Source of the DNA: Candidatus Parcubacteria bacterium
GTDB lineage: Bacteria; Patescibacteriota; Patescibacteriia; Patescibacteriales; UBA12075
Direction of reading: 5' to 3'
DNA length: 64,000 nucleotides
Assembly (NCBI GenBank): GCA_002869165.1
Contig: PKTK01000003.1
Span: 20,195 to 84,194 of the forward strand
Position 1 is the stretch's first letter; each line of letters opens with the position of its first letter. The translations under genes were made by a program, and so were the position numbers. Shown here piece after piece: positions 1 through 64,000 of the stretch. The notes beneath the pieces were generated by a model, which was given only the letters and a program-made list of their open reading frames with translations, was not told the origin of the DNA and did not search any database.

Positions 1-567
1 TTCTAGCATTATATCAAGTGCTTTTTCTTCAGTAGTTTCGATATTTGTCGGGCCGTTGCGGATAAGATCCATATCTAGATATGAGTAGTATATATCTTCT
101 GAAAGTTTGAGTATTTGTTCGCTTGTTCCGGGGAGAAGTTTGAAAGATTCATTTAAGGCATAAAGAGGACTTGGATCATGAGAGCGTTCGTAAAACTCCT
201 CCAAAGATTTTGAAGATAATTTCTCAAAAACAAATTGATGACGAATTTTATTGTAACCTATTTTGTCTAGGATTGCGAGGATTATGTAGATACTTTCGTC
301 AGATTTATTTCTAAATTTTATATTCTTAAATATTTTTCTAGGTTTGTATTCTTTTTCATTAAGAATGGTTCGGATGTGAATAATGGCTTTTTCAGCATCT
401 GGTTGAAGGCTTTTTTCGATTTTAAAATTGCCGTATTCTAAAATACTTTTTTCAATTTCAAAAATTTTGTCATTTACACTTTTGATATTTTTTTTGTCCC
501 ATCAGCCAAAGAATTCTGCCAGTTTAGCAAAAGAATTGCTATTAGAAAATATATAATTTTTTTCAAT
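1..567 (-). pseudogene. Hypothetical protein running off the left edge, interrupted by an in-frame TGA at 502-504
   Basis: The minus frame is open from 501 to 1 (WDKKNIKSVNDKIFEIEKSILEYG...LDMDLIRNGPTNIETTEEKALDIMLE). The same frame continues upstream of the TGA (IEKNYIFSNSNSFAKLAEFFG*) back to an AGGAGGTG SD at 571-578. Only ATT or TTG starts are available. It is absent from the ORF track because it has no stop inside the window. Confidence 0.4.
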
Positions 568-690
568 GAACACCTCCTATTTTGTTTTTTGTAATATTAG
601 AACCATTTAGCATGTTTGTCAAATTAATTGACTTTTGATTATTTGTATGTTTTTATAATTAAAAAGTTCTTTAAAATAGTGGAGGAGAAA

Positions 691-1437
691 ATGTCAAAAG
701 AAATTGGAATAATAAGTAGTGATGAGTTTAGTAATCTTAAAATTGAGAATGTCGTAAATAGAGAATGTATGCGGGATATTCATTACACTATCAGGAGGAG
801 CATTGTTACAAATAATTTTGAGATATTGAGGCTGTTAAGCTACATCGACGTAAGGTATTATTCTGAAATGATGAGCGAGGAGCTTGTATCAAAACTTTTT
901 TGTTTTTCAGTAAAAGATGATCCATGGCATTCTTATTTTTTTCAAGATGAATGGCCGGATCAATACCTTTCTTTTTTAAGGTTTAAAGATATAATTCCTT
1001 CTTTTGTCAGTGGGATTGATTTGTCAACGAAAAATAGAGAAAGGGCACTTCAAGATCTTCAAAAAGCGAATGCCAAGATTGCTGTCCATTTTAAACCTTC
1101 TGATATGGAAAATAATCAAGCAGTCAGGGAATTAAAGGATTTAGCCATAGCAATACTTGAATCAAAGGATGGAGGGGTTGTACTGATTTTGCCTTTTGTC
1201 AAACATAGAGTTCTTTGGATAGCAATACAAGCAAATGATGAGAGAGTATTAAAAGCCTTAGGTAAAAGACAACGTTTATTTACCAAAGCGCTTCGACGTT
1301 CTGACGGAACTAAAATTGAACTTTACAATCATCTTAGGCAAAAATGGCAAATATGTTTGGATGAATTTGATGTTAGCCATGAAAATGTTTTTTCAAACAT
1401 GGATAACGAGTATGAAAAAAAATCTCTTATTCAATAA
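691..1437 (+). CDS. Hypothetical protein
   Basis: ORF 628-1437. The ATG at 691 (MSKEIGII...) is preceded by GGAGGAG, while the track start at 628 is a TTG without an SD. I recognise no motif. Confidence 0.6.
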   Translation: MSKEIGIISSDEFSNLKIENVVNRECMRDIHYTIRRSIVTNNFEILRLLSYIDVRYYSEMMSEELVSKLFCFSVKDDPWHSYFFQDEWPDQYLSFLRFKDIIPSFVSGIDLSTKNRERALQDLQKANAKIAVHFKPSDMENNQAVRELKDLAIAILESKDGGVVLILPFVKHRVLWIAIQANDERVLKALGKRQRLFTKALRRSDGTKIELYNHLRQKWQICLDEFDVSHENVFSNMDNEYEKKSLIQ

Positions 1438-1447
1438 TGAAAAATAA

Positions 1448-1480
1448 AAGGATATTCATAAGTTTTGAATATCCTTTTTT
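1448..1480. terminator. Bidirectional intrinsic terminator between convergent genes
   Basis: 11-bp stem AAGGATATTCA/TGAATATCCTT, with an A-run before it and a T-run after it. Confidence 0.7.
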
Positions 1481-1484
1481 GTTT

Positions 1485-2204
1485 TTAGAATCTTACCGGA
1501 GTGCCAGCAATGTTTACTGGAACGTAGCCATATATTGCATTCAGGTGATGAAAATACGCATGAGATGCCCCATAGTGCCATTCTAAATTTATTAGTTCAT
1601 TCACTTCCTTGTAGTAGGCAATTAATTTATTTAGATCATTATCTGGTCGATTGGCGTTGGATAAAATTTTGCCTTGGTCGTACCACATTTCACAAACACC
1701 TTGAATGAACTTAGTCCAAGAGATTTGTACGTTCATACTCCATCTTTTATCGCTGGTATCGGAGATAAAGGGTTTGTCTAGATTGTTTGAATAAAAAACT
1801 TTTTCAATATAACCTTCGGTTTGTAATTGCTCAAGCAAGGAGTTGGTTTTAATATCAGTATATATTTTGTCAGCTAGCTTCTTCTTGGTATAGATCCAGA
1901 AAGTGAATTGATGACCTGCTTTGTCGTTATTGGCTCGACGATGAATACGCCAGAGTTCAATATCTTTTTTATTCTTTTCAAGAACAGGTCCGACAATCTC
2001 TTGCATTAGCAGTACATCCATGTGCCAGGCTGGAAGAGCGTCAGTATTGTATTTGTGTTTAAAGCAAATGCTTTGCCAGAAATGTTCCTTTTGTAGTTTA
2101 CGAAAGTTTTTGTTGTCTGGCTCAGAATTATTTATTGGATTATGATTTTGCACTGTACATGAACAACACAACAATAGGGTAATTAAAATAGCAATTTTTT
2201 TCAC
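1485..2204 (-). CDS. Hypothetical lipoprotein
   Basis: N-terminus MKKIAILITLLLCCSC is a signal peptide with a Cys-containing lipobox-like end. GGAGG SD upstream. Confidence 0.65.
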   Translation of the reverse strand: MKKIAILITLLLCCSCTVQNHNPINNSEPDNKNFRKLQKEHFWQSICFKHKYNTDALPAWHMDVLLMQEIVGPVLEKNKKDIELWRIHRRANNDKAGHQFTFWIYTKKKLADKIYTDIKTNSLLEQLQTEGYIEKVFYSNNLDKPFISDTSDKRWSMNVQISWTKFIQGVCEMWYDQGKILSNANRPDNDLNKLIAYYKEVNELINLEWHYGASHAYFHHLNAIYGYVPVNIAGTPVRF

Positions 2205-2311
2205 TTTTTAGCCTCCATTGGTTTTTAAGGTTCTAAATAGATATTAAGTAAAAAAATAATACTAGTCAAGTATGTAAAATAGCTAGTATTAGTTAAATAG
2301 TTATATTATGG

Positions 2312-2340
2312 TTGACAAAAAATATTAAATATGTTATGAT
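2312..2340 (+). promoter_or_regulatory. Near-consensus sigma70-type promoter for the G+C-rich ORF 2384-2827
   Basis: TTGACA (2312-2317), a 17-nt spacer, then the extended -10 TGtTATGAT (2332-2340). Confidence 0.6.
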
Positions 2341-2383
2341 ATAATGTTGTTTTAAAACTAAAAATTCAAAAAGGAGGGAGACC

Positions 2384-2827
2384 ATGATCGAAATGCCAGG
2401 AATAGAAAGAGTTTACAGTGAAATGGATGACGAGTTCAGGAATGCCCATATTCATGCAGGGCAGTCCACGATCGGCATGGCCTCAAGCTGGGAGGAAATC
2501 GTGAATGATGATCTTGAAGCCATGCAGATGGCTGATGATTACGATCGGTTCGTCCCGATCGAGGAGGCTGTTTGTTGCGATATTTTCGGCAACATCTGCT
2601 CCGGGCATGATGCCGAAGATGCTATCAATCTCTTTGATGCACCGGTAGAGGCGGCGGATGACGATGAGTTTTTTCCGGAAGCCGGATTGACGTGTCGACA
2701 CGTTGGTGGTCGACCGGCAAATCTGGAATCGTCTCGGTTGGTTGTTTTCAACGAACTGGGACCTGTACAGTGCGCCTTTCAGAGGCGTCAGGCTACCAGA
2801 ATGGCCAGGAGACGAATGGCTGCCTAG
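2384..2827 (+). CDS. Acidic hypothetical protein in a visibly G+C-rich ORF (foreign-looking)
   Basis: SD AAGGAGGGAG lies before the ATG, with a consensus promoter upstream and a hairpin terminator downstream. Composition contrasts with the AT-rich flanks. The antisense ORFs 2483-2851 and 2539-2751 are the usual by-product of G+C-rich coding sequence. Confidence 0.65.
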   Translation: MIEMPGIERVYSEMDDEFRNAHIHAGQSTIGMASSWEEIVNDDLEAMQMADDYDRFVPIEEAVCCDIFGNICSGHDAEDAINLFDAPVEAADDDEFFPEAGLTCRHVGGRPANLESSRLVVFNELGPVQCAFQRRQATRMARRRMAA

Positions 2828-2849
2828 TAGAGTAGCCAAAAAAATTAAC

Positions 2850-2885
2850 AAGCCGTAGAGTTAAAATTCTACGGCTTCTTTTTTT
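2850..2885 (+). terminator. Intrinsic terminator of 2384-2827
   Basis: Stem AAGCCGTAGA/TCTACGGCTT followed by a T-run. Confidence 0.7.
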
Positions 2886-2939
2886 GAGTTTAAACAAAAA
2901 CCTTAGATTATGATCTAAGGTTTTTATTATTTTAAAAAG

Positions 2940-3056
2940 TTATTTTTTCTTTTTTGCTTTAGCTTCTAGCATTTGTCTTTTTATCTCTAGTCTTTTTGCT
3001 GTTTTGTGAGATTTAGATTTTTGCGGTCTGCCAACTGCATGATTTCTTTTTGCCAT
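2940..3056 (-). CDS. Small basic protein (38 aa), possibly ribosome-associated
   Basis: My own translation is MAKRNHAVGRPQKSKSHKTAKRLEIKRQMLEAKAKKKK*. It is below the ORF-track size cut-off. No clear SD; a TATAAT lies just upstream. The GRPxKxxSHxxxKR stretch is faintly reminiscent of the L28 N-terminus, but this is speculative. Confidence 0.35.
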   Translation of the reverse strand: MAKRNHAVGRPQKSKSHKTAKRLEIKRQMLEAKAKKKK

Positions 3057-3239
3057 ATTATTGTATTATATTTATATAGAGACTATAACATAAATAAAAA
3101 TTTTAACAAGAGCTTTTTTATTATTTAATTTTTGTTTAAAATTTACATTTAGTCTTTTATTTGCAAAGATGGTAAAATTATGAAATAATCTAAACGAATT
3201 AATACTTTTGAATGTTCTTTTAAAAAAAAGGAGGAAGAA

Positions 3240-4532
3240 ATGAATAGGAGAATTTTACTGTTTACACTTATGATTATTTGTTGTTTGTTTTCGACTAATG
3301 TAATTGCTTCTAAGCCAGTTCCGTTTTGGAAAGTTTTGCGAACTGGTCAAAGTTTCTTTTTATTTGGTAGTCCGATCAAAGTGGATAAAATAATCCAAAC
3401 CAGAGAAATAGAAAAAAATGGTGAGATTTTTTATACCTATAAAGCCATTGTTTGGCGACCGAGTCGTGATGATGGCAGAGGAGTGGCCAGTTTTTATAAC
3501 TTAGTTAATATGAGATTGCATTATATGGCAAGTTTGCAAAGTGATAATCCGTATATTGCTCTTCATGAGACTAAAGATGTGTATCAAAAAATCCATAGTA
3601 ATCCAAGAAAGATTGTTGTTCATGTTATGAAGGGGTTTAAGCCGGGGAGGTATAATTTAAAGATTGCGATTTTTCCTTATCCTATGATAGGGAACTATAG
3701 TTTGAGGCAAGTGATTCAGATGTATAGAAGTGATTATGTTGCCTTTTTTCAGTTTTTAAATTCTTTGAGGTATGTATCTCCTCAGATGGCAATTTTTAAT
3801 GCTGTTTGGTCAAAGGGTGAAGATTATGTTATTGATGAGATCTTAACTAGACTGGCAAATACCTATGGACAGGTTATTCAGCTGGATGTTATGGCAAAAT
3901 TGCCTGATTTGCATAAAATGACAGCCAAGCAGGCTGAGAGAGAATTAAAAAAAAGAAACCTTGTACCCTGGCCAGATTTTAACACCAGAGTAGCAAATAA
4001 CAATCCAAATCTTAGCGGGCGTGTAGCCAAACAGCAGTTTTATCCAGGTAGTAGGCTATACGCTAACACCAAAGTAGCTTACAAATTCTATGCTGATGCA
4101 GGGGGAAGTCAAAATTTTAATCCTAATCCATATGGTGGCAAAGAAATTTGCGGAGATGGGATAGACAATAACAATAATAATCAAATTGATGAAGGGTGCA
4201 GATTTACTCGTGAAATAATATTGGATGACAATAAGTGTGACGATGATACCATGAGATTGTTTGTAGATGAACAAAGCTATGGGGACACACCTCCTGGTCA
4301 CAAAAGACATTACAATGTATCTAAATTGGCCTGGGGTAAACACATAGTTCATGTTGTAGGGATAAATTCTGCTGGAAAGAGTCGAGGATGTAGCAATAAC
4401 AATATTGTAACTTTTGAAATTCGTTTAGGAGAGGGGATTACTTTCATGGGTGGCGGTAATCGTGATTCTGCTGAAGTAGAGGCTGGAGTAAAAGGAAAAA
4501 ATTTTAAAAGATACGAAGTCTTTGTAAAATAA
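3240..4532 (+). CDS. Secreted hypothetical protein with a Cys-rich CGDGIDNNNNNQIDEGC motif
   Basis: GGAGGA SD, an N-terminal signal peptide, and a hairpin terminator at 4541-4570. Confidence 0.7.
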   Translation: MNRRILLFTLMIICCLFSTNVIASKPVPFWKVLRTGQSFFLFGSPIKVDKIIQTREIEKNGEIFYTYKAIVWRPSRDDGRGVASFYNLVNMRLHYMASLQSDNPYIALHETKDVYQKIHSNPRKIVVHVMKGFKPGRYNLKIAIFPYPMIGNYSLRQVIQMYRSDYVAFFQFLNSLRYVSPQMAIFNAVWSKGEDYVIDEILTRLANTYGQVIQLDVMAKLPDLHKMTAKQAERELKKRNLVPWPDFNTRVANNNPNLSGRVAKQQFYPGSRLYANTKVAYKFYADAGGSQNFNPNPYGGKEICGDGIDNNNNNQIDEGCRFTREIILDDNKCDDDTMRLFVDEQSYGDTPPGHKRHYNVSKLAWGKHIVHVVGINSAGKSRGCSNNNIVTFEIRLGEGITFMGGGNRDSAEVEAGVKGKNFKRYEVFVK

Positions 4533-4571
4533 CAATTTTGAAACGAGGCATAACTTAGCCTCGTTTTTTTG

Positions 4572-4615
4572 TTAAGGGTATTAATATGGTATTAATACCG
4601 TATTAATACCCTAAG
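4572..4615. repeat. About 44-bp near-palindrome built from three GTATTAATA(C/T) units at 11-bp spacing
   Basis: TTAAGGGTATTAATATGGTATTAATACCGTATTAATACCCTAAG. The central GGTATTAATACC is itself a perfect palindrome. The element overlaps the stop codon of 4611-5603. Confidence 0.7.
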
Positions 4616-5603
4616 AAGAGCTTTGGATGTTTTCTTTTACTATTTTAGAAATCTCTTGAATACTTTGGATTAGTTCGTTTTGTTTATCTTTATTACCATT
4701 AGTCATTATGCAAAGAAGATATGGATCAGGTTCTGTGTAAATAATACCGCAATCATGAATTTGCAAGAATTCATCATCTTCATTTTCAAAATAAACTCCG
4801 TATTTATTGGCAATAACAGTTTTATCATTTATACCCTTAGCAATACCTTCTTGGTAATCGCTATTTGAGAGTATCTTTAAAATTTCCTCTGAGTCATTTC
4901 TATTTAAGAAAGAAGAATTATATAGCAGTCTAAAAACAGCTGAGTAGTCCTTGGGAGATATTCCTGAATTTGATGTTTCTTCAAAATTAATTACTACTCC
5001 CATTTCTGAATTTATTTTTTTCATGGTATCAATGTCTATATTTTCGACAAAATATCGATGAACTAGGTTAAATGATACATTGTCAGAATAGGCAAGGGTT
5101 CTGAAAATCAGGTCTGAAATGGAATAGGTTTTGCCGTTTTGAAGAGATTTGTCTGGATCGTCCAAATTAAGTTCGGCGTCATATTCTCCATTATATGTTA
5201 TCTCTTGGTTGAATATTTCAGGATAAACCTCTCTGGCTTTATAATAAGCTACAGCTAGTGGTAGCTTCAGAAGACTGGCAGGGGAGTATTTTTCTTTTTC
5301 ATTTATACCAAACCAAGGACCGTTATTTAAATCACGATAATAAACAGAAGCATTTATTATATTTCCTTGATTGATCTTTTTTTCTATCAAAGCGCTTATT
5401 TTTTGTCTGGCTTTTTTGATTGGAATAATATTGCTTTGTTCGTTTTCTTCACACTCAAGAAGAGGATTGATGTATTGATAGCTTGCTTCTTGGCGAATCT
5501 CTTTCTTGCTTATTTCATTTGCTTTTGTTTTTTGTAGGTCGGAACTAAGCCAACCCAAACCAAAGAAAAAAAGACAGGTAAAAAGAATAATTATTTTTTT
5601 CAT
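4611..5603 (-). CDS. Serine hydrolase of the class A beta-lactamase / penicillin-binding fold
   Basis: SxxK (SLLK in PASLLKLP), SDN (YSDN) and a KTG-like KYG occur in the expected order. N-terminal signal anchor. Confidence 0.65.
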   Translation of the reverse strand: MKKIIILFTCLFFFGLGWLSSDLQKTKANEISKKEIRQEASYQYINPLLECEENEQSNIIPIKKARQKISALIEKKINQGNIINASVYYRDLNNGPWFGINEKEKYSPASLLKLPLAVAYYKAREVYPEIFNQEITYNGEYDAELNLDDPDKSLQNGKTYSISDLIFRTLAYSDNVSFNLVHRYFVENIDIDTMKKINSEMGVVINFEETSNSGISPKDYSAVFRLLYNSSFLNRNDSEEILKILSNSDYQEGIAKGINDKTVIANKYGVYFENEDDEFLQIHDCGIIYTEPDPYLLCIMTNGNKDKQNELIQSIQEISKIVKENIQSSS

Positions 5604-5700
5604 ATATTTTATAACTATAATTTTACTCTTTCGGTATCAAGAAGTAAATATCTGTAAAACAAAAAAAGAACTATTCTTTTTTAGAATAGTTCTGGGTTTT

Positions 5701-6156
5701 TTAGCTCTCTTTTGAGACGTTGATTAGAAGCGTGGCCTTGGCAGCGATTTTTTTGTCTACTATAGCCTTTGTTTCAGCAAAAATTATTGACCGGATTTTG
5801 TTGACTTTTTTTACCTCGAATATTATTCTGTCCCCAGGTCTTACAATACTTTTAAATCTTACTTTATCCATTCCTGCAAAAAAAACTTGGTCTCCCTTGC
5901 TATCTTCATTTAAATAGTGAAGTATGGCAGCAGTTTGTGTCATCCCTTCAACTATTAATACACCAGGCATAATGGGGTTGTCGGGGAAATGTCCTTGAAA
6001 GAAAGGCTCGTTTCGACTTACATTTTTGAAAGCCTTTATCCAGCCTTGCTCAAAATTATAATCTATTACACCATCAACTAGCACAAATGGATATCTGTGG
6101 GGGAGTCTTTTGAAAGCTTCTTCAACTTTTTCTTGGTTAATTATTGATGAGTCCAT
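5701..6156 (-). CDS. fabZ: 3-hydroxyacyl-ACP dehydratase FabZ
   Basis: LPHRYPFVLVDGV...NEPFFQGHFPDNPIMPGVLIVEGMTQ is the FabZ hot-dog signature. The ATG at 6156 is preceded by AAGGAGAG. Confidence 0.85.
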   Translation of the reverse strand: MDSSIINQEKVEEAFKRLPHRYPFVLVDGVIDYNFEQGWIKAFKNVSRNEPFFQGHFPDNPIMPGVLIVEGMTQTAAILHYLNEDSKGDQVFFAGMDKVRFKSIVRPGDRIIFEVKKVNKIRSIIFAETKAIVDKKIAAKATLLINVSKES

Positions 6157-6302
6157 TTTTCTCTCCTTTTTTTGGTGAATCATTTTATTTGAGATAAAGT
6201 TTTAAAATAACACAAGTCAATACCACCGTAATATAAATACATGCTCCTGTCAACGATTTGAGTTGCTAAACTAGAAAAACATAAAAGAAAAGTAGATTAT
6301 AC

Positions 6303-6342
6303 TTGACATGTCAATTAATATATTATATACTTGATATATCAA
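6303..6342 (+). promoter_or_regulatory. Promoter overlapped by two perfect 12-bp palindromes (putative MarR operators)
   Basis: TTGACATGTCAA (6303-6314) contains the -35 TTGACA. A 17-nt spacer leads to TATACT (6326-6331). TTGATATATCAA (6331-6342) follows. Confidence 0.6.
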
Positions 6343-6364
6343 CTAATTTAATATTATTAATAAT

Positions 6365-7147
6365 ATGGAAAATTTATTGAATTTTTTATTTTCGCTTAGT
6401 CGGACCAACTCAATTATTTCAAGAAACATATGCCCAAATGGTCTGGACTTCAGCGACTATATGATTATTCATTGTCTGGCGAAGGCAGAAGGCAAAAAAC
6501 TTAGACGTATTGATCTGGCTCATAAGCTTGGTCTCACAGCTTCTGGAGTTACTAGGATGCTGATACCTCTCGAGAAGCAGGGGATAATCGAACGAGTCAA
6601 AGACGAGAGTGATGCCCGTGCCAGATTTGCCAAACTTACCACAGCAGGAGATCGGGTGTTGGCAGAGGCTAATTTTTCACTTGAGATTAAATTAGCAGAG
6701 TTGCTTGAGACCGTTAAAGAAAAAGATATTAGTAGATTTGGTAAGATATTTGAATTAATAAGTGAAACATTTCTCGAGGATGAGTATAAAAAAGAAGCCA
6801 AGGATCGTTGGGGGAAAACAGATGCATATAAACAAAGCGAGGAAAGAATAGCCAAGATGAGCGAAGAGGAAATTAAAAAGTTAAAAATTGATGGAGAGAC
6901 TTTAACTCAAAAAATAGCTGATAATATCACTAAAGGTGCTTTAAGTAAAGATGTTCAGGCTCTAATTATTAAACACCACAAAAGTATAAATCGTTTTTAT
7001 GACTGTTCTATTGAAATGTATGGTCAACTTGGTGAAATGTACGTCCAAGATCCAAGATTCAGGTCTTATTACGACAAATTCAAACCAGGCTTAGCTAGAT
7101 TTATGAGAAGCGCAATAAGAGAATATTGTAAAAAAAATACAAAATAA
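6365..7147 (+). CDS. MarR-type wHTH regulator fused to a TipAS-like C-terminal domain
   Basis: The N-terminal half has the MarR pattern (LRRIDLAHKLGLTASGVTRMLIPLEKQGIIERV..DARA). The C-terminal half (DRWGKTDAYKQSEER...YVQDPRFRSYYDK) resembles the TipAS antibiotic-recognition domain normally attached to MerR. Confidence 0.7.
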   Translation: MENLLNFLFSLSRTNSIISRNICPNGLDFSDYMIIHCLAKAEGKKLRRIDLAHKLGLTASGVTRMLIPLEKQGIIERVKDESDARARFAKLTTAGDRVLAEANFSLEIKLAELLETVKEKDISRFGKIFELISETFLEDEYKKEAKDRWGKTDAYKQSEERIAKMSEEEIKKLKIDGETLTQKIADNITKGALSKDVQALIIKHHKSINRFYDCSIEMYGQLGEMYVQDPRFRSYYDKFKPGLARFMRSAIREYCKKNTK

Positions 7148-7199
7148 AATAAAAAAAGAATAATGCTAAAGTATTATTCTTTTTTGTTGCTTGATTTTT

Positions 7200-8024
7200 T
7201 TATTTAGTGAATGCTAGACATTTTGGGGTTTCATAAGTAAAACACATTTTTTTGGTACATCCGCCTAATTCTCCTTCGTTTGTCATACAGGTGTTACAAC
7301 CATCAAACCAGGAGCTGCAATTTTCTGGAATATCAGGATTCTGTGAAATAATTTTAATTAATTCGTAGCTATAACTTGAAGCATCAGCCGGAATAACTTC
7401 TGTGCGTTCAGACTTTTTTACTTCTAGCTTGTAAGTATAGCCAGCCACAAAGTCAAAGCCCTTGATTTGGTCATAGAAGTATTTACCATTAACAATCATA
7501 CATTTCATTGGAGCGACTCCGGTGCAGTCTGCTAGTTCTGAAGAGATGTCATAGATTTCTACCCCTGCTTTACTTAATTTGTTGGAATAATATTTTTGGA
7601 GTTCATTAAATGCTTGTTCGGGCTTGGCTAAGTATATTAATTTGTTATTATCTGAGTCAACTAAATATGCTTTACCTGAATCATCGACATTTAGAAGGAT
7701 TCGACCATCTAATTTTTTTGGTATATTTTTTGTGAAGTTTTGGTAGTCTTTATCTGTAATTCCTAGTCCGTATTTTTGCATTGCCATTAAAGCATCATAG
7801 GGGCTATTTATTTGATAATCTTCTTCTGTATTTGGGTCTGTATACAGAGCAAAGTTAATTGGGGGAGTACTGATAAGAGTGGGTGTAACTTCAGTTGCTG
7901 TTAAAAGCATTGGTGCAACTCCTTCTCCGTTTGGGTTTGTAGTAGCGTTTGGATCATATATTGCCGACGCAAAACTTGGTACAAAAACGATCATAACTAC
8001 GAGGGAAAACAAAATTTTTTTCAT
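7200..8024 (-). CDS. Secreted protein with a DUF4377-like domain and a Cys-rich C-terminus
   Basis: Signal peptide. CTGVAPMKCMIVNGKYFYDQIKGFDFVAGYTYKLEV matches my recollection of the DUF4377 pattern. Confidence 0.55.
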   Translation of the reverse strand: MKKILFSLVVMIVFVPSFASAIYDPNATTNPNGEGVAPMLLTATEVTPTLISTPPINFALYTDPNTEEDYQINSPYDALMAMQKYGLGITDKDYQNFTKNIPKKLDGRILLNVDDSGKAYLVDSDNNKLIYLAKPEQAFNELQKYYSNKLSKAGVEIYDISSELADCTGVAPMKCMIVNGKYFYDQIKGFDFVAGYTYKLEVKKSERTEVIPADASSYSYELIKIISQNPDIPENCSSWFDGCNTCMTNEGELGGCTKKMCFTYETPKCLAFTK

Positions 8025-8129
8025 GGTTTTTTGTGTTATATTAATTAATTACATCATATCAAACGAGAGAAGATTATAAAAGTAACAAATAATATAATCG
8101 CCTGTACTTGTTTATGTAAAGCTAGCCGT

Positions 8130-10766
8130 TTAAGTTTCGCCTTTGATTGCTTTAAAGGGCAGTTTAATAAAAAAGGTCGTGCCTTTCTTTATCTCCGTTT
8201 CAAACCATATTTTTCCTCCCAAGCTTTCTGTGAATAATTTGGCTATATATAATCCAAGCCCTGAGATGTCTGATTCGGTTTCGAGCATTTCATAAGCTTT
8301 GTACATTTTGGTAAAAATCTTTGGTTTAATGCTTTCTGGAATACCAGGACCAGTATCTTTAACTGATAAAAGTAAATAGTCATGAAATTTTTCGGCTGAC
8401 AGAACAATTGTGCCTTTTTCTGGCGTATGTCTTATAGCATTCATGAATAGATTTTGGATTATATTTTTCAAGATATCTATGTCAACTTCAATCGTTTCAG
8501 GTAATTTGTTTGAAAAGTTTTCAATATAATGAATTTGTTTTTTCTTAAAAAGTAGTAGTGATCCGCTATACAAAGAGTTTAATAATTTTTTTAGATTAAT
8601 TTTTTTAGGGCTGTCACTAAAAGTACCCATTTCGATTCGAGAAATATTCAATAGTTTGTTAATTATACTAGTCATGAAATTAATATCAGTAAGTACATCC
8701 TCGGCAAGCTGTTTTTCATCCTTTTTGTCCAATCCTTTTATTAGTAATTCAAGACCGAAACCAGCACTGGTTAGGGGATTGCGTAGTTGATGTGAGGCCA
8801 AAGAAATAAATTCAGTTTTAGCATCACTGATTCTTGTTTCTTCTGTTATATTTCGTGAAACGCAAATTATGTTGTTGATTGTTTTTTCTTTTGAAACAAT
8901 AGGGATAAATAATTCTTGATAAATATTTATTTGCTCATCGTTTTGCTTGCGTTTATATTCTATAGTAGATTCAACACCTATTTTGGCTTTTTCCAAGGCA
9001 TTTTTTATTAAATCCTTATTTTCTTTGTTTATTAAATTTAAATAATATCTCTCTTTCACTAAATCATAACTACTAAAACCATATTTTTTTAAGGCTGGCA
9101 TATTCATATATTTGATTTTGAAATTTGTATCCAGCATTTTTATGTTGTAAGGAGAGGCCTCAGCCATTATCTTGTACTTTTCCTCGCTTAGTCGAATTTT
9201 TTCCTCAACCAATTTTCTTTCTGTGATATCAGTTGAGAGAATAAAAATTCCTTCAGGAACTGAGTCGATTCCCAAGCTAAACCAATGGCGACTACCGTCT
9301 TCATATTGGAATTCATTATCAAATCTTTGTCTTTCTCCTCCGTTCATGCAGATTTTTAATTTTTCAAACATTTCTGTTTTTTCGATTCCCGGATATACTT
9401 CCATCATGGTTTTTCCCAGCAGATCCTCTTTTCGTTTGCGTCCGTGTCTGGCAGCAATATTGTTTACATATAAATAGCGCCAGTTGTAATCAATTAACTG
9501 AGCTCCTTCCATCATATTATCAAGAGTATTTCGATAGCGCTTTTCAGCCGCTTCTAAATCTTTTTCAATTTTTTTCCGTTCGCTAATATCTTCCATGATT
9601 ACTGCGAATTGCATTTTGGCTGGACAATAAGCAGATACCATATACCAGCGATTTAAAGCTCTGGAAAAACCTTCAATTTTTTCGGATGTTTCGTTAATCG
9701 CTACATTACCATAGATTTTCAACCAATCAATTTCATCGTTTATAATATCTGGGTTAACTTCTCTTGCTGTTTTTCCAATAATATCAATGGCCTTAAGGCC
9801 AGTCATTTTTTCAAAAGCTGTATTAACTTCCTTGAAGATAAAATCTATCGGTTTCCCTTTGCTATCCGTGATAATTTCATGTAGTGCAAAACCTGATGAC
9901 ATGTTTGAAAACAGATCGCGCATTTTTTTCTCACTTCGCCTAAGGCTTTCTTCTTTTTCTTTAAGATTGTGGAAGATGGTCTCTTGGGGATTTTTCACTC
10001 CTGAGACAACAATGGATAGGTATATCAAAATGAATGAACTTAATTTTGATAAATGACCCAATAAACTAAAAATACCATAAGGGTCGGTATATAAAGTAAA
10101 AGCCATTTCGGAAAAAATAGTCAGAGCTATAGACCATAAAATCAAAATAAGTACATTCAGATTGAAGTGCTTCTTTCTTTTTACTAAAAGTATACTAGAT
10201 ATGAAAAGTATCAATACGATTAAGTACTCGCTACCTATCTTAAAAGGAGTCAAACCTGTATCTAGGAAGTAAGCATTAGGGAAATAGCCAGAAAAGATTA
10301 AGACAATTACCGAGATAGTAAAAATAAAATACCCCCAAAACCATGAGTTATATTTTAAGGGCTTAGCAACAAAAAAAGCCCCAATAAATATTGTTAGGCT
10401 TTCTGTATATCTTGCGAGTATCCAGAGTTGAGGACTTACATTATCTTCATTTATCCAGAGAATATTCATGCCAGGATAGGCAAGCGTATGTAAAAAATCT
10501 ACTACCCCAATAAACAAATAAGCAATTCCGATAATATTAAAGAAATTATTATCAACAATTTTTCGAGAATTCCAGGATACAACAAAGACCATTCCGGCAA
10601 TTATTACGCTTGTAAACTCTATGCTTATATGAAAGAGCAGATAATTGTAGATGCTAGCTAGTAAAAGTAAGATAAACAAAGCAACAAATCCCAAAATCCA
10701 AAAAAATATTGGCCATTTGCTTTTTTTTGAAGACAAACTTTTTGTTTTTTCTTGCTCTATCTGCAT
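8130..10766 (-). CDS. Membrane sensor histidine kinase (multi-TM N-terminus, PAS repeats, HisKA, HATPase)
   Basis: H-box SHQLRNPLT, G-box GLGLYIAK, about 8 N-terminal TM helices and several PAS-like segments. No cognate regulator is adjacent. Confidence 0.9.
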   Translation of the reverse strand: MQIEQEKTKSLSSKKSKWPIFFWILGFVALFILLLLASIYNYLLFHISIEFTSVIIAGMVFVVSWNSRKIVDNNFFNIIGIAYLFIGVVDFLHTLAYPGMNILWINEDNVSPQLWILARYTESLTIFIGAFFVAKPLKYNSWFWGYFIFTISVIVLIFSGYFPNAYFLDTGLTPFKIGSEYLIVLILFISSILLVKRKKHFNLNVLILILWSIALTIFSEMAFTLYTDPYGIFSLLGHLSKLSSFILIYLSIVVSGVKNPQETIFHNLKEKEESLRRSEKKMRDLFSNMSSGFALHEIITDSKGKPIDFIFKEVNTAFEKMTGLKAIDIIGKTAREVNPDIINDEIDWLKIYGNVAINETSEKIEGFSRALNRWYMVSAYCPAKMQFAVIMEDISERKKIEKDLEAAEKRYRNTLDNMMEGAQLIDYNWRYLYVNNIAARHGRKRKEDLLGKTMMEVYPGIEKTEMFEKLKICMNGGERQRFDNEFQYEDGSRHWFSLGIDSVPEGIFILSTDITERKLVEEKIRLSEEKYKIMAEASPYNIKMLDTNFKIKYMNMPALKKYGFSSYDLVKERYYLNLINKENKDLIKNALEKAKIGVESTIEYKRKQNDEQINIYQELFIPIVSKEKTINNIICVSRNITEETRISDAKTEFISLASHQLRNPLTSAGFGLELLIKGLDKKDEKQLAEDVLTDINFMTSIINKLLNISRIEMGTFSDSPKKINLKKLLNSLYSGSLLLFKKKQIHYIENFSNKLPETIEVDIDILKNIIQNLFMNAIRHTPEKGTIVLSAEKFHDYLLLSVKDTGPGIPESIKPKIFTKMYKAYEMLETESDISGLGLYIAKLFTESLGGKIWFETEIKKGTTFFIKLPFKAIKGET

Positions 10767-10912
10767 AAAATAATTTATTTTATGGCTTTAAAAGTATGTT
10801 AATCCTATATCAAATAGGGCTTTTAGTCAATGAAGTAAAAACCTTTTTCTTCTTAAACTTTAAGAAAAATGGTATAATATTAATAGAATATTAATTATTT
10901 ACAAATAAAACA

Positions 10913-11926
10913 ATGAAGTTAAGAATTTTTGCAATAACTTTTTTGCTAATGTTTTTATTGAGTGGATGTTATCTTCCAGTGATAAAAAAAGAAATTACGA
11001 TTCCGTTTATTGAAAAAAGTCCTGAAGTCGTTTTGCAAACAGCTATTGATAACATGAAGAATATAAATGATTATGAGATGGAGTCGACATACAGCATAGA
11101 AATAAACTTTAGCGATGACAAGATGAGTTTTTTGAATGAAGATGTTCGAAAAAAGATAGTTAAATTTGTAAATAGTTATTCGCCAAAAGTTATGGGCATT
11201 GATTCCGAAACAGACATTGAACAAGATGTACAGCCGGTTTTATCTGGTTTCCCTGAAAAGATTGTAGTTGATTATAAAATTAATGCAAAAGTACAGTTAG
11301 AAGAAGGGAACACGAAGAAAGCATATTATAATATAGACTTAAGTTATGCTTTGGAAGGAATGAGTTTTAATGCGAATGTTGATGCAATTTATCAAGACGA
11401 GGTATTGTATCTCAAATTCAATATTATACCAGACATGATCAATATGTTTATCGCACAAATGAATATTGAGATAAAAAATAAATGGTTCAAGATCGATTTG
11501 AATGAGGCAAAAGAATTTCAAGAAGGCAACCAAACACCAGTTAACATCAATGAATTGGATGATGAGAAAATGAAGCAGATAAATGATGAAGTGGCTAATC
11601 TCTACAAAGAATATCCTGTACTTAGTTTCGAGGGAAGAGAGAAAGATGAGTTGATCGATGATCAAAAGAATTATCACTATTTGTATGTGATTGACAAAAG
11701 TAATTTAGAAAAGTTTATTTTTAAAGCTTTGGATATTTATAACAAAGAACTAGCTGAAGCTTTCCCGCTTGAATATGAGGATGACAAAAAAGATGCTGTT
11801 TTTGATTCTGTAATAGAAGCAATCGGTGACAATAGTATCGATTTGTATATTGATAAAAAAGATCTCGTTCTTAGACTTTTAAGCTTTGCCATTAATATAG
11901 ATCTAAGCGATAGCGCAGCTTCATAA
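10913..11926 (+). CDS. Hypothetical lipoprotein
   Basis: Signal peptide ending in the lipobox LLSGC. An extended -10 TGGTATAAT lies upstream. Confidence 0.65.
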   Translation: MKLRIFAITFLLMFLLSGCYLPVIKKEITIPFIEKSPEVVLQTAIDNMKNINDYEMESTYSIEINFSDDKMSFLNEDVRKKIVKFVNSYSPKVMGIDSETDIEQDVQPVLSGFPEKIVVDYKINAKVQLEEGNTKKAYYNIDLSYALEGMSFNANVDAIYQDEVLYLKFNIIPDMINMFIAQMNIEIKNKWFKIDLNEAKEFQEGNQTPVNINELDDEKMKQINDEVANLYKEYPVLSFEGREKDELIDDQKNYHYLYVIDKSNLEKFIFKALDIYNKELAEAFPLEYEDDKKDAVFDSVIEAIGDNSIDLYIDKKDLVLRLLSFAINIDLSDSAAS

Positions 11927-12526
11927 ATGGTCAAAAAAGATATTGGTATGAATATATCTGGTAGCTTTAATTATAAGAGTATTAATGAAGGAGTAGTAAT
12001 TGATATTCCAGAAAACGCAGAATCTTTATTTGATATAGTAAACAAACAACTAGAGGGATCAAGAATGGAAGCTAAAAATGCCAAGCGATTATCAGACGTT
12101 AAGCAATTAGCTACTATGGCCGAACTTCATTATGCGAATTATGGAGCTTACCCCTTGGATGAAAGTGAATTAGAGGAGTTCGAAAAATTTGACAATCCTG
12201 AAAATTCTGAAAATTCAATTTGTCCTGATGATTTTGTATATAGTTACAGAAGTCTAAATGAGCAACAAGATTATGAAATTACTTTTTGTCTGGAGGGCGA
12301 GGGAAGTAGAAATCTGCCAGGTGGAATCCAAACAATAATTACCGGGGGAATATTTGCTGGGGCAACAAATCAAACAGATACTGATGGAGATGGCTTGAGT
12401 GATATAGATGAAGTTACCTATGGCACAGATATATACGTCAAGGACACGGATGGTGATGGATATAGTGATGGAGATGAGGTTAAAAACGGTTATAATCCAA
12501 ATGGAGGAGGGAAGTTGGCGGAGTAA
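11927..12526 (+). CDS. Protein with a pilin-like core and thrombospondin type-3-like Ca-binding repeats
   Basis: KRLSDVKQLATMAELHYANYGAYP resembles the region after the pilin N-helix. The C-terminus is DTDGDGLSDIDE...DTDGDGYSDGDEVKNGYNP. The start abuts the previous stop. Confidence 0.6.
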   Translation: MVKKDIGMNISGSFNYKSINEGVVIDIPENAESLFDIVNKQLEGSRMEAKNAKRLSDVKQLATMAELHYANYGAYPLDESELEEFEKFDNPENSENSICPDDFVYSYRSLNEQQDYEITFCLEGEGSRNLPGGIQTIITGGIFAGATNQTDTDGDGLSDIDEVTYGTDIYVKDTDGDGYSDGDEVKNGYNPNGGGKLAE

Positions 12527-12597
12527 AATAACTAATTACTAAACATTGAAATAAAAAAAACATATATTCGAATATATGTTTTTTTTATTTTAATATG

Positions 12598-12631
12598 CCC
12601 CCAATTAAAAACGTGTTTAGAACTTTGGGTT
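12598..12631. repeat. Copy 1 of a conserved hairpin motif CCCAATTAA(A/G)AACGTGTTTAGAACTTT
   Basis: Matches 13600-13627 apart from one A/G difference and the last base or two. It lies downstream of the minus-strand gene 12711-13490. Confidence 0.7.
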
Positions 12632-12710
12632 GAAATATTATCGAAGAAAATTTAGCTAAATTAAATACTTATTTGTTAGGTAATAATTAAAACTATTCTA
12701 CATTTTTGTC

Positions 12711-13490
12711 CTATTTTTGACCACCACGTCCGCTTTTTTGATTTTCTTGTTCCCCTTGTCTAAATCCTCCTTTTTCTGTTTCTGAATTAATAATTTCATC
12801 ATAATCAGTTTGGCCTAATTTCTGTGGTTCATAATTCTGTCCCTGGCTATTCATAGTTCGCACGAAACTACGCAAATGATTTCTTGAGCCACTTTTTAAA
12901 TTTTCATAAACTAATTCTATGTCGCTATTTGAAGTTTGATTTAAATACTTATCTAAATCAATAATATCAATTTCTTCAATTAGAGCGCCTACCTCTAATG
13001 CATTAATCAAAGATGTGTTACCCTCTGCAACTAAATCATTAAATAGTTTGGCTAACTCTTCATTCTTATATTTGCCAACTTCATCATTATAAAATTCAAT
13101 ATCAATACCATATTTCTCTGCTAAATTTTTTACGGCATTTATGTGAGTTGCTTCGCTTTGTGATATATTTTGAAAGTTTTGTTGGTTCCATTTTTCAAAT
13201 AACTTAATATATACATCACGAGCCAATTTTTCTTCTTCAAGCATAAACTTTATCCCAGCTTGCTCATCTTCTGTTAACTCAGATGCAGCTGCCTCATTAA
13301 GAATGCCTGATAAAATTTCGGTGTTTATTTTTGTATTGCCTTCATCATCAACTTGTAAGACGTCTAAAATTTCAGTGTTATCAGCTGTTTTATTAGTTAA
13401 AATATTCTGTTGTGCAGGACTAACATTTGTAGAGCATCCTGCTAATAAAATAGTAAAAACTACAAATGAAAAATAAAATATTTTTTTCAT
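12711..13490 (-). CDS. Ferritin-like DUF2202 lipoprotein
   Basis: Lipobox LLAGC. EEKLARDVYIKLFEKWNQQNFQNISQSEATHINAV is typical of the DUF2202 ferritin-like family. Confidence 0.7.
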   Translation of the reverse strand: MKKIFYFSFVVFTILLAGCSTNVSPAQQNILTNKTADNTEILDVLQVDDEGNTKINTEILSGILNEAAASELTEDEQAGIKFMLEEEKLARDVYIKLFEKWNQQNFQNISQSEATHINAVKNLAEKYGIDIEFYNDEVGKYKNEELAKLFNDLVAEGNTSLINALEVGALIEEIDIIDLDKYLNQTSNSDIELVYENLKSGSRNHLRSFVRTMNSQGQNYEPQKLGQTDYDEIINSETEKGGFRQGEQENQKSGRGGQK

Positions 13491-13597
13491 ATACTAATTT
13501 AATAATTATAGATATATTATATCATAATTTATTTCTGTTCAGTAGGGTGCAAAAAAATCTACTATAATTAGTAGATTTTTTAGCTCTAATCCAATAG

Positions 13598-13638
13598 CTC
13601 CCAATTAAGAACGTGTTTAGAACTTTTGATTGGGGGAG
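13598..13638. repeat. Copy 2 of the CCCAATTAAGAACGTGTTTAGAACTTT hairpin motif
   Basis: CTCCCAAT...ATTGGGGGAG stem around the conserved loop. It lies downstream of the minus-strand gene 13672-15252. Confidence 0.7.
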
Positions 13639-13671
13639 TATTGAGAATGAGTTGTATAAAATTGTATTAAA

Positions 13672-15252
13672 TTAGTTTAAAGGATCAAATCCATTTTTAA
13701 CTTCATCTCCATCTGAATAGCTGTCATTATCTGTATCTGGATTGTTGATATCAGTTTTATATTTCAATTCATCTTCATCGGATAGTCCATCATTGTCAGA
13801 ATCTTTTCTTATGATAGGGGCTCCTTCTTTTACTGTATAGTAGGTATTATCGATTATTGTAATTTTTTTATTATCAACTAAATTGTTCAACATATCTTCA
13901 AATACACTAGATGTTAGAAAATAAAATTTCTGGACTTCTTTTTTATTATTTTCTGTCATTTTCCCTTCTAGTTTATTGTCTATCATCCAAACTATACCAC
14001 TTTCTTTTTTTTCTATATATTGATTTAGATATGAGATGCAAGTATTTTTAGCTGTAGTATCTTGAATCCCATCACATTGGGATTTATCTATTGAGGGGAT
14101 TTTGCGTTCATTAAAGTTTAGATAGTATTCCCGAAAGCAAGTACTCGGAATAGGGCTGAGACCACAAACTGTTGGATCACCTTGTTTGGCGATAGATGTG
14201 TAACAATTAGCTAGACTGCCACTTCCTGTTACTTTTAGACAAAGATCTGTGTTCTTTTGTTTTCCTGCATAATAAAAATAGCAATCGGATTTTTTATAAG
14301 AGTCTTTCATCTCTTCACACAGCTTAGGGTCACTAGTTTTTCTCATAAAATTTAACAAGCAAACTGATTGTGACTGATCATTTTTGATTTTATTACATAT
14401 GTTTTTGTTGTTTGTTTGCTTAGCTTTATCCATTAAACAAAAGTTTTTGCTTCGTTCATCATCGGCAAAATTGCAAACTATACTTGCTGGAAGTATCTTT
14501 TGATAATTGATAATCATTGATCCGAGTACAAAGTAAAAGATAAAAGAAAATATAAATAGAATAGATATGCTGGTTATTTTTTTTTCTTTAAATATTGTAA
14601 TACCGCCAATTAAGCTAAGTATCAAAATAATTAGAGGACCACCAAAATAGGCAGTAATAACAGGTGCTGGGTTTATCCAGCATCCAGGGCAGGTCATGTT
14701 TTTAGCGATTAAAAATATAATTATTATGGACAAGACTGAGAAGATAAGTGATATCCCAAGTAGTTTGGCAATTTTGATTTCATTAGTATTTGGGATTGTC
14801 GAAGTTTTCATTTCTTCTATTTGTTCGGTTGTAGTATTAGTTTCAGTGGTTTTAGGCACATGTGAATCATTCTTTTTATAATAATTGTAAATAAATGAAA
14901 AGAGTATAATATTGAGAAATAAAAAAAATAAGGAAGATGTATCTATAAGCCTAGTCATAACACCTTCCCAAAAAATTCTTTTAGAAAACAATAGTTGCGC
15001 TATTAAAAATTTCAATGGGAAAATAATTATAGCTAAAAGATAAAAGTATTTATATGATTTGTTATCACGATATATTAAATATGCAATTGCAAATAGTAGT
15101 CCTGATATGGCAATTGGTATAATATAGTAATTAAGGAAATAGTTAATGTTTTTGTTTTGTAAAGATATAAACATCCATGAGTATTTGATCAACAAGTATG
15201 ATGCCTGTATTACTATAATATATAGTATGTTGTGTTTTAAATTTTTAAACAT
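13672..15252 (-). CDS. Polytopic membrane protein with a Cys-rich ectodomain and C-terminal TSP3-like repeats
   Basis: Multiple TM segments. The C-terminus DSDNDGLSDEDEL...DTDNDSYSDGDEVKNGFDPL parallels that of 11927-12526. Confidence 0.65.
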   Translation of the reverse strand: MFKNLKHNILYIIVIQASYLLIKYSWMFISLQNKNINYFLNYYIIPIAISGLLFAIAYLIYRDNKSYKYFYLLAIIIFPLKFLIAQLLFSKRIFWEGVMTRLIDTSSLFFLFLNIILFSFIYNYYKKNDSHVPKTTETNTTTEQIEEMKTSTIPNTNEIKIAKLLGISLIFSVLSIIIIFLIAKNMTCPGCWINPAPVITAYFGGPLIILILSLIGGITIFKEKKITSISILFIFSFIFYFVLGSMIINYQKILPASIVCNFADDERSKNFCLMDKAKQTNNKNICNKIKNDQSQSVCLLNFMRKTSDPKLCEEMKDSYKKSDCYFYYAGKQKNTDLCLKVTGSGSLANCYTSIAKQGDPTVCGLSPIPSTCFREYYLNFNERKIPSIDKSQCDGIQDTTAKNTCISYLNQYIEKKESGIVWMIDNKLEGKMTENNKKEVQKFYFLTSSVFEDMLNNLVDNKKITIIDNTYYTVKEGAPIIRKDSDNDGLSDEDELKYKTDINNPDTDNDSYSDGDEVKNGFDPLN

Positions 15253-15343
15253 TATATTTCTTTAATAATAAGTATTAATATTATATCATTTACCTCATTT
15301 TTTAGGTATTAAATGTTGTGGGACAAAAAATGAAATAAAAAAA

Positions 15344-15447
15344 CGTCGCTAAAAATAGCGACGAATTTCGTTGCTCGCACTGGTGGACGGGCTACAAGAC
15401 ATTAATTGGGCTACTGCTTTTGAATTCCCGGAAGTTGCTTATGCTGA
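15344..15447. repeat. Left-module copy of the conserved hairpin plus 75-bp block
   Basis: Hairpin CGTCGCT/AGCGACG at 15344-15363. Block 15373-15447 matches 17203-17277 with 6 mismatches. Confidence 0.8.
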
Positions 15448-15472
15448 AATAAATAAAATGGTAATTATATAA
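15371..15472 (+). CDS. Candidate micro-ORF (LALVDGLQDINWATAFEFPEVAYAE...) inside the conserved block
   Basis: 5 of the 7 differences to the second copy are synonymous in this frame and the other 2 are conservative. Only TTG or GTG starts are available and there is no SD. Confidence 0.3.
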   Translation: MLALVDGLQDINWATAFEFPEVAYAEINKMVII

Positions 15473-15480
15473 AAATAAAA

Positions 15481-15509
15481 AGAGGGTATCGCATTTGCGA
15501 ATACCCTCT
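15481..15509 (-). terminator. Intrinsic terminator of 15539-16045
   Basis: Stem AGAGGGTAT/ATACCCTCT with a T-run on the minus strand. Confidence 0.75.
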
Positions 15510-15538
15510 GCTTTCAAACCCCGGTCCAAGGTATTGTG

Positions 15539-16045
15539 TTATGCCTGAGCGGCTTCTTTTTCGGCCTTAACTTTTTCCATAAGGCAACCGAAGCATTTTC
15601 CGCCTTTGTGGCTGTAATAGTCGTGTTGTTCGCAGTGATCCACATCACCCTTGGGGACGATTGGTTTACAGTTGACATCAACTCGAACCATCTTTTTTTC
15701 AAGCTTCTTGTTGGTTCGGCACAGATCGTTATGGGCGTGTGTGGCTTCCTTGGGAAACCAGAATTTGTCATCGCCCTCGCCGTCATCCCGGCAATCCCAC
15801 TGATCAATAAAAGAGTTGGTTTGGCTTTCCGGCCAGTAGTCCCAGTGTTTGGTGTATTCCTTGCCGTCATCGCCGACACCTTTGAGGCTCGTCATATCAA
15901 CGGGTTTATTGGAAAATTCACCGGGAACGCCAGTTTTTGTTTCCGTGATCTTCACGAGAACTTCCTTCATAACAGTGACAACACCGTTCTCAAAATCCAC
16001 ATTCTCTTGCCACAGACAGATGGCTTGACCAATTTCGTAAGGCAT
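15539..16045 (-). CDS. G+C-rich hypothetical protein, Cys/His-rich C-terminal half (cargo of the left module)
   Basis: SD AGAGGAGA, its own TTGACA promoter and its own terminator. The plus-strand ORF 15536-16087 and minus ORF 15514-15879 lack expression signals and are treated as shadow ORFs. Confidence 0.7.
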   Translation of the reverse strand: MPYEIGQAICLWQENVDFENGVVTVMKEVLVKITETKTGVPGEFSNKPVDMTSLKGVGDDGKEYTKHWDYWPESQTNSFIDQWDCRDDGEGDDKFWFPKEATHAHNDLCRTNKKLEKKMVRVDVNCKPIVPKGDVDHCEQHDYYSHKGGKCFGCLMEKVKAEKEAAQA

Positions 16046-16132
16046 AATTTTTCTCCTCTTTTTGTGGGTTATTATTTGAAAAATTAAATTAACTTAAAGG
16101 TTTCTGTATTATACAAAGATCATAATCATAAT

Positions 16133-16161
16133 ATAATAACATAATATATTATAAATGTCAA
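16133..16161 (-). promoter_or_regulatory. Promoter of the left cargo module
   Basis: On the minus strand: TTGACA (16161-16156), a 17-nt spacer, then TGtTATTAT (-10 at 16138-16133). Confidence 0.6.
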
Positions 16162-16248
16162 GCAATGTTCGAAATCGGCCATAGTTCACAAATTTCAACA
16201 AAAAAAATTACCTAAAATTAGATAAGTTTTTTTGATATTTTTATGCTC
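16150..16248. repeat. Left-module copy of the roughly 100-bp repeat (63 bp identical to 18442-18504)
   Basis: 16186-16248 equals 18442-18504 with no mismatch by my reading. 16162-16185 is diverged and resembles a tRNA TpsiC loop plus acceptor 3' half (GTTCGAAATCGGCCATAGTTCA). Confidence 0.8.
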
Positions 16249-16402
16249 TCTTTCTTGGACGAACTTCGAACCAGTTACTTAGATAGCAAGGAGTATTTTT
16301 ATATGCCCGAACTAACTAAAGATAAGGTAATACTCGAGCAATAATTATAAAAAAAGACCACCCGTCACTTTGTGTGACAGGTGGTGAAGTATATTTTTGT
16401 TC

Positions 16403-17053
16403 TTACAGAATTTCCGTTATCTCTTTTAAGCCAGGAACTATCTTCCAGGCAAGTTGTTTGTGCTCTTTTTTTGCACGATTGAATGTTATCCCTTTAGTCT
16501 TTCTAAATAATTGATGGTCGTTACCTCCATCACCAATAGAGGAGACATTTTCTAATTGAAAGCCAAGAATACCGCAAAAATCTTGCAAATAAAGAACCTT
16601 GTTTTCCGCCTCATCTCCTGTGCGATCATCTACTGATACTTTGCTGATATAGCCACTGCGATCAAAATGAAATTTAGTCAGAGACTTAAAATATTCAATC
16701 TTCAATTCTGCAGCAATTTTTTGGACCAATAAATCCATTGCACCAGAGATAAGGATAACAGTATACTTTTGCTGCAAATATTCTATCAATTCTTTTGCGA
16801 ATGGATAGTAAGTATAGTTCATTATTATATCTTCAACTGCCTCCTTGGTCGGATTACCTCTTTCTCGATAAATATCTAAAGCAAGGTTCACCCACTCCGA
16901 ATAAGTTATTTTTCCTTCTTTGTGTTGATTATAGAAAAAAGAATCTTCTTCGGGTGTCATCCCCATGGCAAAATTAAGTTCTGGCCAGGTTTGTTCTTTG
17001 ACAAGTGTCTCATTTAGGTCAACACAAATAACCGAAATACCATTATTCTTCAT
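16403..17053 (-). CDS. HAD-superfamily hydrolase (subfamily IB, phosphoserine-phosphatase-like)
   Basis: Motif I VDLNETL and motif IV GDGGND. AT-rich like the genome background. TTGACT-17-TATAAT promoter and a hairpin terminator at 16358-16385. Confidence 0.75.
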   Translation of the reverse strand: MKNNGISVICVDLNETLVKEQTWPELNFAMGMTPEEDSFFYNQHKEGKITYSEWVNLALDIYRERGNPTKEAVEDIIMNYTYYPFAKELIEYLQQKYTVILISGAMDLLVQKIAAELKIEYFKSLTKFHFDRSGYISKVSVDDRTGDEAENKVLYLQDFCGILGFQLENVSSIGDGGNDHQLFRKTKGITFNRAKKEHKQLAWKIVPGLKEITEIL

Positions 17054-17172
17054 ATTTTCCTCCTATGTGTTAAGAACAAGTTACTTTTTATTTGTTAATG
17101 TAAGATTATATTAAACACATAAAATAGTCAAACACTTATGCTGGTTCGACCTTTCGACTTTGGTATTAAAAA

Positions 17173-17277
17173 ATAACGCTAAAATAAGCGTTATTTTTCT
17201 TAGCTCGCATTGTTGGACGGGCTACAAGACATAAACTGGGCTACTGCTTTTGAATTTCCAGAAGTTGCTTATGCTGA
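17173..17277. repeat. Right-module copy of the conserved hairpin plus 75-bp block
   Basis: Hairpin ATAACGCT/AGCGTTAT at 17173-17194; the outer three pairs differ from copy 1 on both arms. The 75-bp block is at 17203-17277. Confidence 0.8.
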
Positions 17278-17299
17278 TATGGTTAATATGACTAAATAA
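17210..17299 (+). CDS. Second copy of the candidate micro-ORF (LLDGLQDINWATAFEFPEVAYADMVNMTK)
   Basis: Same frame and same peptide core as 15371-15472, with TTG starts only. Confidence 0.3.
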   Translation: MLDGLQDINWATAFEFPEVAYADMVNMTK

Positions 17300-17306
17300 A
17301 AAAACA

Positions 17307-17335
17307 GCCAGTCTTGCAAATTGCACAAGACTGGC
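17307..17335 (-). terminator. Intrinsic terminator of 17353-17820
   Basis: Stem GCCAGTCTTG/CAAGACTGGC with a T-run on the minus strand. Confidence 0.75.
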
Positions 17336-17352
17336 CATCGATATTTGAACTT

Positions 17353-17820
17353 TTAGCAGTTCAGGTTTTCAAAAATACGGTTTTCGCTCAAGGCAAGCAC
17401 CTCGACCATAAACTGAAGATCAAGAATAAGGCCTCGGTTGTCCAGTGCTTTGAGAAGACAGGCTTCGTCGGCAAGTTCAGGCAGGCCTGAGAAAGCGAAA
17501 AGTCCGATTTCAAAAAGATGGATACCACCACCCCATTTGCCTTTTTCCGGATCTCTTGAGGGGTAACTGGAAAGATGACCCGGATTGTCGACCATCTGCT
17601 GGATTTTCCGGTAGGCTGTATCATAGTATTTCTGTGGATCGCCCTCAATTTCGCCGATCTGGGCAGAGGCAATGATATTGCCGTCGATGTCTGCACATAC
17701 CAAAATGCCACCGGTTTTCCCCTTGGGGTTGAATTCCTTACACCCGGAAATAAATGCATTCACGGCATTTGTCATTTCTCCCTTCAGCAGTCCAAATTCC
17801 TCTTTCAAATCAATTGCCAT
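17353..17820 (-). CDS. G+C-rich GlcG/DUF336-like (heme-binding-like) protein, cargo of the right module
   Basis: KWGGGIHLFEIGLFAFSGLPELADEACLLKAL resembles the GGG...G(V/F)SG...D(E)AC core of GlcG/HbpS-type proteins. SD AGGAGGT. Confidence 0.6.
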   Translation of the reverse strand: MAIDLKEEFGLLKGEMTNAVNAFISGCKEFNPKGKTGGILVCADIDGNIIASAQIGEIEGDPQKYYDTAYRKIQQMVDNPGHLSSYPSRDPEKGKWGGGIHLFEIGLFAFSGLPELADEACLLKALDNRGLILDLQFMVEVLALSENRIFENLNC

Positions 17821-17932
17821 TAGTAATACCTCCTGATTATATTGGTTTTGTACTACCTAATATTGCTTATCGTTTTCCGCAGCCGGGGCAAAGGCCATTC
17901 GATGACTGCATATGCTCAATTGAGCCGTGAAC

Positions 17933-18322
17933 CTAGCATTCAGCTTCAGGTGCTTCTTTGGGCGGCGGTGTGTAGCGGCAAGAATAGTATTCGACTGAAA
18001 AAGACGGGCGCAATTTTTCAATTTCTTGAATTGCTTGGGCTTCGTCATAAAAATCACCGGCCTTTTGCTTTATAGAATAATCTAATACAACGCCATCTTT
18101 GGCAATATTTCTTGCTTCTTCGGTGAGTTCCACGATTACTTCGGCAGTCGGATCAATATATCTTTTGACCGTTCCGTCTTTCATTTTTTCGTGAACGACA
18201 ATGACTGCGTCTGAATGTTCAATGGCAATTCCGAACGTGAGTATCGGAAAAATCTTATCCATAAAGAATTTTTCAATCTCAATATTCTTTTCTTTACTTC
18301 CGCCTTTCAAAATAACCTTCAT
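17933..18322 (-). CDS. G+C-rich hypothetical protein, first cargo gene of the right module
   Basis: The ATG at 18322 (MKVILKGGSKEK...) is preceded by ACGGAGGA. The longer track ORF that starts at 18421 would begin inside the promoter. Confidence 0.6.
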   Translation of the reverse strand: MKVILKGGSKEKNIEIEKFFMDKIFPILTFGIAIEHSDAVIVVHEKMKDGTVKRYIDPTAEVIVELTEEARNIAKDGVVLDYSIKQKAGDFYDEAQAIQEIEKLRPSFSVEYYSCRYTPPPKEAPEAEC

Positions 18323-18388
18323 CTTTGTATCCTCCGTATGTTTTTGATGTGATTTATACACAAATAAAATGATCAAACACGATATATA

Positions 18389-18417
18389 AATATAACATAA
18401 ATATCTATAAATGTCAA
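18389..18417 (-). promoter_or_regulatory. Promoter of the right cargo module
   Basis: On the minus strand: TTGACA (18417-18412), a 17-nt spacer, then TGtTATATT (-10 at 18394-18389). Confidence 0.6.
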
Positions 18418-18504
18418 TCAATGTTCAAATCCGGTCAGGGGTCACAAATTTCAACAAAAAAAATTACCTAAAATTAGATAAGTTTTTTTGATATTTTTAT
18501 GCTC
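18406..18504. repeat. Right-module copy of the roughly 100-bp repeat, abutting tRNA-Asn
   Basis: 18442-18504 is identical to 16186-16248 and overlaps the last 3 nt of tRNA-Asn. 18423-18446 (GTTCAAATCCGGTCAGGGGTCA) looks like a plus-strand tRNA 3' half. Confidence 0.8.
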
Positions 18505-18573
18505 CCGGGGTCGGATTCGAACCGACGACCAATTGGTTAACAGCCAACTGCGCTACCGCTGCGCTACCCGGGA
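18502..18573 (-). tRNA. tRNA-Asn (anticodon GTT)
   Basis: Cloverleaf by hand: acceptor TCCCGGG/CCCGGGA, anticodon stem GTTGG/CCAAT with loop CTGTTAA, and T-arm GTCGG-TTCGAAT-CCGAC. No encoded CCA. Confidence 0.9.
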
Positions 18574-18637
18574 ATACATTCAATTGTCAATCAAGAATTA
18601 CTAATTATCACGCCCAAGGCGGATCCTGCTTTAAATT

Positions 18638-18829
18638 ATGATAAATAAGCTGGAAAAATTAAAAAGTAATTCAAAATTAAAAACCGCCGAATGGCTTATT
18701 TATAAGCTTTTTGGCAGTGTTTATATCATAATTTATTTTTTTATTTTAGTCAAGGATGTAATTTTTGCCCTCTATGCGGGTAAGATAATGGATTTGATAA
18801 TGTATTTCGTCTATCATTTTGACTTATAG
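18638..18829 (+). CDS. Small hydrophobic hypothetical protein
   Basis: ORF only, with one or two predicted TM segments and no SD. Confidence 0.35.
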   Translation: MINKLEKLKSNSKLKTAEWLIYKLFGSVYIIIYFFILVKDVIFALYAGKIMDLIMYFVYHFDL

Positions 18830-18876
18830 ATAATGTAGAATTTAAAAGCACCTGAAGGTTTTCAGGTGCTATGGGG

Positions 18877-19653
18877 TTATTCCCAGTTTATTTCGTTTTT
18901 ACTAGTTTCTTGTTCTAAGAATTTAAGGATAATTTCCTCAGTTGCTGGCTTTAAATGGTTACCAGTTTTTGGGTTACGTCCTGGAAAAGGGAATAGAACT
19001 ATTTTTTTACCTTGGAGGCCATACCAAAATTTTGAGTTACCTGATTTTTTGTCAATCGGATTTCTGTAATCAATTTTGGGAATGTTTTTATGAACTCCTT
19101 GTTTATTCCAATAATCAATTTCTTTTTTTACTTTTTGATTTATTCGTTTCAATGAAGTGTTGTACATATATCCTTCATAATTTGAATTGGAAAAGTAGAA
19201 CCCTTGCATGGTTTTAATATAATACTTATAGTGGTCCATGCTTTTAAAGTCAAAATAACTAGTTTGAGTATTATATAAAACAATCAAAGGAGCTAATACT
19301 GCGATTAAAAATATGTGTCGGATAACAAAATACTCGGTAAAATTATAAGAATTTTTGAAATAAATTCTCGCTTTTTCTATATTGTTTTCTATTTCTCCTT
19401 TTTTTCCGTTATAGCGTTGATCAGAAACATAAAATTGATAAGATGCTGTTATGACTAATAGTATGCCTAAGTCTATTAAAATAAAAAAGCCAGGAGCGGA
19501 CAGAAGAGTAATTATCAACTTTTTTTTGTAGTCTGTTGACCATTCTAATCCGTAGCCCCAACTAAATACACCAAATGACATAAAATTTGCATGGAGTAAT
19601 GATAATTCGACAATAGTAATTATAAGTAATATTGACCATTTTACATATTTCAT
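18877..19653 (-). CDS. Membrane hypothetical protein
   Basis: GGAGGTG SD, about 4 TM segments and a basic C-terminal domain. A hairpin terminator (GCACCTGAA/TTCAGGTGC) lies at about 18848-18870. Confidence 0.6.
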   Translation of the reverse strand: MKYVKWSILLIITIVELSLLHANFMSFGVFSWGYGLEWSTDYKKKLIITLLSAPGFFILIDLGILLVITASYQFYVSDQRYNGKKGEIENNIEKARIYFKNSYNFTEYFVIRHIFLIAVLAPLIVLYNTQTSYFDFKSMDHYKYYIKTMQGFYFSNSNYEGYMYNTSLKRINQKVKKEIDYWNKQGVHKNIPKIDYRNPIDKKSGNSKFWYGLQGKKIVLFPFPGRNPKTGNHLKPATEEIILKFLEQETSKNEINWE

Positions 19654-19875
19654 GGAGGCACCTCCGCAATATATTTTTTAAGGAACTTTTTTATTAAATT
19701 AATATTGAATATTAAGACATTAAACGAAGTTTGTCAATTTAAATTAATTATCTTTTTCTTATAAAGAAAAGAGAATAAAAGAAGTTGATATTGACAGAAA
19801 TGATAAAATATGTTAAATATTAGTAAATATAAAAACAGCTTTTTCGTTATTTCACAATAAAAACAGAGGTATATT

Positions 19876-20205
19876 ATGAATAAAACATCATTTTTTGTTT
19901 TTATTTTTTTGAGCTTTATTCTTTTTTGTCAGACAGCTTATGCACAAAATCTTTATGTTTATTTGATGGAAGCGGATATAGTCTCACAACAAGAAATAGA
20001 TGGTGTAAAAGTAGTTACTACCATTCATCATTCTTATTCAGACGTAATTCAAAAAGAAAGTCGTGAAGAAATGGAATCGTGGATCAAGAAGGCAATCAAA
20101 AAAAGATTTCCCAAAGAAAAAGGCTTCATTAACCAGCACTTTAAATTTTATTTTTTTATTAGAGACATTAAAAAAAAGACGGCAAAGCCAAAAATTTTTG
20201 TTTAG
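19876..20205 (+). CDS. Small secreted hypothetical protein
   Basis: AGAGG SD and a signal peptide ending AYAQ. Confidence 0.55.
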   Translation: MNKTSFFVFIFLSFILFCQTAYAQNLYVYLMEADIVSQQEIDGVKVVTTIHHSYSDVIQKESREEMESWIKKAIKKRFPKEKGFINQHFKFYFFIRDIKKKTAKPKIFV

Positions 20206-20215
20206 AGGGGGATGA

Positions 20216-20524
20216 ATGCAGATTGAGTATATTGGGTTTGAAAGTTTTCGAGGAGTAACCCAGATAGCCATTCAAATTTCTATAAAAGAAGTGGATGGGT
20301 TGATCGAGTTTGCAAAATCCAAAGAAGGTTTAGAAAATTTTTTCACTCCTTGCGTTCGTTTGATTGGAGAAGATCAAGTTGCCGTAGGTTTTCATCCTAC
20401 ATTTTTTGGTAGAGACAATCAAGCAGAAAATAATGCAAAACAGCTTTTAGAAGAATTTTTAAAAACTAGAAAATTATTTATTGGAGATAGCTATGAACAA
20501 GGAGGAGATATTAATAGGGATTGA
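20216..20524 (+). CDS. Hypothetical protein
   Basis: GAGGGGGA SD; ends in TGA. Confidence 0.5.
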   Translation: MQIEYIGFESFRGVTQIAIQISIKEVDGLIEFAKSKEGLENFFTPCVRLIGEDQVAVGFHPTFFGRDNQAENNAKQLLEEFLKTRKLFIGDSYEQGGDINRD

Positions 20525-20648
20525 ACATTTGGCAACTGAAGCAGAGGATAAATTTCAAACTATCTCTGAATTGCTTTTAGCGGTAAAAGAAGCAATTGAA
20601 AATGGCATTGAAGAGGAAGCTCTTGATAATATCCTTGATGTATTCTAA
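20493..20648 (+). CDS. Small acidic helical protein (51 aa)
   Basis: My translation is MNKEEILIGIEHLATEAEDKFQTISELLLAVKEAIENGIEEEALDNILDVF*. GGAGA SD; overlaps the preceding ORF; a hairpin follows. Confidence 0.4.
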   Translation: MNKEEILIGIEHLATEAEDKFQTISELLLAVKEAIENGIEEEALDNILDVF

Positions 20649-21032
20649 ATTTTTAAGCCCTTGGTATTTATACCAGGGGTTTTTGTTTTGACTTATTTTG
20701 TTATTTATGTTAAAAATAGCTATTAAAACAATAGAATCGTTCATTTAAATATAAGGAGAGAAAATGGGAATAAAACTTACTTTTTTGGTTATGGGAGGCT
20801 AATTTTACGGTTTGTATCCTGTCAGAGTATGTAGAATCAATTCTTTTAATTATTTGGGTGCCTATGATATGTGGTGCTTTGTTGGTTCAAAATTAATATG
20901 GGTAAGCAATTTATAATGGTTGATTGGACAAAGCTTTTTTAAAAAGAAAAACGTAATAAAGTATTTATTAGAGAAACATCGAAGTGTTGCAATGAAAATT
21001 GGCATATAATTTTGACCAATAAGGAGATAAAA

Positions 21033-21275
21033 ATGCTTAGATCAATAAATGTAGCGAACCTTCTGATAATACTTGGTGTTTTTGGAACATGTACTGTAAC
21101 AGGATATTTCGCACCTTTCCCATTGTCGCTTATTCTTGGCATTATTGCTGCGTTTTATTTTTTTCCAAAGATTAAAAAAACAATTGACTTCCACGAAGGT
21201 ATTGGAATGATGCTTGTTCTCATTCTTATAATTCTTGGCTTGGTTGCGGGGTTGCTTGTTCGGTCATTTTTTTGA
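21033..21275 (+). CDS. Small two-TM membrane protein
   Basis: The ATG at 21033 is preceded by AAGGAGA. The track start at 21012 is a TTG. Confidence 0.55.
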   Translation: MLRSINVANLLIILGVFGTCTVTGYFAPFPLSLILGIIAAFYFFPKIKKTIDFHEGIGMMLVLILIILGLVAGLLVRSFF

Positions 21276-21309
21276 GCGAAGAACCAACAGAATTAGTTTA
21301 GAGAATATT

Positions 21310-21504
21310 ATGAAAGAAAAAGAAAAATTAGAAAAGCAAAAAGAGCCTGATGCATCGATTGATGATTCAGTTGACCCTTTGGAAGTATGGGGAGAAAAAG
21401 CTCTCAAAAATAGTCGAGTGGATCGTGATGATGCCATAGAGCGTGGAGTAAAAGGAACAGCTGGTATTATTGAAAATTTGGAAAGAATATTTCCGAATAA
21501 ATAA
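21310..21504 (+). CDS. Small hydrophilic hypothetical protein
   Basis: Internal ATG (MKEKEKLEKQ...). A bidirectional terminator (ACGGCTAATTCG/CGAATTAGCCGT) follows. Confidence 0.45.
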   Translation: MKEKEKLEKQKEPDASIDDSVDPLEVWGEKALKNSRVDRDDAIERGVKGTAGIIENLERIFPNK

Positions 21505-21559
21505 TTTAAAAAACGGCTAATTCGTGTAAACGAATTAGCCGTTATTTTTTTTTAAAATA

Positions 21560-21964
21560 TTATTTTACAATATCAAATTTAGTTCCGTTCTTTTTTAGTC
21601 TAGATATTCTTAATTCTTTTAGAAATTTCTCCCGGCTTACATTTTCTATATCTTCGAAATCACAATCCAGAAATCCATCAACGGAATCTCCTTTGCTGAT
21701 GTTTAGTTTTTTACTGAGAGCATCGAAGAAGTAATTGTCTACTAAACACATGATAAATGTTTTGACAAGCATTAGGGCTAACACGGGGATTACTATGATG
21801 ACAAAAAGATCTCCGACAATATAGAGAAAGTCGTGGATGGACACATTGATGATATTGGTTGCATGTAAGGCAGTGGCAATAACAAAAAGAAAAGATATTA
21901 ATATGAAAAAATGAAAACAAAATCTTAGGTATTCAATTATTCTTATAGCAATCAATCTGTGCAT
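21560..21964 (-). CDS. Membrane hypothetical protein
   Basis: ORF with 3 TM segments and a charged C-terminus. Confidence 0.55.
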   Translation of the reverse strand: MHRLIAIRIIEYLRFCFHFFILISFLFVIATALHATNIINVSIHDFLYIVGDLFVIIVIPVLALMLVKTFIMCLVDNYFFDALSKKLNISKGDSVDGFLDCDFEDIENVSREKFLKELRISRLKKNGTKFDIVK

Positions 21965-22045
21965 TTTTTCCTCTTTATTTTTTTGTTTATAAAATGAGCA
22001 TATTTAATGATTAACATTGATTGTGAAAAAGGTCAAATTATTTAT

Positions 22046-22074
22046 TTGACAATATTTAAATATTATGTTAATAT
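22046..22074 (+). promoter_or_regulatory. Consensus promoter of a short stand-alone transcription unit
   Basis: TTGACA (22046-22051), a 17-nt spacer, then TGtTAATAT (-10 at 22069-22074). Confidence 0.55.
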
Positions 22075-22080
22075 ATAAAA

Positions 22081-22345
22081 TTAATAAAACTGTAACGTTT
22101 TTACTAGTAATACGTTATATTATATAAGAATTTAATTAAAATTTAATTTTAAATCTATGGAAATCCGTAGAAATAACAATTCAGAAATGAAAACCCCAAA
22201 TTATATTGGGCTTGTTTTTGTTGCTTGTGCAACCAAGACTTTGCCTTGTTTGGGTGGTTTATTTGTGAATTGTAGTTTTATACGGAATTAAGATTTTCCA
22301 AAGACAAATAGTCCTCCTTAACTAGGCAAAGCGCCTAGTTTTTTG
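22081..22345 (+). other. About 265-nt unit ending in a terminator: either a small RNA or the mRNA of a 44-aa Cys-rich peptide (22157-22291)
   Basis: Promoter at 22046-22074 and terminator CTAGG-CAAAGCG-CCTAG plus T6 at 22322-22345. The enclosed ORF MEIRRNNNSEMKTPNYIGLVFVACATKTLPCLGGLFVNCSFIRN has no SD. Confidence 0.35.
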
Positions 22346-22393
22346 TTTGTTCTTTAAAAAATGAATTAAGGTTAATTTTAACCTCACCCCAAC

Positions 22394-22416
22394 CCTCTCC
22401 TTAAAACATGGAGAGG
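22394..22416. repeat. G+C-rich hairpin element (CCTCTCC...GGAGAGG)
   Basis: Lies within AACCTCACCCCAACCCTCTCCTTAAAACATGGAGAGGAG, upstream of the MFS gene. Confidence 0.6.
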
Positions 22417-22438
22417 AGAAAAAGAAAAGGAGGACAAA

Positions 22439-23674
22439 ATGTCGAAAAGAATTGTTAGAGTTTATTGTGTGATTAGATTTATGTATGGTTTGTCAATTGC
22501 GTTTTTCTTTGCAACTTATGTAATTTTCTTAACCGGTGCTGGACTCGATCTGTTTGAGGTAAATTTGATCAATGCGATATTCATGATCACAAACTTTTTA
22601 ATGGAGGTGCCAACAGGAATAGTAGCGGATGTGTATGGGAGGAAGAGATCACTAGTATTGTCTTGTTTTGTAACTAGCCTCGCGTTGTTTGTCTACTTTA
22701 TTTCAGATTCATTTTGGTTCTTTGCTCTGGCAGAGGTGGTTGCTGCGATTGGTCACTCTTTGTGTTCAGGGGCGTTCAAAGCTTGGATGGTTGATGAGGT
22801 GAATGCTACTAGTGAAGGTTTTGATATTAGACGGGCCTATCGAGCAGGAAAATTCAGTGATTGTTCAGGGATTCTTATTGGCGGAGTTGTTGGCGGATAT
22901 ATTGGGCAGACAAATATAGCTTTGCCCTGGCTAGCTTCCTCGGTACTTCTTTTTGTGACCGGCATAGTGGCAATATTAATTATGAAAGAGCTTGCCTGGC
23001 AAAAGAAAGAAGAAAATGAGAGAAGTTATAAGCTCATGTTTAAGACCTTGAAGTTTGGTATCAGTCTTTGCAAGACAAGTCCGGCGCTTGTATTTGTAAT
23101 GAGCCTTGGCTTTGTCTGGGGTTTTGCACTTATGCCATTCAATATGTATTGGCAACCTCGTTTCAAAGTATTTGGACTGGAAGTGTATCAGCTCGGTTGG
23201 ATGTATTTTGGCATAGTGTTGATGGTGATGTTGGGGGCAGTATTAAGTGCTTATGTTTTTCAAGTATTCAAAAGCAATAAAAGATCGATCTTTTTTACTT
23301 TTTGTTTACTAGCATTTGGTATGCTTATGTCAGCTTGGGCGAATACTTTGTCGTTTGGTTTAATCATGTTTTATATCCATGAAATAGCCAGAGGTATGTA
23401 TGAACCTTTATTGGATGATTATTTAAACAAGCGGATCGAAAGTGGTGTTAGAGCTACCATTCTTTCCTTCTATTCAATGTTAACAACTTTTGGAGCGTTT
23501 TGGGGGCTTCTGGTTTCTGGACAAATTGCCAAGCATTATAGTATTGAATCAGCCTGGACATTTTCTGGGATAATTGTTATTTTGTTTGTATTGTTCTTTA
23601 TATTGAAGGGAGTGAAAAATGAAAAGAAGATATTTTTTAAAGAAGGCATCAGAAAAAGAGTTCAAAAAAGTTAG
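22439..23674 (+). CDS. MFS-type transporter
   Basis: About 12 TM segments, with GIVADVYGRKRSL as the MFS loop 2-3 signature. AAGGAGGA SD. Confidence 0.85.
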   Translation: MSKRIVRVYCVIRFMYGLSIAFFFATYVIFLTGAGLDLFEVNLINAIFMITNFLMEVPTGIVADVYGRKRSLVLSCFVTSLALFVYFISDSFWFFALAEVVAAIGHSLCSGAFKAWMVDEVNATSEGFDIRRAYRAGKFSDCSGILIGGVVGGYIGQTNIALPWLASSVLLFVTGIVAILIMKELAWQKKEENERSYKLMFKTLKFGISLCKTSPALVFVMSLGFVWGFALMPFNMYWQPRFKVFGLEVYQLGWMYFGIVLMVMLGAVLSAYVFQVFKSNKRSIFFTFCLLAFGMLMSAWANTLSFGLIMFYIHEIARGMYEPLLDDYLNKRIESGVRATILSFYSMLTTFGAFWGLLVSGQIAKHYSIESAWTFSGIIVILFVLFFILKGVKNEKKIFFKEGIRKRVQKS

Positions 23675-23792
23675 CGCGGAAGAGTATTCTAAAGCAGAGA
23701 AAGAAGCTCGCATTCCTTCTTTGTCAAATAGTAACAAACCGGTGACAACTTATTTTAGCTATCGTGGAGTGATAGGAAGAGTAGAAGAATAA
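23619..23792 (+). CDS. Small basic protein (57 aa) overlapping the MFS 3' end
   Basis: My translation is MKRRYFLKKASEKEFKKVSAEEYSKAEKEARIPSLSNSNKPVTTYFSYRGVIGRVEE*. AAGGGAG SD. The terminator AAAACCCCTTGAG/CTCAAGGGGTTTT follows. Confidence 0.35.
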   Translation: MKRRYFLKKASEKEFKKVSAEEYSKAEKEARIPSLSNSNKPVTTYFSYRGVIGRVEE

Positions 23793-23835
23793 AAAATAAA
23801 ACCCCTTGAGTATAAACTCAAGGGGTTTTTAAATT

Positions 23836-24024
23836 TCAAATTTTTTGGCTAAATAATCCTAAATCTTTTTTAAGATACATAAACCTGATAATGTCGCTTT
23901 TGTTTACCTGGTCGTTTGGAGATGCTAATACACAAATACCTTTGTTTTTTCCAAAAAGATGGACTGCTGTAGTGTGTGGAGAGTTAATAATTGATAAGAC
24001 TTCCATTGTATTCGTTTGTAACAT
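23836..24024 (-). CDS. Small hypothetical protein
   Basis: ORF with an AAGGAGAA SD. Confidence 0.4.
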   Translation of the reverse strand: MLQTNTMEVLSIINSPHTTAVHLFGKNKGICVLASPNDQVNKSDIIRFMYLKKDLGLFSQKI

Positions 24025-24111
24025 CTCTTTTCTCCTTGTTGTTAATGTGCGGATTTAAGAAAGTGCATGATTGTTAAAAATAATTTAACATAAAATTAGC
24101 GGTTTGTTAAG

Positions 24112-26211
24112 TTAGCCAGCTAAATAATTGTCAGTATCCATGCGACTGATCTTTTCTCTCAAAGCTGGATAAATTTTTAGATCAGAATCTTCTTTGATGA
24201 TTTTTTCTGCTTGGTCTTGAGCGTTTTTGATCAGAATGTGATCAAAAAGATTAGCAACCTTAAGATCAGGAAAACCCTTTTGAGCAGTACCAAACACTTC
24301 ACCAGGTCCACGCATTTTTAGATCCATTTGGGCAAGTTGGAAGCCGTCACTGGATTTGACCAAGGCGCCTAGTCTTTCGAGCGAGTCTTTGTTTTGGCTT
24401 TCTGTGAAAAGTAAGCAGTAAGATTGATGCTCACCTCGACCGACCCGACCACGAAATTGGTGGAGTTGAGCCAGACCGAAACGTTCAGCGTCCTCTATCA
24501 TCATAATAGAAGCATTCGGAATATCAACTCCAACTTCGATTATGGAAGTTGAGACTAGAATGTTAGTTTCATTATTAATAAAACGATTCATGATGTCGTC
24601 TTTTTCTTTGGCTTTTAGTCGTCCATGTAGCATTTCAATATTCAAGTTTGGGAAGATATTTTTGCTCAGCCTTTCGTATACTTCTTTGACAGATTTTACT
24701 CCGAGTTTGTCTGATTCGTCTATGAGTGGACAAACTACAAAGGCTTGTCGACCTGACTTTATTTGATTGCGAATAAATACGTAGGTATCATTTCGATTGG
24801 TCTCGTAGACCAGTTTGGTGGTGATTGGTTTTCGGTTTTTGGGTAATTCTTTAATGATAGAAATATCCAAATCGCAAAATAAAGCCATGGCAAGAGAGCG
24901 GGGGATGGGTGTAGCTGTCATGGAAAGAAAGTGTGGAGTGGTATCAGGGTTACCGGATTTGTTTATAAGTTCTTTTCTTTGTTCCACGCCGAAACGATGT
25001 TGTTCATCAATTATAACAAGACTTAGGTTTTTAAATTCCAAAGATTCTTGGACCAAGGAATGTGTTCCTATCACCACGTTGACTTCATGATTTTTTATGG
25101 CTTGGGTTATTTTTTTCTTGGTAAATTTTTCCTCTATCTTTGTTCGTGGGTCAAAGATATATTGTTCACTGCGAGTAAAAAGACCTAGGTTGATATTGGT
25201 GTCGGAGTATAATTTTTTAATTCCTTCATAGTGTTGTTTAGCTAGAATTTCGGTTGGAGCCATGAGAGCTGACTGCGCTTCTAATTTATCATTTAAAGCA
25301 ACGTTGAGCATGGCAATGGCGGCGACTACTGTTTTGCCACTACCTACGTCACCCTCAAGGAGTCTGGTCATCGGAGTAGATTTTTCCAAGTCTAGTAGTA
25401 TTTGCCAAGCGGACTTTTTTTGATCATCAGTAAGAGTAAAGGGAAGAGAGTCTACGAATTTTTTGGTTTCTTTCTCCAGGAAGGGAATCCCTTGGGCCTT
25501 GGTTGATTCTTTTTGCAAACGGGCAATTTGTGCTCTCATTTGCAGTAAAAATAATTCATTGAAAGCTAAACGCTTCTTGGCTTCTTCTATATCTTTCAAA
25601 GTTTTAGGAAAATGGATTTTTTGGATAGCATCACTGATGTCTAGTAGTCTCAAATCTCTTTTGACCTCGCCAGGAAGCCAGTCAATGATTTCCCTGGCCT
25701 TGTCTATGACCTGTTTGATCAAAAATCTCATTTGTTTCTGGGTCACACCATAGGTTAGGCGATAATTTGGAATAAGCCCCTGAGTGTGGATGGGTCCCTG
25801 ATAGCCGATTTTTTCAAACATGGGAGAATTCATAACTATCCCCAGATAGTCACTTTCAACTTTGCCAGCCAGCGAGATCTTGTCTCCAGGTTTCAAGCTC
25901 TTAATGATAAAAGGCTGATTGAACCAGATCACCCGAAGTTGTTCCGTATCATCTGTGATTAGCGCTTCGGTAATGTTCATGCGTTTACGCGGAGATTTTT
26001 TATTTTGGATAAGTTCGATTGTCCCAACTACATTAGCATTGGTATTAATCACCAAGTTATTTATCTTAGTGACTTGCGAATAGTCTTCATAACGAAAAGG
26101 CAAGTGCATCAAAAGATCCTGCACAGTTTCAATGTCCAGTTTAAGAAGTTTCTTCCCAGTGGTTTCGCCAACCCGGGGAATAGATTTGATGCTTGAATTA
26201 AGACTTGCCAT
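24112..26211 (-). CDS. recG: ATP-dependent DNA helicase RecG
   Basis: Wedge domain plus helicase motifs GDVGSGKT, DEQHRFG, TATPIPR and QLHQFRGRVGRG. The start is set at MASLNSS (26211), because the upstream 21 codons translate a repeat hairpin. Confidence 0.95.
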   Translation of the reverse strand: MASLNSSIKSIPRVGETTGKKLLKLDIETVQDLLMHLPFRYEDYSQVTKINNLVINTNANVVGTIELIQNKKSPRKRMNITEALITDDTEQLRVIWFNQPFIIKSLKPGDKISLAGKVESDYLGIVMNSPMFEKIGYQGPIHTQGLIPNYRLTYGVTQKQMRFLIKQVIDKAREIIDWLPGEVKRDLRLLDISDAIQKIHFPKTLKDIEEAKKRLAFNELFLLQMRAQIARLQKESTKAQGIPFLEKETKKFVDSLPFTLTDDQKKSAWQILLDLEKSTPMTRLLEGDVGSGKTVVAAIAMLNVALNDKLEAQSALMAPTEILAKQHYEGIKKLYSDTNINLGLFTRSEQYIFDPRTKIEEKFTKKKITQAIKNHEVNVVIGTHSLVQESLEFKNLSLVIIDEQHRFGVEQRKELINKSGNPDTTPHFLSMTATPIPRSLAMALFCDLDISIIKELPKNRKPITTKLVYETNRNDTYVFIRNQIKSGRQAFVVCPLIDESDKLGVKSVKEVYERLSKNIFPNLNIEMLHGRLKAKEKDDIMNRFINNETNILVSTSIIEVGVDIPNASIMMIEDAERFGLAQLHQFRGRVGRGEHQSYCLLFTESQNKDSLERLGALVKSSDGFQLAQMDLKMRGPGEVFGTAQKGFPDLKVANLFDHILIKNAQDQAEKIIKEDSDLKIYPALREKISRMDTDNYLAG

Positions 26212-26227
26212 AGTTTTTTTATATATT

Positions 26228-26253
26228 GTCATTCCTGCCTTCGCAGGAATGAC
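26228..26253. repeat. G+C-rich hairpin element GTCATTCCTGC-CTTC-GCAGGAATGAC
   Basis: Perfect 11-bp stem. It produces the spurious VIPAKAGMT N-terminal extension of recG in the ORF track. Confidence 0.8.
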
Positions 26254-26383
26254 AAAAAAATGGAAGGTGTACAATATTTAGTATAGAGTTGATAGTTTTT
26301 TTAGTCAAAAAATAAACCAAAGAGTAAAATTAAAATAATTCAATAAAAAAAGACTAGCTTATCTAGTCTTTTTTTGTAAAATT

Positions 26384-26890
26384 TTATAGTTTAAATAATT
26401 TTGCTAGAGATTCTGAAAGGGGGATATTGGTACGATCTAAATCTTCTGACAGGAAAGCAAGTAGGAAATTTCTGATATCAACTGGATTTATATTTTCAAG
26501 AGGAATGGAAATGCGTTGTTTAACTGGATTTTTGAACTCGAAATATAGATTTTTGTCACCTTGACTAGGTTTGTAGACTATGGAGAAATTCCTGAATTCA
26601 TCATAATCATATGCTCTTTTGCCGATAACTAGACAATCACTAGCTAGGGCAATTGAGACTTTATCTGCTTCACTTCCATGTTGCATGATAAAAATAAATG
26701 CAGTAATAATGAGGATGATGGGTAATAAGAAATTGCCTGAAATAAAGGAATAAATAAGTAAAAATAAAGCAAAAATACCAGTAATCAGATACCAACGAAA
26801 ATCCCGGTCATGGGAATTATATTCTGGTACTTCCCAGGAAGCAAAAATATCCAATGGTCTTTCATTTGATGTTTCTTGGTTATTTTCCAT
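26384..26890 (-). CDS. Membrane protein, two TM segments followed by a small cytoplasmic (PH-like?) domain
   Basis: Internal ATG MENNQETS. The function call is weak. Confidence 0.5.
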   Translation of the reverse strand: MENNQETSNERPLDIFASWEVPEYNSHDRDFRWYLITGIFALFLLIYSFISGNFLLPIILIITAFIFIMQHGSEADKVSIALASDCLVIGKRAYDYDEFRNFSIVYKPSQGDKNLYFEFKNPVKQRISIPLENINPVDIRNFLLAFLSEDLDRTNIPLSESLAKLFKL

Positions 26891-27027
26891 AATAATTGAC
26901 AAAGTTATTGATTTTTTATATATTTTATTATAGCATAAAACAAGCAATCTAGAAAAGTATATATATTTCTAGATTTAACTTGTTTTTTTATTTTTTATTA
27001 AAAATATAAAAAAATTGATATTAATGC

Positions 27028-27114
27028 GGAGAGATGGCTGAGCGGTTGAAGGCGGCGGTCTTGAAAACCGTTGTAGGTTAACGCCTACCGTGGGTTCGAA
27101 TCCCACTCTCTCCG
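27028..27114 (+). tRNA. tRNA-Ser (anticodon TGA)
   Basis: Acceptor GGAGAGA/TCTCTCC, anticodon loop CTTGAAA, long variable arm, and T-arm GTGGG-TTCGAAT-CCCAC. Confidence 0.9.
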
Positions 27115-27135
27115 CAGTAATATTAATTTTTTAAA

Positions 27136-27224
27136 GGAGAGGTGCCTGAGCGGTTGAAAGGGGCACACTGCTAATGTGTTGACCGGGTCAAACCGGTCCG
27201 AGGGTTCGAATCCCTCCCTCTCCG
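27136..27224 (+). tRNA. tRNA-Ser (anticodon GCT)
   Basis: Acceptor GGAGAGG/CCTCTCC, anticodon loop CTGCTAA, long variable arm, and T-arm GAGGG-TTCGAAT-CCCTC. Confidence 0.9.
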
Positions 27225-27365
27225 CAGAAAATGGTTTGTCACTTAATGTGACAAACCATTTTTTGTTGAGAGAAGAGGGTGAGAATCCTCTTTGAGTTGC
27301 AAAGATGGATACACAGAATATTTCTTATTGATAATAGAAAATTAAAATAAATAACAAAAAAATTC

Positions 27366-27410
27366 TTGAGGGTGTGAGGCTTCCGCCTCTTCGAATCCCT
27401 CCCTCTCCGC
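27366..27410 (+). repeat. TTGAGGGTGTG motif, 13 nt, then a 21-nt copy of the tRNA-Ser(GCT) 3' end
   Basis: 27390-27410 (TTCGAATCCCTCCCTCTCCGC) equals 27205-27225. The layout is the same as at 32542-32587. Confidence 0.8.
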
Positions 27411-27448
27411 CAAATAAAAAACCGTCGTGATTGACGGTTTTTGTTTTT

Positions 27449-27817
27449 TTAAAAAAATTTTCCAATTGCTTTGAAGTCTTCCTCGCTCAAAGATATTTTT
27501 TGGCAGTGTTTTTTTATTTTTTCTTTTTGATAAAAAGGGAAGCGGAGAGTTTTGGAGTCATTTTTGTTGGTGATAAGCTGATATTTGTCTGAAAAAACTA
27601 AATATTGTATTACACCATGGAAGCGGGCGTGAAAACCCGTTGTTTGGTTTTTTAAAAAAATAGTTTTAAATTTATGATTCCTATTCTGAAAATATTTATC
27701 CAGTTTTAAGATAGCTGATTTCATAGAATCATAGGTAAAAGTAATTTCATTTTTTCCTGATTCAATGATTGAAGCAAACAAGCACTCTACAAAAATAATT
27801 TCGTCTCTACTAAACAT
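27449..27817 (-). CDS. Hypothetical protein
   Basis: The ATG at 27817 (MFSRDEII...) is preceded by AAAGGTGGA. The track start at 27889 is a TTG inside a TTGACA box. Confidence 0.5.
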   Translation of the reverse strand: MFSRDEIIFVECLFASIIESGKNEITFTYDSMKSAILKLDKYFQNRNHKFKTIFLKNQTTGFHARFHGVIQYLVFSDKYQLITNKNDSKTLRFPFYQKEKIKKHCQKISLSEEDFKAIGKFF

Positions 27818-27976
27818 TTTAATTCCACCTTTTAAAAATTTTTTATAAAGATCCTGATTAAACGATAACATTTTATTTACTAATGTCAATTATTGACATA
27901 TGTTGATATATCTTTTTATTTTTCTTGAATAATAGCTTTAAAAAGTATACAATGAATACAAGAATAAATAATTATA

Positions 27977-28831
27977 ATGGAGGAAAAAAATTTACAAAAT
28001 AAAAAAGCCGTTTTTAGGATAGGTGATGAGATTTTGACTGAACTTGATCCAGCTAATATGGAGCAAGTTGATGAAGATATTGTATCTGTAACCAGAGAAA
28101 ATCTTGGTTTTATTCAGGAAAATGATATCAAGGTTTTTCAAGATGAATTTTGGATTGGTGATGAGATGTTTCTTATAAATATTTTGGAAAAGAAGGGGAG
28201 AAATACTCAAAAATATTTTGTGCCTCATGACGATGAAGACACAGCCTTTGATGCGGGACTTAGAGCTATAAAGCATGGTGGTGTTTTGATAGCTTTGGAA
28301 AATAACGGTGAGAGAAATCTTTTTTCTTTTGGTGAACAGTATGGACCAAATAAGCAGGATCCAAATAGAATGTTTTTTGAAGAAAACCATTATTGGCCAT
28401 TGGCTGAACGGATCAAGGATTTACTTTTTGAAGTTAATGAAGATTTGGTGATAACCCTTCATAACAACAAACCAAAAGGAGATTTTCATTTGGGCGAAAT
28501 TGAAACTTGGAATAATATTGATATATTATCACGTCTAGACCCTAACGAGAAAAGTATGATTTGGATAGCTGGTAACACTCAAGCACCAAACAGAGATGTT
28601 GAAAGAGAACTTGAATACTACAAAGATTTTGGTTTGAATGTGGTTTATGAATTTGTGCCTGAGAATTCTGAGAGCGACGGGTCGCTATCCATGTACTCGG
28701 TCTTAAACGGAAGAAAATATCGGAATATAGAAATAATGTCAGGCAAGAAAGGAGATAAAGAAAGCGAGCAAGAAGCCAGGCAAAAGCAGATAAAATACCT
28801 TGATACTTTGAGGAATTTTTATGCCTTGTAA
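27977..28831 (+). CDS. Hypothetical protein, possibly a zinc-dependent amidase/deacylase
   Basis: HDDE (HxxE) followed about 90 aa later by ITLHNN resembles the metal ligand spacing of the M14/AstE or amidase_3 families. This is a weak call. Confidence 0.35.
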   Translation: MEEKNLQNKKAVFRIGDEILTELDPANMEQVDEDIVSVTRENLGFIQENDIKVFQDEFWIGDEMFLINILEKKGRNTQKYFVPHDDEDTAFDAGLRAIKHGGVLIALENNGERNLFSFGEQYGPNKQDPNRMFFEENHYWPLAERIKDLLFEVNEDLVITLHNNKPKGDFHLGEIETWNNIDILSRLDPNEKSMIWIAGNTQAPNRDVERELEYYKDFGLNVVYEFVPENSESDGSLSMYSVLNGRKYRNIEIMSGKKGDKESEQEARQKQIKYLDTLRNFYAL

Positions 28832-28902
28832 AAAATTGTCTAAATAAGATTTTTGTGTTTAAATAAAAAACCAATTAAGTTCATTAAAAAAAAGGAGAGA
28901 AT

Positions 28903-29148
28903 ATGGAATATTTTCTAGAAGGTTATGAACATTTAAATCCACATGGAGAAAAGAAGATTAAGATATATAAGTGTACCATAAGGTTGCTTTGAGCATGGTT
29001 CGGTTGCCCATGTCCAGGTTGGATATTTACCCTACGAGATAATCCAGTTGGTTGTGATAATTTTCAAATGGAACACGGAGACTTAAAAAGTGAGATGAGC
29101 GATATGACCTTCTCAACTCACGAATTTGAGACAAACACTTGGAATTGA
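28903..29148 (+). pseudogene. Cys-rich small ORF interrupted by an in-frame TGA (28990-28992)
   Basis: An AAGGAGAG SD precedes MEYFLEGYEHLNPHGEKKIKIYKCTIRLL*AWFGCPCPGWIFTLRDNPVGCDNFQMEHGDLKSEMSDMTFSTHEFETNTWN*. The second stop is also TGA, and the frame then reads GCLCREKGKESSLRT*. Confidence 0.4.
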
Positions 29149-29156
29149 GGTTGCTT

Positions 29157-29327
29157 ATGTCGGGAAAAAGGAAAAGAATCAAGCTTGAGGACTTAAATAT
29201 TGAATCATTGCTTGGTCCACCTGAAAGGCCTTTGTTTGGTTGGCACAATCTTTCAACAAACATTGAGAAGAGGTCCTTGGGAGGACTAGCAAATTTAGAG
29301 AGGAAGGAAAAATGGGAGAGAAGCTAG
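29157..29327 (+). CDS. Small basic hypothetical protein (56 aa)
   Basis: ATG preceded by TGAGG. Sequence begins MSGKRKRIKLEDLNIESLLGPPERPLFGWHN... Confidence 0.4.
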   Translation: MSGKRKRIKLEDLNIESLLGPPERPLFGWHNLSTNIEKRSLGGLANLERKEKWERS

Positions 29328-29683
29328 GTGTCAGAAAAATTGTTGAAGCTTTTGCAGAAGATAGTGAAGTGAGTGATTTTAACGAAAAAGATCAGGATGA
29401 AAAAAAAGAAGCAAAGGAGGGTTTTCTTTGTTTGTGCGGTTCAAGACAGTATAAATCTGTAAAAGATAACAATGGCATAATGGGTCCAGGTGGTAGAATG
29501 ATTGTTTTGTATTATTATTGTTCTGGTTGTAGTAATGTGTTCAAGGACCCGGCAAAAAAAACCGAAAGCAATAAAAGAATTCTTGCTGAACTTAAAAAGC
29601 AGATAGTAGAAGAGGTTTTGAAGGAATTGTCATTTAGAAATTCGAAATCTTCAAACAAAGGAGCTTTTTGGGATGGTGACTAA
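29312..29683 (+). CDS. Hypothetical protein with a CxC...CxxC zinc-ribbon-like motif
   Basis: GAGAGGAAGGA SD; CLCGS...CSGCS. Confidence 0.55.
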   Translation: MGEKLGVRKIVEAFAEDSEVSDFNEKDQDEKKEAKEGFLCLCGSRQYKSVKDNNGIMGPGGRMIVLYYYCSGCSNVFKDPAKKTESNKRILAELKKQIVEEVLKELSFRNSKSSNKGAFWDGD

Positions 29684-29873
29684 TATAACAAACATAACGG
29701 AAAACTCTGATTTTGAAATTATTATTGTCATCAAAGGAGAAAGAAGGAGGTTTAGAAGAAAAAGATTGAGCAGAGACAAAGCCGTCAGAAGAAAAAGAAG
29801 ATTGAATTTAGTAGCTATCATGCCATCAGAAGACAGAGAGTCAAGCAAGTGGAGAAGGCGAAGAAAAAAATAG
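29673..29873 (+). CDS. Small Arg/Lys-rich hypothetical protein
   Basis: ORF overlapping the previous gene. The terminator AAGACGAG/CTCGTCTT plus a T-run follows. Confidence 0.4.
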   Translation: MVTNITNITENSDFEIIIVIKGERRRFRRKRLSRDKAVRRKRRLNLVAIMPSEDRESSKWRRRRKK

Positions 29874-30067
29874 AAAATTTTTTATCACAAGACGAGTATT
29901 GCGCTCGTCTTTTTTGTTAATAACAATGCCTATAATAAAAAAAGGTTTTTAATGGATTTTTTAGACTTTTTTTGCTAGAATATAAGTGAAAAAAGGAGTT
30001 TGAAATTAATAATTATTAAAAATAGTATTAAATATATAATAAACAAGCCAGTTTTGACACTAAATTT

Positions 30068-31951
30068 ATGTTAAATTTTTTTAAAAAATTAAGTTTTGAA
30101 AACTTAAAAAAAATAATCCTCGAAATCATCAAAAGAATGCCATTATCCGCCTTGATGTCTTTGTCTGCTTTCGGAGTTATGGTAACTTTGATTACTGAAG
30201 AAAATTTGAGTATGGATGTAGAGAATAATTTGGTAAAACTTCTTATTACCTTTATTATACTCTTTTTTCTTTCTATTGCTTTGTATGTTTTTTCTGAAAG
30301 TAAGAAGCATGATCACAAGAAAAAGTGGCAAGTACAGATATTCACTCTTTTGTATGGTGCTTTATTCTTTTATTTTTTTGAAGAAAATTTAACTACTAAT
30401 CTGGAACAGGAAACCGCTGTTTATCTGGCCATGACAGTTGTGGGAATAGTTTGTTTTCTTTTTGTGTCCCGATTTATAAAAAAATATTTTGTAAAAATTA
30501 AAGAACCCGCCAGTTTTTATATTTCTAGTTTTGAATTAGTTTTACGTTTCGGTATGGCATGGATCGTTGGTATGGCTACAATGTTACTTGGTTTTGCGGC
30601 GTTAGCTGCCTTGTTTGCTCTTTTTGATCTGGATTTTTTAAAGGAGGACAAGATGTTTGGGTACTGGGCGAGTTTTTCAGCGTTGTTTATGGCTCCAATG
30701 TATTTACTAGCAGAATTTCCTAAAACCAGAAAAATAAAAGTTGATAAATTGGAGATCATTGTCAAAGATAAATTTTATAGCTTTTTGGTGAATTATGTAG
30801 CTTTGCCAGCAATATATATTTATTTCACTATTCTTTATGCCTATACTATCAAGGTACTACTTCATTTCAGGGAATGGCCTCAAGGTGAAGTTGCTTGGCT
30901 TGTAATATTATTTTCCTTTTTTGGTTATATAGTTTATTTTGCTTCATCAGTTTTTGAAAAGAAATATAAGCATGCTGAATTTTTCCGGAAGATTTTTCCT
31001 GCTTCAGTCGTGCTACAAACTTTTATGCTTTTTTATGCGATTGGTTTGCGCATAAATCAGTATGATTTGACCATTAATAGATATTTGGTTGTTATTTTTG
31101 GTTTGTGGTTACTGGTTTTATCAGTTTATTATATTGTATCCAAGAAAAAGGATCTAAGCATAATATTTTCAAGCCTATTTGTGGTGGTGATTGTATTTTC
31201 AATTGGTCCCTGGTCTGTTTATTTACTTCCCGAACACAGACAGCTTAAAACTCTTGAGAGTAATTTAGTTAAAGCAGGTATTATGAAAGTTGACAAAAGC
31301 ATTGTTTCGCTTGATGATTATGATGATGTTGACGATGAATTGAGTGGCGAGATCTATGGTGGAATTGAATATTTGTGCAACGCTCATGGTTGTGAAATAC
31401 TTGATAAATTTTTTGCTTCAGAAATTGAAGAATTAAAAAGAAAAGACAAAGAAGATTGGGAGAAAAACAAGCAAGCTGAACTTGAAGAGGCAGAGAATAG
31501 AAAAAATGTAGATGAAGAATGGGTGAAAAGAATAAAAGAAAGAGAATATAATGAAATGAGTTCCTGGGCGATTATTAGAGGATTGACTGAAAAAATCAAG
31601 GTGCGTGCTTATTCATCTCCAACTCTTCGCAATGATTTTGCTAGAGAAATATATTTCTATACTGAAGACAAAGATTTATTAGATGGTTTTAGAGTGAGAG
31701 ATTACGACTATATTACAGTTTTGAAAACTGATAATGATTTACGATACGAAAAAGAAGATCCAGAAAAGAAGGAGTTTAAAATTGGATATAGTACAATCAT
31801 AGATGTAGCTCGAGAAAAACTAGAGCTGTATTATGGTGATGGTTTGATTGAGACATTTGATATTTCTGAATCAGTAATTGCTCCTTTGCTTGCCAAAAAA
31901 GAAAAACAAGAAGATGATATGTATGGACAAATCAGAGTTCCATTGTCTTAA
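30068..31951 (+). CDS. Polytopic membrane protein (DUF4153-like) with a soluble C-terminal domain
   Basis: About 12 TM segments followed by a charged domain. An in-frame TAA at 31949-31951 is followed by 58 more open codons to 32128. Confidence 0.6.
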   Translation: MLNFFKKLSFENLKKIILEIIKRMPLSALMSLSAFGVMVTLITEENLSMDVENNLVKLLITFIILFFLSIALYVFSESKKHDHKKKWQVQIFTLLYGALFFYFFEENLTTNLEQETAVYLAMTVVGIVCFLFVSRFIKKYFVKIKEPASFYISSFELVLRFGMAWIVGMATMLLGFAALAALFALFDLDFLKEDKMFGYWASFSALFMAPMYLLAEFPKTRKIKVDKLEIIVKDKFYSFLVNYVALPAIYIYFTILYAYTIKVLLHFREWPQGEVAWLVILFSFFGYIVYFASSVFEKKYKHAEFFRKIFPASVVLQTFMLFYAIGLRINQYDLTINRYLVVIFGLWLLVLSVYYIVSKKKDLSIIFSSLFVVVIVFSIGPWSVYLLPEHRQLKTLESNLVKAGIMKVDKSIVSLDDYDDVDDELSGEIYGGIEYLCNAHGCEILDKFFASEIEELKRKDKEDWEKNKQAELEEAENRKNVDEEWVKRIKEREYNEMSSWAIIRGLTEKIKVRAYSSPTLRNDFAREIYFYTEDKDLLDGFRVRDYDYITVLKTDNDLRYEKEDPEKKEFKIGYSTIIDVAREKLELYYGDGLIETFDISESVIAPLLAKKEKQEDDMYGQIRVPLS

Positions 31952-32332
31952 CTTGAAATGACGTTTGATTTAACAAGTGAAAAATATTCTCTACGTTTAA
32001 TATTAAACTCAATAAACATTGAAAACCCTGACTGGCAGAATATTGAAACGGAGAAAAATACTAATATTAGACCCATGAATGGTTTGTATGCCAATGGTTA
32101 TGTACTGATAAAATTAGCAGAAGAATAATAAAATAAATAAGAAATTTTAAAAGCCCTCAAGTTTTTATTAGGTTTCTTTACTTATTTTATATTTCATATT
32201 ATTATATTTATTAATAAAAACCCCCTATACTTAAATAGGGGGATTATTAATTCACTCTCGTAGTTTCGAAGATCCAGTTGAGTGGCAGGACAACGGATCT
32301 TTCGTGAAAACAAGAAAAACAAAAAAATATCA

Positions 32333-32404
32333 GCTCTCGTAGTTCAACGGATAGAACACAAGTTTGCGGAACTTGCGATATAGGTTCGATTCCTGTCGAG
32401 AGCA
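32333..32404 (+). tRNA. tRNA-Arg (anticodon GCG by hand folding)
   Basis: Acceptor GCTCTCG/CGAGAGC, D-arm GTTC..GAAC, anticodon stem CAAGT/ACTTG with loop TTGCGGA, and T-arm ATAGG-TTCGATT-CCTGT. Confidence 0.8.
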
Positions 32405-32541
32405 CAGATAATAAAACTCCCTTAATGGGAGTTTTATTATGTTTGTTTTTGATAGGTGAGAACCTATCCTGAGATGCATGAAAAATAAACAAACAACACT
32501 AAATCAAAAAAATAGAATCACTCTCTACAACCAACAAAATT

Positions 32542-32587
32542 TTGAGGGGGTGCCCTTTTCAGGGCTTCGATTCCTGTCGAGAGCACA
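32542..32587 (+). repeat. TTGAGGGGGTG motif, 13 nt, then a 22-nt copy of the tRNA-Arg 3' end
   Basis: 32566-32587 (TTCGATTCCTGTCGAGAGCACA) equals 32385-32406. The following hairpin and about 40 nt are also a diverged copy of the tRNA downstream flank. Confidence 0.8.
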
Positions 32588-32725
32588 ATCGTAAAACTCT
32601 CCAACAAGGGGAGTTTTATGATTGTGATTTTGATAGAGATGATAACCTATGCTGATTATATGTTGTTTTTAGAAGATCTTTATTCTATAGAAATGTAAAA
32701 ATGATTTAAGTATTCATAGCAGAAT

Positions 32726-32824
32726 GATTGTTTTCGATTCTCGGAGTGAAGCGGAGGCTCCGTCTAGTGATGTGACAATCAAGAATATTATACTTACTTT
32801 TGTTATTCCTGCGGAAGCAGGAAT
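32726..32824. repeat. Two G+C-rich hairpin elements
   Basis: GATTGTTTTCGATTCTCGGAG...CTCCG...GTGACAATC at 32726-32780 and ATTCCTGC-GGAA-GCAGGAAT at 32805-32824. Confidence 0.65.
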
Positions 32825-33004
32825 CTAGAAAAAAATAAAGATTTTTTTGTTTATGCTTGCTCGTTTTTTTAGATTACAAAATTATTAGTTGTTAAATTTT
32901 GTCTGGATACCCTAGGCTAATCTTACCTATAACGTAATTTACCCTTTTTCTTATTTTACAGGAATGATAAATTGCTTCTGCGAGTATAAAAAATAGAGGA
33001 CACT

Positions 33005-33042
33005 ATAGAATACTCTATGGTACGTACCATAGAGTATTCTAT
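33005..33042 (-). terminator. Perfect 19-bp-arm palindrome just after the comFC stop
   Basis: ATAGAATACTCTATGGTAC|GTACCATAGAGTATTCTAT. Confidence 0.7.
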
Positions 33043-33044
33043 TT

Positions 33045-33782
33045 TTAATTTTGACCTAGTACCAATCCCCAGACTTCCTTGGCGCCGTTTTGCCTGAGGA
33101 TTTTGGCACATTCATTTAGAGTTGTTCCAGTCGTGATGACATCATCTATTAGAATTACATATTTTTTTTCCAGCTTGGGCCCATTCCAAGCAAAAGCATT
33201 GCCTATATTTTTTATCCTGGTTTGTCTGTCAAAACGGGTTTGTGAAGAAGTGTTTTTGCTTCTGATTAATTGATGATTATTGTGTTCAATGGAAAATTTT
33301 TGAGCTACCAGTGAGGCAAGTTCTTCTGATTGGTTGAAACCTCTCCAAGCAATACGTCTTTTATGTAAGGGGACGGGAATTATCACAGTGTGTCTGAAAT
33401 CAAGTATTTTTAGTTTTTTACTAGATTCATCCGTAAGAAAGTCAGACAGAAAATCTATCATGACTTGAGAAAGGGGAGTAGTGAGCTCTTTGATAAGTGA
33501 ATATTTGTATTTTTTAATTAATTTTTTTAGAAGTTTGTCATGATAGCTAGCACTTATCCACACCCCTTTGAGATAAAAATTTTCCTGACAAGAGCGACAG
33601 TAGTTCCCAAATTCATTAGCTTTTTTACATTCAGGACAATGTGATTTTTTATTGAGAATGATTTTTTCCTGACATTTGGCACAAAGATATTCTCCTTCTT
33701 TGTGACAATTCTGACAGAAGACAGGAAAAAGTAAATCCAATAAAAAATCACGTATATTTAAAACGTGATTTTTTAGAGTCAT
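33045..33782 (-). CDS. comFC: ComF family protein (ComFC, phosphoribosyltransferase-like) with an N-terminal zinc finger
   Basis: Four CxxC pairs at the N-terminus. WRGFNQSEELA and VILIDDVITTGTTL form the PRTase motif. Confidence 0.85.
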   Translation of the reverse strand: MTLKNHVLNIRDFLLDLLFPVFCQNCHKEGEYLCAKCQEKIILNKKSHCPECKKANEFGNYCRSCQENFYLKGVWISASYHDKLLKKLIKKYKYSLIKELTTPLSQVMIDFLSDFLTDESSKKLKILDFRHTVIIPVPLHKRRIAWRGFNQSEELASLVAQKFSIEHNNHQLIRSKNTSSQTRFDRQTRIKNIGNAFAWNGPKLEKKYVILIDDVITTGTTLNECAKILRQNGAKEVWGLVLGQN

Positions 33783-33784
33783 TA

Positions 33785-35017
33785 TTATAGATTGATTTTA
33801 TATACACTATTATCACTAGCATCAGTATAAAACAAGGTTGTTTCATTCTTGTTGGTGTAGATATTGGTTATGGTCATGTCTTTATCAGGAATAGCAATTA
33901 GTTTTTTAAGACCTGTTAAAACATTGATTTTGTATACTACATCACTAGTAGACTCTGCTAGTTCTTTAAAAAGACCAGAGCCTTCTTTAAGTTCTCGAGG
34001 GACAGCACAATAGACATTGGTGTTATCAGAGAAGGTGCATTTACTTGCCCATGTTTCCAATCCCAGACTTTTTCTATTAGTATTAATAGTTTCACCTTGC
34101 GCACTAACTGTCCAAAGGCTTGGCTTCATATCATTATCACTTGAATAAACGCTGTAGAGAATTCGAGCTCCGTCAGGTGACCAGATGGATTCAAATCCTC
34201 TGCCTTCAATAGTGGTTGATTTGAAGTTCTCGCCATTTAAGCCGACAAAATATACTTCTTGTCTATCTAAGTTAGTGCCTTCGGTGAACATGGCTACGGT
34301 TTGGTTGTTTGGCGACCATGAAGTATAAACAGTTGAGTCCTTTTCCCCAAGAGGTTCTATATATTTAGCACTTGAACCATCATCATTAGATACAGTTAAC
34401 CATCTATTGTCTGGGTCAAGACCCATACTTTTGGCAACTATCTTGTCTTCATTGGGAGCAAATTCAAAATCTTCCCAATGTTTTGGTAGTGTTACTTGGT
34501 CGTCTTTGTTAAAGTTATATATAATATTAGCACCATCAGGATATTCAATTATTGCTTTATTGTCAGTATTGGACCAGGTGACATTTTCAACATTATAAAA
34601 TACTTTATTTGAAAGAAGAGTAGTATTGCCATTTTCGTCTACCTGATAAAATTTGCCATCGCTTTGGTTGTAATATTGAGCATTGTTTGAATAGTTGCTA
34701 ACGCTAAAACCAAGCACAGGATCATTAACAAGTTGAACAGTCTCAGTTACTCCTCCCTTAGCAATAGTGCTTGGTGTTATGTTTTGTATCTCTGTAGGGC
34801 TAAGTGATAAAGAACCAGATTTACCATCAGAAATAATATTGCCTTCGCCGTCAACTGCTGAAGGTAAGCCACCTTCATAATTTTTGCCATCAGTTTGAGT
34901 TGGTACGTCAATACTTGAAACGAAGAACAACCTGTATAGCAAGAAGCCTAAAAATGCTGAAAATAGCAAAAAAATGATTATTAAAAGAGGGGTTTTAAAT
35001 TTTGATAAAGAGATCAT
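33785..35017 (-). CDS. Membrane-anchored TolB-like beta-propeller (PD40 repeat) protein
   Basis: N-terminal TM, with repeated WSPDG/WSPNN motifs. Confidence 0.65.
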   Translation of the reverse strand: MISLSKFKTPLLIIIFLLFSAFLGFLLYRLFFVSSIDVPTQTDGKNYEGGLPSAVDGEGNIISDGKSGSLSLSPTEIQNITPSTIAKGGVTETVQLVNDPVLGFSVSNYSNNAQYYNQSDGKFYQVDENGNTTLLSNKVFYNVENVTWSNTDNKAIIEYPDGANIIYNFNKDDQVTLPKHWEDFEFAPNEDKIVAKSMGLDPDNRWLTVSNDDGSSAKYIEPLGEKDSTVYTSWSPNNQTVAMFTEGTNLDRQEVYFVGLNGENFKSTTIEGRGFESIWSPDGARILYSVYSSDNDMKPSLWTVSAQGETINTNRKSLGLETWASKCTFSDNTNVYCAVPRELKEGSGLFKELAESTSDVVYKINVLTGLKKLIAIPDKDMTITNIYTNKNETTLFYTDASDNSVYKINL

Positions 35018-35163
35018 GGTGTTTATTTTGTTTATTTGTCAAATTTATGCTATAATAAATTATAATTGTTAATAAGTTTATTTAAAGTATTAATATTATA
35101 ATTATATAATTTTTTGCCGCTTTGGTCAAAGAGAAAGAAATGGCAAATTTATTGCGGTAACTT

Positions 35164-36207
35164 ATGAGTTTATTTCCTAGTTCAAATAATTATATTGGGA
35201 TAGATATTGGAAGCACAAGTATCAAGATAGTAGAGCTGAAAAAAGAAAAGAATCAACTTAGGTTAGCAAACTATGGTTTTTCTGAACACATTGAAGCTAT
35301 TAAATTAGAGAATCTAGAAAAAGTTGATCCAGTAGTTAAGATCATAAAAGACATTATTAAAAAAACAGGAATTCAGTGCGAGGATGCTTATTCTTCATTA
35401 CCTACATTTTCAGTTTTTACTTCAATAATAAACCTGAGTAATGTTAGTGAAAAGGATTTGGAATCAGCTATTCATTGGGAGGCTAAGAAAGTTATTCCTT
35501 TGCCGCTTGAACAAATGATCCTTGATTGGAAAAAAGTGGAAAATGCACCAGATTCTCCTCCGGGCAACCATCGGGTTTTGCTAACCGGCGCACCAAAAAT
35601 ACTGGTAGGAAAATATATAGATGTTTTTAAGGCAACAGAGTTAAGGTTGCGTAGTATCGAAACTGAAACTTTTTCTTTAATCAGGTCTTTGCTTGGTGGA
35701 GACAAAACCACTACTATGATTGTTGAGATTGGAGCAAGTACCACAGACGTTTCCATAGTTGACAAAGGAATACCAATGCTTAATAGAAGTGTGGATATAG
35801 GTGGAGATACTATTACCAACGCAATTAGGACTAGATTGAATGTAACAATGGAGCAAGCTGAACAGTTTAAATTTGATATGGGAATATCAGATGATGAAAC
35901 AGCTGGAAATACAGCACCAAAGATCGTAAATGATACTTTTGCGCCAATTATCAATGAAATTAAATACGCCATGGAATTATATAGTAACAAATATAATTCA
36001 AAAACTGAGAAAATAATTCTATCAGGAGGTTCGGCATTACTACCAAATCTACCGGAGTATTTAAGCAGGGTTCTTGATAAGAAGGTAGTTATTGGTAATC
36101 CCTGGTCACATGTATCTTGCCAAGAAGATCTAAAACCGCTACTTGATGAGATAGGACCAAGAATGTCAGTGGCAGTTGGTTTGGCAATGTATGGTTTCGG
36201 AAATTAA
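35164..36207 (+). CDS. pilM: Type IV pilus assembly protein PilM
   Basis: Actin-like ATPase N-terminus IGIDIGSTSIKIVELKK, about 350 aa, first gene of the pilus cluster. Confidence 0.85.
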   Translation: MSLFPSSNNYIGIDIGSTSIKIVELKKEKNQLRLANYGFSEHIEAIKLENLEKVDPVVKIIKDIIKKTGIQCEDAYSSLPTFSVFTSIINLSNVSEKDLESAIHWEAKKVIPLPLEQMILDWKKVENAPDSPPGNHRVLLTGAPKILVGKYIDVFKATELRLRSIETETFSLIRSLLGGDKTTTMIVEIGASTTDVSIVDKGIPMLNRSVDIGGDTITNAIRTRLNVTMEQAEQFKFDMGISDDETAGNTAPKIVNDTFAPIINEIKYAMELYSNKYNSKTEKIILSGGSALLPNLPEYLSRVLDKKVVIGNPWSHVSCQEDLKPLLDEIGPRMSVAVGLAMYGFGN

Positions 36208-36236
36208 TATAACTTTATAAATATTAGATAAAAACA

Positions 36237-37328
36237 ATGGGGGAACTTAATTTTTTATCAAACAATTCAAGTGATGACAAAACTCCTGCTGCACCAGCTC
36301 CCAAACCAGAGAGTAATGGAGGCGGTCCAGCAATTACTGACGATAAGGAAAGAATAGAAAAAAGCAGGGAAGAAGTGCTTGAGATGATAGACAAAAACAA
36401 AAAAGACAAAAATGATAAAGCAAAAGAGGCTAAAAATACCAACAAGTCTTTTCTTGGTGGTTTTTTTGGTGGAAAAAATGAAAAACAAGAACCTGTAAAA
36501 GAGGGAACAGTTCCTGCACCTGTAAAAAAGGAGACCACAAAAGAACAAACAACAAATCTTGATAATGAGGCACCCAAGGCAAACCTTGAAGCTAGCATAG
36601 ATTCTCCTTATAAGAACTCTGGAAAACCTATACAAGACAATGGGCCACTAATTTTTTCTGGTAATTCATGGACAAACTCAGGAGTTCTAGAAACAAATCT
36701 CATTGACAAGAATGAATACAGCTTTTTTGATTTTGAAAGAAAATTTAAATTGGTTATGATTAGTATTTTAGGTACTATTGTTTTTGTAGGAGCGCTTTAT
36801 TTTTTGTTGTATGTTTACGAATACTACAATTTTAGTGTTTTGGAGAATAAAAAGGGAATTGTTGAGCGACACGAGAGAGATGTCTTAGCTATGGAGAAGA
36901 GGCCAGAGTATTCAGAAGCCAAACAATTTCAAAAGCATTTAGATACAGCAAAGTCCTTGTTATCAAATCATGTTTATTGGTCAAGCTTCTTTCAGTTAAT
37001 TGAGGAGGTTACGATTAAAGATATTTATTATACTGGAGGTTTTTCTGGTACAACAGACGGTCTTTATACTTTGAAAGCAAGAACTGATTCATATGAGTCA
37101 ATGAAAAATCAGTTAATAGTATTTTCCCAAGACGAAAGAATTTTAAGTGCTCGAACAACCGAAGTTGATGAATATGAAGAAAAAGAAGAGCAAACAAACG
37201 GAGGAGCTGACGGAGAGGAAACCCAGACTGTAGCTGAGGTGATAAAAGAATCTGGTATTGAATTTACAGTTGAGATAGAAATAGATCCTGAAATTTTTTA
37301 CAATATTATTACAAACGAAAGCGAATAA
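36237..37328 (+). CDS. PilN-like bitopic protein with a long low-complexity N-terminal extension
   Basis: Single TM (LVMISILGTIVFVGALYFLLYV) and its position after pilM. The antisense ORFs 36224-36598 and 36267-36635 are rejected. Confidence 0.5.
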   Translation: MGELNFLSNNSSDDKTPAAPAPKPESNGGGPAITDDKERIEKSREEVLEMIDKNKKDKNDKAKEAKNTNKSFLGGFFGGKNEKQEPVKEGTVPAPVKKETTKEQTTNLDNEAPKANLEASIDSPYKNSGKPIQDNGPLIFSGNSWTNSGVLETNLIDKNEYSFFDFERKFKLVMISILGTIVFVGALYFLLYVYEYYNFSVLENKKGIVERHERDVLAMEKRPEYSEAKQFQKHLDTAKSLLSNHVYWSSFFQLIEEVTIKDIYYTGGFSGTTDGLYTLKARTDSYESMKNQLIVFSQDERILSARTTEVDEYEEKEEQTNGGADGEETQTVAEVIKESGIEFTVEIEIDPEIFYNIITNESE

Positions 37329-37331
37329 TAT

Positions 37332-38024
37332 ATGAATCAAGTAAAAAACGAAAAAAAACAAGAAGCAACAGAAAAAGAGATTGGAAAAGCATCTCTTTTG
37401 ATGAGAAAATATTTGGATAAGTATTTTGGTTTTATAATACTTATTGGAGTTTTTTCTGTGCTGATTATCTCTTATTTTTTCTTGTTGTGGCCAAAATACA
37501 TTGAAATCACAACAGATATTAATAAATATAAAACAGAGATAGAAACTGAAGAAAAAGCAATAAAAAAATATGAAGATAGATTAGTAAAGTATAGAAATGA
37601 ATATGAGGCAATTGATGAATTAAATAAAGACAGAGTCAATGAAATGGTTGGTGAATCTCAGAAATTTCCTTCAATATATCAAAGCGATTTGTATATTTCT
37701 TTAACAGATTATATTTTAACAGAGGGTTTTAGTTTGATTGATATCAATATTGAACCTGTAGTACAAAATGTACAGCAAACTACTCAAAAAAGAGTTGTAA
37801 CAAAAAATAACACCGAAGAAACTGACAAGCTACCCGCTGGTGTAACCGAGGTTTCAATTAATATAGAATTAGAAGAGCTTAATTACGATGATTTTAAAAG
37901 ACTTTTAGTGCTACTTGAGAAAAAATTAAGACTAGTTGATGTAGTAGAGGTTGATTACACTACTTCAAAGGAGTCAGTAAAACTTTTTCTAAAAACTTAT
38001 TACTTTACTAATAGTATATTATAA
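37332..38024 (+). CDS. PilO-like bitopic protein
   Basis: Single TM followed by a coiled-coil segment; position in the cluster. Confidence 0.5.
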   Translation: MNQVKNEKKQEATEKEIGKASLLMRKYLDKYFGFIILIGVFSVLIISYFFLLWPKYIEITTDINKYKTEIETEEKAIKKYEDRLVKYRNEYEAIDELNKDRVNEMVGESQKFPSIYQSDLYISLTDYILTEGFSLIDINIEPVVQNVQQTTQKRVVTKNNTEETDKLPAGVTEVSINIELEELNYDDFKRLLVLLEKKLRLVDVVEVDYTTSKESVKLFLKTYYFTNSIL

Positions 38025-38026
38025 AT

Positions 38027-38329
38027 ATGGCTAAACCAAAAAAATCTGCAAGTTCAGTACTTTTGTCAATTTTTATTATGCTCGCTATTTCTTTGGGCGC
38101 AAGTTTTTGGTTTTTTCAGAATTTTATTTATCTAGAGGCAAAAACCAATTTTAAATTAACCATGGAAAAAAAGACTGTTATTAATGAAAAAAACAAAGAA
38201 TTAAAGGATTTTGACTTTGGATTATTCGATGGTGATAATTTCAAAGTTTTAAAAAAAGGTTATTGGGATGAATTTTTGGCAGAGGAAGTTGAGGTAAATA
38301 ATCCATATCCATTTAAAGAAGAATTATGA
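38027..38329 (+). CDS. Small bitopic pilus-cluster protein
   Basis: One TM. Its stop TGA overlaps the pilB start (ATGA). Confidence 0.5.
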   Translation: MAKPKKSASSVLLSIFIMLAISLGASFWFFQNFIYLEAKTNFKLTMEKKTVINEKNKELKDFDFGLFDGDNFKVLKKGYWDEFLAEEVEVNNPYPFKEEL

Positions 38330-40065
38330 TGAGCAATCAAGATTTGCTCGCTTTGCTTGTTGATAAGAAAATAATTGATGAAACTAAAGCCAAGATTTTG
38401 TTTGAGAAATCAAACAGTGAACAAAAAACGATTGAGGAAATAGTAGTAAATGATAAGATTATAGATGAAGAAGCGTTAACAGAGCTTAAGGCAAAGCACT
38501 ATTCTTTGCCTTATGTTAATTTAATAGAGGTCAAGATAACAGGTGAGTCGTTGAATACATTTACAAGTGAAGTATCGCAAAATTACAATATAGTATGCTT
38601 TGAGAATTTGAACAAACAGATCAAAGTCGGGATTTTGGATCCGGGTAATTTTAAGGCTATTGAAGCAATTGACTTTTTAGCCAAAGGGAATGGACTCAAG
38701 GTACAGTATTATTTGATTTCAAAAAAGAGCTTCAAAGAAGCTTTTAAACAATATAAGTCATTTTCCAAGGAAATTAATACAGCTTTAGAGAAAAGAAGAG
38801 ATGAGGGTGCCACTGATGATTCTAGCGATGAAGAAACCGTACAAGAAGCTAATGATATAACTAAAAGCGCTCCGGTGGTAAAGATTGTGTCAGTTATACT
38901 TCGTCATGCAGTTGAGGGTGGTGCCAGTGATATTCATATAGAACCAATTGACAAGGAATCAAGGGTTAGGTATAGGATTGATGGAATCTTGCATACATCT
39001 TTGGTTTTACCTAAGAATGTGCATAATTCAATCGTAGCCCGTGTGAAAGTTTTGTCTAATATGAAACTTGATGAAACCAGAATACCTCAGGATGGTAGGA
39101 TTAAAATGAAGGTTGGGGATAGGGCGGTTGATTTTCGTGTTTCAACCCTACCCTTAGTCGGTACTGAAAAAGTGGTGATGAGAATTCTTTATACTGATAA
39201 AGGTGCACCAAAGCTTGAAGAACTTGGTTATTTGGGAGAGCAGTTGAAAATTATTAATTCTTGTACAGAACAAACTGAAGGAATAATATTAGCAACCGTC
39301 CCGACCGGTTCTGGTAAATCAACAACTTTATTTTCATTAATCGGAATTTTAAATAAAGAATCGGTAAATATTTCTACCCTGGAAGATCCGGTGGAATATC
39401 AAATAAAAGGGATAAGTCAGTCACAGATTAAGCCTGAAATTGGTTATACTTTTGCTACCGGACTTAGGTCTTTTCTAAGACAAGACACGGATATTATAAT
39501 GGTGGGAGAGATTCGTGATGAAGAGACTGCTGAGTTGTCAATTCACGCAGCTTTGACGGGACATTTGGTTTTGTCTACGGTTCACACCACTAGTGCTTTG
39601 GGAGCAATTGCTAGGCTCAAGGATATGGATGTAGAGGAGTTTTTACTTGGCTCATCTTTGAATACGATTATTGCTCAGAGATTGGTTAGGCGGATTTGTT
39701 CTGATTGTAAAGAAGAGTATGAACCACCCCAAGAAGCTCTGGATGAAATCAAAGAAGAGCTTAAGGAGGTAGGTGATGATTATTTAAAATCATTGAAAGA
39801 AGATTTTGATTGGTCAAAAGTAAAATTTTATAAAGGAAAGGGTTGTTCTAATTGTGCTAACTCAGGTTACGGAGGTCGAATATGTGTTTCAGAAGTGATT
39901 GAAATTACTGATAATTTAAAAAGAATTTTACTTGAAGGAAAAAATATTTTTGAAGAGGATATTAAAAAAGAACAAAAGTATACAACTATTAAACAAGATG
40001 GTTTTATAAAAGTGTTGCTTGGCTACACTACAATGGAGGAAGTATTAAGAGTAATGAGAGATTAA
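38326..40065 (+). CDS. pilB: Type IV pilus assembly ATPase PilB (GspE family)
   Basis: T2SSE N-domain, Walker A PTGSGKSTT, GEIRD, and tetracysteine CSDC...CSNC. Confidence 0.9.
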   Translation: MMSNQDLLALLVDKKIIDETKAKILFEKSNSEQKTIEEIVVNDKIIDEEALTELKAKHYSLPYVNLIEVKITGESLNTFTSEVSQNYNIVCFENLNKQIKVGILDPGNFKAIEAIDFLAKGNGLKVQYYLISKKSFKEAFKQYKSFSKEINTALEKRRDEGATDDSSDEETVQEANDITKSAPVVKIVSVILRHAVEGGASDIHIEPIDKESRVRYRIDGILHTSLVLPKNVHNSIVARVKVLSNMKLDETRIPQDGRIKMKVGDRAVDFRVSTLPLVGTEKVVMRILYTDKGAPKLEELGYLGEQLKIINSCTEQTEGIILATVPTGSGKSTTLFSLIGILNKESVNISTLEDPVEYQIKGISQSQIKPEIGYTFATGLRSFLRQDTDIIMVGEIRDEETAELSIHAALTGHLVLSTVHTTSALGAIARLKDMDVEEFLLGSSLNTIIAQRLVRRICSDCKEEYEPPQEALDEIKEELKEVGDDYLKSLKEDFDWSKVKFYKGKGCSNCANSGYGGRICVSEVIEITDNLKRILLEGKNIFEEDIKKEQKYTTIKQDGFIKVLLGYTTMEEVLRVMRD

Positions 40066-40070
40066 AAAAT

Positions 40071-40457
40071 ATGCCAAAAGTCAAAGAAAAAATAAAAATT
40101 GCCTTAATCGAAGATGATCCGTATCTTTCAAGTATGTACGCAACTAAGTTCGAGCTTGAAGGTTACGAGGTTGTGACTGCTTCTGATGGAGAAAAGGGAC
40201 TAGCTTTGATTCAATCAAAGATACCAAACTTGATCTTACTTGATGTAATGATGCCAAAAATGAATGGTTTTGATGTGTTGGAAAGAATAAAAAAGGATGA
40301 TAAGACCAAGGATATTCCTGTGATCTTATTGACGAACTTAAATCAGAGTGATGAAGTTGAAAGAGGTATGAGAATGGGAGCGGTTGATTATTTGATAAAA
40401 GCGCATTTTTTGCCTTCTGAAGTGGTCGAGAAAGTTAAAATGGCTTTGGATACTTAG
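40071..40457 (+). CDS. Stand-alone CheY-like receiver domain protein
   Basis: DD...D (LILLDVMMP)...T...K receiver signature; 128 aa with no output domain. Confidence 0.85.
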   Translation: MPKVKEKIKIALIEDDPYLSSMYATKFELEGYEVVTASDGEKGLALIQSKIPNLILLDVMMPKMNGFDVLERIKKDDKTKDIPVILLTNLNQSDEVERGMRMGAVDYLIKAHFLPSEVVEKVKMALDT

Positions 40458-40476
40458 TATTTATAAATAATATAAA

Positions 40477-41676
40477 ATGTCGTTATATAAATATAAAGCA
40501 TTAAATGCTGAAAGACAACTTGTTGCTGGTTTAGTTGAGGCTGATGATGAAAACAGTGCAGCTGACGTGCTCCGTGAAAAGGGCTTGTCTTTGGTTGCTT
40601 TAAAACAAAAATCAGCTATTGATTGGAATAATTTAAGTTTTGGCGGAGTTAGAGCCAAGGAGATTGTGGTGTTTTCTCGACAATTTTCTGTTTTGGTTTC
40701 TGCTAATGTGGCCTTAGTTCATGCTTTGAAGTTATTGGTCAGTCAAGTTAAAAATCCGAAATTTAAACAAATAATTTCTGAAATTGCCTCAGATGTTGAT
40801 GGTGGTTCTAGATTGTCAGATGCATTTTCAAAGTATCCCAAGATCTTTTCTAGTTTTTATGTGAATGTTATTAAGTCAGGTGAAACCTCAGGTAAATTAG
40901 ACGAAGTATTGAATTATCTAGCGGATGAGCTTGAGAAAGATTTTGATATGAATTCCAAAATCAAGGGAGCATTGATTTATCCAGCAGTTGTAGTTTCGGG
41001 ACTTGTGATAGTTGGTGGAGTTATGATGGCTTTTGTTGTACCTCAGTTAACTGAGGTGATTGTTTCATCGGGTGGTGAGCTCCCACTTCCTACCAAGATA
41101 TTGGTTGCAGTTTCAGGTTTTATGCAATCGTACTGGTGGTTGATGATTTTGGGTTTTCTTGGGACAGCTTTTGGTTTAGGCGCTTTTATTGCCAAGCCAA
41201 CTGGCAAGATGATGTTTGATGCTTTTAAACTGAAGTTACCAATTTTTGGCTATCTTTTCAAGCTTATATACGTAGTACGTTTTACGCGTAGTATGAATAC
41301 TTTAATTGTTGGCGGGGTTAGTATTTCCCGAGCTCTGGAGATTACCTCTGATGTTGTTAGTAATGAGGTTTTTAAGGCTTTGATAGTGCAAACCAAGCAA
41401 CAAGTTGAGGATGGTAATTCTATATCAAGCGTATTCAATGATAGTCCGCACATTCCCATGATGGTTCCTCAGATGATGACGATTGGTGAAAAAACCGGTA
41501 AGCTTGATCAGATTTTGTCAAAGATTACAGATTTTTATACTAGAGAAATTAATAATATTATAGCTAATTTAATGACCCTCATGGAACCAATCGTTATTAT
41601 TATAATCGGGGTTGGTGTGGGAACCATGGTAGCAGCTATTATTTTGCCAATGTATCAGATGGCGGACAGCTTTTAA
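40477..41676 (+). CDS. pilC: Type IV pilus platform protein PilC (GspF family)
   Basis: Two GspF repeats and 3 TM segments, about 400 aa. Confidence 0.9.
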   Translation: MSLYKYKALNAERQLVAGLVEADDENSAADVLREKGLSLVALKQKSAIDWNNLSFGGVRAKEIVVFSRQFSVLVSANVALVHALKLLVSQVKNPKFKQIISEIASDVDGGSRLSDAFSKYPKIFSSFYVNVIKSGETSGKLDEVLNYLADELEKDFDMNSKIKGALIYPAVVVSGLVIVGGVMMAFVVPQLTEVIVSSGGELPLPTKILVAVSGFMQSYWWLMILGFLGTAFGLGAFIAKPTGKMMFDAFKLKLPIFGYLFKLIYVVRFTRSMNTLIVGGVSISRALEITSDVVSNEVFKALIVQTKQQVEDGNSISSVFNDSPHIPMMVPQMMTIGEKTGKLDQILSKITDFYTREINNIIANLMTLMEPIVIIIIGVGVGTMVAAIILPMYQMADSF

Positions 41677-41723
41677 TTTTTAGTTTATAGGAATTAGCTG
41701 GTAGTTTTTAGGTGAATATTTTT

Positions 41724-41840
41724 GTCATCCTGGGGCTAGAAGTGGAGCGAATGTGGAACTTCTAGAACTCGGGATCCATTATAGATAGCACGATGAATCC
41801 CGGGTTCTCTTCCGCTCCGCTTCAGAGCCCCAGGGAGACA
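41724..41840. repeat. 117-bp G+C-rich nested inverted-repeat element
   Basis: The outer arms GTCATCCTGGGGCTAGAAGTGGAGCGA and TCCGCTCCGCTTCAGAGCCCCAGGGAGAC pair imperfectly. Inner arms are CTCGGGAT / ATCCCGGG. Confidence 0.75.
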
Positions 41841-41921
41841 AAGGAAAATTTATCTTTTCATTTTATTTTAATTTTTTCCCATTATATGCTATAATGGGGA
41901 TAAGTATAAATAGACTATAGA

Positions 41922-41990
41922 GCACAGATAACAGATAACAGGAAATTTATTATTAGATTTTCTGTTATCTGTCGTCTGTTATCTGTTATC
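41922..41990. repeat. ORF-less long hairpin with (ACAGATA)n-type arms in the pilin 5' leader
   Basis: GCACAGATAACAGATAACAGGA, 17 nt, then TCTGTTATCTGTCGTCTGTTATCTGTTATC. Confidence 0.7.
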
Positions 41991-42072
41991 TTTTAATAAT
42001 TAATCCTCATTTTTGTTGGTTTAATTTCTAGAATTAAGCTAATAAGCGTGTTTTTTAGAAAGGTGGTGAAAT

Positions 42073-42549
42073 ATGAAAAACACTAATCAAAAAGGTTTTA
42101 CCTTAATCGAGCTACTAGTTGTTATCGCTATCATTGGTTTACTTTCAACCATGGCTGTGATCTCACTAAACTCAGCTCGTGCTAAAGCTAGAGACGCTAG
42201 ACGTCTATCTGATGTTAAACAATTATCAACTATGCTTTCACTAGAAGCTGCTGATAATCCAAATGCTCCTTTAGAAGGTTGTGACACAGCTAATGATCTA
42301 ACAACTGATTGTACAGGACCTGGCCAAATAACATCTGAATTTTCAAAGTTTGAAGATCCAACTACTCCAGATACACAATGTACTGATCCAGCTGTGGGTG
42401 ATGTTACTACATGTGGTTATTCAATTGTTAATTCAGCGTCAACAGTGGGTGCTACAACTACTCAGATTAGATTTTATTTGGAAAATGATTCAGGTGGTTT
42501 GTCTGCCGGTTTAAACACAATTAACTCAGAAGGTATTTTTAATCCATAA
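42073..42549 (+). CDS. Type IV pilin (major pilin candidate)
   Basis: Class III signal MKNTNQKG|FTLIELLVVIAIIG. AAGGTGG SD; terminator after the stop. Confidence 0.9.
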   Translation: MKNTNQKGFTLIELLVVIAIIGLLSTMAVISLNSARAKARDARRLSDVKQLSTMLSLEAADNPNAPLEGCDTANDLTTDCTGPGQITSEFSKFEDPTTPDTQCTDPAVGDVTTCGYSIVNSASTVGATTTQIRFYLENDSGGLSAGLNTINSEGIFNP

Positions 42550-42621
42550 TCAGATTTGATATAAGAAAAACAAAAAACTGCCCAATTTGAGCAGTTTTTT
42601 GTTTTTTTTGTGCTACTCTAC

Positions 42622-42686
42622 GTGTTATCCTGAACGAAAGTGAAGCCCGCCTAACCGGACGGGCTTCACTTCGTTCAGAATAACAC
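42622..42686. repeat. 65-bp G+C-rich hairpin element
   Basis: The arms GTGTTATCCTGAACGAAAGTGAAGCCCG and CGGGCTTCACTTCGTTCAGAATAACAC are complementary apart from one indel and one mismatch. Confidence 0.8.
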
Positions 42687-42843
42687 AAAAGAAGACGGTA
42701 GTACTTGAAATAAGTTGATAATATACTAGTTTAAAAATTATAAATAATAAAATCAAAAAGTGTTATGTGATATGTGCTGTGTTGTGTTGTGTGATTTATG
42801 ATATGTGTTTCATGATATGTGAAAAATGTGTTATAATATAAAT

Positions 42844-43341
42844 ATGTACAAAATGGAAATAAATAATAAAGGCTTTACTTTAATTGAGCTACTAGTTGTG
42901 ATTGCTATTATTGGCGTACTTTCAACATTTGCTCTTATTTCCTTGGTAAATGCAAGTGCCAGAGCTCGTGACTCTGAAAGACTCTCAGATGTAAACAATC
43001 TAGCCAAGGCGCTTAGTTTTGATGCGTCTAATAATTCAAGTGATAAAGTCATGTGTGGTATGGATCCATGCGGGGCAGGGGTTTTGACCAATCTAGCAAC
43101 AGCACCTGTTTTTGTGGCGTCTGAATTTCCCAAATTTCAAGACCCTAATTATAAAGCAGGCTCACCAAATCCATGTACAGTAACTTCAAATAGTAGATGT
43201 GATTATTCTTTTGCTTTTGATGGTGCCAATGCAAATGCCAATATTGGTAGTACTACTATTCTTTTTTGGTTAGAGGAAGACACTGGAACATTGAGTAAAG
43301 GCCTTAACAAAATAACTACTAGTGGAACCTTTAATCCATAA
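42844..43341 (+). CDS. Type IV pilin, second paralog
   Basis: ...NNKG|FTLIELLVVIAIIG. The ATG at 42844 lies 7 nt after the extended -10 TGtTATAAT (42829-42837), so the mRNA may be leaderless. An alternative start is at 42853. Confidence 0.8.
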   Translation: MYKMEINNKGFTLIELLVVIAIIGVLSTFALISLVNASARARDSERLSDVNNLAKALSFDASNNSSDKVMCGMDPCGAGVLTNLATAPVFVASEFPKFQDPNYKAGSPNPCTVTSNSRCDYSFAFDGANANANIGSTTILFWLEEDTGTLSKGLNKITTSGTFNP

Positions 43342-43352
43342 TTTTTAAATAT

Positions 43353-43811
43353 ATGAATGACTACGATCAAACAGAGTCTAAGATAAATTGGCGTCAAGCA
43401 ATTGTTTTGCTTGCTATTACGTCATTTTTTGCTATTGCTGCCAGTTTTATGATTATGAATGCTCGCAAGGAGACTAGGGATGTAAAGCGAATAGCAGATA
43501 TTCGGGCAATCCAGCATGCGCTTGAGTTATATTTTTATGACTGCAACCACTATCCTAGTTCAGTTGAAGCAGGAGGTTCTATTTCGTCAGTCAATCAATG
43601 TCAGGGGAATGTTTATATGGAATCCGTTCCGATTGATCCTAATTTTATAGTCTACTCTTATCTTCCTTGCAAGGATGAGGCAGGCACCGATTGTGAAGCC
43701 GGACTTAGCCAGCCATTATAATATCAGTTGTATTACGAACTAGAATCAGATACAGAAAGCGTCTTGGCAGGCAGACACGTGGCTATGCCAGGGAAGTTAG
43801 CAGCTAAATAA
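43353..43811 (+). pseudogene. Pilin-like protein interrupted by an in-frame TAA (43719-43721)
   Basis: A TM helix followed by ARKETRDVKRIADIRAIQHALELY parallels the two pilins. After the TAA the frame reads YQLYYELESDTESVLAGRHVAMPGKLAAK*, which aligns with the pilin C-termini (TQIRFYLENDSGGLSAGLNTINSEG). Confidence 0.55.
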
Positions 43812-43821
43812 AATTATTAAT

Positions 43822-44266
43822 TTATAATTTGTAATTTTTAAACAATTTATAATGATTTAATTTTAAGCTTATATGAAATATGATTTGGAGGAAAGAACGA
43901 TAATGTTTAGTAAATCTGTTATTAGACTTCTTAAAAACATAAGACTAAATGAATATAATAGAAATATAATTAGTCAATTGATTCGATCAGCAACAAGTGT
44001 TGGTGCAAATTATTGTGAAGCAAATGGCGCTAGCAGCAAAAAGGATTTTAGAAATAAAATATATATTTGCAAGAAAGAAATAAAAGAAACAAGATATTGG
44101 ATAGAAATATTAGCAGAAATTAATTGTGAAGAAAAAAAGAAGTTGAGGATAATTTGGAGCGAAGCGCATGAATTAACTTTGATATTTAATAAGATATCAA
44201 ATTCATTAAAATAGATAAATTTATAAATTTGGAAATTAATAATTGTTTAAAAATTACAAATTATAA
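43822..44266 (+). other. Inverted-repeat-bounded module carrying a four-helix-bundle gene
   Basis: Perfect 26-bp inverted repeat: TTATAATTTGTAATTTTTAAACAATT (43822-43847) and AATTGTTTAAAAATTACAAATTATAA (44241-44266). The module fills the gap between the pilin-like gene and pilD. Confidence 0.75.
43873..44214 (+). CDS. Four-helix-bundle protein (23S rRNA intervening-sequence protein / Avd-fold family)
   Basis: YDLEERT...QLIRSATSVGANYCEA...KKDF...KKEIKETRYWIEIL matches the family pattern. Confidence 0.8.
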   Translation: MKYDLEERTIMFSKSVIRLLKNIRLNEYNRNIISQLIRSATSVGANYCEANGASSKKDFRNKIYICKKEIKETRYWIEILAEINCEEKKKLRIIWSEAHELTLIFNKISNSLK

Positions 44267-44281
44267 ATTATAAATTTTTAA

Positions 44282-45091
44282 GTGGTTTATTTACTGTTTA
44301 CATTCATTTTCACCCTGGGTCTTATGATAGGCTCTTTTTTGAATTGTCTGATTTGGCGTTTGCATACCGGGGAAGGGATGATGGATAGGTCACGGTGCCC
44401 GAAATGTAAGCATAAAATTTCTTGGTATGACAATATTCCAGTACTGTCATATCTTTTTTTGCTAGGGAAATGTCGACACTGTAAGGAGGGGATTTCTTGG
44501 CAGTACCCAGTAGTTGAGTTTGTGACAGGAGTATTGTTTTTGCTGGCATTTATGGTAGAATTTCCAATTGATTTTGAAATCCTAAATCTTACATCATTTT
44601 TCATAATTATAAAAAGCTGGTTTGTGATATCGGTAATGATTATAGTTTTTATTTATGATCTTAGGTGGTATTTAATACTTGACAGAGTGATGATCCCATC
44701 ATTTATTATTGTTTTTTTGCTTAATTTAGCCAGTGGATATCTCTCGGGAAACCTGGTGGAAATTTTGTGGAAATCTTTGATTTGTGGTATAATAGGAGGG
44801 AGCTTCTTTTTAATCCAATTTTTAATTTCCAAAGGCAAGTGGATTGGAGGCGGTGATATCAGGCTAGGCTTTTTGATGGGCCTTGTCCTTTTGTGGCCTG
44901 GTGTTATTATCGCTTTAATGTTAGCCTATATTTCTGGTGCCATAATTTCTGTATTTCTTATAATGATTGGCAAAAAGAAATGGGGAAGCCAAGTTCCTTT
45001 TGGGATTTTTTTATCCACAGCTACGATTGTGACAATGTTCTGGGGACAAGTATTGGCTGATTGGTATTTGAATTTAATTTTAGTTACCTAA
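44282..45091 (+). CDS. pilD: Prepilin peptidase PilD (A24 family)
   Basis: N-terminal CxxC...CxxC zinc motif, multiple TM segments and GGGDIRLG. GTG start. Confidence 0.9.
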   Translation: MVYLLFTFIFTLGLMIGSFLNCLIWRLHTGEGMMDRSRCPKCKHKISWYDNIPVLSYLFLLGKCRHCKEGISWQYPVVEFVTGVLFLLAFMVEFPIDFEILNLTSFFIIIKSWFVISVMIIVFIYDLRWYLILDRVMIPSFIIVFLLNLASGYLSGNLVEILWKSLICGIIGGSFFLIQFLISKGKWIGGGDIRLGFLMGLVLLWPGVIIALMLAYISGAIISVFLIMIGKKKWGSQVPFGIFLSTATIVTMFWGQVLADWYLNLILVT

Positions 45092-45098
45092 AATAATG

Positions 45099-45170
45099 AT
45101 TTAGGAAGTAAGATTTATGAATTAAGAAAAATTTTTCTTAAATCATAAATCATAAATCTTAAATCTAAAT
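45099..45170. repeat. ORF-less long AT-rich hairpin between pilD and the 773-aa gene
   Basis: GATTTATGAATTAAGAAAAA (45112-45131) pairs with TTTTTCTTAAATCATAAATC (45132-45151), one mismatch in 20. The outer arms pair imperfectly. Confidence 0.7.
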
Positions 45171-45179
45171 ATACTCTCT

Positions 45180-47501
45180 ATGCTTTATAAAAAAACTGAA
45201 AAATTTTTATTTTTTTCACTGGTGTTTTTGTTTATTTTTGGCGCCAGTCTTTTTGTATTAAATTCCAAAAAAGCTTCAGCTACTACTTGGGATCCTAGTA
45301 ATCCTGATAATACCCACAATCTATCAGGTTTTGCTTGGGCTGATACTATAGGTTGGATTTCTTTCAATTCAGCTAATTGTGATTCTGATGATAACGGCTT
45401 AACTGATAAGGGTAATTATGCTAATTGTCAAATGTTAGTGCCAGGGGGAGATCCGGTAAATCCAACTTGGGGAGTAACAATTGACAGAACAACTAAAGAG
45501 ATGACAGGTTATGCCTGGAGTTCCAATGTTGGCTGGATTTGTTTTGGTACCTCTTGTACAGGACCAGCAGTTACAGCAAGTGGTAATGATACAGCTGATG
45601 CATATTTTTACCCAAATTATATAGATGGTTATGCTCAAGTAGTATCTCTTGGGGATGATGGTTGGATAAGCTTGGATGGCGCTACATATGGTGTTACCTG
45701 GAATCAAACTAACTTAGAGCTTGAAGGTTATGCTTGGAATGGAAATGATACTGCTGGAGTGGGTATTGGCTGGATTTCTTTTAATGCTAATAATTGCGAC
45801 ACCGACGATAATGGATTCATTGATGTTGGTTGTGGCGGAGATAACGCTACGGATGTAGTAACTGATTACTATGTGATTGCAAACTTAAACCTCCCTCCTA
45901 CGTATATTGATGCAGGACTTTATGAACCTGTTCCATCGGATGTTGAGCTTGATCCTACAGTTACATATTTTGCAGAGGGTGACAATGTTTCCTTTAGAGC
46001 AGAGTGGAGTGAAATAAACTTAACAGATCATGTAATAGCATATTTTTGTAAACATGATGATGATATTGATAATTCTAGCGGAACTTATGATACTTGGAGA
46101 TGTAATGATAGGGATGGCAATGGTAACTTGAATGAAGATCATTGGTGTGCCTCAGCTCCAGTTCAGTACAATGGTACAGATTTTCCGCTGGCTGAGTGTA
46201 GCAAGACTCTTAGCTCTGCTGATATTGGAAGTTTCGGTGCCAAGAATATTTTTGTTACTTTGTGTGATGAATGGGGTGAATGCGTTGGCCCATATCAAAT
46301 AGATGATTTGAATACCAATGACGCGCCAGATATTGACGGTTTTAGCGGTGTGAATGCTGATGGAGATGAATGGGCAACAGCTCCATATCTGGATGATGGA
46401 GTGGATGATGAGATTATTCATTTCTCTGTTGATTGGACTGATACTTTGAATAATGGATTTATGAATTTGCGAATATGTAAATCAAATAATTTTACTGAAT
46501 CAACTATGACCTGTGATGATGATAGTTGGTGTGAATTAGACGGATCTTCAACAGGCGGAGCTAATTCTGGTACATTGGGATGCGAATATACAGCTTTAGA
46601 ATCTGATGCTGGTGATAATGATTACTATGTATATGTATGTGATTATTATGGAACCTGCACTAGTGATCCTGGTGATGATTCCAATAAAGGATCTTTTCTT
46701 GTTAACCTTCGACCTGAAGTTACTGTGATGAGTGCACCAAACTTTGGTCCTGATGCAGCTTGTAAAAATGATGTAGATGACAAAGATTTGCAAGTTGGAC
46801 TTTATTGGACTGTATCTGATGGAGATAGTGGAAGCGAAATCAAAAAAGTATCAGTATATGTAGATAGAGTCAGTGATACTTATCAGATCGAGTTAGATGA
46901 CGATGAATTGACAAATGATTGTGCTACAAATCCATCTAATAATAATTGTGAATCAGTAATAAGCTCCGCTCTGTATCCTAATATTGGCTGGGGAGAGAGT
47001 TATACTTGGCAGGTACGGGTAAATGATGGTTATGCTTGGTCTGATTGGAGAAATTTTGATCATAGTGCAGGTGATACCTTGACAAATGATTCAGGCGCAA
47101 ACGCAGATTCTGTAAATGGAGACAATACCACTTTCACAACTTATGCTCACAATTTCCCAGTACCAATTCCTGATGGCACTAGTGTTGGTTTCCAGCCTGA
47201 TCCGCCAAGTGCTGGAGAGGAGACTAAGTTAACACCACCTTCTGTTTATTATGAGGCAAATAAGTTTGGCTCTGATACTACAGATTGTTCAGGTATTTGT
47301 AGTTATAACTGGTCGGTTACCGATGGATCATTTGTTGATTCTTCAGAAACAGAGGAAATTCCTAGAATGATATTTAATAACGACGGAGATACAGAAGGTT
47401 ATGGATTTACCGTAACTGACCCAGATGGTTATACATGTTCAACAGGAGATTTGGACGCGGATGTCAACAAAGATCTGCCTTCTTGGACGGAAACTTATTA
47501 G
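45180..47501 (+). CDS. Large secreted pilus-cluster protein with G(Y/F)AW..(I/V)GWI(S/C)F repeats
   Basis: N-terminal anchor. Three copies occur: LSGFAWADTIGWISFNSANCDSDDNG, MTGYAWSSNVGWICFG and LEGYAWNGNDTAGVGIGWISFNANNCDTDDNG. The rest is acidic and Cys-containing. Confidence 0.7.
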   Translation: MLYKKTEKFLFFSLVFLFIFGASLFVLNSKKASATTWDPSNPDNTHNLSGFAWADTIGWISFNSANCDSDDNGLTDKGNYANCQMLVPGGDPVNPTWGVTIDRTTKEMTGYAWSSNVGWICFGTSCTGPAVTASGNDTADAYFYPNYIDGYAQVVSLGDDGWISLDGATYGVTWNQTNLELEGYAWNGNDTAGVGIGWISFNANNCDTDDNGFIDVGCGGDNATDVVTDYYVIANLNLPPTYIDAGLYEPVPSDVELDPTVTYFAEGDNVSFRAEWSEINLTDHVIAYFCKHDDDIDNSSGTYDTWRCNDRDGNGNLNEDHWCASAPVQYNGTDFPLAECSKTLSSADIGSFGAKNIFVTLCDEWGECVGPYQIDDLNTNDAPDIDGFSGVNADGDEWATAPYLDDGVDDEIIHFSVDWTDTLNNGFMNLRICKSNNFTESTMTCDDDSWCELDGSSTGGANSGTLGCEYTALESDAGDNDYYVYVCDYYGTCTSDPGDDSNKGSFLVNLRPEVTVMSAPNFGPDAACKNDVDDKDLQVGLYWTVSDGDSGSEIKKVSVYVDRVSDTYQIELDDDELTNDCATNPSNNNCESVISSALYPNIGWGESYTWQVRVNDGYAWSDWRNFDHSAGDTLTNDSGANADSVNGDNTTFTTYAHNFPVPIPDGTSVGFQPDPPSAGEETKLTPPSVYYEANKFGSDTTDCSGICSYNWSVTDGSFVDSSETEEIPRMIFNNDGDTEGYGFTVTDPDGYTCSTGDLDADVNKDLPSWTETY

Positions 47502-47550
47502 TTTATCAATGGGCTTAGCTTGTAGCTAGCTGAGCCCTCTTCTTATATAA

Positions 47551-48126
47551 ATGATTACAAAGAGGATAAAACAGAATAAAACAGGAGCTTCTATTGTGGA
47601 AATGTTAGTAGTGATATCGATACTTGTTACGATGTCAGCTGCTATGTTTTTGGGTGTGCGAAGTGTTGGTGGTGTGCAAAAACTGGCCATGTCTACTCAG
47701 CAACTTGCTAGTGATATTAGACTCATGCAAAGCAATGTTTTGAATTTGCGAGATTTTAATGGTACTTTTCCTGATGGTGGATGGGGGGTTTTTATTAACA
47801 AGGCGACTAGCACCAATTATATTATGTTTGCTGACCTTGACGATGTTGACTATATGAATGGTGATAATAGTACTTATGATCAATCTACAGAAACATATCG
47901 AACAGTGGAAATGACTGGTGGCGTAGAGATCAAAGAAATTCTGGTAGATGACGCACCAGTAAATTCATTCTTAGTTGCATATATTCCACCAGAGCCTTTG
48001 GTAAATATTTGTGATGATGCAGGGATTTGCGGTTATAATAAAGTAGAGATAACTTTGGCAAATTTTGACAATGACCCAAAAATTATTGATATTAATAAAT
48101 ACGGCTTAATTGATATTCAAAACTAA
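47551..48126 (+). CDS. Minor (pseudo)pilin
   Basis: Prepilin-type N-terminus NKTG|ASIVEMLVVISIL. Confidence 0.7.
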   Translation: MITKRIKQNKTGASIVEMLVVISILVTMSAAMFLGVRSVGGVQKLAMSTQQLASDIRLMQSNVLNLRDFNGTFPDGGWGVFINKATSTNYIMFADLDDVDYMNGDNSTYDQSTETYRTVEMTGGVEIKEILVDDAPVNSFLVAYIPPEPLVNICDDAGICGYNKVEITLANFDNDPKIIDINKYGLIDIQN

Positions 48127-48665
48127 TGAAGAAATCATTACTAAAAAATAATCAAGGTTTTACACTAATTGAATTGTTGGTTTCTTTTATAATAATCACA
48201 TCTTCTGTTTTGGGGATTTTTTCGTTGATTATCCAGAATATTCAAGTGCAAAAAATAAACAAAGACCAGTTAATTGCCTCACAGCTTGCTCAAGAAGGCC
48301 TGGAGCTAGTTAGAAATATTAGAGACTATAATTGGTTGCATGATGATATTTATGATACCTGGTACGGAATTACAGGTGGATCATCCGTAGAGTTTTCTAT
48401 TATTGATTATAATGATTCAGCTGAAGCTGGAGTAACTCCAGTTACTGGTATTAGTGATCCTCAGACACGTTTATATAAAAATGCGAATGGTTTTTATACT
48501 CATGATGTTACGGGCACAGCCACGCAATTTTCTCGAGTTATAAAAATTGAATATGATGATATTACTTCTCCTGAGCAAATAATGGTTGAGAGCAATGTGC
48601 AATGGGAAATAAATGGAAAAACATATAATTATATAGCTGATACAATATTGTATGATTGGAGATAA
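48126..48665 (+). CDS. Minor pilin (PilV-like)
   Basis: NNQG|FTLIELLVSFIII. Confidence 0.75.
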   Translation: MKKSLLKNNQGFTLIELLVSFIIITSSVLGIFSLIIQNIQVQKINKDQLIASQLAQEGLELVRNIRDYNWLHDDIYDTWYGITGGSSVEFSIIDYNDSAEAGVTPVTGISDPQTRLYKNANGFYTHDVTGTATQFSRVIKIEYDDITSPEQIMVESNVQWEINGKTYNYIADTILYDWR

Positions 48666-49215
48666 AATAATTACAAACAAAAAGGCCTACACTTTGGTAG
48701 AATTAATGGTTTCTATTGCGGTTTTTATAATGCTTATGCTTACTGCTACGTCAATATTTCAGTCGGTAAATAAAAATCAAGTCAATGCCATTGCAGCGCA
48801 AAGTGTACAAGAGAGCATGCGTTTTGCTTTGGAGATGATGAGTAAAGAGCTTAGATCAGCGCAGAAAAGTAATGATGATTGTGTCGGAGGTGTAACAAAT
48901 AAGGTATATAATTTTGAAAATATCGGAGCTCCTTATAATGATTCATTGATATTTAAGAATAGATTTGGGGAGTGTGTGTATTATTGTATTGACGGAGGCA
49001 GGTTGATGGTAGTAAGAAACGGTACTAGTTTGGCTATTACTCCCGATGAAGTTATAATAAGCAATCTTGAAGTTGATATTGTAGATGATGTAATTGGGGC
49101 TTTTCACAGTATACAGCCAAAAGTTACTATCAAGTTTGATTCGGTTATGAACCATCCGACAGATAAATATAATATGTCTATGCAAACAAGTATTTCAAGC
49201 AGATATTATGAATAA
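48652..49215 (+). CDS. Minor pilin (PilW-like)
   Basis: NKKA|YTLVELMVSIAVF. Confidence 0.7.
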   Translation: MIGDKIITNKKAYTLVELMVSIAVFIMLMLTATSIFQSVNKNQVNAIAAQSVQESMRFALEMMSKELRSAQKSNDDCVGGVTNKVYNFENIGAPYNDSLIFKNRFGECVYYCIDGGRLMVVRNGTSLAITPDEVIISNLEVDIVDDVIGAFHSIQPKVTIKFDSVMNHPTDKYNMSMQTSISSRYYE

Positions 49216-49678
49216 AATAATTAAAAACAATCAAGGCGCAACTGCTATTCTTTTTACCATGCTGGTTTTATCAGCTATGCTTTTTGTCGCCTTGACTGCT
49301 AGTAATATAATTCAGAATGGTCTCAAGATGAGTCAAGCACATTTGAACTCAACCAAGGCTTATTATGGTGCTGAAGCAGGGGCTGAGAAAGTGCTTTGGG
49401 AAATAAGAAAGAATGGTCAGGATCCTATAGAGAATGCTTGGGATGGTTCCGGTGGTCAGTGTATAGAATTTGATGCTTATCCTAGCGGCGTTATTCACCC
49501 TGATCATACAGCTCTCTGTAATACTGTGTCTAGTGATATAATTAAGCAAGAATTAGACAATGAGGTGATATATAGAATAGAATATAGCTATAGTGGCGGT
49601 AGAGTTAGATTTAAAAATGTTGGAAATTATCATGATGTTACTCAGAGAGTGGTGGAGGTTACATATGTGGATAATTAG
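49208..49678 (+). CDS. Minor pilin (PilX-like)
   Basis: N-terminal hydrophobic helix NNQGATAILFTMLVLSAML; last gene of the minor pilin set. Confidence 0.6.
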   Translation: MNKIIKNNQGATAILFTMLVLSAMLFVALTASNIIQNGLKMSQAHLNSTKAYYGAEAGAEKVLWEIRKNGQDPIENAWDGSGGQCIEFDAYPSGVIHPDHTALCNTVSSDIIKQELDNEVIYRIEYSYSGGRVRFKNVGNYHDVTQRVVEVTYVDN

Positions 49679-49770
49679 CTTGGAAAATATTGTTTAGATA
49701 AAAAAGACTTGGCATAGACCAAGTTTTTTTGATATAATAAAAGCATATAATATTAGCTAAAAATTTAGAA

Positions 49771-49821
49771 ATTTCCCGACCTCCGAGGTCTGCAAGTTGC
49801 AGACCTCGGAGGTCGGGAAAT
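49771..49821. repeat. 51-bp perfect palindrome (25-bp arms) 8 nt upstream of the ligA ATG
   Basis: ATTTCCCGACCTCCGAGGTCTGCAA-G-TTGCAGACCTCGGAGGTCGGGAAAT. Confidence 0.85.
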
Positions 49822-49826
49822 ATTAA

Positions 49827-52450
<2,624 letters not shown>

Positions 52451-52459
52451 AAATATAAT

Positions 52460-52750
52460 ATGAAATTACAAAAAAAAGACATTCAACATATTGCGAAATT
52501 AGCTCGTCTTGAATTGACTGAAAAGGAGTATGATTTGTATGGAGAGCAATTGTCAGGCGTTTTAGAATTTATTGATAAACTTAGTGAGGTTAATACTGAT
52601 AACGTAGAGCCAACTGCTCAAGTAACAGGTCTTCTTAATATTTTGCGTGAAGACAAGGTCATGGATTGGAATGAGAAAGAACAAGCTGATGCTTTTAAGG
52701 AAGCGCCAAATTTTGAGGACAATCAATACAAAGTTAAGAGAGTGCTCTAA
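52460..52750 (+). CDS. gatC: Asp/Glu-tRNA amidotransferase subunit C
   Basis: IQHIAKLARLELTEKE...EVNTDNVEPT is the GatC pattern. Confidence 0.9.
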   Translation: MKLQKKDIQHIAKLARLELTEKEYDLYGEQLSGVLEFIDKLSEVNTDNVEPTAQVTGLLNILREDKVMDWNEKEQADAFKEAPNFEDNQYKVKRVL

Positions 52751-52778
52751 TTAACTATCAATTATAATTACGAATTTT

Positions 52779-54230
52779 ATGAAACTTAATGAATTAAATA
52801 TTAGAGAAGCGCAAGCTAAATTGGTAGCAGGAGAGATTACTTCAGTGGATTTAACCAAGGCTTGTCTTGAGCGTATCAAAGAGGTGGATGAGAAGGTTCA
52901 TGCTTGTCTTAATGTATATGAGGAAATGGCTTTACTTGAAGCAAGAGAAGCCGATCTGCGAAGAGAAAAGGGTGAGAAGGGGGAGCTGTTAGGCATTCCG
53001 TATATTGCTAAGGATAATATTTTGGCCAGAGGAACAAAAACAACTGCCGCATCAAAGATATTAGAAAATTATACTGCCCCTTTTGATGCTACTATTATCA
53101 AAAGATTGAAGGAGCAGGGAGCAGTTTTGCTTGCCAAGGCAAATCTTGACGAGTTTGCTCATGGAGCAAGTACAGAAAACAGCGCCTTTGGTACAACTCA
53201 CAATCCTTGGGATTTGGAATGTGTGCCAGGTGGTTCATCTGGCGGCTCAGCTGCATCAGTTGCTTCTGATATGTGTATTTTTGCCTTGGGCACAGACACA
53301 GGCGGCTCTATTAGGCATCCTGCCAGTCTTTGTAATGTAGTAGGACTCAAGCCAAGCTATGGTAGGTCAAGTAGATTTGGTCTTATTGCTATGACTAGTT
53401 CTACCGATGTTCCTGGCCCGCTTTGTAAAAATGTAGAAGATTCAGCAATTGTCCTTGAAGCTATAGCTGGGCAAGACAAGAATGATGCAACTACAATTGA
53501 TAAAGAAGTTGATGACTACAAAGATAATTTGAAGAATGAAATAAAGGGAAAAAAGATTGGTATTTCACCTGAAATTGTAGGCCAACTTAGTGGCGAATCA
53601 AAAGAAATATTTGATGAAGCAAAGAAAAAGTTTGAAGAATTGGGAGCAGAGATTGTTGAAGTATCTCTTCCTAACGCCAAGTATGGTGTACCAGTTTATT
53701 ACATTATCACCCCTTCAGAGATTAGTTCAAACTTAGGCAGATTTGATGGTATTCGGTATGGAATGAGTAGTGAAGAGACTGAGGATCTAACCGAATTTTA
53801 TTCAAAAACAAGAGGCAAGGGCTTTGGCCCAGAAGTTAAACGTAGAATTATGCTTGGAACCTATGCTTTGTCGGCTGGATATTATGATGCTTATTATCTC
53901 AAAGCACAAAAAGTTCGTACTGTTATCAAGGAAGAACTTGATAGGGCATTGGAGGAAGTTGATGTTTTGATTACACCAACAGCAGCAGGACCTGCTTTCA
54001 AGATAGGAGAACAATCAGACGATCCATTGAAAATGTATCTTGAAGATATGTTTGTTTCACCTCCTTCTCTGGCTGGCCTTCCAGCTGTATCTATTCCAGC
54101 TGGATTTATAAATGATATGCCAGTTGGTATGCAAGTTATTGGAAAACGATTCGATGAGAAAACTGTTTTAAATTTTTCTTATATTTTTGAACAAGCCACA
54201 GATTATCACAAAAAGAAAGCTAAACTATAA
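52779..54230 (+). CDS. gatA: Asp/Glu-tRNA amidotransferase subunit A
   Basis: Amidase signature GGSSGGSAASVA and the catalytic Ser-cisSer-Lys context. Confidence 0.95.
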   Translation: MKLNELNIREAQAKLVAGEITSVDLTKACLERIKEVDEKVHACLNVYEEMALLEAREADLRREKGEKGELLGIPYIAKDNILARGTKTTAASKILENYTAPFDATIIKRLKEQGAVLLAKANLDEFAHGASTENSAFGTTHNPWDLECVPGGSSGGSAASVASDMCIFALGTDTGGSIRHPASLCNVVGLKPSYGRSSRFGLIAMTSSTDVPGPLCKNVEDSAIVLEAIAGQDKNDATTIDKEVDDYKDNLKNEIKGKKIGISPEIVGQLSGESKEIFDEAKKKFEELGAEIVEVSLPNAKYGVPVYYIITPSEISSNLGRFDGIRYGMSSEETEDLTEFYSKTRGKGFGPEVKRRIMLGTYALSAGYYDAYYLKAQKVRTVIKEELDRALEEVDVLITPTAAGPAFKIGEQSDDPLKMYLEDMFVSPPSLAGLPAVSIPAGFINDMPVGMQVIGKRFDEKTVLNFSYIFEQATDYHKKKAKL

Positions 54231-54233
54231 AAT

Positions 54234-54977
54234 ATGTCTATAAAAAAAATCGGGCCCATTATTGTTTTGTTTATTGGCTTGATTTTTTTGTTGCTGATTA
54301 ATTATTTTTTTTATTGTTATTTTATTGGGGATAAAGAAATTTCTCCAGAGGCGCAGTTACATGTAGACAAGGAGGCAATTTATGATTTTGGTGTGCAAAA
54401 TGAAGAGTTGGTATATGATTTTCATATTGGGAATAGTGATTTTGTGATGAGTGACAAGCAGTACGGTTTGGAAATAATTGTTTTTGATGATCCAAGCGGT
54501 CCCTTTGCCCCAGAATATTACCAGACTTTAAAGATGATAGATAATGAATATGATGAAGCTAAAATAGCTCTGCGATTGTTGCCTTTGGCTAGTCATGATT
54601 ATTCTAGACAGGCTAGCTTGGCCGTGCTTTGCGCTGGCGAACAAGGAAAGTTTTTTGAAGCTTATGAAGCAGTCCTAGATTTGAATATACAAAAACAGGT
54701 GAATATAGATAGTATAAAGTCAAAAACATCTGTGTTGGTAGATGATCTTGAGAGTTATAACAATTGTCTGGTTTCTTCAACTAGCATAGCAGCACTTGAA
54801 AAATGGGAAGAGCAAGCCGATGATAATGCAGTTATTGGCACCCCAAGCACTTTTATCGCTAATACTCCTTATCCAGGCGCATATCAGCTTGATGATTTTG
54901 TAGACACGGCCTGTCTTGAAAGAGAGGGCCTGTATACAATTATCAATGAAAAATTAAGAATGAAGAACGTAGAATAA
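54234..54977 (+). CDS. DsbA-like thioredoxin-fold protein lacking the CxxC active site
   Basis: N-terminal TM. FDDPSGPFAPEY stands where F.D..CP.C is expected. CAGEQGKFFEAYE and IGTPSTFI are DsbA-family motifs. Confidence 0.6.
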   Translation: MSIKKIGPIIVLFIGLIFLLLINYFFYCYFIGDKEISPEAQLHVDKEAIYDFGVQNEELVYDFHIGNSDFVMSDKQYGLEIIVFDDPSGPFAPEYYQTLKMIDNEYDEAKIALRLLPLASHDYSRQASLAVLCAGEQGKFFEAYEAVLDLNIQKQVNIDSIKSKTSVLVDDLESYNNCLVSSTSIAALEKWEEQADDNAVIGTPSTFIANTPYPGAYQLDDFVDTACLEREGLYTIINEKLRMKNVE

Positions 54978-54996
54978 AGAAACCCCTTTATTAGTT

Positions 54997-55060
54997 GTCA
55001 TTCTGAGCGTTAGCGAAGAATCTCTTAAACGTGGGTAACGGTAGGTCACTGCAAGTGACC
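54997..55060. repeat. G+C-rich hairpin elements after the DsbA-like gene
   Basis: GTCATTCTGAGCGTTAGCGAAGAATCTC (54997-55024) and GGTCAC-TGCAA-GTGACC (55044-55060). Confidence 0.65.
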
Positions 55061-55131
55061 GCCATCATGAACAGTACTTTTATCAGTATTTTTTTACTTA
55101 ATTACCTTTTTTATTAGCACACAGATTTTTA

Positions 55132-55258
55132 AAATATTTGTAAATAAAAAAGATGCACTAGCAGAAGAAAGATTTCTAAAAACTGGCAAAGGGAGAGAAA
55201 GAATTAAATATTTGTTAAAAAATTATTTTAAAAACAAGGATAATGGAAGGTTCGCCTA
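55132..55258 (+). repeat. Upstream copy of a perfect 127-bp direct repeat
   Basis: By my reading it is identical to 55451-55577. It contains the last 38 sense codons of the GIY-YIG gene, including the 5' 14 nt of tRNA-Ser(GGA) that the gene end overlaps. Confidence 0.85.
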
Positions 55259-55302
55259 CCCGACCAAGTCGGGCCCGCCTTGGGCGGGGAGGCCATTTAT
55301 TT

Positions 55303-55578
55303 ATGTATTACGTATATATATTGTATAGTAAAAAATTAGACTGCCTATACAAGGGAAGTTGTAGTGATATCAAAGAAAGATTTAAAAGACATAATAGCAG
55401 AAGATCAAAAACAACAAGTCGGGGAATACCTTGGAAATTAGTTCATTTGCAAATATTTGTAAATAAAAAAGATGCACTAGCAGAAGAAAGATTTCTAAAA
55501 ACTGGCAAAGGGAGAGAAAGAATTAAATATTTGTTAAAAAATTATTTTAAAAACAAGGATAATGGAAGGTTCGCCTAG
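55303..55578 (+). CDS. Small GIY-YIG (URI-domain) nuclease
   Basis: YYVYILYS....LYKGSCSDIKERFKRHN is the GIY-YIG motif set; 91 aa. The last five codons plus the stop overlap the tRNA-Ser 5' end. Confidence 0.8.
   Translation: MYYVYILYSKKLDCLYKGSCSDIKERFKRHNSRRSKTTSRGIPWKLVHLQIFVNKKDALAEERFLKTGKGRERIKYLLKNYFKNKDNGRFA
55451..55577 (+). repeat. Downstream copy of the 127-bp direct repeat
   Basis: See 55132-55258. The copies are spaced 319 bp apart. Confidence 0.85.
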
Positions 55579-55647
55579 AGGCCTATGGCGCCTGCTTGGA
55601 AAGCAGGTGAGTGCAAGCTCACGAGGGTTCGAATCCCTCACCTTCCG
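55564..55647 (+). tRNA. tRNA-Ser (anticodon GGA)
   Basis: Acceptor GGAAGGT/ACCTTCC, anticodon stem CCTGC/GCAGG with loop TTGGAAA, long variable arm, and T-arm GAGGG-TTCGAAT-CCCTC. Confidence 0.9.
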
Positions 55648-55731
55648 CATAAACAATATCTATGCTCTCTTAATAACAAGAGAGTTTTTAAAATAAAGAA
55701 AACAGGAAACTTTTGTTTCCTGTTGGTAATA

Positions 55732-55929
55732 TTACCTTGATTGCTTTTTAACTTCATCGAAAAACTCATAGCCAAAGACGTAAAGAAGAAGAATAAGGAT
55801 TGCAATTACAATATTTATTATTGTTGGAAGTTCTGGAATAAATTTTGAAAAATTATTGAGAAAAAAAATTAATGTTATTACCATTGGAAAACATAGATAC
55901 CACAAAAGAGTAGCCAAATTTTTGCTCAT
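55732..55929 (-). CDS. Small two-TM membrane protein
   Basis: AAGGAGA SD; hydrophobic 65-aa ORF; hairpin terminator downstream. Confidence 0.5.
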   Translation of the reverse strand: MSKNLATLLWYLCFPMVITLIFFLNNFSKFIPELPTIINIVIAILILLLYVFGYEFFDEVKKQSR

Positions 55930-56014
55930 AATTGTCTCCTTATTATTGATATTTGTATAAAAAACATTGTTAAAAAGAAACTAACATATATTCGAAAAAA
56001 CGTCAAATAAAAAC

Positions 56015-56044
56015 TTGAAATAAAAAGAATAAATATGTTACAAT
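56015..56044 (+). promoter_or_regulatory. Promoter of the glycan-modification cluster
   Basis: TTGAAA (56015-56020), an 18-nt spacer, then TGtTACAAT (-10 at 56039-56044). Confidence 0.5.
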
Positions 56045-56059
56045 ATAGTGGTAATTAAA

Positions 56060-56113
56060 AAAATTACGTAATCAGTTACGTAATTTTTATTTATCTCGTA
56101 TTAATTGCGAGAT
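56060..56113 (+). promoter_or_regulatory. Leader with a terminator-like hairpin made of two TTACGTAA palindromes, then a second hairpin
   Basis: AAAATTACGTAA-TCAG-TTACGTAATTTT forms a perfect 12-bp stem plus U-run at 56060-56088. ATCTCG...CGAGAT lies at 56093-56113. Confidence 0.5.
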
Positions 56114-56133
56114 TTAGCTTAGATTGAATAAAT

Positions 56134-57237
56134 ATGTCGAATATTCAATATGATGAGCAGGGTGGAATAGTAAGTCTGGAGAATCAGCTTGAGGGTCATT
56201 GCAAATCTAGAAAAAAAGAAAAGAAACATTATAGTTTTTTGGAGAGGTTGATGATTAAGAAGAGCAGGAGACTAAATTATCTGCTTGATGGTGACGGAAA
56301 ATATAAATGCAGACAAGAAAGGCTACCCAATGTCATTAGAATAGGGCCGACCAATAGATGTACTGCGCAATGTTTTTATTGCCCTAGAGAACATATTCAT
56401 GAAGCAGGGAGCGGGTATATGGATTTTGAAATGTATGAAGAGATTGTGACTTGGGCAGAAAAGAACAAGGTCAAAGCTATTTCATTTGCTCTTTTTGGAG
56501 AGCCACTCCTTCATCCAAGGTTTTTTGAGATGCTTGAGCTGGCTCGAGAAAAAGGCATGGCTTTGCGGGTATCTAGTAACGCCATTATTATGGACAAGGA
56601 AAAAGCCAATAAGTTATTGGACATGAATCTGGAAGCAATGGAAATGAGTTTAGATGGATACGTGAGTCATGAGTTTAGAGAAGGGAAGCGAGTTGATAAG
56701 CATGAGAGAGTTAAAGAAAATATTGAATATTTACTTAGTGAAGCCAAGAAGAGAAAGTCTAAAACAGTATTTAATGTTCATTTTGTTGATGCCGGGAATG
56801 TCAGTAAGAAAAATAAAAAGAGGTTTGTTAAATATTGGAGCGAGAAATTAAATGGCCTTGAACATATTACAAGTTTTTATTATGAACCGCATAATTGGGC
56901 AGGGACTAGAGCTGATGTTGGCGCAAAAATAAATTGGCTGGATAAATTACTTAAAAAATTTGAATTAAAAAAACCCTGTGTTTATATAAAAGGAATAAAT
57001 ATCGACTGGAATGGCAATGTGGTTATTTGTACAAATGATCCGACCAAAGAAGCCGTGATTGGTAATATCAAGCAGGCCAAATTGGAAGATATCTATAACG
57101 GAGAGACAAGAATGAAATATCTGAGTGCTCATGAAACAGGTAATTTTAGGGAGCTGAATTGTCGGAAATGTAATGTTAATAGCTACTGGCCTTTGCTATT
57201 TATTAAGAAAAGAATAGTAAATTATTTTAGTAAATAA
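56134..57237 (+). CDS. Radical SAM enzyme with a SPASM/twitch-like C-terminal Cys cluster
   Basis: CTAQCFYC is the CxxxCxxC motif. Further cysteines occur in the C-terminal region (KPCVYIKG...VICTN...CRKCN). Confidence 0.8.
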   Translation: MSNIQYDEQGGIVSLENQLEGHCKSRKKEKKHYSFLERLMIKKSRRLNYLLDGDGKYKCRQERLPNVIRIGPTNRCTAQCFYCPREHIHEAGSGYMDFEMYEEIVTWAEKNKVKAISFALFGEPLLHPRFFEMLELAREKGMALRVSSNAIIMDKEKANKLLDMNLEAMEMSLDGYVSHEFREGKRVDKHERVKENIEYLLSEAKKRKSKTVFNVHFVDAGNVSKKNKKRFVKYWSEKLNGLEHITSFYYEPHNWAGTRADVGAKINWLDKLLKKFELKKPCVYIKGINIDWNGNVVICTNDPTKEAVIGNIKQAKLEDIYNGETRMKYLSAHETGNFRELNCRKCNVNSYWPLLFIKKRIVNYFSK

Positions 57238-57270
57238 CACTTGTTTCATCTCAAATGAAACTACCTTTTT

Positions 57271-57386
57271 GTCATCCCCAGCGAGCGAAGTAGCCTGTCC
57301 GCCTCGGGAGGAAGGGAAGGGGATCTTGCCAATAGTAAGATTGACGAGATTACCTTCCCCTCCGTTTCACTCCGGCCGGGAATGAC
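57271..57386. repeat. 116-bp G+C-rich inverted-repeat element
   Basis: GTCATCCCCAGCGAGCGAAG...GGAAGGGAAGGGGA...TTCCCCTCC...CCGGGAATGAC. It shares GAGCGAAG and GGGAAGGGG words with the ligA insert. Confidence 0.75.
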
Positions 57387-57415
57387 AAATAATATGTAGT
57401 ATTAGGATTTTATAT

Positions 57416-58570
57416 ATGAAATTATTAATAGTAACCCAAAAAGTTGATATAGATGATGATGTTTTAGGTTTTTTTCATGACTGGATAGCTGAGTTTGCCA
57501 AGCATTGCGAGAAGGTAACTGTTATTTGTCTGGAAAAAGGGAACTACGATTTACCTTCTAATGTAGTAGTTAAGAGCCTGGGGAAAGAATCATATAAATC
57601 TCCCCTTGAGAGGAGCACCCCAGATTCCTCCTATAATTCTCCCCTTTCCAAGGGGAGTACCCCGGAGGGAGGAGGGGTTCAAAGCCCAAGCAAAATTATC
57701 CAACGTCTAAAATATCTATCTCGCTACTACAAACTAATCTGGAAATATCGAAAAGAATATGATCAGGTGTTCGTCCACATGGTCCCAATGTATGTAAATA
57801 TCGGCTGGCCGGTTTGGAGAATCTTGAGAAAACGAATAGATCTTTGGTACACTCATGGGTCAGTAGATTTTAATCTGCGTTTAGCTGAAAAATTAGTTAA
57901 AAATATTTTTACAGCCACTAAAGAAAGCTGTCGTCTGGTGAGTAAAAAGATTATTGTTGTTGGTCATGGAATTGATTGTTTAAAATTTATCCCTAAAGAA
58001 AAACCGCAAAATGGTATTTTAAACATCATATTGATCGGTAGAATTTCTCCAGTTAAAAAATACGAAGATATAATATTGGCAGCAGGGCTGTTGAGAAAAA
58101 AATCTATAAATAATTTTCAAGTTTCTATTATTGGAAAGGCTATTAAGGAAGAAGACGAAAGGTATCTTGATAGTTTGAAAAACAAAGTTGCTGAACTTGA
58201 TTTAAATGAATGTGTTAATTTTGTTGGAAGTGTGTCATTTGAAGAAATCCAAAAATATTATCAAGATTGTGATTTGTTCGTTCATACAAGTCAAACAGGA
58301 AGCTTGGATAAGGTGCTACTAGAAGCAATGGCAATGTCTAGAATTACTATATCAAGCAATCCGGCTAGCAAAGATATCTTGAGTGAGTTTGGTCAGGAGT
58401 ATATTTATAAAAGTGGAGATATTAACGAATTAGCAGAAAAAATAATAGCTGTATTGAATATGAAAACAGAGAAGAGGAATGAAGTAGGAAGTAAATTGCG
58501 CGAAATTATAAAAAGAGACCATAACATGGAAGGATTACTTGAAAAAATTTCAAATATTATAAAAAAGTAA
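57416..58570 (+). CDS. Glycosyltransferase (GT-B, family 1/4-like)
   Basis: C-terminal GT1 pattern (ISPVKKYEDII...FVHTSQTGSLDKVLLEAMAM). Contains a G+C-rich in-frame insert. Confidence 0.8.
   Translation: MKLLIVTQKVDIDDDVLGFFHDWIAEFAKHCEKVTVICLEKGNYDLPSNVVVKSLGKESYKSPLERSTPDSSYNSPLSKGSTPEGGGVQSPSKIIQRLKYLSRYYKLIWKYRKEYDQVFVHMVPMYVNIGWPVWRILRKRIDLWYTHGSVDFNLRLAEKLVKNIFTATKESCRLVSKKIIVVGHGIDCLKFIPKEKPQNGILNIILIGRISPVKKYEDIILAAGLLRKKSINNFQVSIIGKAIKEEDERYLDSLKNKVAELDLNECVNFVGSVSFEEIQKYYQDCDLFVHTSQTGSLDKVLLEAMAMSRITISSNPASKDILSEFGQEYIYKSGDINELAEKIIAVLNMKTEKRNEVGSKLREIIKRDHNMEGLLEKISNIIKK
57598..57685 (+). repeat. G+C-rich palindromic element inserted in frame within the glycosyltransferase gene
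   Basis: Encodes about SPLERSTPDSSYNSPLSKGSTPEGGGVQS. The core TCTCCCCTTTCCAAGGGGAGTACC lies at 57638-57661. Confidence 0.65.
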
Positions 58571-58575
58571 TTTAA

Positions 58576-59313
58576 ATGAGATTAATTTCAAAAAGAAAAA
58601 TAAAATTATATTTATATTATATAAAAAATTGTTGGAAATTAATTTTTCCTTTACGATGTAGAGAAACCATAGTGGTTTTGGGGATGCACCGTTCAGGTAC
58701 CTCTGTGGTAGCAGGACTTCTTGATGCTGCTGGAGTGAGCATGGGAAAATTTAAACAGCGAGCCAGTAAGTATAATAAAAAAGGATATTACGAAAATATA
58801 TTGTTTCAAAAATTAAACATTGAAGTTTTGATCAGATCAAGAAGGTCATCTGAGTCTAGGCTACCTGATTTCGAAAAACTTGAAAAAGAAAAAAAGAAAT
58901 ATCGTAAAAAGGCAAAGAATTTAGTACGCATTGAACAAGAGGCAAGTTGGGGCTGGAAAGATCCTAGAACAAGTTTGTTAATGGATATGTATTATCGGTT
59001 TTTAGTAAATACTAAAATAGTTATTTGTAACAGAGATTCAGATGATGTAGCGAGGTCATTGTCTCGACGGGAAAATATGTCTCAAAAGCAAGCAAGAGAA
59101 ATTTGTGATTTTTATAAAAACGAAATTAATAAAATAAAAAAGAAATATAAATGTCCAATGCTTGAAATTAATTTTGATGATCATAAAAAAGATAAAGATG
59201 GTGTTGTTGATTCAATAATAGATTTTATTGATATAAGTGTTGACGAAACTAGTCGTGATAATATGATTAATTTTTTTGATCAGAAATTAGTCACATCATC
59301 AAGAAGGAATTAA
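58576..59313 (+). CDS. Sulfotransferase family protein
   Basis: 5'-PSB-type loop GMHRSGTSVVAG, with RD..DV..S later in the sequence. Confidence 0.7.
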   Translation: MRLISKRKIKLYLYYIKNCWKLIFPLRCRETIVVLGMHRSGTSVVAGLLDAAGVSMGKFKQRASKYNKKGYYENILFQKLNIEVLIRSRRSSESRLPDFEKLEKEKKKYRKKAKNLVRIEQEASWGWKDPRTSLLMDMYYRFLVNTKIVICNRDSDDVARSLSRRENMSQKQAREICDFYKNEINKIKKKYKCPMLEINFDDHKKDKDGVVDSIIDFIDISVDETSRDNMINFFDQKLVTSSRRN

Positions 59314-59314
59314 T

Positions 59315-60373
59315 ATGACTATTTGTTTTTTTGGTACATATAGCCCAGTCTACAACAGGAATGTGGTCTTGCTCAAAGGCTTAAGGAAGAACGGTGTAAA
59401 GGTAATTGAGTGCAGAACCGATAAGACCGGAATAGGGAGATATGTTGATCTTTTTAAAAAGCATTTAAAAATTCGTAAGGACTACGATTTGATGGTGGTT
59501 GCTTTTGGTGGATGGTATGTTTTACCACTCGCCAGGATTTTAACAAGAAAAAAAATAATTTTTGATGCATTTTTTTCAATTTATGATTCAAAGGTTTTTG
59601 ATAAACAGACAGTACAGAAAGGAAGACTGAAAGCCGGATTTTATTATCTAGTTGATTGGCTTGATTGCAGGCTAGCGGATATTATTTTATTGGACACAAA
59701 TCAGCATCTTAATTTTTATATCAAAACTTTCAATGTAAATAAAAATAAGTTACTAAAAGTTTTGGTTGGAGCTGATGAAGATGTTTTTTATCCCGCAGAG
59801 AATAAAGATAACAGAAAATTCGAGGTTGTGTTTTATGGAACTCTGATTCCGCTTCAAGGAGTAGAATATATCGTAGAAGCAGCTAAGTTGCTTGAGAATG
59901 AGGAGGATATAAATATTAAGCTAATTGGCTATAAAGACAGGCCTTATGCCAATAATATAAAGAAAAGAATAGAGGATTTAAAATTATCTAATTTAAAACT
60001 ACTTGGCAGATTGTCAGAAAATGATGTGGCAAAAGAAATAAGAAACGCTGATCTTTGCTTGGGAATATTTGGTGATAACGAAAAAGCAAATAGAGTGATA
60101 CCTAACAAAATTTATCATTCAATAGCCAGCAAAGTTCCGGTAGTAAGTGGAAAGACAGAGGCAATAAGAGAACTGTTTACAGATAACAAGAACATTCTTT
60201 TATGTAATAGAGCAGATTCTGAAGATTTGACCGAGAAAATTAAATATTTAAAAAACAACAAAGATATTGGGAAAGAAGTAGCTAATAATGCTTATGATTT
60301 ATACATGGAAAAATGTAGACCAGAAAATATTGTAAAAAAAATGTTAAATGAAATAAATGAAAATTTCAAATAA
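59315..60373 (+). CDS. Glycosyltransferase (GT-B, family 1-like)
   Basis: FYGTLIPLQGVEYIVEAA...IPNKIYHSIASKVPVVSG is the GT1 C-terminal pattern. Confidence 0.7.
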   Translation: MTICFFGTYSPVYNRNVVLLKGLRKNGVKVIECRTDKTGIGRYVDLFKKHLKIRKDYDLMVVAFGGWYVLPLARILTRKKIIFDAFFSIYDSKVFDKQTVQKGRLKAGFYYLVDWLDCRLADIILLDTNQHLNFYIKTFNVNKNKLLKVLVGADEDVFYPAENKDNRKFEVVFYGTLIPLQGVEYIVEAAKLLENEEDINIKLIGYKDRPYANNIKKRIEDLKLSNLKLLGRLSENDVAKEIRNADLCLGIFGDNEKANRVIPNKIYHSIASKVPVVSGKTEAIRELFTDNKNILLCNRADSEDLTEKIKYLKNNKDIGKEVANNAYDLYMEKCRPENIVKKMLNEINENFK

Positions 60374-61289
60374 AAAATTAATTTTTATTGTAGGTAGTGG
60401 AAGATCTGGAACGACTTTGCTTAGAAATATTTTTATATTGCATCCAGAAACAGGAGTAGTGCCAGAACTTAAGTTTTTCAGCATGTTTTGGAATCAAAGA
60501 AAAAAGTATGGAAGTTTCGTGGCTAACAAAGAAAAAATTGCTATTCGCTTGATTAGAATTATTCAAGCCAAGGCAACTGACCCATTGCACAAAGAAATCT
60601 CCTATGACGAGGATAAGTTAAAAAAAGATCTTTTAGCATCTAATAGCTACAAAGAGATGATGCTTGTTCTTGGTCAGACTGTAAACACAGATCCGGAAAA
60701 AGAGATAATTGTTTTCAAAACTCCTTCTGATGTGTATCATTTGGCCAAGATATTTGAATGGTTTCCCGATGCTCTAGTGATTAATGTTTTGCGAGATGGT
60801 AGAGAGGTTTGTGCATCAGCCAGAGGTCGGGGCTGGGGTAAAAATATATTTGATTTGGCCCTTAAGTGGAATGAACCAGTTGAAGTTTTTGATATTTTTT
60901 ACAAGCGAAACAAAAAGCATCAAAAGCAAATATTAAATTTAAAATTTGAAAATCTTATTAATAAAACTGAAGAGACATTAACAGAGATTTTTGAATTTGT
61001 TGGCGTATCTTTTCCTGATGACATGTTGCAAAAACTTAAAACCTTGTCCTCAAACAGCTCTTTTGATAGAGATAAAAAGTCAGGCATTTATGAAAGTAAA
61101 AATTTCGATAGAGTTTTTAATGATAATGAAAAGAAAACACTGAAAGGCTTGTTATATAAAAACTTACTAAATCACAGTTATGATGCTAATAAGGAGGGTT
61201 TAGGTATCGGTGAAAGGATGATTTATCTTTATCATCGTCAAAGAAAGCGTTTTATCAGATGTTTAAATAATCTAGGAATAAATATATAG
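60357..61289 (+). CDS. Sulfotransferase family protein
   Basis: GSGRSGTTLLRN PAPS-binding loop, followed by VLRDGREV. Confidence 0.75.
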   Translation: MKISNKKLIFIVGSGRSGTTLLRNIFILHPETGVVPELKFFSMFWNQRKKYGSFVANKEKIAIRLIRIIQAKATDPLHKEISYDEDKLKKDLLASNSYKEMMLVLGQTVNTDPEKEIIVFKTPSDVYHLAKIFEWFPDALVINVLRDGREVCASARGRGWGKNIFDLALKWNEPVEVFDIFYKRNKKHQKQILNLKFENLINKTEETLTEIFEFVGVSFPDDMLQKLKTLSSNSSFDRDKKSGIYESKNFDRVFNDNEKKTLKGLLYKNLLNHSYDANKEGLGIGERMIYLYHRQRKRFIRCLNNLGINI

Positions 61290-61292
61290 AAT

Positions 61293-62015
61293 ATGGAAAA
61301 TGTTGAAGTAAAAAATAAATACAACGAAAAAATTAATAAAAACAAGAAATACGAAGAAGGTCGTTGGTTTTCCAATGACATTCAAAAGTTTAATTATGAA
61401 ACCACAAAAGATGCTGTTACTAGATTTTTAGACGGGTTTAGTAAAATTGATTGTGTTGAGCTGGGGCCAGGTCATGGCACCTGGACAGAATTTATACTTA
61501 AGCAGGACGAGAAAGCTCGAATTGACTTTGTAGATATTTCTAGTGAGATGCTGAAAATTTTAAAGGAAAGGTTTGGTGACAAACAAGGTTTAAGATTTTT
61601 TGAAAGTGATTTTTTGAAATATAAAAGTGACAAGAAGTATTCAGTATTTTTTTCTTCAAGAGCGATTGAGTATATCAACGATAGAGAAGGTATGGCCGCA
61701 ATGATTTCTGAGCTTATGGATGAAGGTGGACTCGGTTTTGTTATTACCAAAACCCCTCATTATTTAAGAATTAAAATTCTCGGTAAAAAGATCAGCGATT
61801 TTCATAAGGGGCAATTGACACCTCAAGAATTAAAGCGATTGCTAGGTGATAAGGGGCTACAGATTGAATATATTCATCCGGTAACATTTTCTTGGCCGTT
61901 TTGGAAATCTGTAAAAATGAATCAATTATTGTTTAAGATATTCGGTGGCAAAGAAATAAATTGCGTTAGTCAATTTTTTTCTGAGAGTTATGCTGTTAAA
62001 TTTTCAAAAAAATGA
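61293..62015 (+). CDS. Class I SAM-dependent methyltransferase
   Basis: VELGPGHGTWT is motif I. The stop TGA overlaps the next start. Confidence 0.7.
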   Translation: MENVEVKNKYNEKINKNKKYEEGRWFSNDIQKFNYETTKDAVTRFLDGFSKIDCVELGPGHGTWTEFILKQDEKARIDFVDISSEMLKILKERFGDKQGLRFFESDFLKYKSDKKYSVFFSSRAIEYINDREGMAAMISELMDEGGLGFVITKTPHYLRIKILGKKISDFHKGQLTPQELKRLLGDKGLQIEYIHPVTFSWPFWKSVKMNQLLFKIFGGKEINCVSQFFSESYAVKFSKK

Positions 62016-62626
62016 TTATTGAGTTTTTTGGTTTGCCTGGGAGCGGCAAATCAAGCATTGCCAGAAAGGTGAGTGAAAATAGTGAATTCAAACTAATAAA
62101 AATAAGATCAAGGACAGAGCTTATAAAGTTTAATATTTTATTTTTTATAAAAAATCCTTATAAGTTTATATGGTTGTTTTTATTAATAGTTAAGAATTCC
62201 TCAGGGCTTTTTGATTTCTACTATAAGTTCATGAATAGTTTTCTTGATTATAATGCAAAGTTAGAAAAAGCAAGTCGCGAAGAATATGCCATAATTGACC
62301 AAGGATATTTTCAGAATGTTTTAGCAGTTTATAAACGAGAGATAGATAAAAGCGTGTTGCGTCAGTATTTAAAAGAAATAAAAAAACCAGATTTTTTGAT
62401 AATTGTTGATTTGGACAAAAAGAAAAGGCAAGAAAGAATCATTGAAAGAGGACACGGAGTTAAAAATGTGTATAGCGATAAGGAAAGCGACAGGTGGACA
62501 GAGCGAGCAGAAAAGAGCTATCAATTTTTTAAAGAAAACATAAAAGATTTATATTCAAATTATTTAATAATTGATTCTAGTGATAGCATAGAAGACACCA
62601 GTAAAAAAATAATTGATTTAATATGA
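62012..62626 (+). CDS. P-loop NTPase/kinase-like protein
   Basis: Walker A GLPGSGKSS. No further assignment is possible. Confidence 0.55.
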   Translation: MIIEFFGLPGSGKSSIARKVSENSEFKLIKIRSRTELIKFNILFFIKNPYKFIWLFLLIVKNSSGLFDFYYKFMNSFLDYNAKLEKASREEYAIIDQGYFQNVLAVYKREIDKSVLRQYLKEIKKPDFLIIVDLDKKKRQERIIERGHGVKNVYSDKESDRWTERAEKSYQFFKENIKDLYSNYLIIDSSDSIEDTSKKIIDLI

Positions 62627-63459
62627 GGAATAAGAAATTACCATACAGATTTCATATAGGCACACAGAAAGCGGGAAGTACATATTTATATAATTTATTA
62701 TTGAAACATCCAGATGTGGGTCTATCAGAAATGACGGAAGTTAATTTTTTTTCAAGAGAATTTGAAAAAGGTTATGATTATTATTCAGAACTTTTTCCTC
62801 AGGGTGAGGCAATAGATATGACGCCTAAATATTTTATGCTTGGCGGAACTGTAGCGCCGAGAATAAAAAAATATGCAGATGAATTTCTAGAAAAAGCCCC
62901 TAAGTTTTTATTGATACTTAGAAATCCAATTGATTACTTGAATTCACATTTCGAAATGCAAAAGATACAGATTTCTGAAATGCCAGAAGTTGAAAATTTG
63001 CTTGACTATGTAAAGAAAAATCCTGGTTATTTAAAAAGGGCCAAGTACTACGAAATTTTAACAAGTTCATGGCTTAAATATTTTGATAAGAGCCAATTCA
63101 GGATAATTGAATTCAGTGATTTTGTAAAAAATAAAGATGAGAGGCTAAATGAGATATTAGATTTTTGGAATCTTAAGCAAGTACATCTGGAAGCTAATAG
63201 TGTTAGTGAAAATAGATTGTTGAAATATTCATGTTTACACAAAGTAAGAGGATTTATTAATGAAAGTGTTTTTTTGAAAAAATTTTTGAAAAAGAATCGG
63301 GTTTTTGGAGTAGTTTATAAAAAATGGCTTACTAAAAAGTCAAAGAACATTTTAAGTCCAGAAGAGAGACTCCAATTGAGAGAAATGCTTAAGAACGATG
63401 TAGATAATTTGAAAAAACTTTTTAATAGAGATTTTAAATATTGGCAGGACTTTAATTAA
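62623..63459 (+). CDS. Sulfotransferase family protein
   Basis: GTQKAGSTYLYN PAPS-binding loop, followed by LRNPIDYLNSHF. Confidence 0.7.
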   Translation: MRNKKLPYRFHIGTQKAGSTYLYNLLLKHPDVGLSEMTEVNFFSREFEKGYDYYSELFPQGEAIDMTPKYFMLGGTVAPRIKKYADEFLEKAPKFLLILRNPIDYLNSHFEMQKIQISEMPEVENLLDYVKKNPGYLKRAKYYEILTSSWLKYFDKSQFRIIEFSDFVKNKDERLNEILDFWNLKQVHLEANSVSENRLLKYSCLHKVRGFINESVFLKKFLKKNRVFGVVYKKWLTKKSKNILSPEERLQLREMLKNDVDNLKKLFNRDFKYWQDFN

Positions 63460-63460
63460 T

Positions 63461-64000
63461 ATGAAAGATAATTTTTTTGATAAAAAAATAGAAAAAATTT
63501 TTACAGAAAAGAAAGATATTCTAGATATTGGCGGAGGTCTTAGAATTGATAAGAAACGCAACAACAGATATGAGGCAAGTAGAGAGTGGGTTTTGCCTTA
63601 TCTTGAAAAGGTGAATTATAGGATCTTGGATCCAGTACCTGACTACAATCCTGATATTGTAGGAGATATTCATGACATGCCGATGGACGATAGTAGTCTT
63701 GATGCAATAACATGTATTGCAGTACTTGAGCATGTGGAGAATCCAATTTTGGCTGTGAAAGAGATGTACAGAACCTTGAAGCCGGGTGGATACTGCTTGA
63801 CCTATGTACCTTTCCTTTTTTATTATCATGCTCAAGAGGGTTATTATAAGGATTATTGGAGATTTACCAAAGATATTATCCCGGTTTTATTCAAGGATTT
63901 TTCAAGTGTTGAAATCGAAAGGGTGAGGGGAGCTTTTGAGACTTGGATAAAGCTTAGTCCATTGGGAAAGTTTGGTTTTATTAATAAAGTAGCTAAATGG
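63461..64000 (+). CDS. Class I SAM-dependent methyltransferase, 3' end beyond the window
   Basis: Open frame from the ATG at 63461 to the window edge. ILDIGGG...VGDIHDMPMDDSSLDAITCIAVLEHVENP...LKPGG matches the Methyltransf_11 type. It is absent from the ORF track because it has no stop, and the antisense ORFs 63521-63835 and 63540-63746 are rejected. Confidence 0.75.
   Translation, partial: MKDNFFDKKIEKIFTEKKDILDIGGGLRIDKKRNNRYEASREWVLPYLEKVNYRILDPVPDYNPDIVGDIHDMPMDDSSLDAITCIAVLEHVENPILAVKEMYRTLKPGGYCLTYVPFLFYYHAQEGYYKDYWRFTKDIIPVLFKDFSSVEIERVRGAFETWIKLSPLGKFGFINKVAKW

Follow-up and report, generated by a model that had tools for sequence, protein, structure and literature searches.

Intervening sequences (IVSs) of the 23S rRNA gene, which are inserted at helix 25 or 45, have been seen since about 1990 as an oddity of rRNA without known origin. 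The S23p/Avd-fold ORF family carried by IVSs of the long type has, to our knowledge, no assigned function outside diversity-generating retroelements (DGRs). In Coxiella the IVS measures 428-444 nt and comprises a 28-bp stem, an S23p ORF and GACAGAT heptamers, with cleavage by RNase III within the stem (PMC4990558). The same enzyme binds or cuts Correia/NEMIS hairpins, with altered expression of neighbouring genes (PMC2649163, PMC2229807), and acts on Correia-element hairpins within mRNAs (PMC2649163). Two further kinds of repeat are relevant to what follows: REPINs, which cluster around the RAYT gene (PMC3116915), and intergenic heptamer arrays, which often end beside start codons and often occur as convergent pairs (PMC4679880, PMC4692102). 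In the text of the latter two reports, none of the names looked for of the four-helix-bundle/S23p family occurs. The S23p family has been reported as associated with CRISPR adaptation modules (PMC10910872).

The locus described here is a cassette of 467 nt situated between two pilus genes, in which a small four-helix-bundle gene lies inside inverted arrays of a 7-nt repeat (Table 1). The window, by which we mean the whole 64 kb stretch of DNA analysed, also holds a second cassette and two heptamer hairpins without an ORF. We are inclined, by a modest preference, to view the module at 43810-44278 as one copy of a family of IVS-like insertion cassettes, for which a model based on read-through RNA is proposed below. 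The initial annotation had noted that segments 43822-43847 and 44241-44266 are exactly complementary, that they enclose only the 113-aa four-helix-bundle ORF, and that the unit fills the gap between the pilin-like gene and pilD. Sequence comparison bears out all of this: no other ORF lies between the arms, the upstream frame ends in TAA at 43809-43811, and a GTG start for pilD is possible at 44282 (the NCBI annotation places it at ATG 44324). The perfect inverted repeat is longer than first noted, reaching 30 bp, and with mismatches included the stem spans 44 nt, of which 91% are complementary. Its outer ends are close to the flanking genes, the stop codon of the pilin-like gene reaching the base at which pairing of the left arm begins, and the right arm ending 3-4 nt upstream of the pilD GTG.

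Both arms are built of tandem 7-nt repeats (lag-7 identity 0.59-0.68) and not of arbitrary complementary sequence, which is a correction to the first reading. Six heptads can be read in the left arm (AATTATT, AATTTAT, AATTTGT, AATTTTT, AAACAAT and TTATAAT). The GC content of the module is 21%, against 36-41% in its flanks, and the module is identical in three further assemblies of the same organism (L085-L087). By its base composition the module stands out as a foreign, discrete unit. A search of the 64 kb window for further copies of the 26-mer, allowing up to 3 mismatches, returned none, and the AATTTNN heptamer is restricted in the window to this module, so that AATTTNN arms as a general trait of all spacers of the genome were rejected. 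Heptamers of other types are present at other junctions in the window. Spacers close to 90% A+T are expected to contain short complementary runs, and chance might on that ground be invoked for the inverted repeat as a whole. However, perfect matches in 5000 shuffles of the two AT-rich spacers never exceeded 19 nt, compared with the 30 nt observed, and most related loci are arranged in the same way; a chance origin can be discarded.

Table 1. Features of the pilus locus and of related elements in the window
Feature	Coordinates	Strand	Remarks
ORF-less heptamer hairpin, pilC-pilin spacer	41912..41996	+	(CAGATAA)n / (TTATCTG)n; RNA fold -38.5 kcal/mol, z -9.2
Pilin-like (T2SS-G-like) gene, upstream	43353..43811	+	PF08334 at E 1.3e-4
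Left arm	43810..43853	+	Perfect core 43818-43847
Four-helix-bundle gene, 23S rRNA IVS protein / S23p / Avd-fold family	43873..44214	+	113 aa; PF05635, TIGR02436
Right arm	44235..44278	+	Mirror of left arm; perfect core 44241-44270
pilD (prepilin peptidase), downstream cistron	44282..45091	+	PF06750, PF01478; P0121 100% identical
ORF-less heptamer hairpin, spacer after pilD	45098..45166	+	(GATTTAN)n / (NTAAATC)n; RNA fold z -6.5
Second cassette, between ligA and gatC	52004..52451	+	Inverted TAGCTTC heptamers, four-helix-bundle ORF

The window copy of the pilin-like gene has an in-frame TAA at 43719-43721, where three other assemblies have TCA; position 43720 is A in the window versus C in L085-L087, which represent the same organism, and pilin-like orthologues are intact at 152 aa. 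The second cassette is organized like the first, with arms of 31 nt (52004-52034 and 52421-52451) that are 90% complementary, the ligA stop codon lying inside the left arm and the gatC ATG following at 52460. Its ORF (52039-52398) matches PF05635 at E 2.9e-29, or at 4.4e-35 if the TAG at 52075-52077, which replaces a conserved Trp codon, is read as W. Neither rRNA genes nor an rnc gene were found in the window, and the same is true of transposase, integrase and reverse transcriptase. An integron cassette was considered and appears unlikely, as the ends do not resemble an attC core, no integrase is nearby, and arms occur on both sides of the ORF.

Assignment of the 113-aa protein to the S23p family rests on matches to PF05635 (E 5e-18, 65.7 bits, curated cut-off 33.8) and TIGR02436 (E 1.5e-24, 86.3 bits, curated cut-off 24), as well as to PDB entry 2RLD (E 7e-13), a structure with five chains. 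The AlphaFold (AF2) monomer model consists of four helices at a pLDDT of 95.2 and in Foldseek resembles 2RLD and 2GSC (TM 0.79-0.82) more closely than it resembles the Avd protein of DGRs (TM 0.63-0.73). Ratios of dN/dS among homologues are 0.04-0.08 (about 0.05), a sign of strong purifying selection on the protein. The PADLOC defence-system libraries gave no match to it, and no relatives were found in viral contigs, leaving carriage by phage unsupported. The resemblance of fold to Avd, together with a weak match of the second cassette protein to a phage Avd family (E 1e-4), might suggest an accessory protein of a DGR, with the repeats forming part of that element. On the other hand, no long ORF of the window contains a reverse-transcriptase motif, no pair of template and variable repeats occurs near either window copy, the neighbours of these copies are pilus genes or ligA and gatC, and across 80 related loci the family is found next to housekeeping genes of diverse kinds. 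Given the missing motif and repeats, we reject a DGR role, which appears wholly improbable.

Species-representative genomes of Patescibacteria contain more than 500 loci of this family, and the comparison set consisted of 80 Patescibacteria loci with a homologous gene, 74 of which could be scored for arms. The survey of family members suggested in the initial annotation comes out in its favour: flanking inverted repeats accompany the gene in the second window copy, in most of the scored loci and in a majority of the distant members treated below. In most of the scored loci the arms are tandem heptamers, conforming to (AATTTYY)n-AAACAAT, and lag-7 identity in arms across loci is about 0.50-0.51, compared with ~0.30 at adjacent lags. 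Complementarity of the two arms is locus-specific, with a mean score of 18.1 within a locus versus 13.7 between loci, a value reached by none of 5000 permutations. The cassette has a median length of 464 nt and is set closely between its neighbours, at a median of 6 nt from the upstream stop to the arm and 12 nt from the arm to the downstream start; its GC content across the 80 loci is ~0.25, versus ~0.42 in the flanks. Of 78 loci, 77 have the gene in the orientation of its upstream neighbour; in 61 it runs with both neighbours and in none against both. A scan of 20 related loci placed none of them in rRNA, in line with the initial view of an element set between protein-coding genes. The flanking genes are diverse and include housekeeping genes, 73 belonging to singleton families; some junctions nevertheless recur (pilC-pilin and glpX-fba, for example), and at certain junctions the cassette is retained across relatives.

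The suggestion that the module is mobile is supported by ORF-free orthologous junctions, by sharp-edged near-identical copies elsewhere and by ORF-less derivatives. Two orthologous pilus loci (L081 and L084) share the gene order and lack the ORF, with spacers of 53 nt and 97 nt, respectively; in a database of 5.8 billion proteins, no PilD more than 66% identical was found beyond the organism itself, and closer relatives that might provide a clean empty site were not found. Two cassettes of one genome (L061 and L062) are ~96% identical precisely between the outer ends of their arms and have unrelated flanks, a pattern repeated in the pair L013/L050. Derivatives of 100-130 nt that have lost the ORF retain both cassette ends, two such copies occurring in L011. 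Between L061 and L062 the arms differ by ~2% and synonymous sites by 25%, a disparity which shows that the arms, like the protein, are under purifying selection. Recent duplication at ~96% identity was seen in only one genome pair and many positions are conserved among relatives, which argues that movement is rare.

Several of these features would equally suit an inverted-repeat transposon operating at the level of DNA and accompanied by MITE-like derivatives, in which the arrays are bound in trans, possibly by the four-helix-bundle protein, and RNA pairing is incidental. Unit boundaries are sharp (L061/L062), internal-deletion derivatives keep both ends, many loci stop at contig edges in a manner typical of repeats, and both arms share a conserved sequence motif that goes beyond mere complementarity. 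Moreover, a wobble test applied to the mismatches in 56 stems revealed no strand asymmetry and no excess of G.U over A.C (27 versus 22, p 0.57); the test thus lends no support to selection on sense-RNA pairing, and the arms could be recognised as DNA or as sequence motifs. Other observations speak against such a transposon. No transposase was seen, and no target-site duplication is visible at L061/L062 or L011, where the palindromic AATT...AATT ends could mask one of 4 bp. The number of heptamers at cassette ends varies among loci, which is unusual for precisely cut termini, and the near-absolute co-orientation with host transcription is unexpected and would need selection for expression of the ORF. 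We regard this explanation as unlikely.

The initial annotation had treated repeat and ORF as belonging together, and this held in part: most ORFs of relatives carry arms, whereas the orthologous junction of L084 bears an ORF-less heptamer hairpin (z -4.8). ORF-less hairpins at this and other operon junctions imply that the repeat is not strictly bound to the ORF, and the heptamer hairpin may be an older feature, at the level of the host, than the ORF cassette. These observations raise a different explanation, namely a regulatory device that serves the host and is not selfish, in which heptamer hairpins punctuate the pilus transcript and govern the translation, stability or processing of adjacent cistrons, and the gene for an array-binding regulator resides in one of them. 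Every junction of the pilus operon has a hairpin, two of them being the ORF-less heptamer hairpins of Table 1; arms and protein are strongly conserved, the cassette persists at certain junctions across relatives, and a part in regulating translation has been proposed for intergenic heptamer arrays that end beside start codons (PMC4679880). Such a device is at odds with the foreign base composition of the cassette, the high diversity and unrelatedness of occupied junctions, the duplication of whole units into new sites, and the confinement of the AATTTNN heptamer in the window to a single module. In addition, the same junction is occupied in L083 by a different, selfish-looking cassette with a GIY-YIG gene. 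We regard a host device as unlikely, though the hairpins may act as punctuation of the polycistronic transcript.

Returning to the IVS-like cassette that we favour, the predicted fold of the module RNA retains the terminal stem in both minimum-energy and centroid structures (z -3.7). Promoter-like sites in the module occur no more often than in shuffled sequence, and a search for terminator-like sites inside it found none, so that a promoter or terminator belonging to the cassette is unsupported. In the model that we propose, the unit, comprising a ~115-aa S23p/Avd-fold gene and two inverted tandem-heptamer arrays (~460 nt in total), would lack a promoter of its own and would be transcribed by read-through as part of the pilus operon RNA. 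Within this RNA the arms would pair to form an A-U duplex of 30-44 bp, closing a loop of ~390 nt that contains the ORF and bringing the end of the upstream cistron beside the start of pilD. By analogy with rRNA IVSs and Correia elements, the duplex is a likely substrate for RNase III, and either the juxtaposition of cistrons or their separation from the loop by cutting could render the insertion nearly harmless for expression of the operon. The protein, by analogy with pentameric Avd and with 2RLD and 2GSC, would be expected to bind nucleic acid, most plausibly the heptamer arrays, and when bound to them might help to maintain or spread the cassette and its ORF-less derivatives.

The arrangement extends well beyond Patescibacteria. 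Of 12 distant members, all on plasmids and from five other phyla, 9 are flanked by significant inverted arrays, and 11 show a lag-7 peak in a flanking spacer; 3 point against their neighbours, and in 3 there is no significant inverted repeat. Significant inverted repeats also accompany 10 of 17 members from soil metagenomes, and four-helix-bundle genes of Euhalothece and Chondrinema are flanked by arrays resembling TTGGTCA and TAACTGA. A wider conjecture, improbable in our estimation, is that S23p/Avd-fold proteins are trans-acting partners of tandem-heptamer arrays across bacteria, with the array-flanked gene as "master" copy and the hairpins or arrays as derivatives. The gene would then compare with RAYT and its REPINs, and STRR, TAACTGA and GGGAATC pairs, as well as short rRNA IVSs, would represent derivatives without an ORF. 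The pentamer might bind arrays and move or maintain them with no need of a canonical transposase; an RNA intermediate may take part, on the model of Avd and its reverse transcriptase. If true, this would jointly explain where rRNA IVSs come from, what S23p proteins do and why intergenic heptamers are in excess.

Apart from that conjecture, the rRNA IVS emerges from the data as one setting among others for a cassette of far wider occurrence, which occupies junctions of presumably co-transcribed genes, is common in Patescibacteria and is present in at least five other phyla. The data also connect the S23p family with the surplus of tandem heptamers, so far unexplained, between bacterial genes. 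Family genes are found within restriction-modification, CRISPR and efflux operons, and caution is warranted in assigning function by association, as these contexts, and the reported association with CRISPR adaptation modules, may reflect a habit of insertion and not a shared function. We found no account of family genes as inverted-repeat cassettes outside rRNA in a literature search with limited coverage of subscription journals, and a prior description is possible; as a widespread element, the gene-junction cassette does not seem to have been described.

Compared with known systems, the module protein shares fold and superfamily with Avd of DGRs, a pentamer that binds nucleic acid and a reverse transcriptase, whereas no reverse transcriptase was found in the window and no pair of template and variable repeats near either copy. 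Like Correia or NEMIS elements of Neisseria, ERIC and REPIN, the module is an intergenic inverted-repeat unit that is presumably co-transcribed with its flanking genes; the family shares with MITEs and Correia elements its terminal inverted repeats and its many copies at unrelated intergenic sites, and its ORF-less derivatives are similar in size to Correia-type elements. In contrast to the latter, the full cassette carries a conserved protein gene and its arms are tandem heptamers. It differs further from MITE and Correia elements in that neither a TA duplication nor an enzyme of the HUH or DDE type was found, and from non-coding MITEs of less than ~300 bp in that the module is 467 nt long and coding, ORF-less forms of the cassette being confined to derivatives in other genomes. 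Heptamer arrays around a four-helix-bundle gene constitute a possible analogue of REPINs and RAYT. Tandem intergenic units of 7 nt are held in common with STRR of cyanobacteria, TAACTGA of Beggiatoaceae and the GGGAATC pairs of Xanthomonas, but here the arrays form the two ends of a gene-carrying unit. The closest likeness drawn by the initial annotation, to ORF-bearing 23S rRNA IVSs such as those of Coxiella burnetii and Leptospira, stands in size (428-444 nt in Coxiella versus 467 nt), in terminal inverted repeats that form a stem of 28-30 bp, in the PF05635/S23p ORF placed in the loop as in the long IVS type, and in the tandem heptamers of the 5' arm, GACAGAT in Coxiella and AATTTNT here (PMC4990558). 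Read-through from the host transcription unit would be a further common property, and the cassette family is probably homologous to these IVSs. Unlike them, the module lies outside rRNA, between protein-coding genes of an operon; excision by RNase III has been demonstrated for rRNA IVSs and is proposed for the module by analogy. Whereas S23p of Coxiella is reported to be decaying and is probably not made, purifying selection acts strongly on the module protein, and the cassettes form a multi-copy family that occupies many junctions and has given rise to ORF-less derivatives.

Exact complementarity of two 26-nt arms around a single ORF, between the pilin-like gene and pilD, had been claimed in the initial annotation; both points stand, and the perfect pairing was found to reach 30 bp, or 44 nt when four mismatches are included (see table). 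Perfect complementary runs in 5000 shuffles of both spacers reached 19 nt at most, and no further near match to an arm occurs in the 64-kb window. The ORF matches PF05635 (23S rRNA intervening sequence protein) and TIGR02436 (four helix bundle protein) far over cut-off, and PDB 2RLD by sequence. NCBI proteins of the source organism, a Candidatus Parcubacteria (Patescibacteria/CPR) member, match both its product and PilD at 100% identity. The product is confidently predicted to form a four-helix bundle (pLDDT 95), the model scoring a TM of about 0.8 against 2RLD and 2GSC, and 0.63-0.73 against Avd of diversity-generating retroelements (DGRs). With the upstream reading frame closing at 43811 and GTG 44282 available as a pilD start, the cassette occupies the whole spacer, as proposed. 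Its G+C content is 21%, versus 36-41% in neighbouring genes. The left arm is composed of tandem heptamers (AATTATT AATTTAT AATTTGT AATTTTT AAACAAT TTATAAT) mirrored in the right arm, with a lag-7 identity of 0.59-0.68. The terminal stem is retained in both minimum-energy and centroid structures predicted for RNA of 43800-44295 (z -3.7). Promoter-like sites in the cassette are no commoner than in shuffled sequence, and no terminator-like site was found inside it.

Relatives of the 113-aa protein number more than 5000, with 67-77% identity among the best 120 listed, and their named source organisms are nearly always Patescibacteria or CPR lineages. From more than 500 loci in species-representative genomes, 80 were fetched for comparison. 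Nearly all carry (AATTTYY)3-5 AAACAAT TTTCAAT upstream of the ORF and its mirror image downstream, with arm periodicity of 7 and 14 nt, a median unit length of 464 nt and a GC fraction of about 0.25, versus about 0.42 in the flanks. Arms of one copy are more complementary to each other (mean score 18.1) than are arms of different copies (13.7; 0/5000 permutations). Long ORFs border the unit on either side, a median of 6 nt separating the upstream stop codon from the left arm, and 12 nt the end of the right arm from the first downstream start codon. The cassette gene shares the strand of the gene upstream in 77 of 78 loci, and that of both neighbours in 61; no locus has it flanked on each side by a gene of the opposite strand. 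Flanking gene families are diverse (73 singletons), and pilC-pilin, glpX-fba and phosphoglycerate mutase-DHH junctions recur among relatives. A scan of the 20 loci whose flanks are richest in G+C found no rRNA.

The suggestion that the module is mobile is upheld by three lines of evidence: orthologous junctions free of the ORF, near-identical copies at unrelated sites, and ORF-less derivatives. The three closest orthologous pilus loci (L081, L083 and L084; PilD 64-66% identical) share the gene order of the window, namely pilB (where the locus extends that far), response regulator, pilC, pilin genes, a 152-aa pilin-like gene and pilD. Comparison of these loci, as had been proposed, shows that at the same junction L081 has a 53-nt spacer, and L084 a 97-nt spacer with heptamer remnants and a hairpin fold (z -4.8), both without the four-helix-bundle ORF. 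L083 instead has a 100-aa GIY-YIG gene within long GC-rich inverted and tandem repeats (2690-4000), followed by a heptamer motif resembling the right arm; the junction before pilD thus accepts small cassettes of different kinds. Four AATTTTC heptamers and AAACA also occur within the annotated pilD coding sequence of L084 (4289-4321), where a variable loop of PilD may tolerate a solo arm.

Two contigs of one genome (L061, L062) carry copies that share about 96% identity across about 476 nt. Their similarity is bounded by the outermost heptamers of the two arms, with unrelated flanks beyond; a second pair (L013, L050) follows the same pattern. Flanking DNA of several loci holds ORF-less units of 100-130 nt with both ends retained, two of them near-identical in L011, and in some units GC-rich hairpins replace the ORF. 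One locus (L016) has another complete unit 0.9 kb from the first, and many loci stop at contig edges, as is typical of repeats. No target-site duplication was seen at the ends of the L061/L062 or L011 units, where the AATT...AATT termini could mask one. The dN/dS of the cassette ORF is 0.04-0.08 in ten pairs, and L061 and L062 differ at 25% of synonymous sites versus about 2% in the arms; protein and arm sequence are therefore both constrained. Together these observations document a cassette of conserved anatomy, bearing a selected protein gene, that resides at co-oriented gene junctions and has been copied to new ones.

Heptamer arrays in the window are confined to this cassette, a second one between ligA and gatC, and two very stable hairpins that lack an ORF and lie in spacers of the pilus operon. 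The second member was not recovered by tblastn because it belongs to a different subfamily. The ligA stop codon lies within its left arm and gatC starts 8 nt past its right arm; an in-frame TAG at 52075-77 takes the place of a conserved Trp codon, which points either to a pseudogene or to a base peculiar to the window copy. Every junction of the pilus operon has some hairpin. The GC-rich ones in its spacers have similar "gtcat...gcgag" counterparts in heptamer arms or loops of four loci (L032, L042, L053, L084) and beside the L083 GIY-YIG gene, and give the impression of a further family of small repeats nested within the heptamer family. An in-frame TAA interrupts the pilin-like gene at 43719-43721, where TCA is read in three other assemblies of the organism. 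These differ from the window at 8-9 sites in 5.3 kb, almost all A/T in the window and G/C elsewhere, and the cassette is the same in all. A separate direct repeat overlaps, in its second copy, the 5' end of a tRNA-Ser gene.

Features of the cassettes, heptamer arrays and neighbouring repeats in the window
Feature	Position	Strand	Details
First cassette, perfect arm pairing	43818-43847 / 44241-44270		
First cassette, extended arms	43810-43853 / 44235-44278		
First four-helix-bundle ORF	43873-44214		
Second four-helix-bundle ORF	52039-52398	+	PF05635 at E 2.9e-29
Second cassette, arms	52004-34 / 52421-51		31 nt, 90% complementary, TAGCTTC heptamers
ORF-less hairpin	41912-41996	+	inverted CAGATAA heptamers; pilC-pilin spacer; RNA fold z -9.2
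ORF-less hairpin	45098-45166	+	inverted GATTTAN heptamers; spacer 3' of pilD; z -6.5
GC-rich inverted-repeat hairpins	41700-41840; 42620-42690		pilus-operon spacers
Direct repeat	55127-55258; 55446-55577		132 nt, 98% identical, spacing 319 nt
tRNA-Ser	55564-55648		
Other sites differing between assemblies	41916, 42011, 42377, 44806, 45686, 45706, 46644		

The family-wide survey called for in the initial annotation revealed flanking inverted repeats around most of the other members examined as well. Twelve distant members with 31-47% identity are on plasmids of Cyanobacteriota, Bacteroidota, Bacillota, Chloroflexota and Spirochaetota, each in an intergenic position; nine are co-oriented with both neighbours and nine have significant flanking inverted repeats. 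Their junctions include drmD-MmeI (DISARM), hsdS-hsdR, cas2-cas1, csx2-cas1, RND adaptor and permease, and fabH-peptidase, with helicase-methylase and DUF1156-Swt1 HEPN as further host operons. A 7-nt period marks at least one flanking spacer in 11 of the 12, the twelfth (Chlorohelix) having an unscored upstream spacer of only 10 nt; the heptamers are lineage-specific (GATTTAC, AATTCAA, TGGTCAC, CAGTTAA/TAACTGA-like, CGGAAAG, TAATTAG, ATTTTAG). Among relatives of the second paralogue in soil metagenomes, 10 of 17 have significant inverted repeats, with periods of 7, 11 or 14 nt, and pheS-ORF-pheT is a recurrent arrangement. As a control, 50 kb of a Nostoc plasmid showed heptamer arrays to be common (n=14); an inverted pair of one heptamer brackets the sole four-helix-bundle gene within 70 nt, and the same heptamer forms an ORF-less pair elsewhere. 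The family has been listed as associated with CRISPR adaptation modules (PMC10910872), an association that may reflect its habit of occupying operon junctions.

The lack of promoter or terminator signals, with the orientation rule, suggests that the cassette would be transcribed by operon read-through. Its arms could then pair in RNA as a 30-44 bp A-U duplex, which would place the upstream stop codon beside the downstream start codon and, by analogy, offer a plausible substrate for RNase III. Excision by this enzyme is established for rRNA intervening sequences (IVSs) of the same anatomy (PMC4990558), as are RNase III binding and cleavage of Correia-element hairpins in mRNAs (PMC2649163). Either the juxtaposition or the cutting could make a 460-nt insertion tolerable within an operon. 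Speaking against an RNA-level constraint, G.U mismatches in 56 stems are not favoured over A.C (27 versus 22), and a sequence motif is retained in both arms; the arms could therefore equally well be recognized as DNA or, through the motif, by a protein. Relatives of the four-helix-bundle protein form pentamers, with Avd binding both RNA and a reverse transcriptase. As ORF-less derivatives share the cassette ends, it is tempting to speculate, on transposon/MITE and RAYT/REPIN logic, that the protein might act in trans on heptamer arrays.

Identity with DGR Avd was rejected, no reverse-transcriptase motif being found in long window ORFs and no template or variable repeats near either copy. The cassette resembles MITE-type hairpins in position and ORF-less derivatives, but differs in its conserved gene and in ends without visible duplication. 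Intergenic heptamer arrays have been described before (STRR, TAACTGA and GGGAATC pairs; PMC4679880, PMC4692102), reports in which the searched names of the four-helix-bundle family are absent; full-text literature searches likewise turned up no account of family genes forming inverted-repeat cassettes at non-rRNA sites. Among known systems the ORF-bearing 23S rRNA IVS comes closest, and the likeness recognized initially holds for all anatomical features, extending to the arm heptamers. However, the cassette lacks the defining rRNA location and is therefore not classed as an IVS; and whereas the Coxiella IVS ORF is reported to be decaying and probably untranslated (PMC4990558), the cassette ORF is under constraint. 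The two are probably homologous, and by analogy may work alike. The problem of the IVS and its S23p ORF family thereby extends outside rRNA, gains a tie to heptamer repeats, and is open to experiment.
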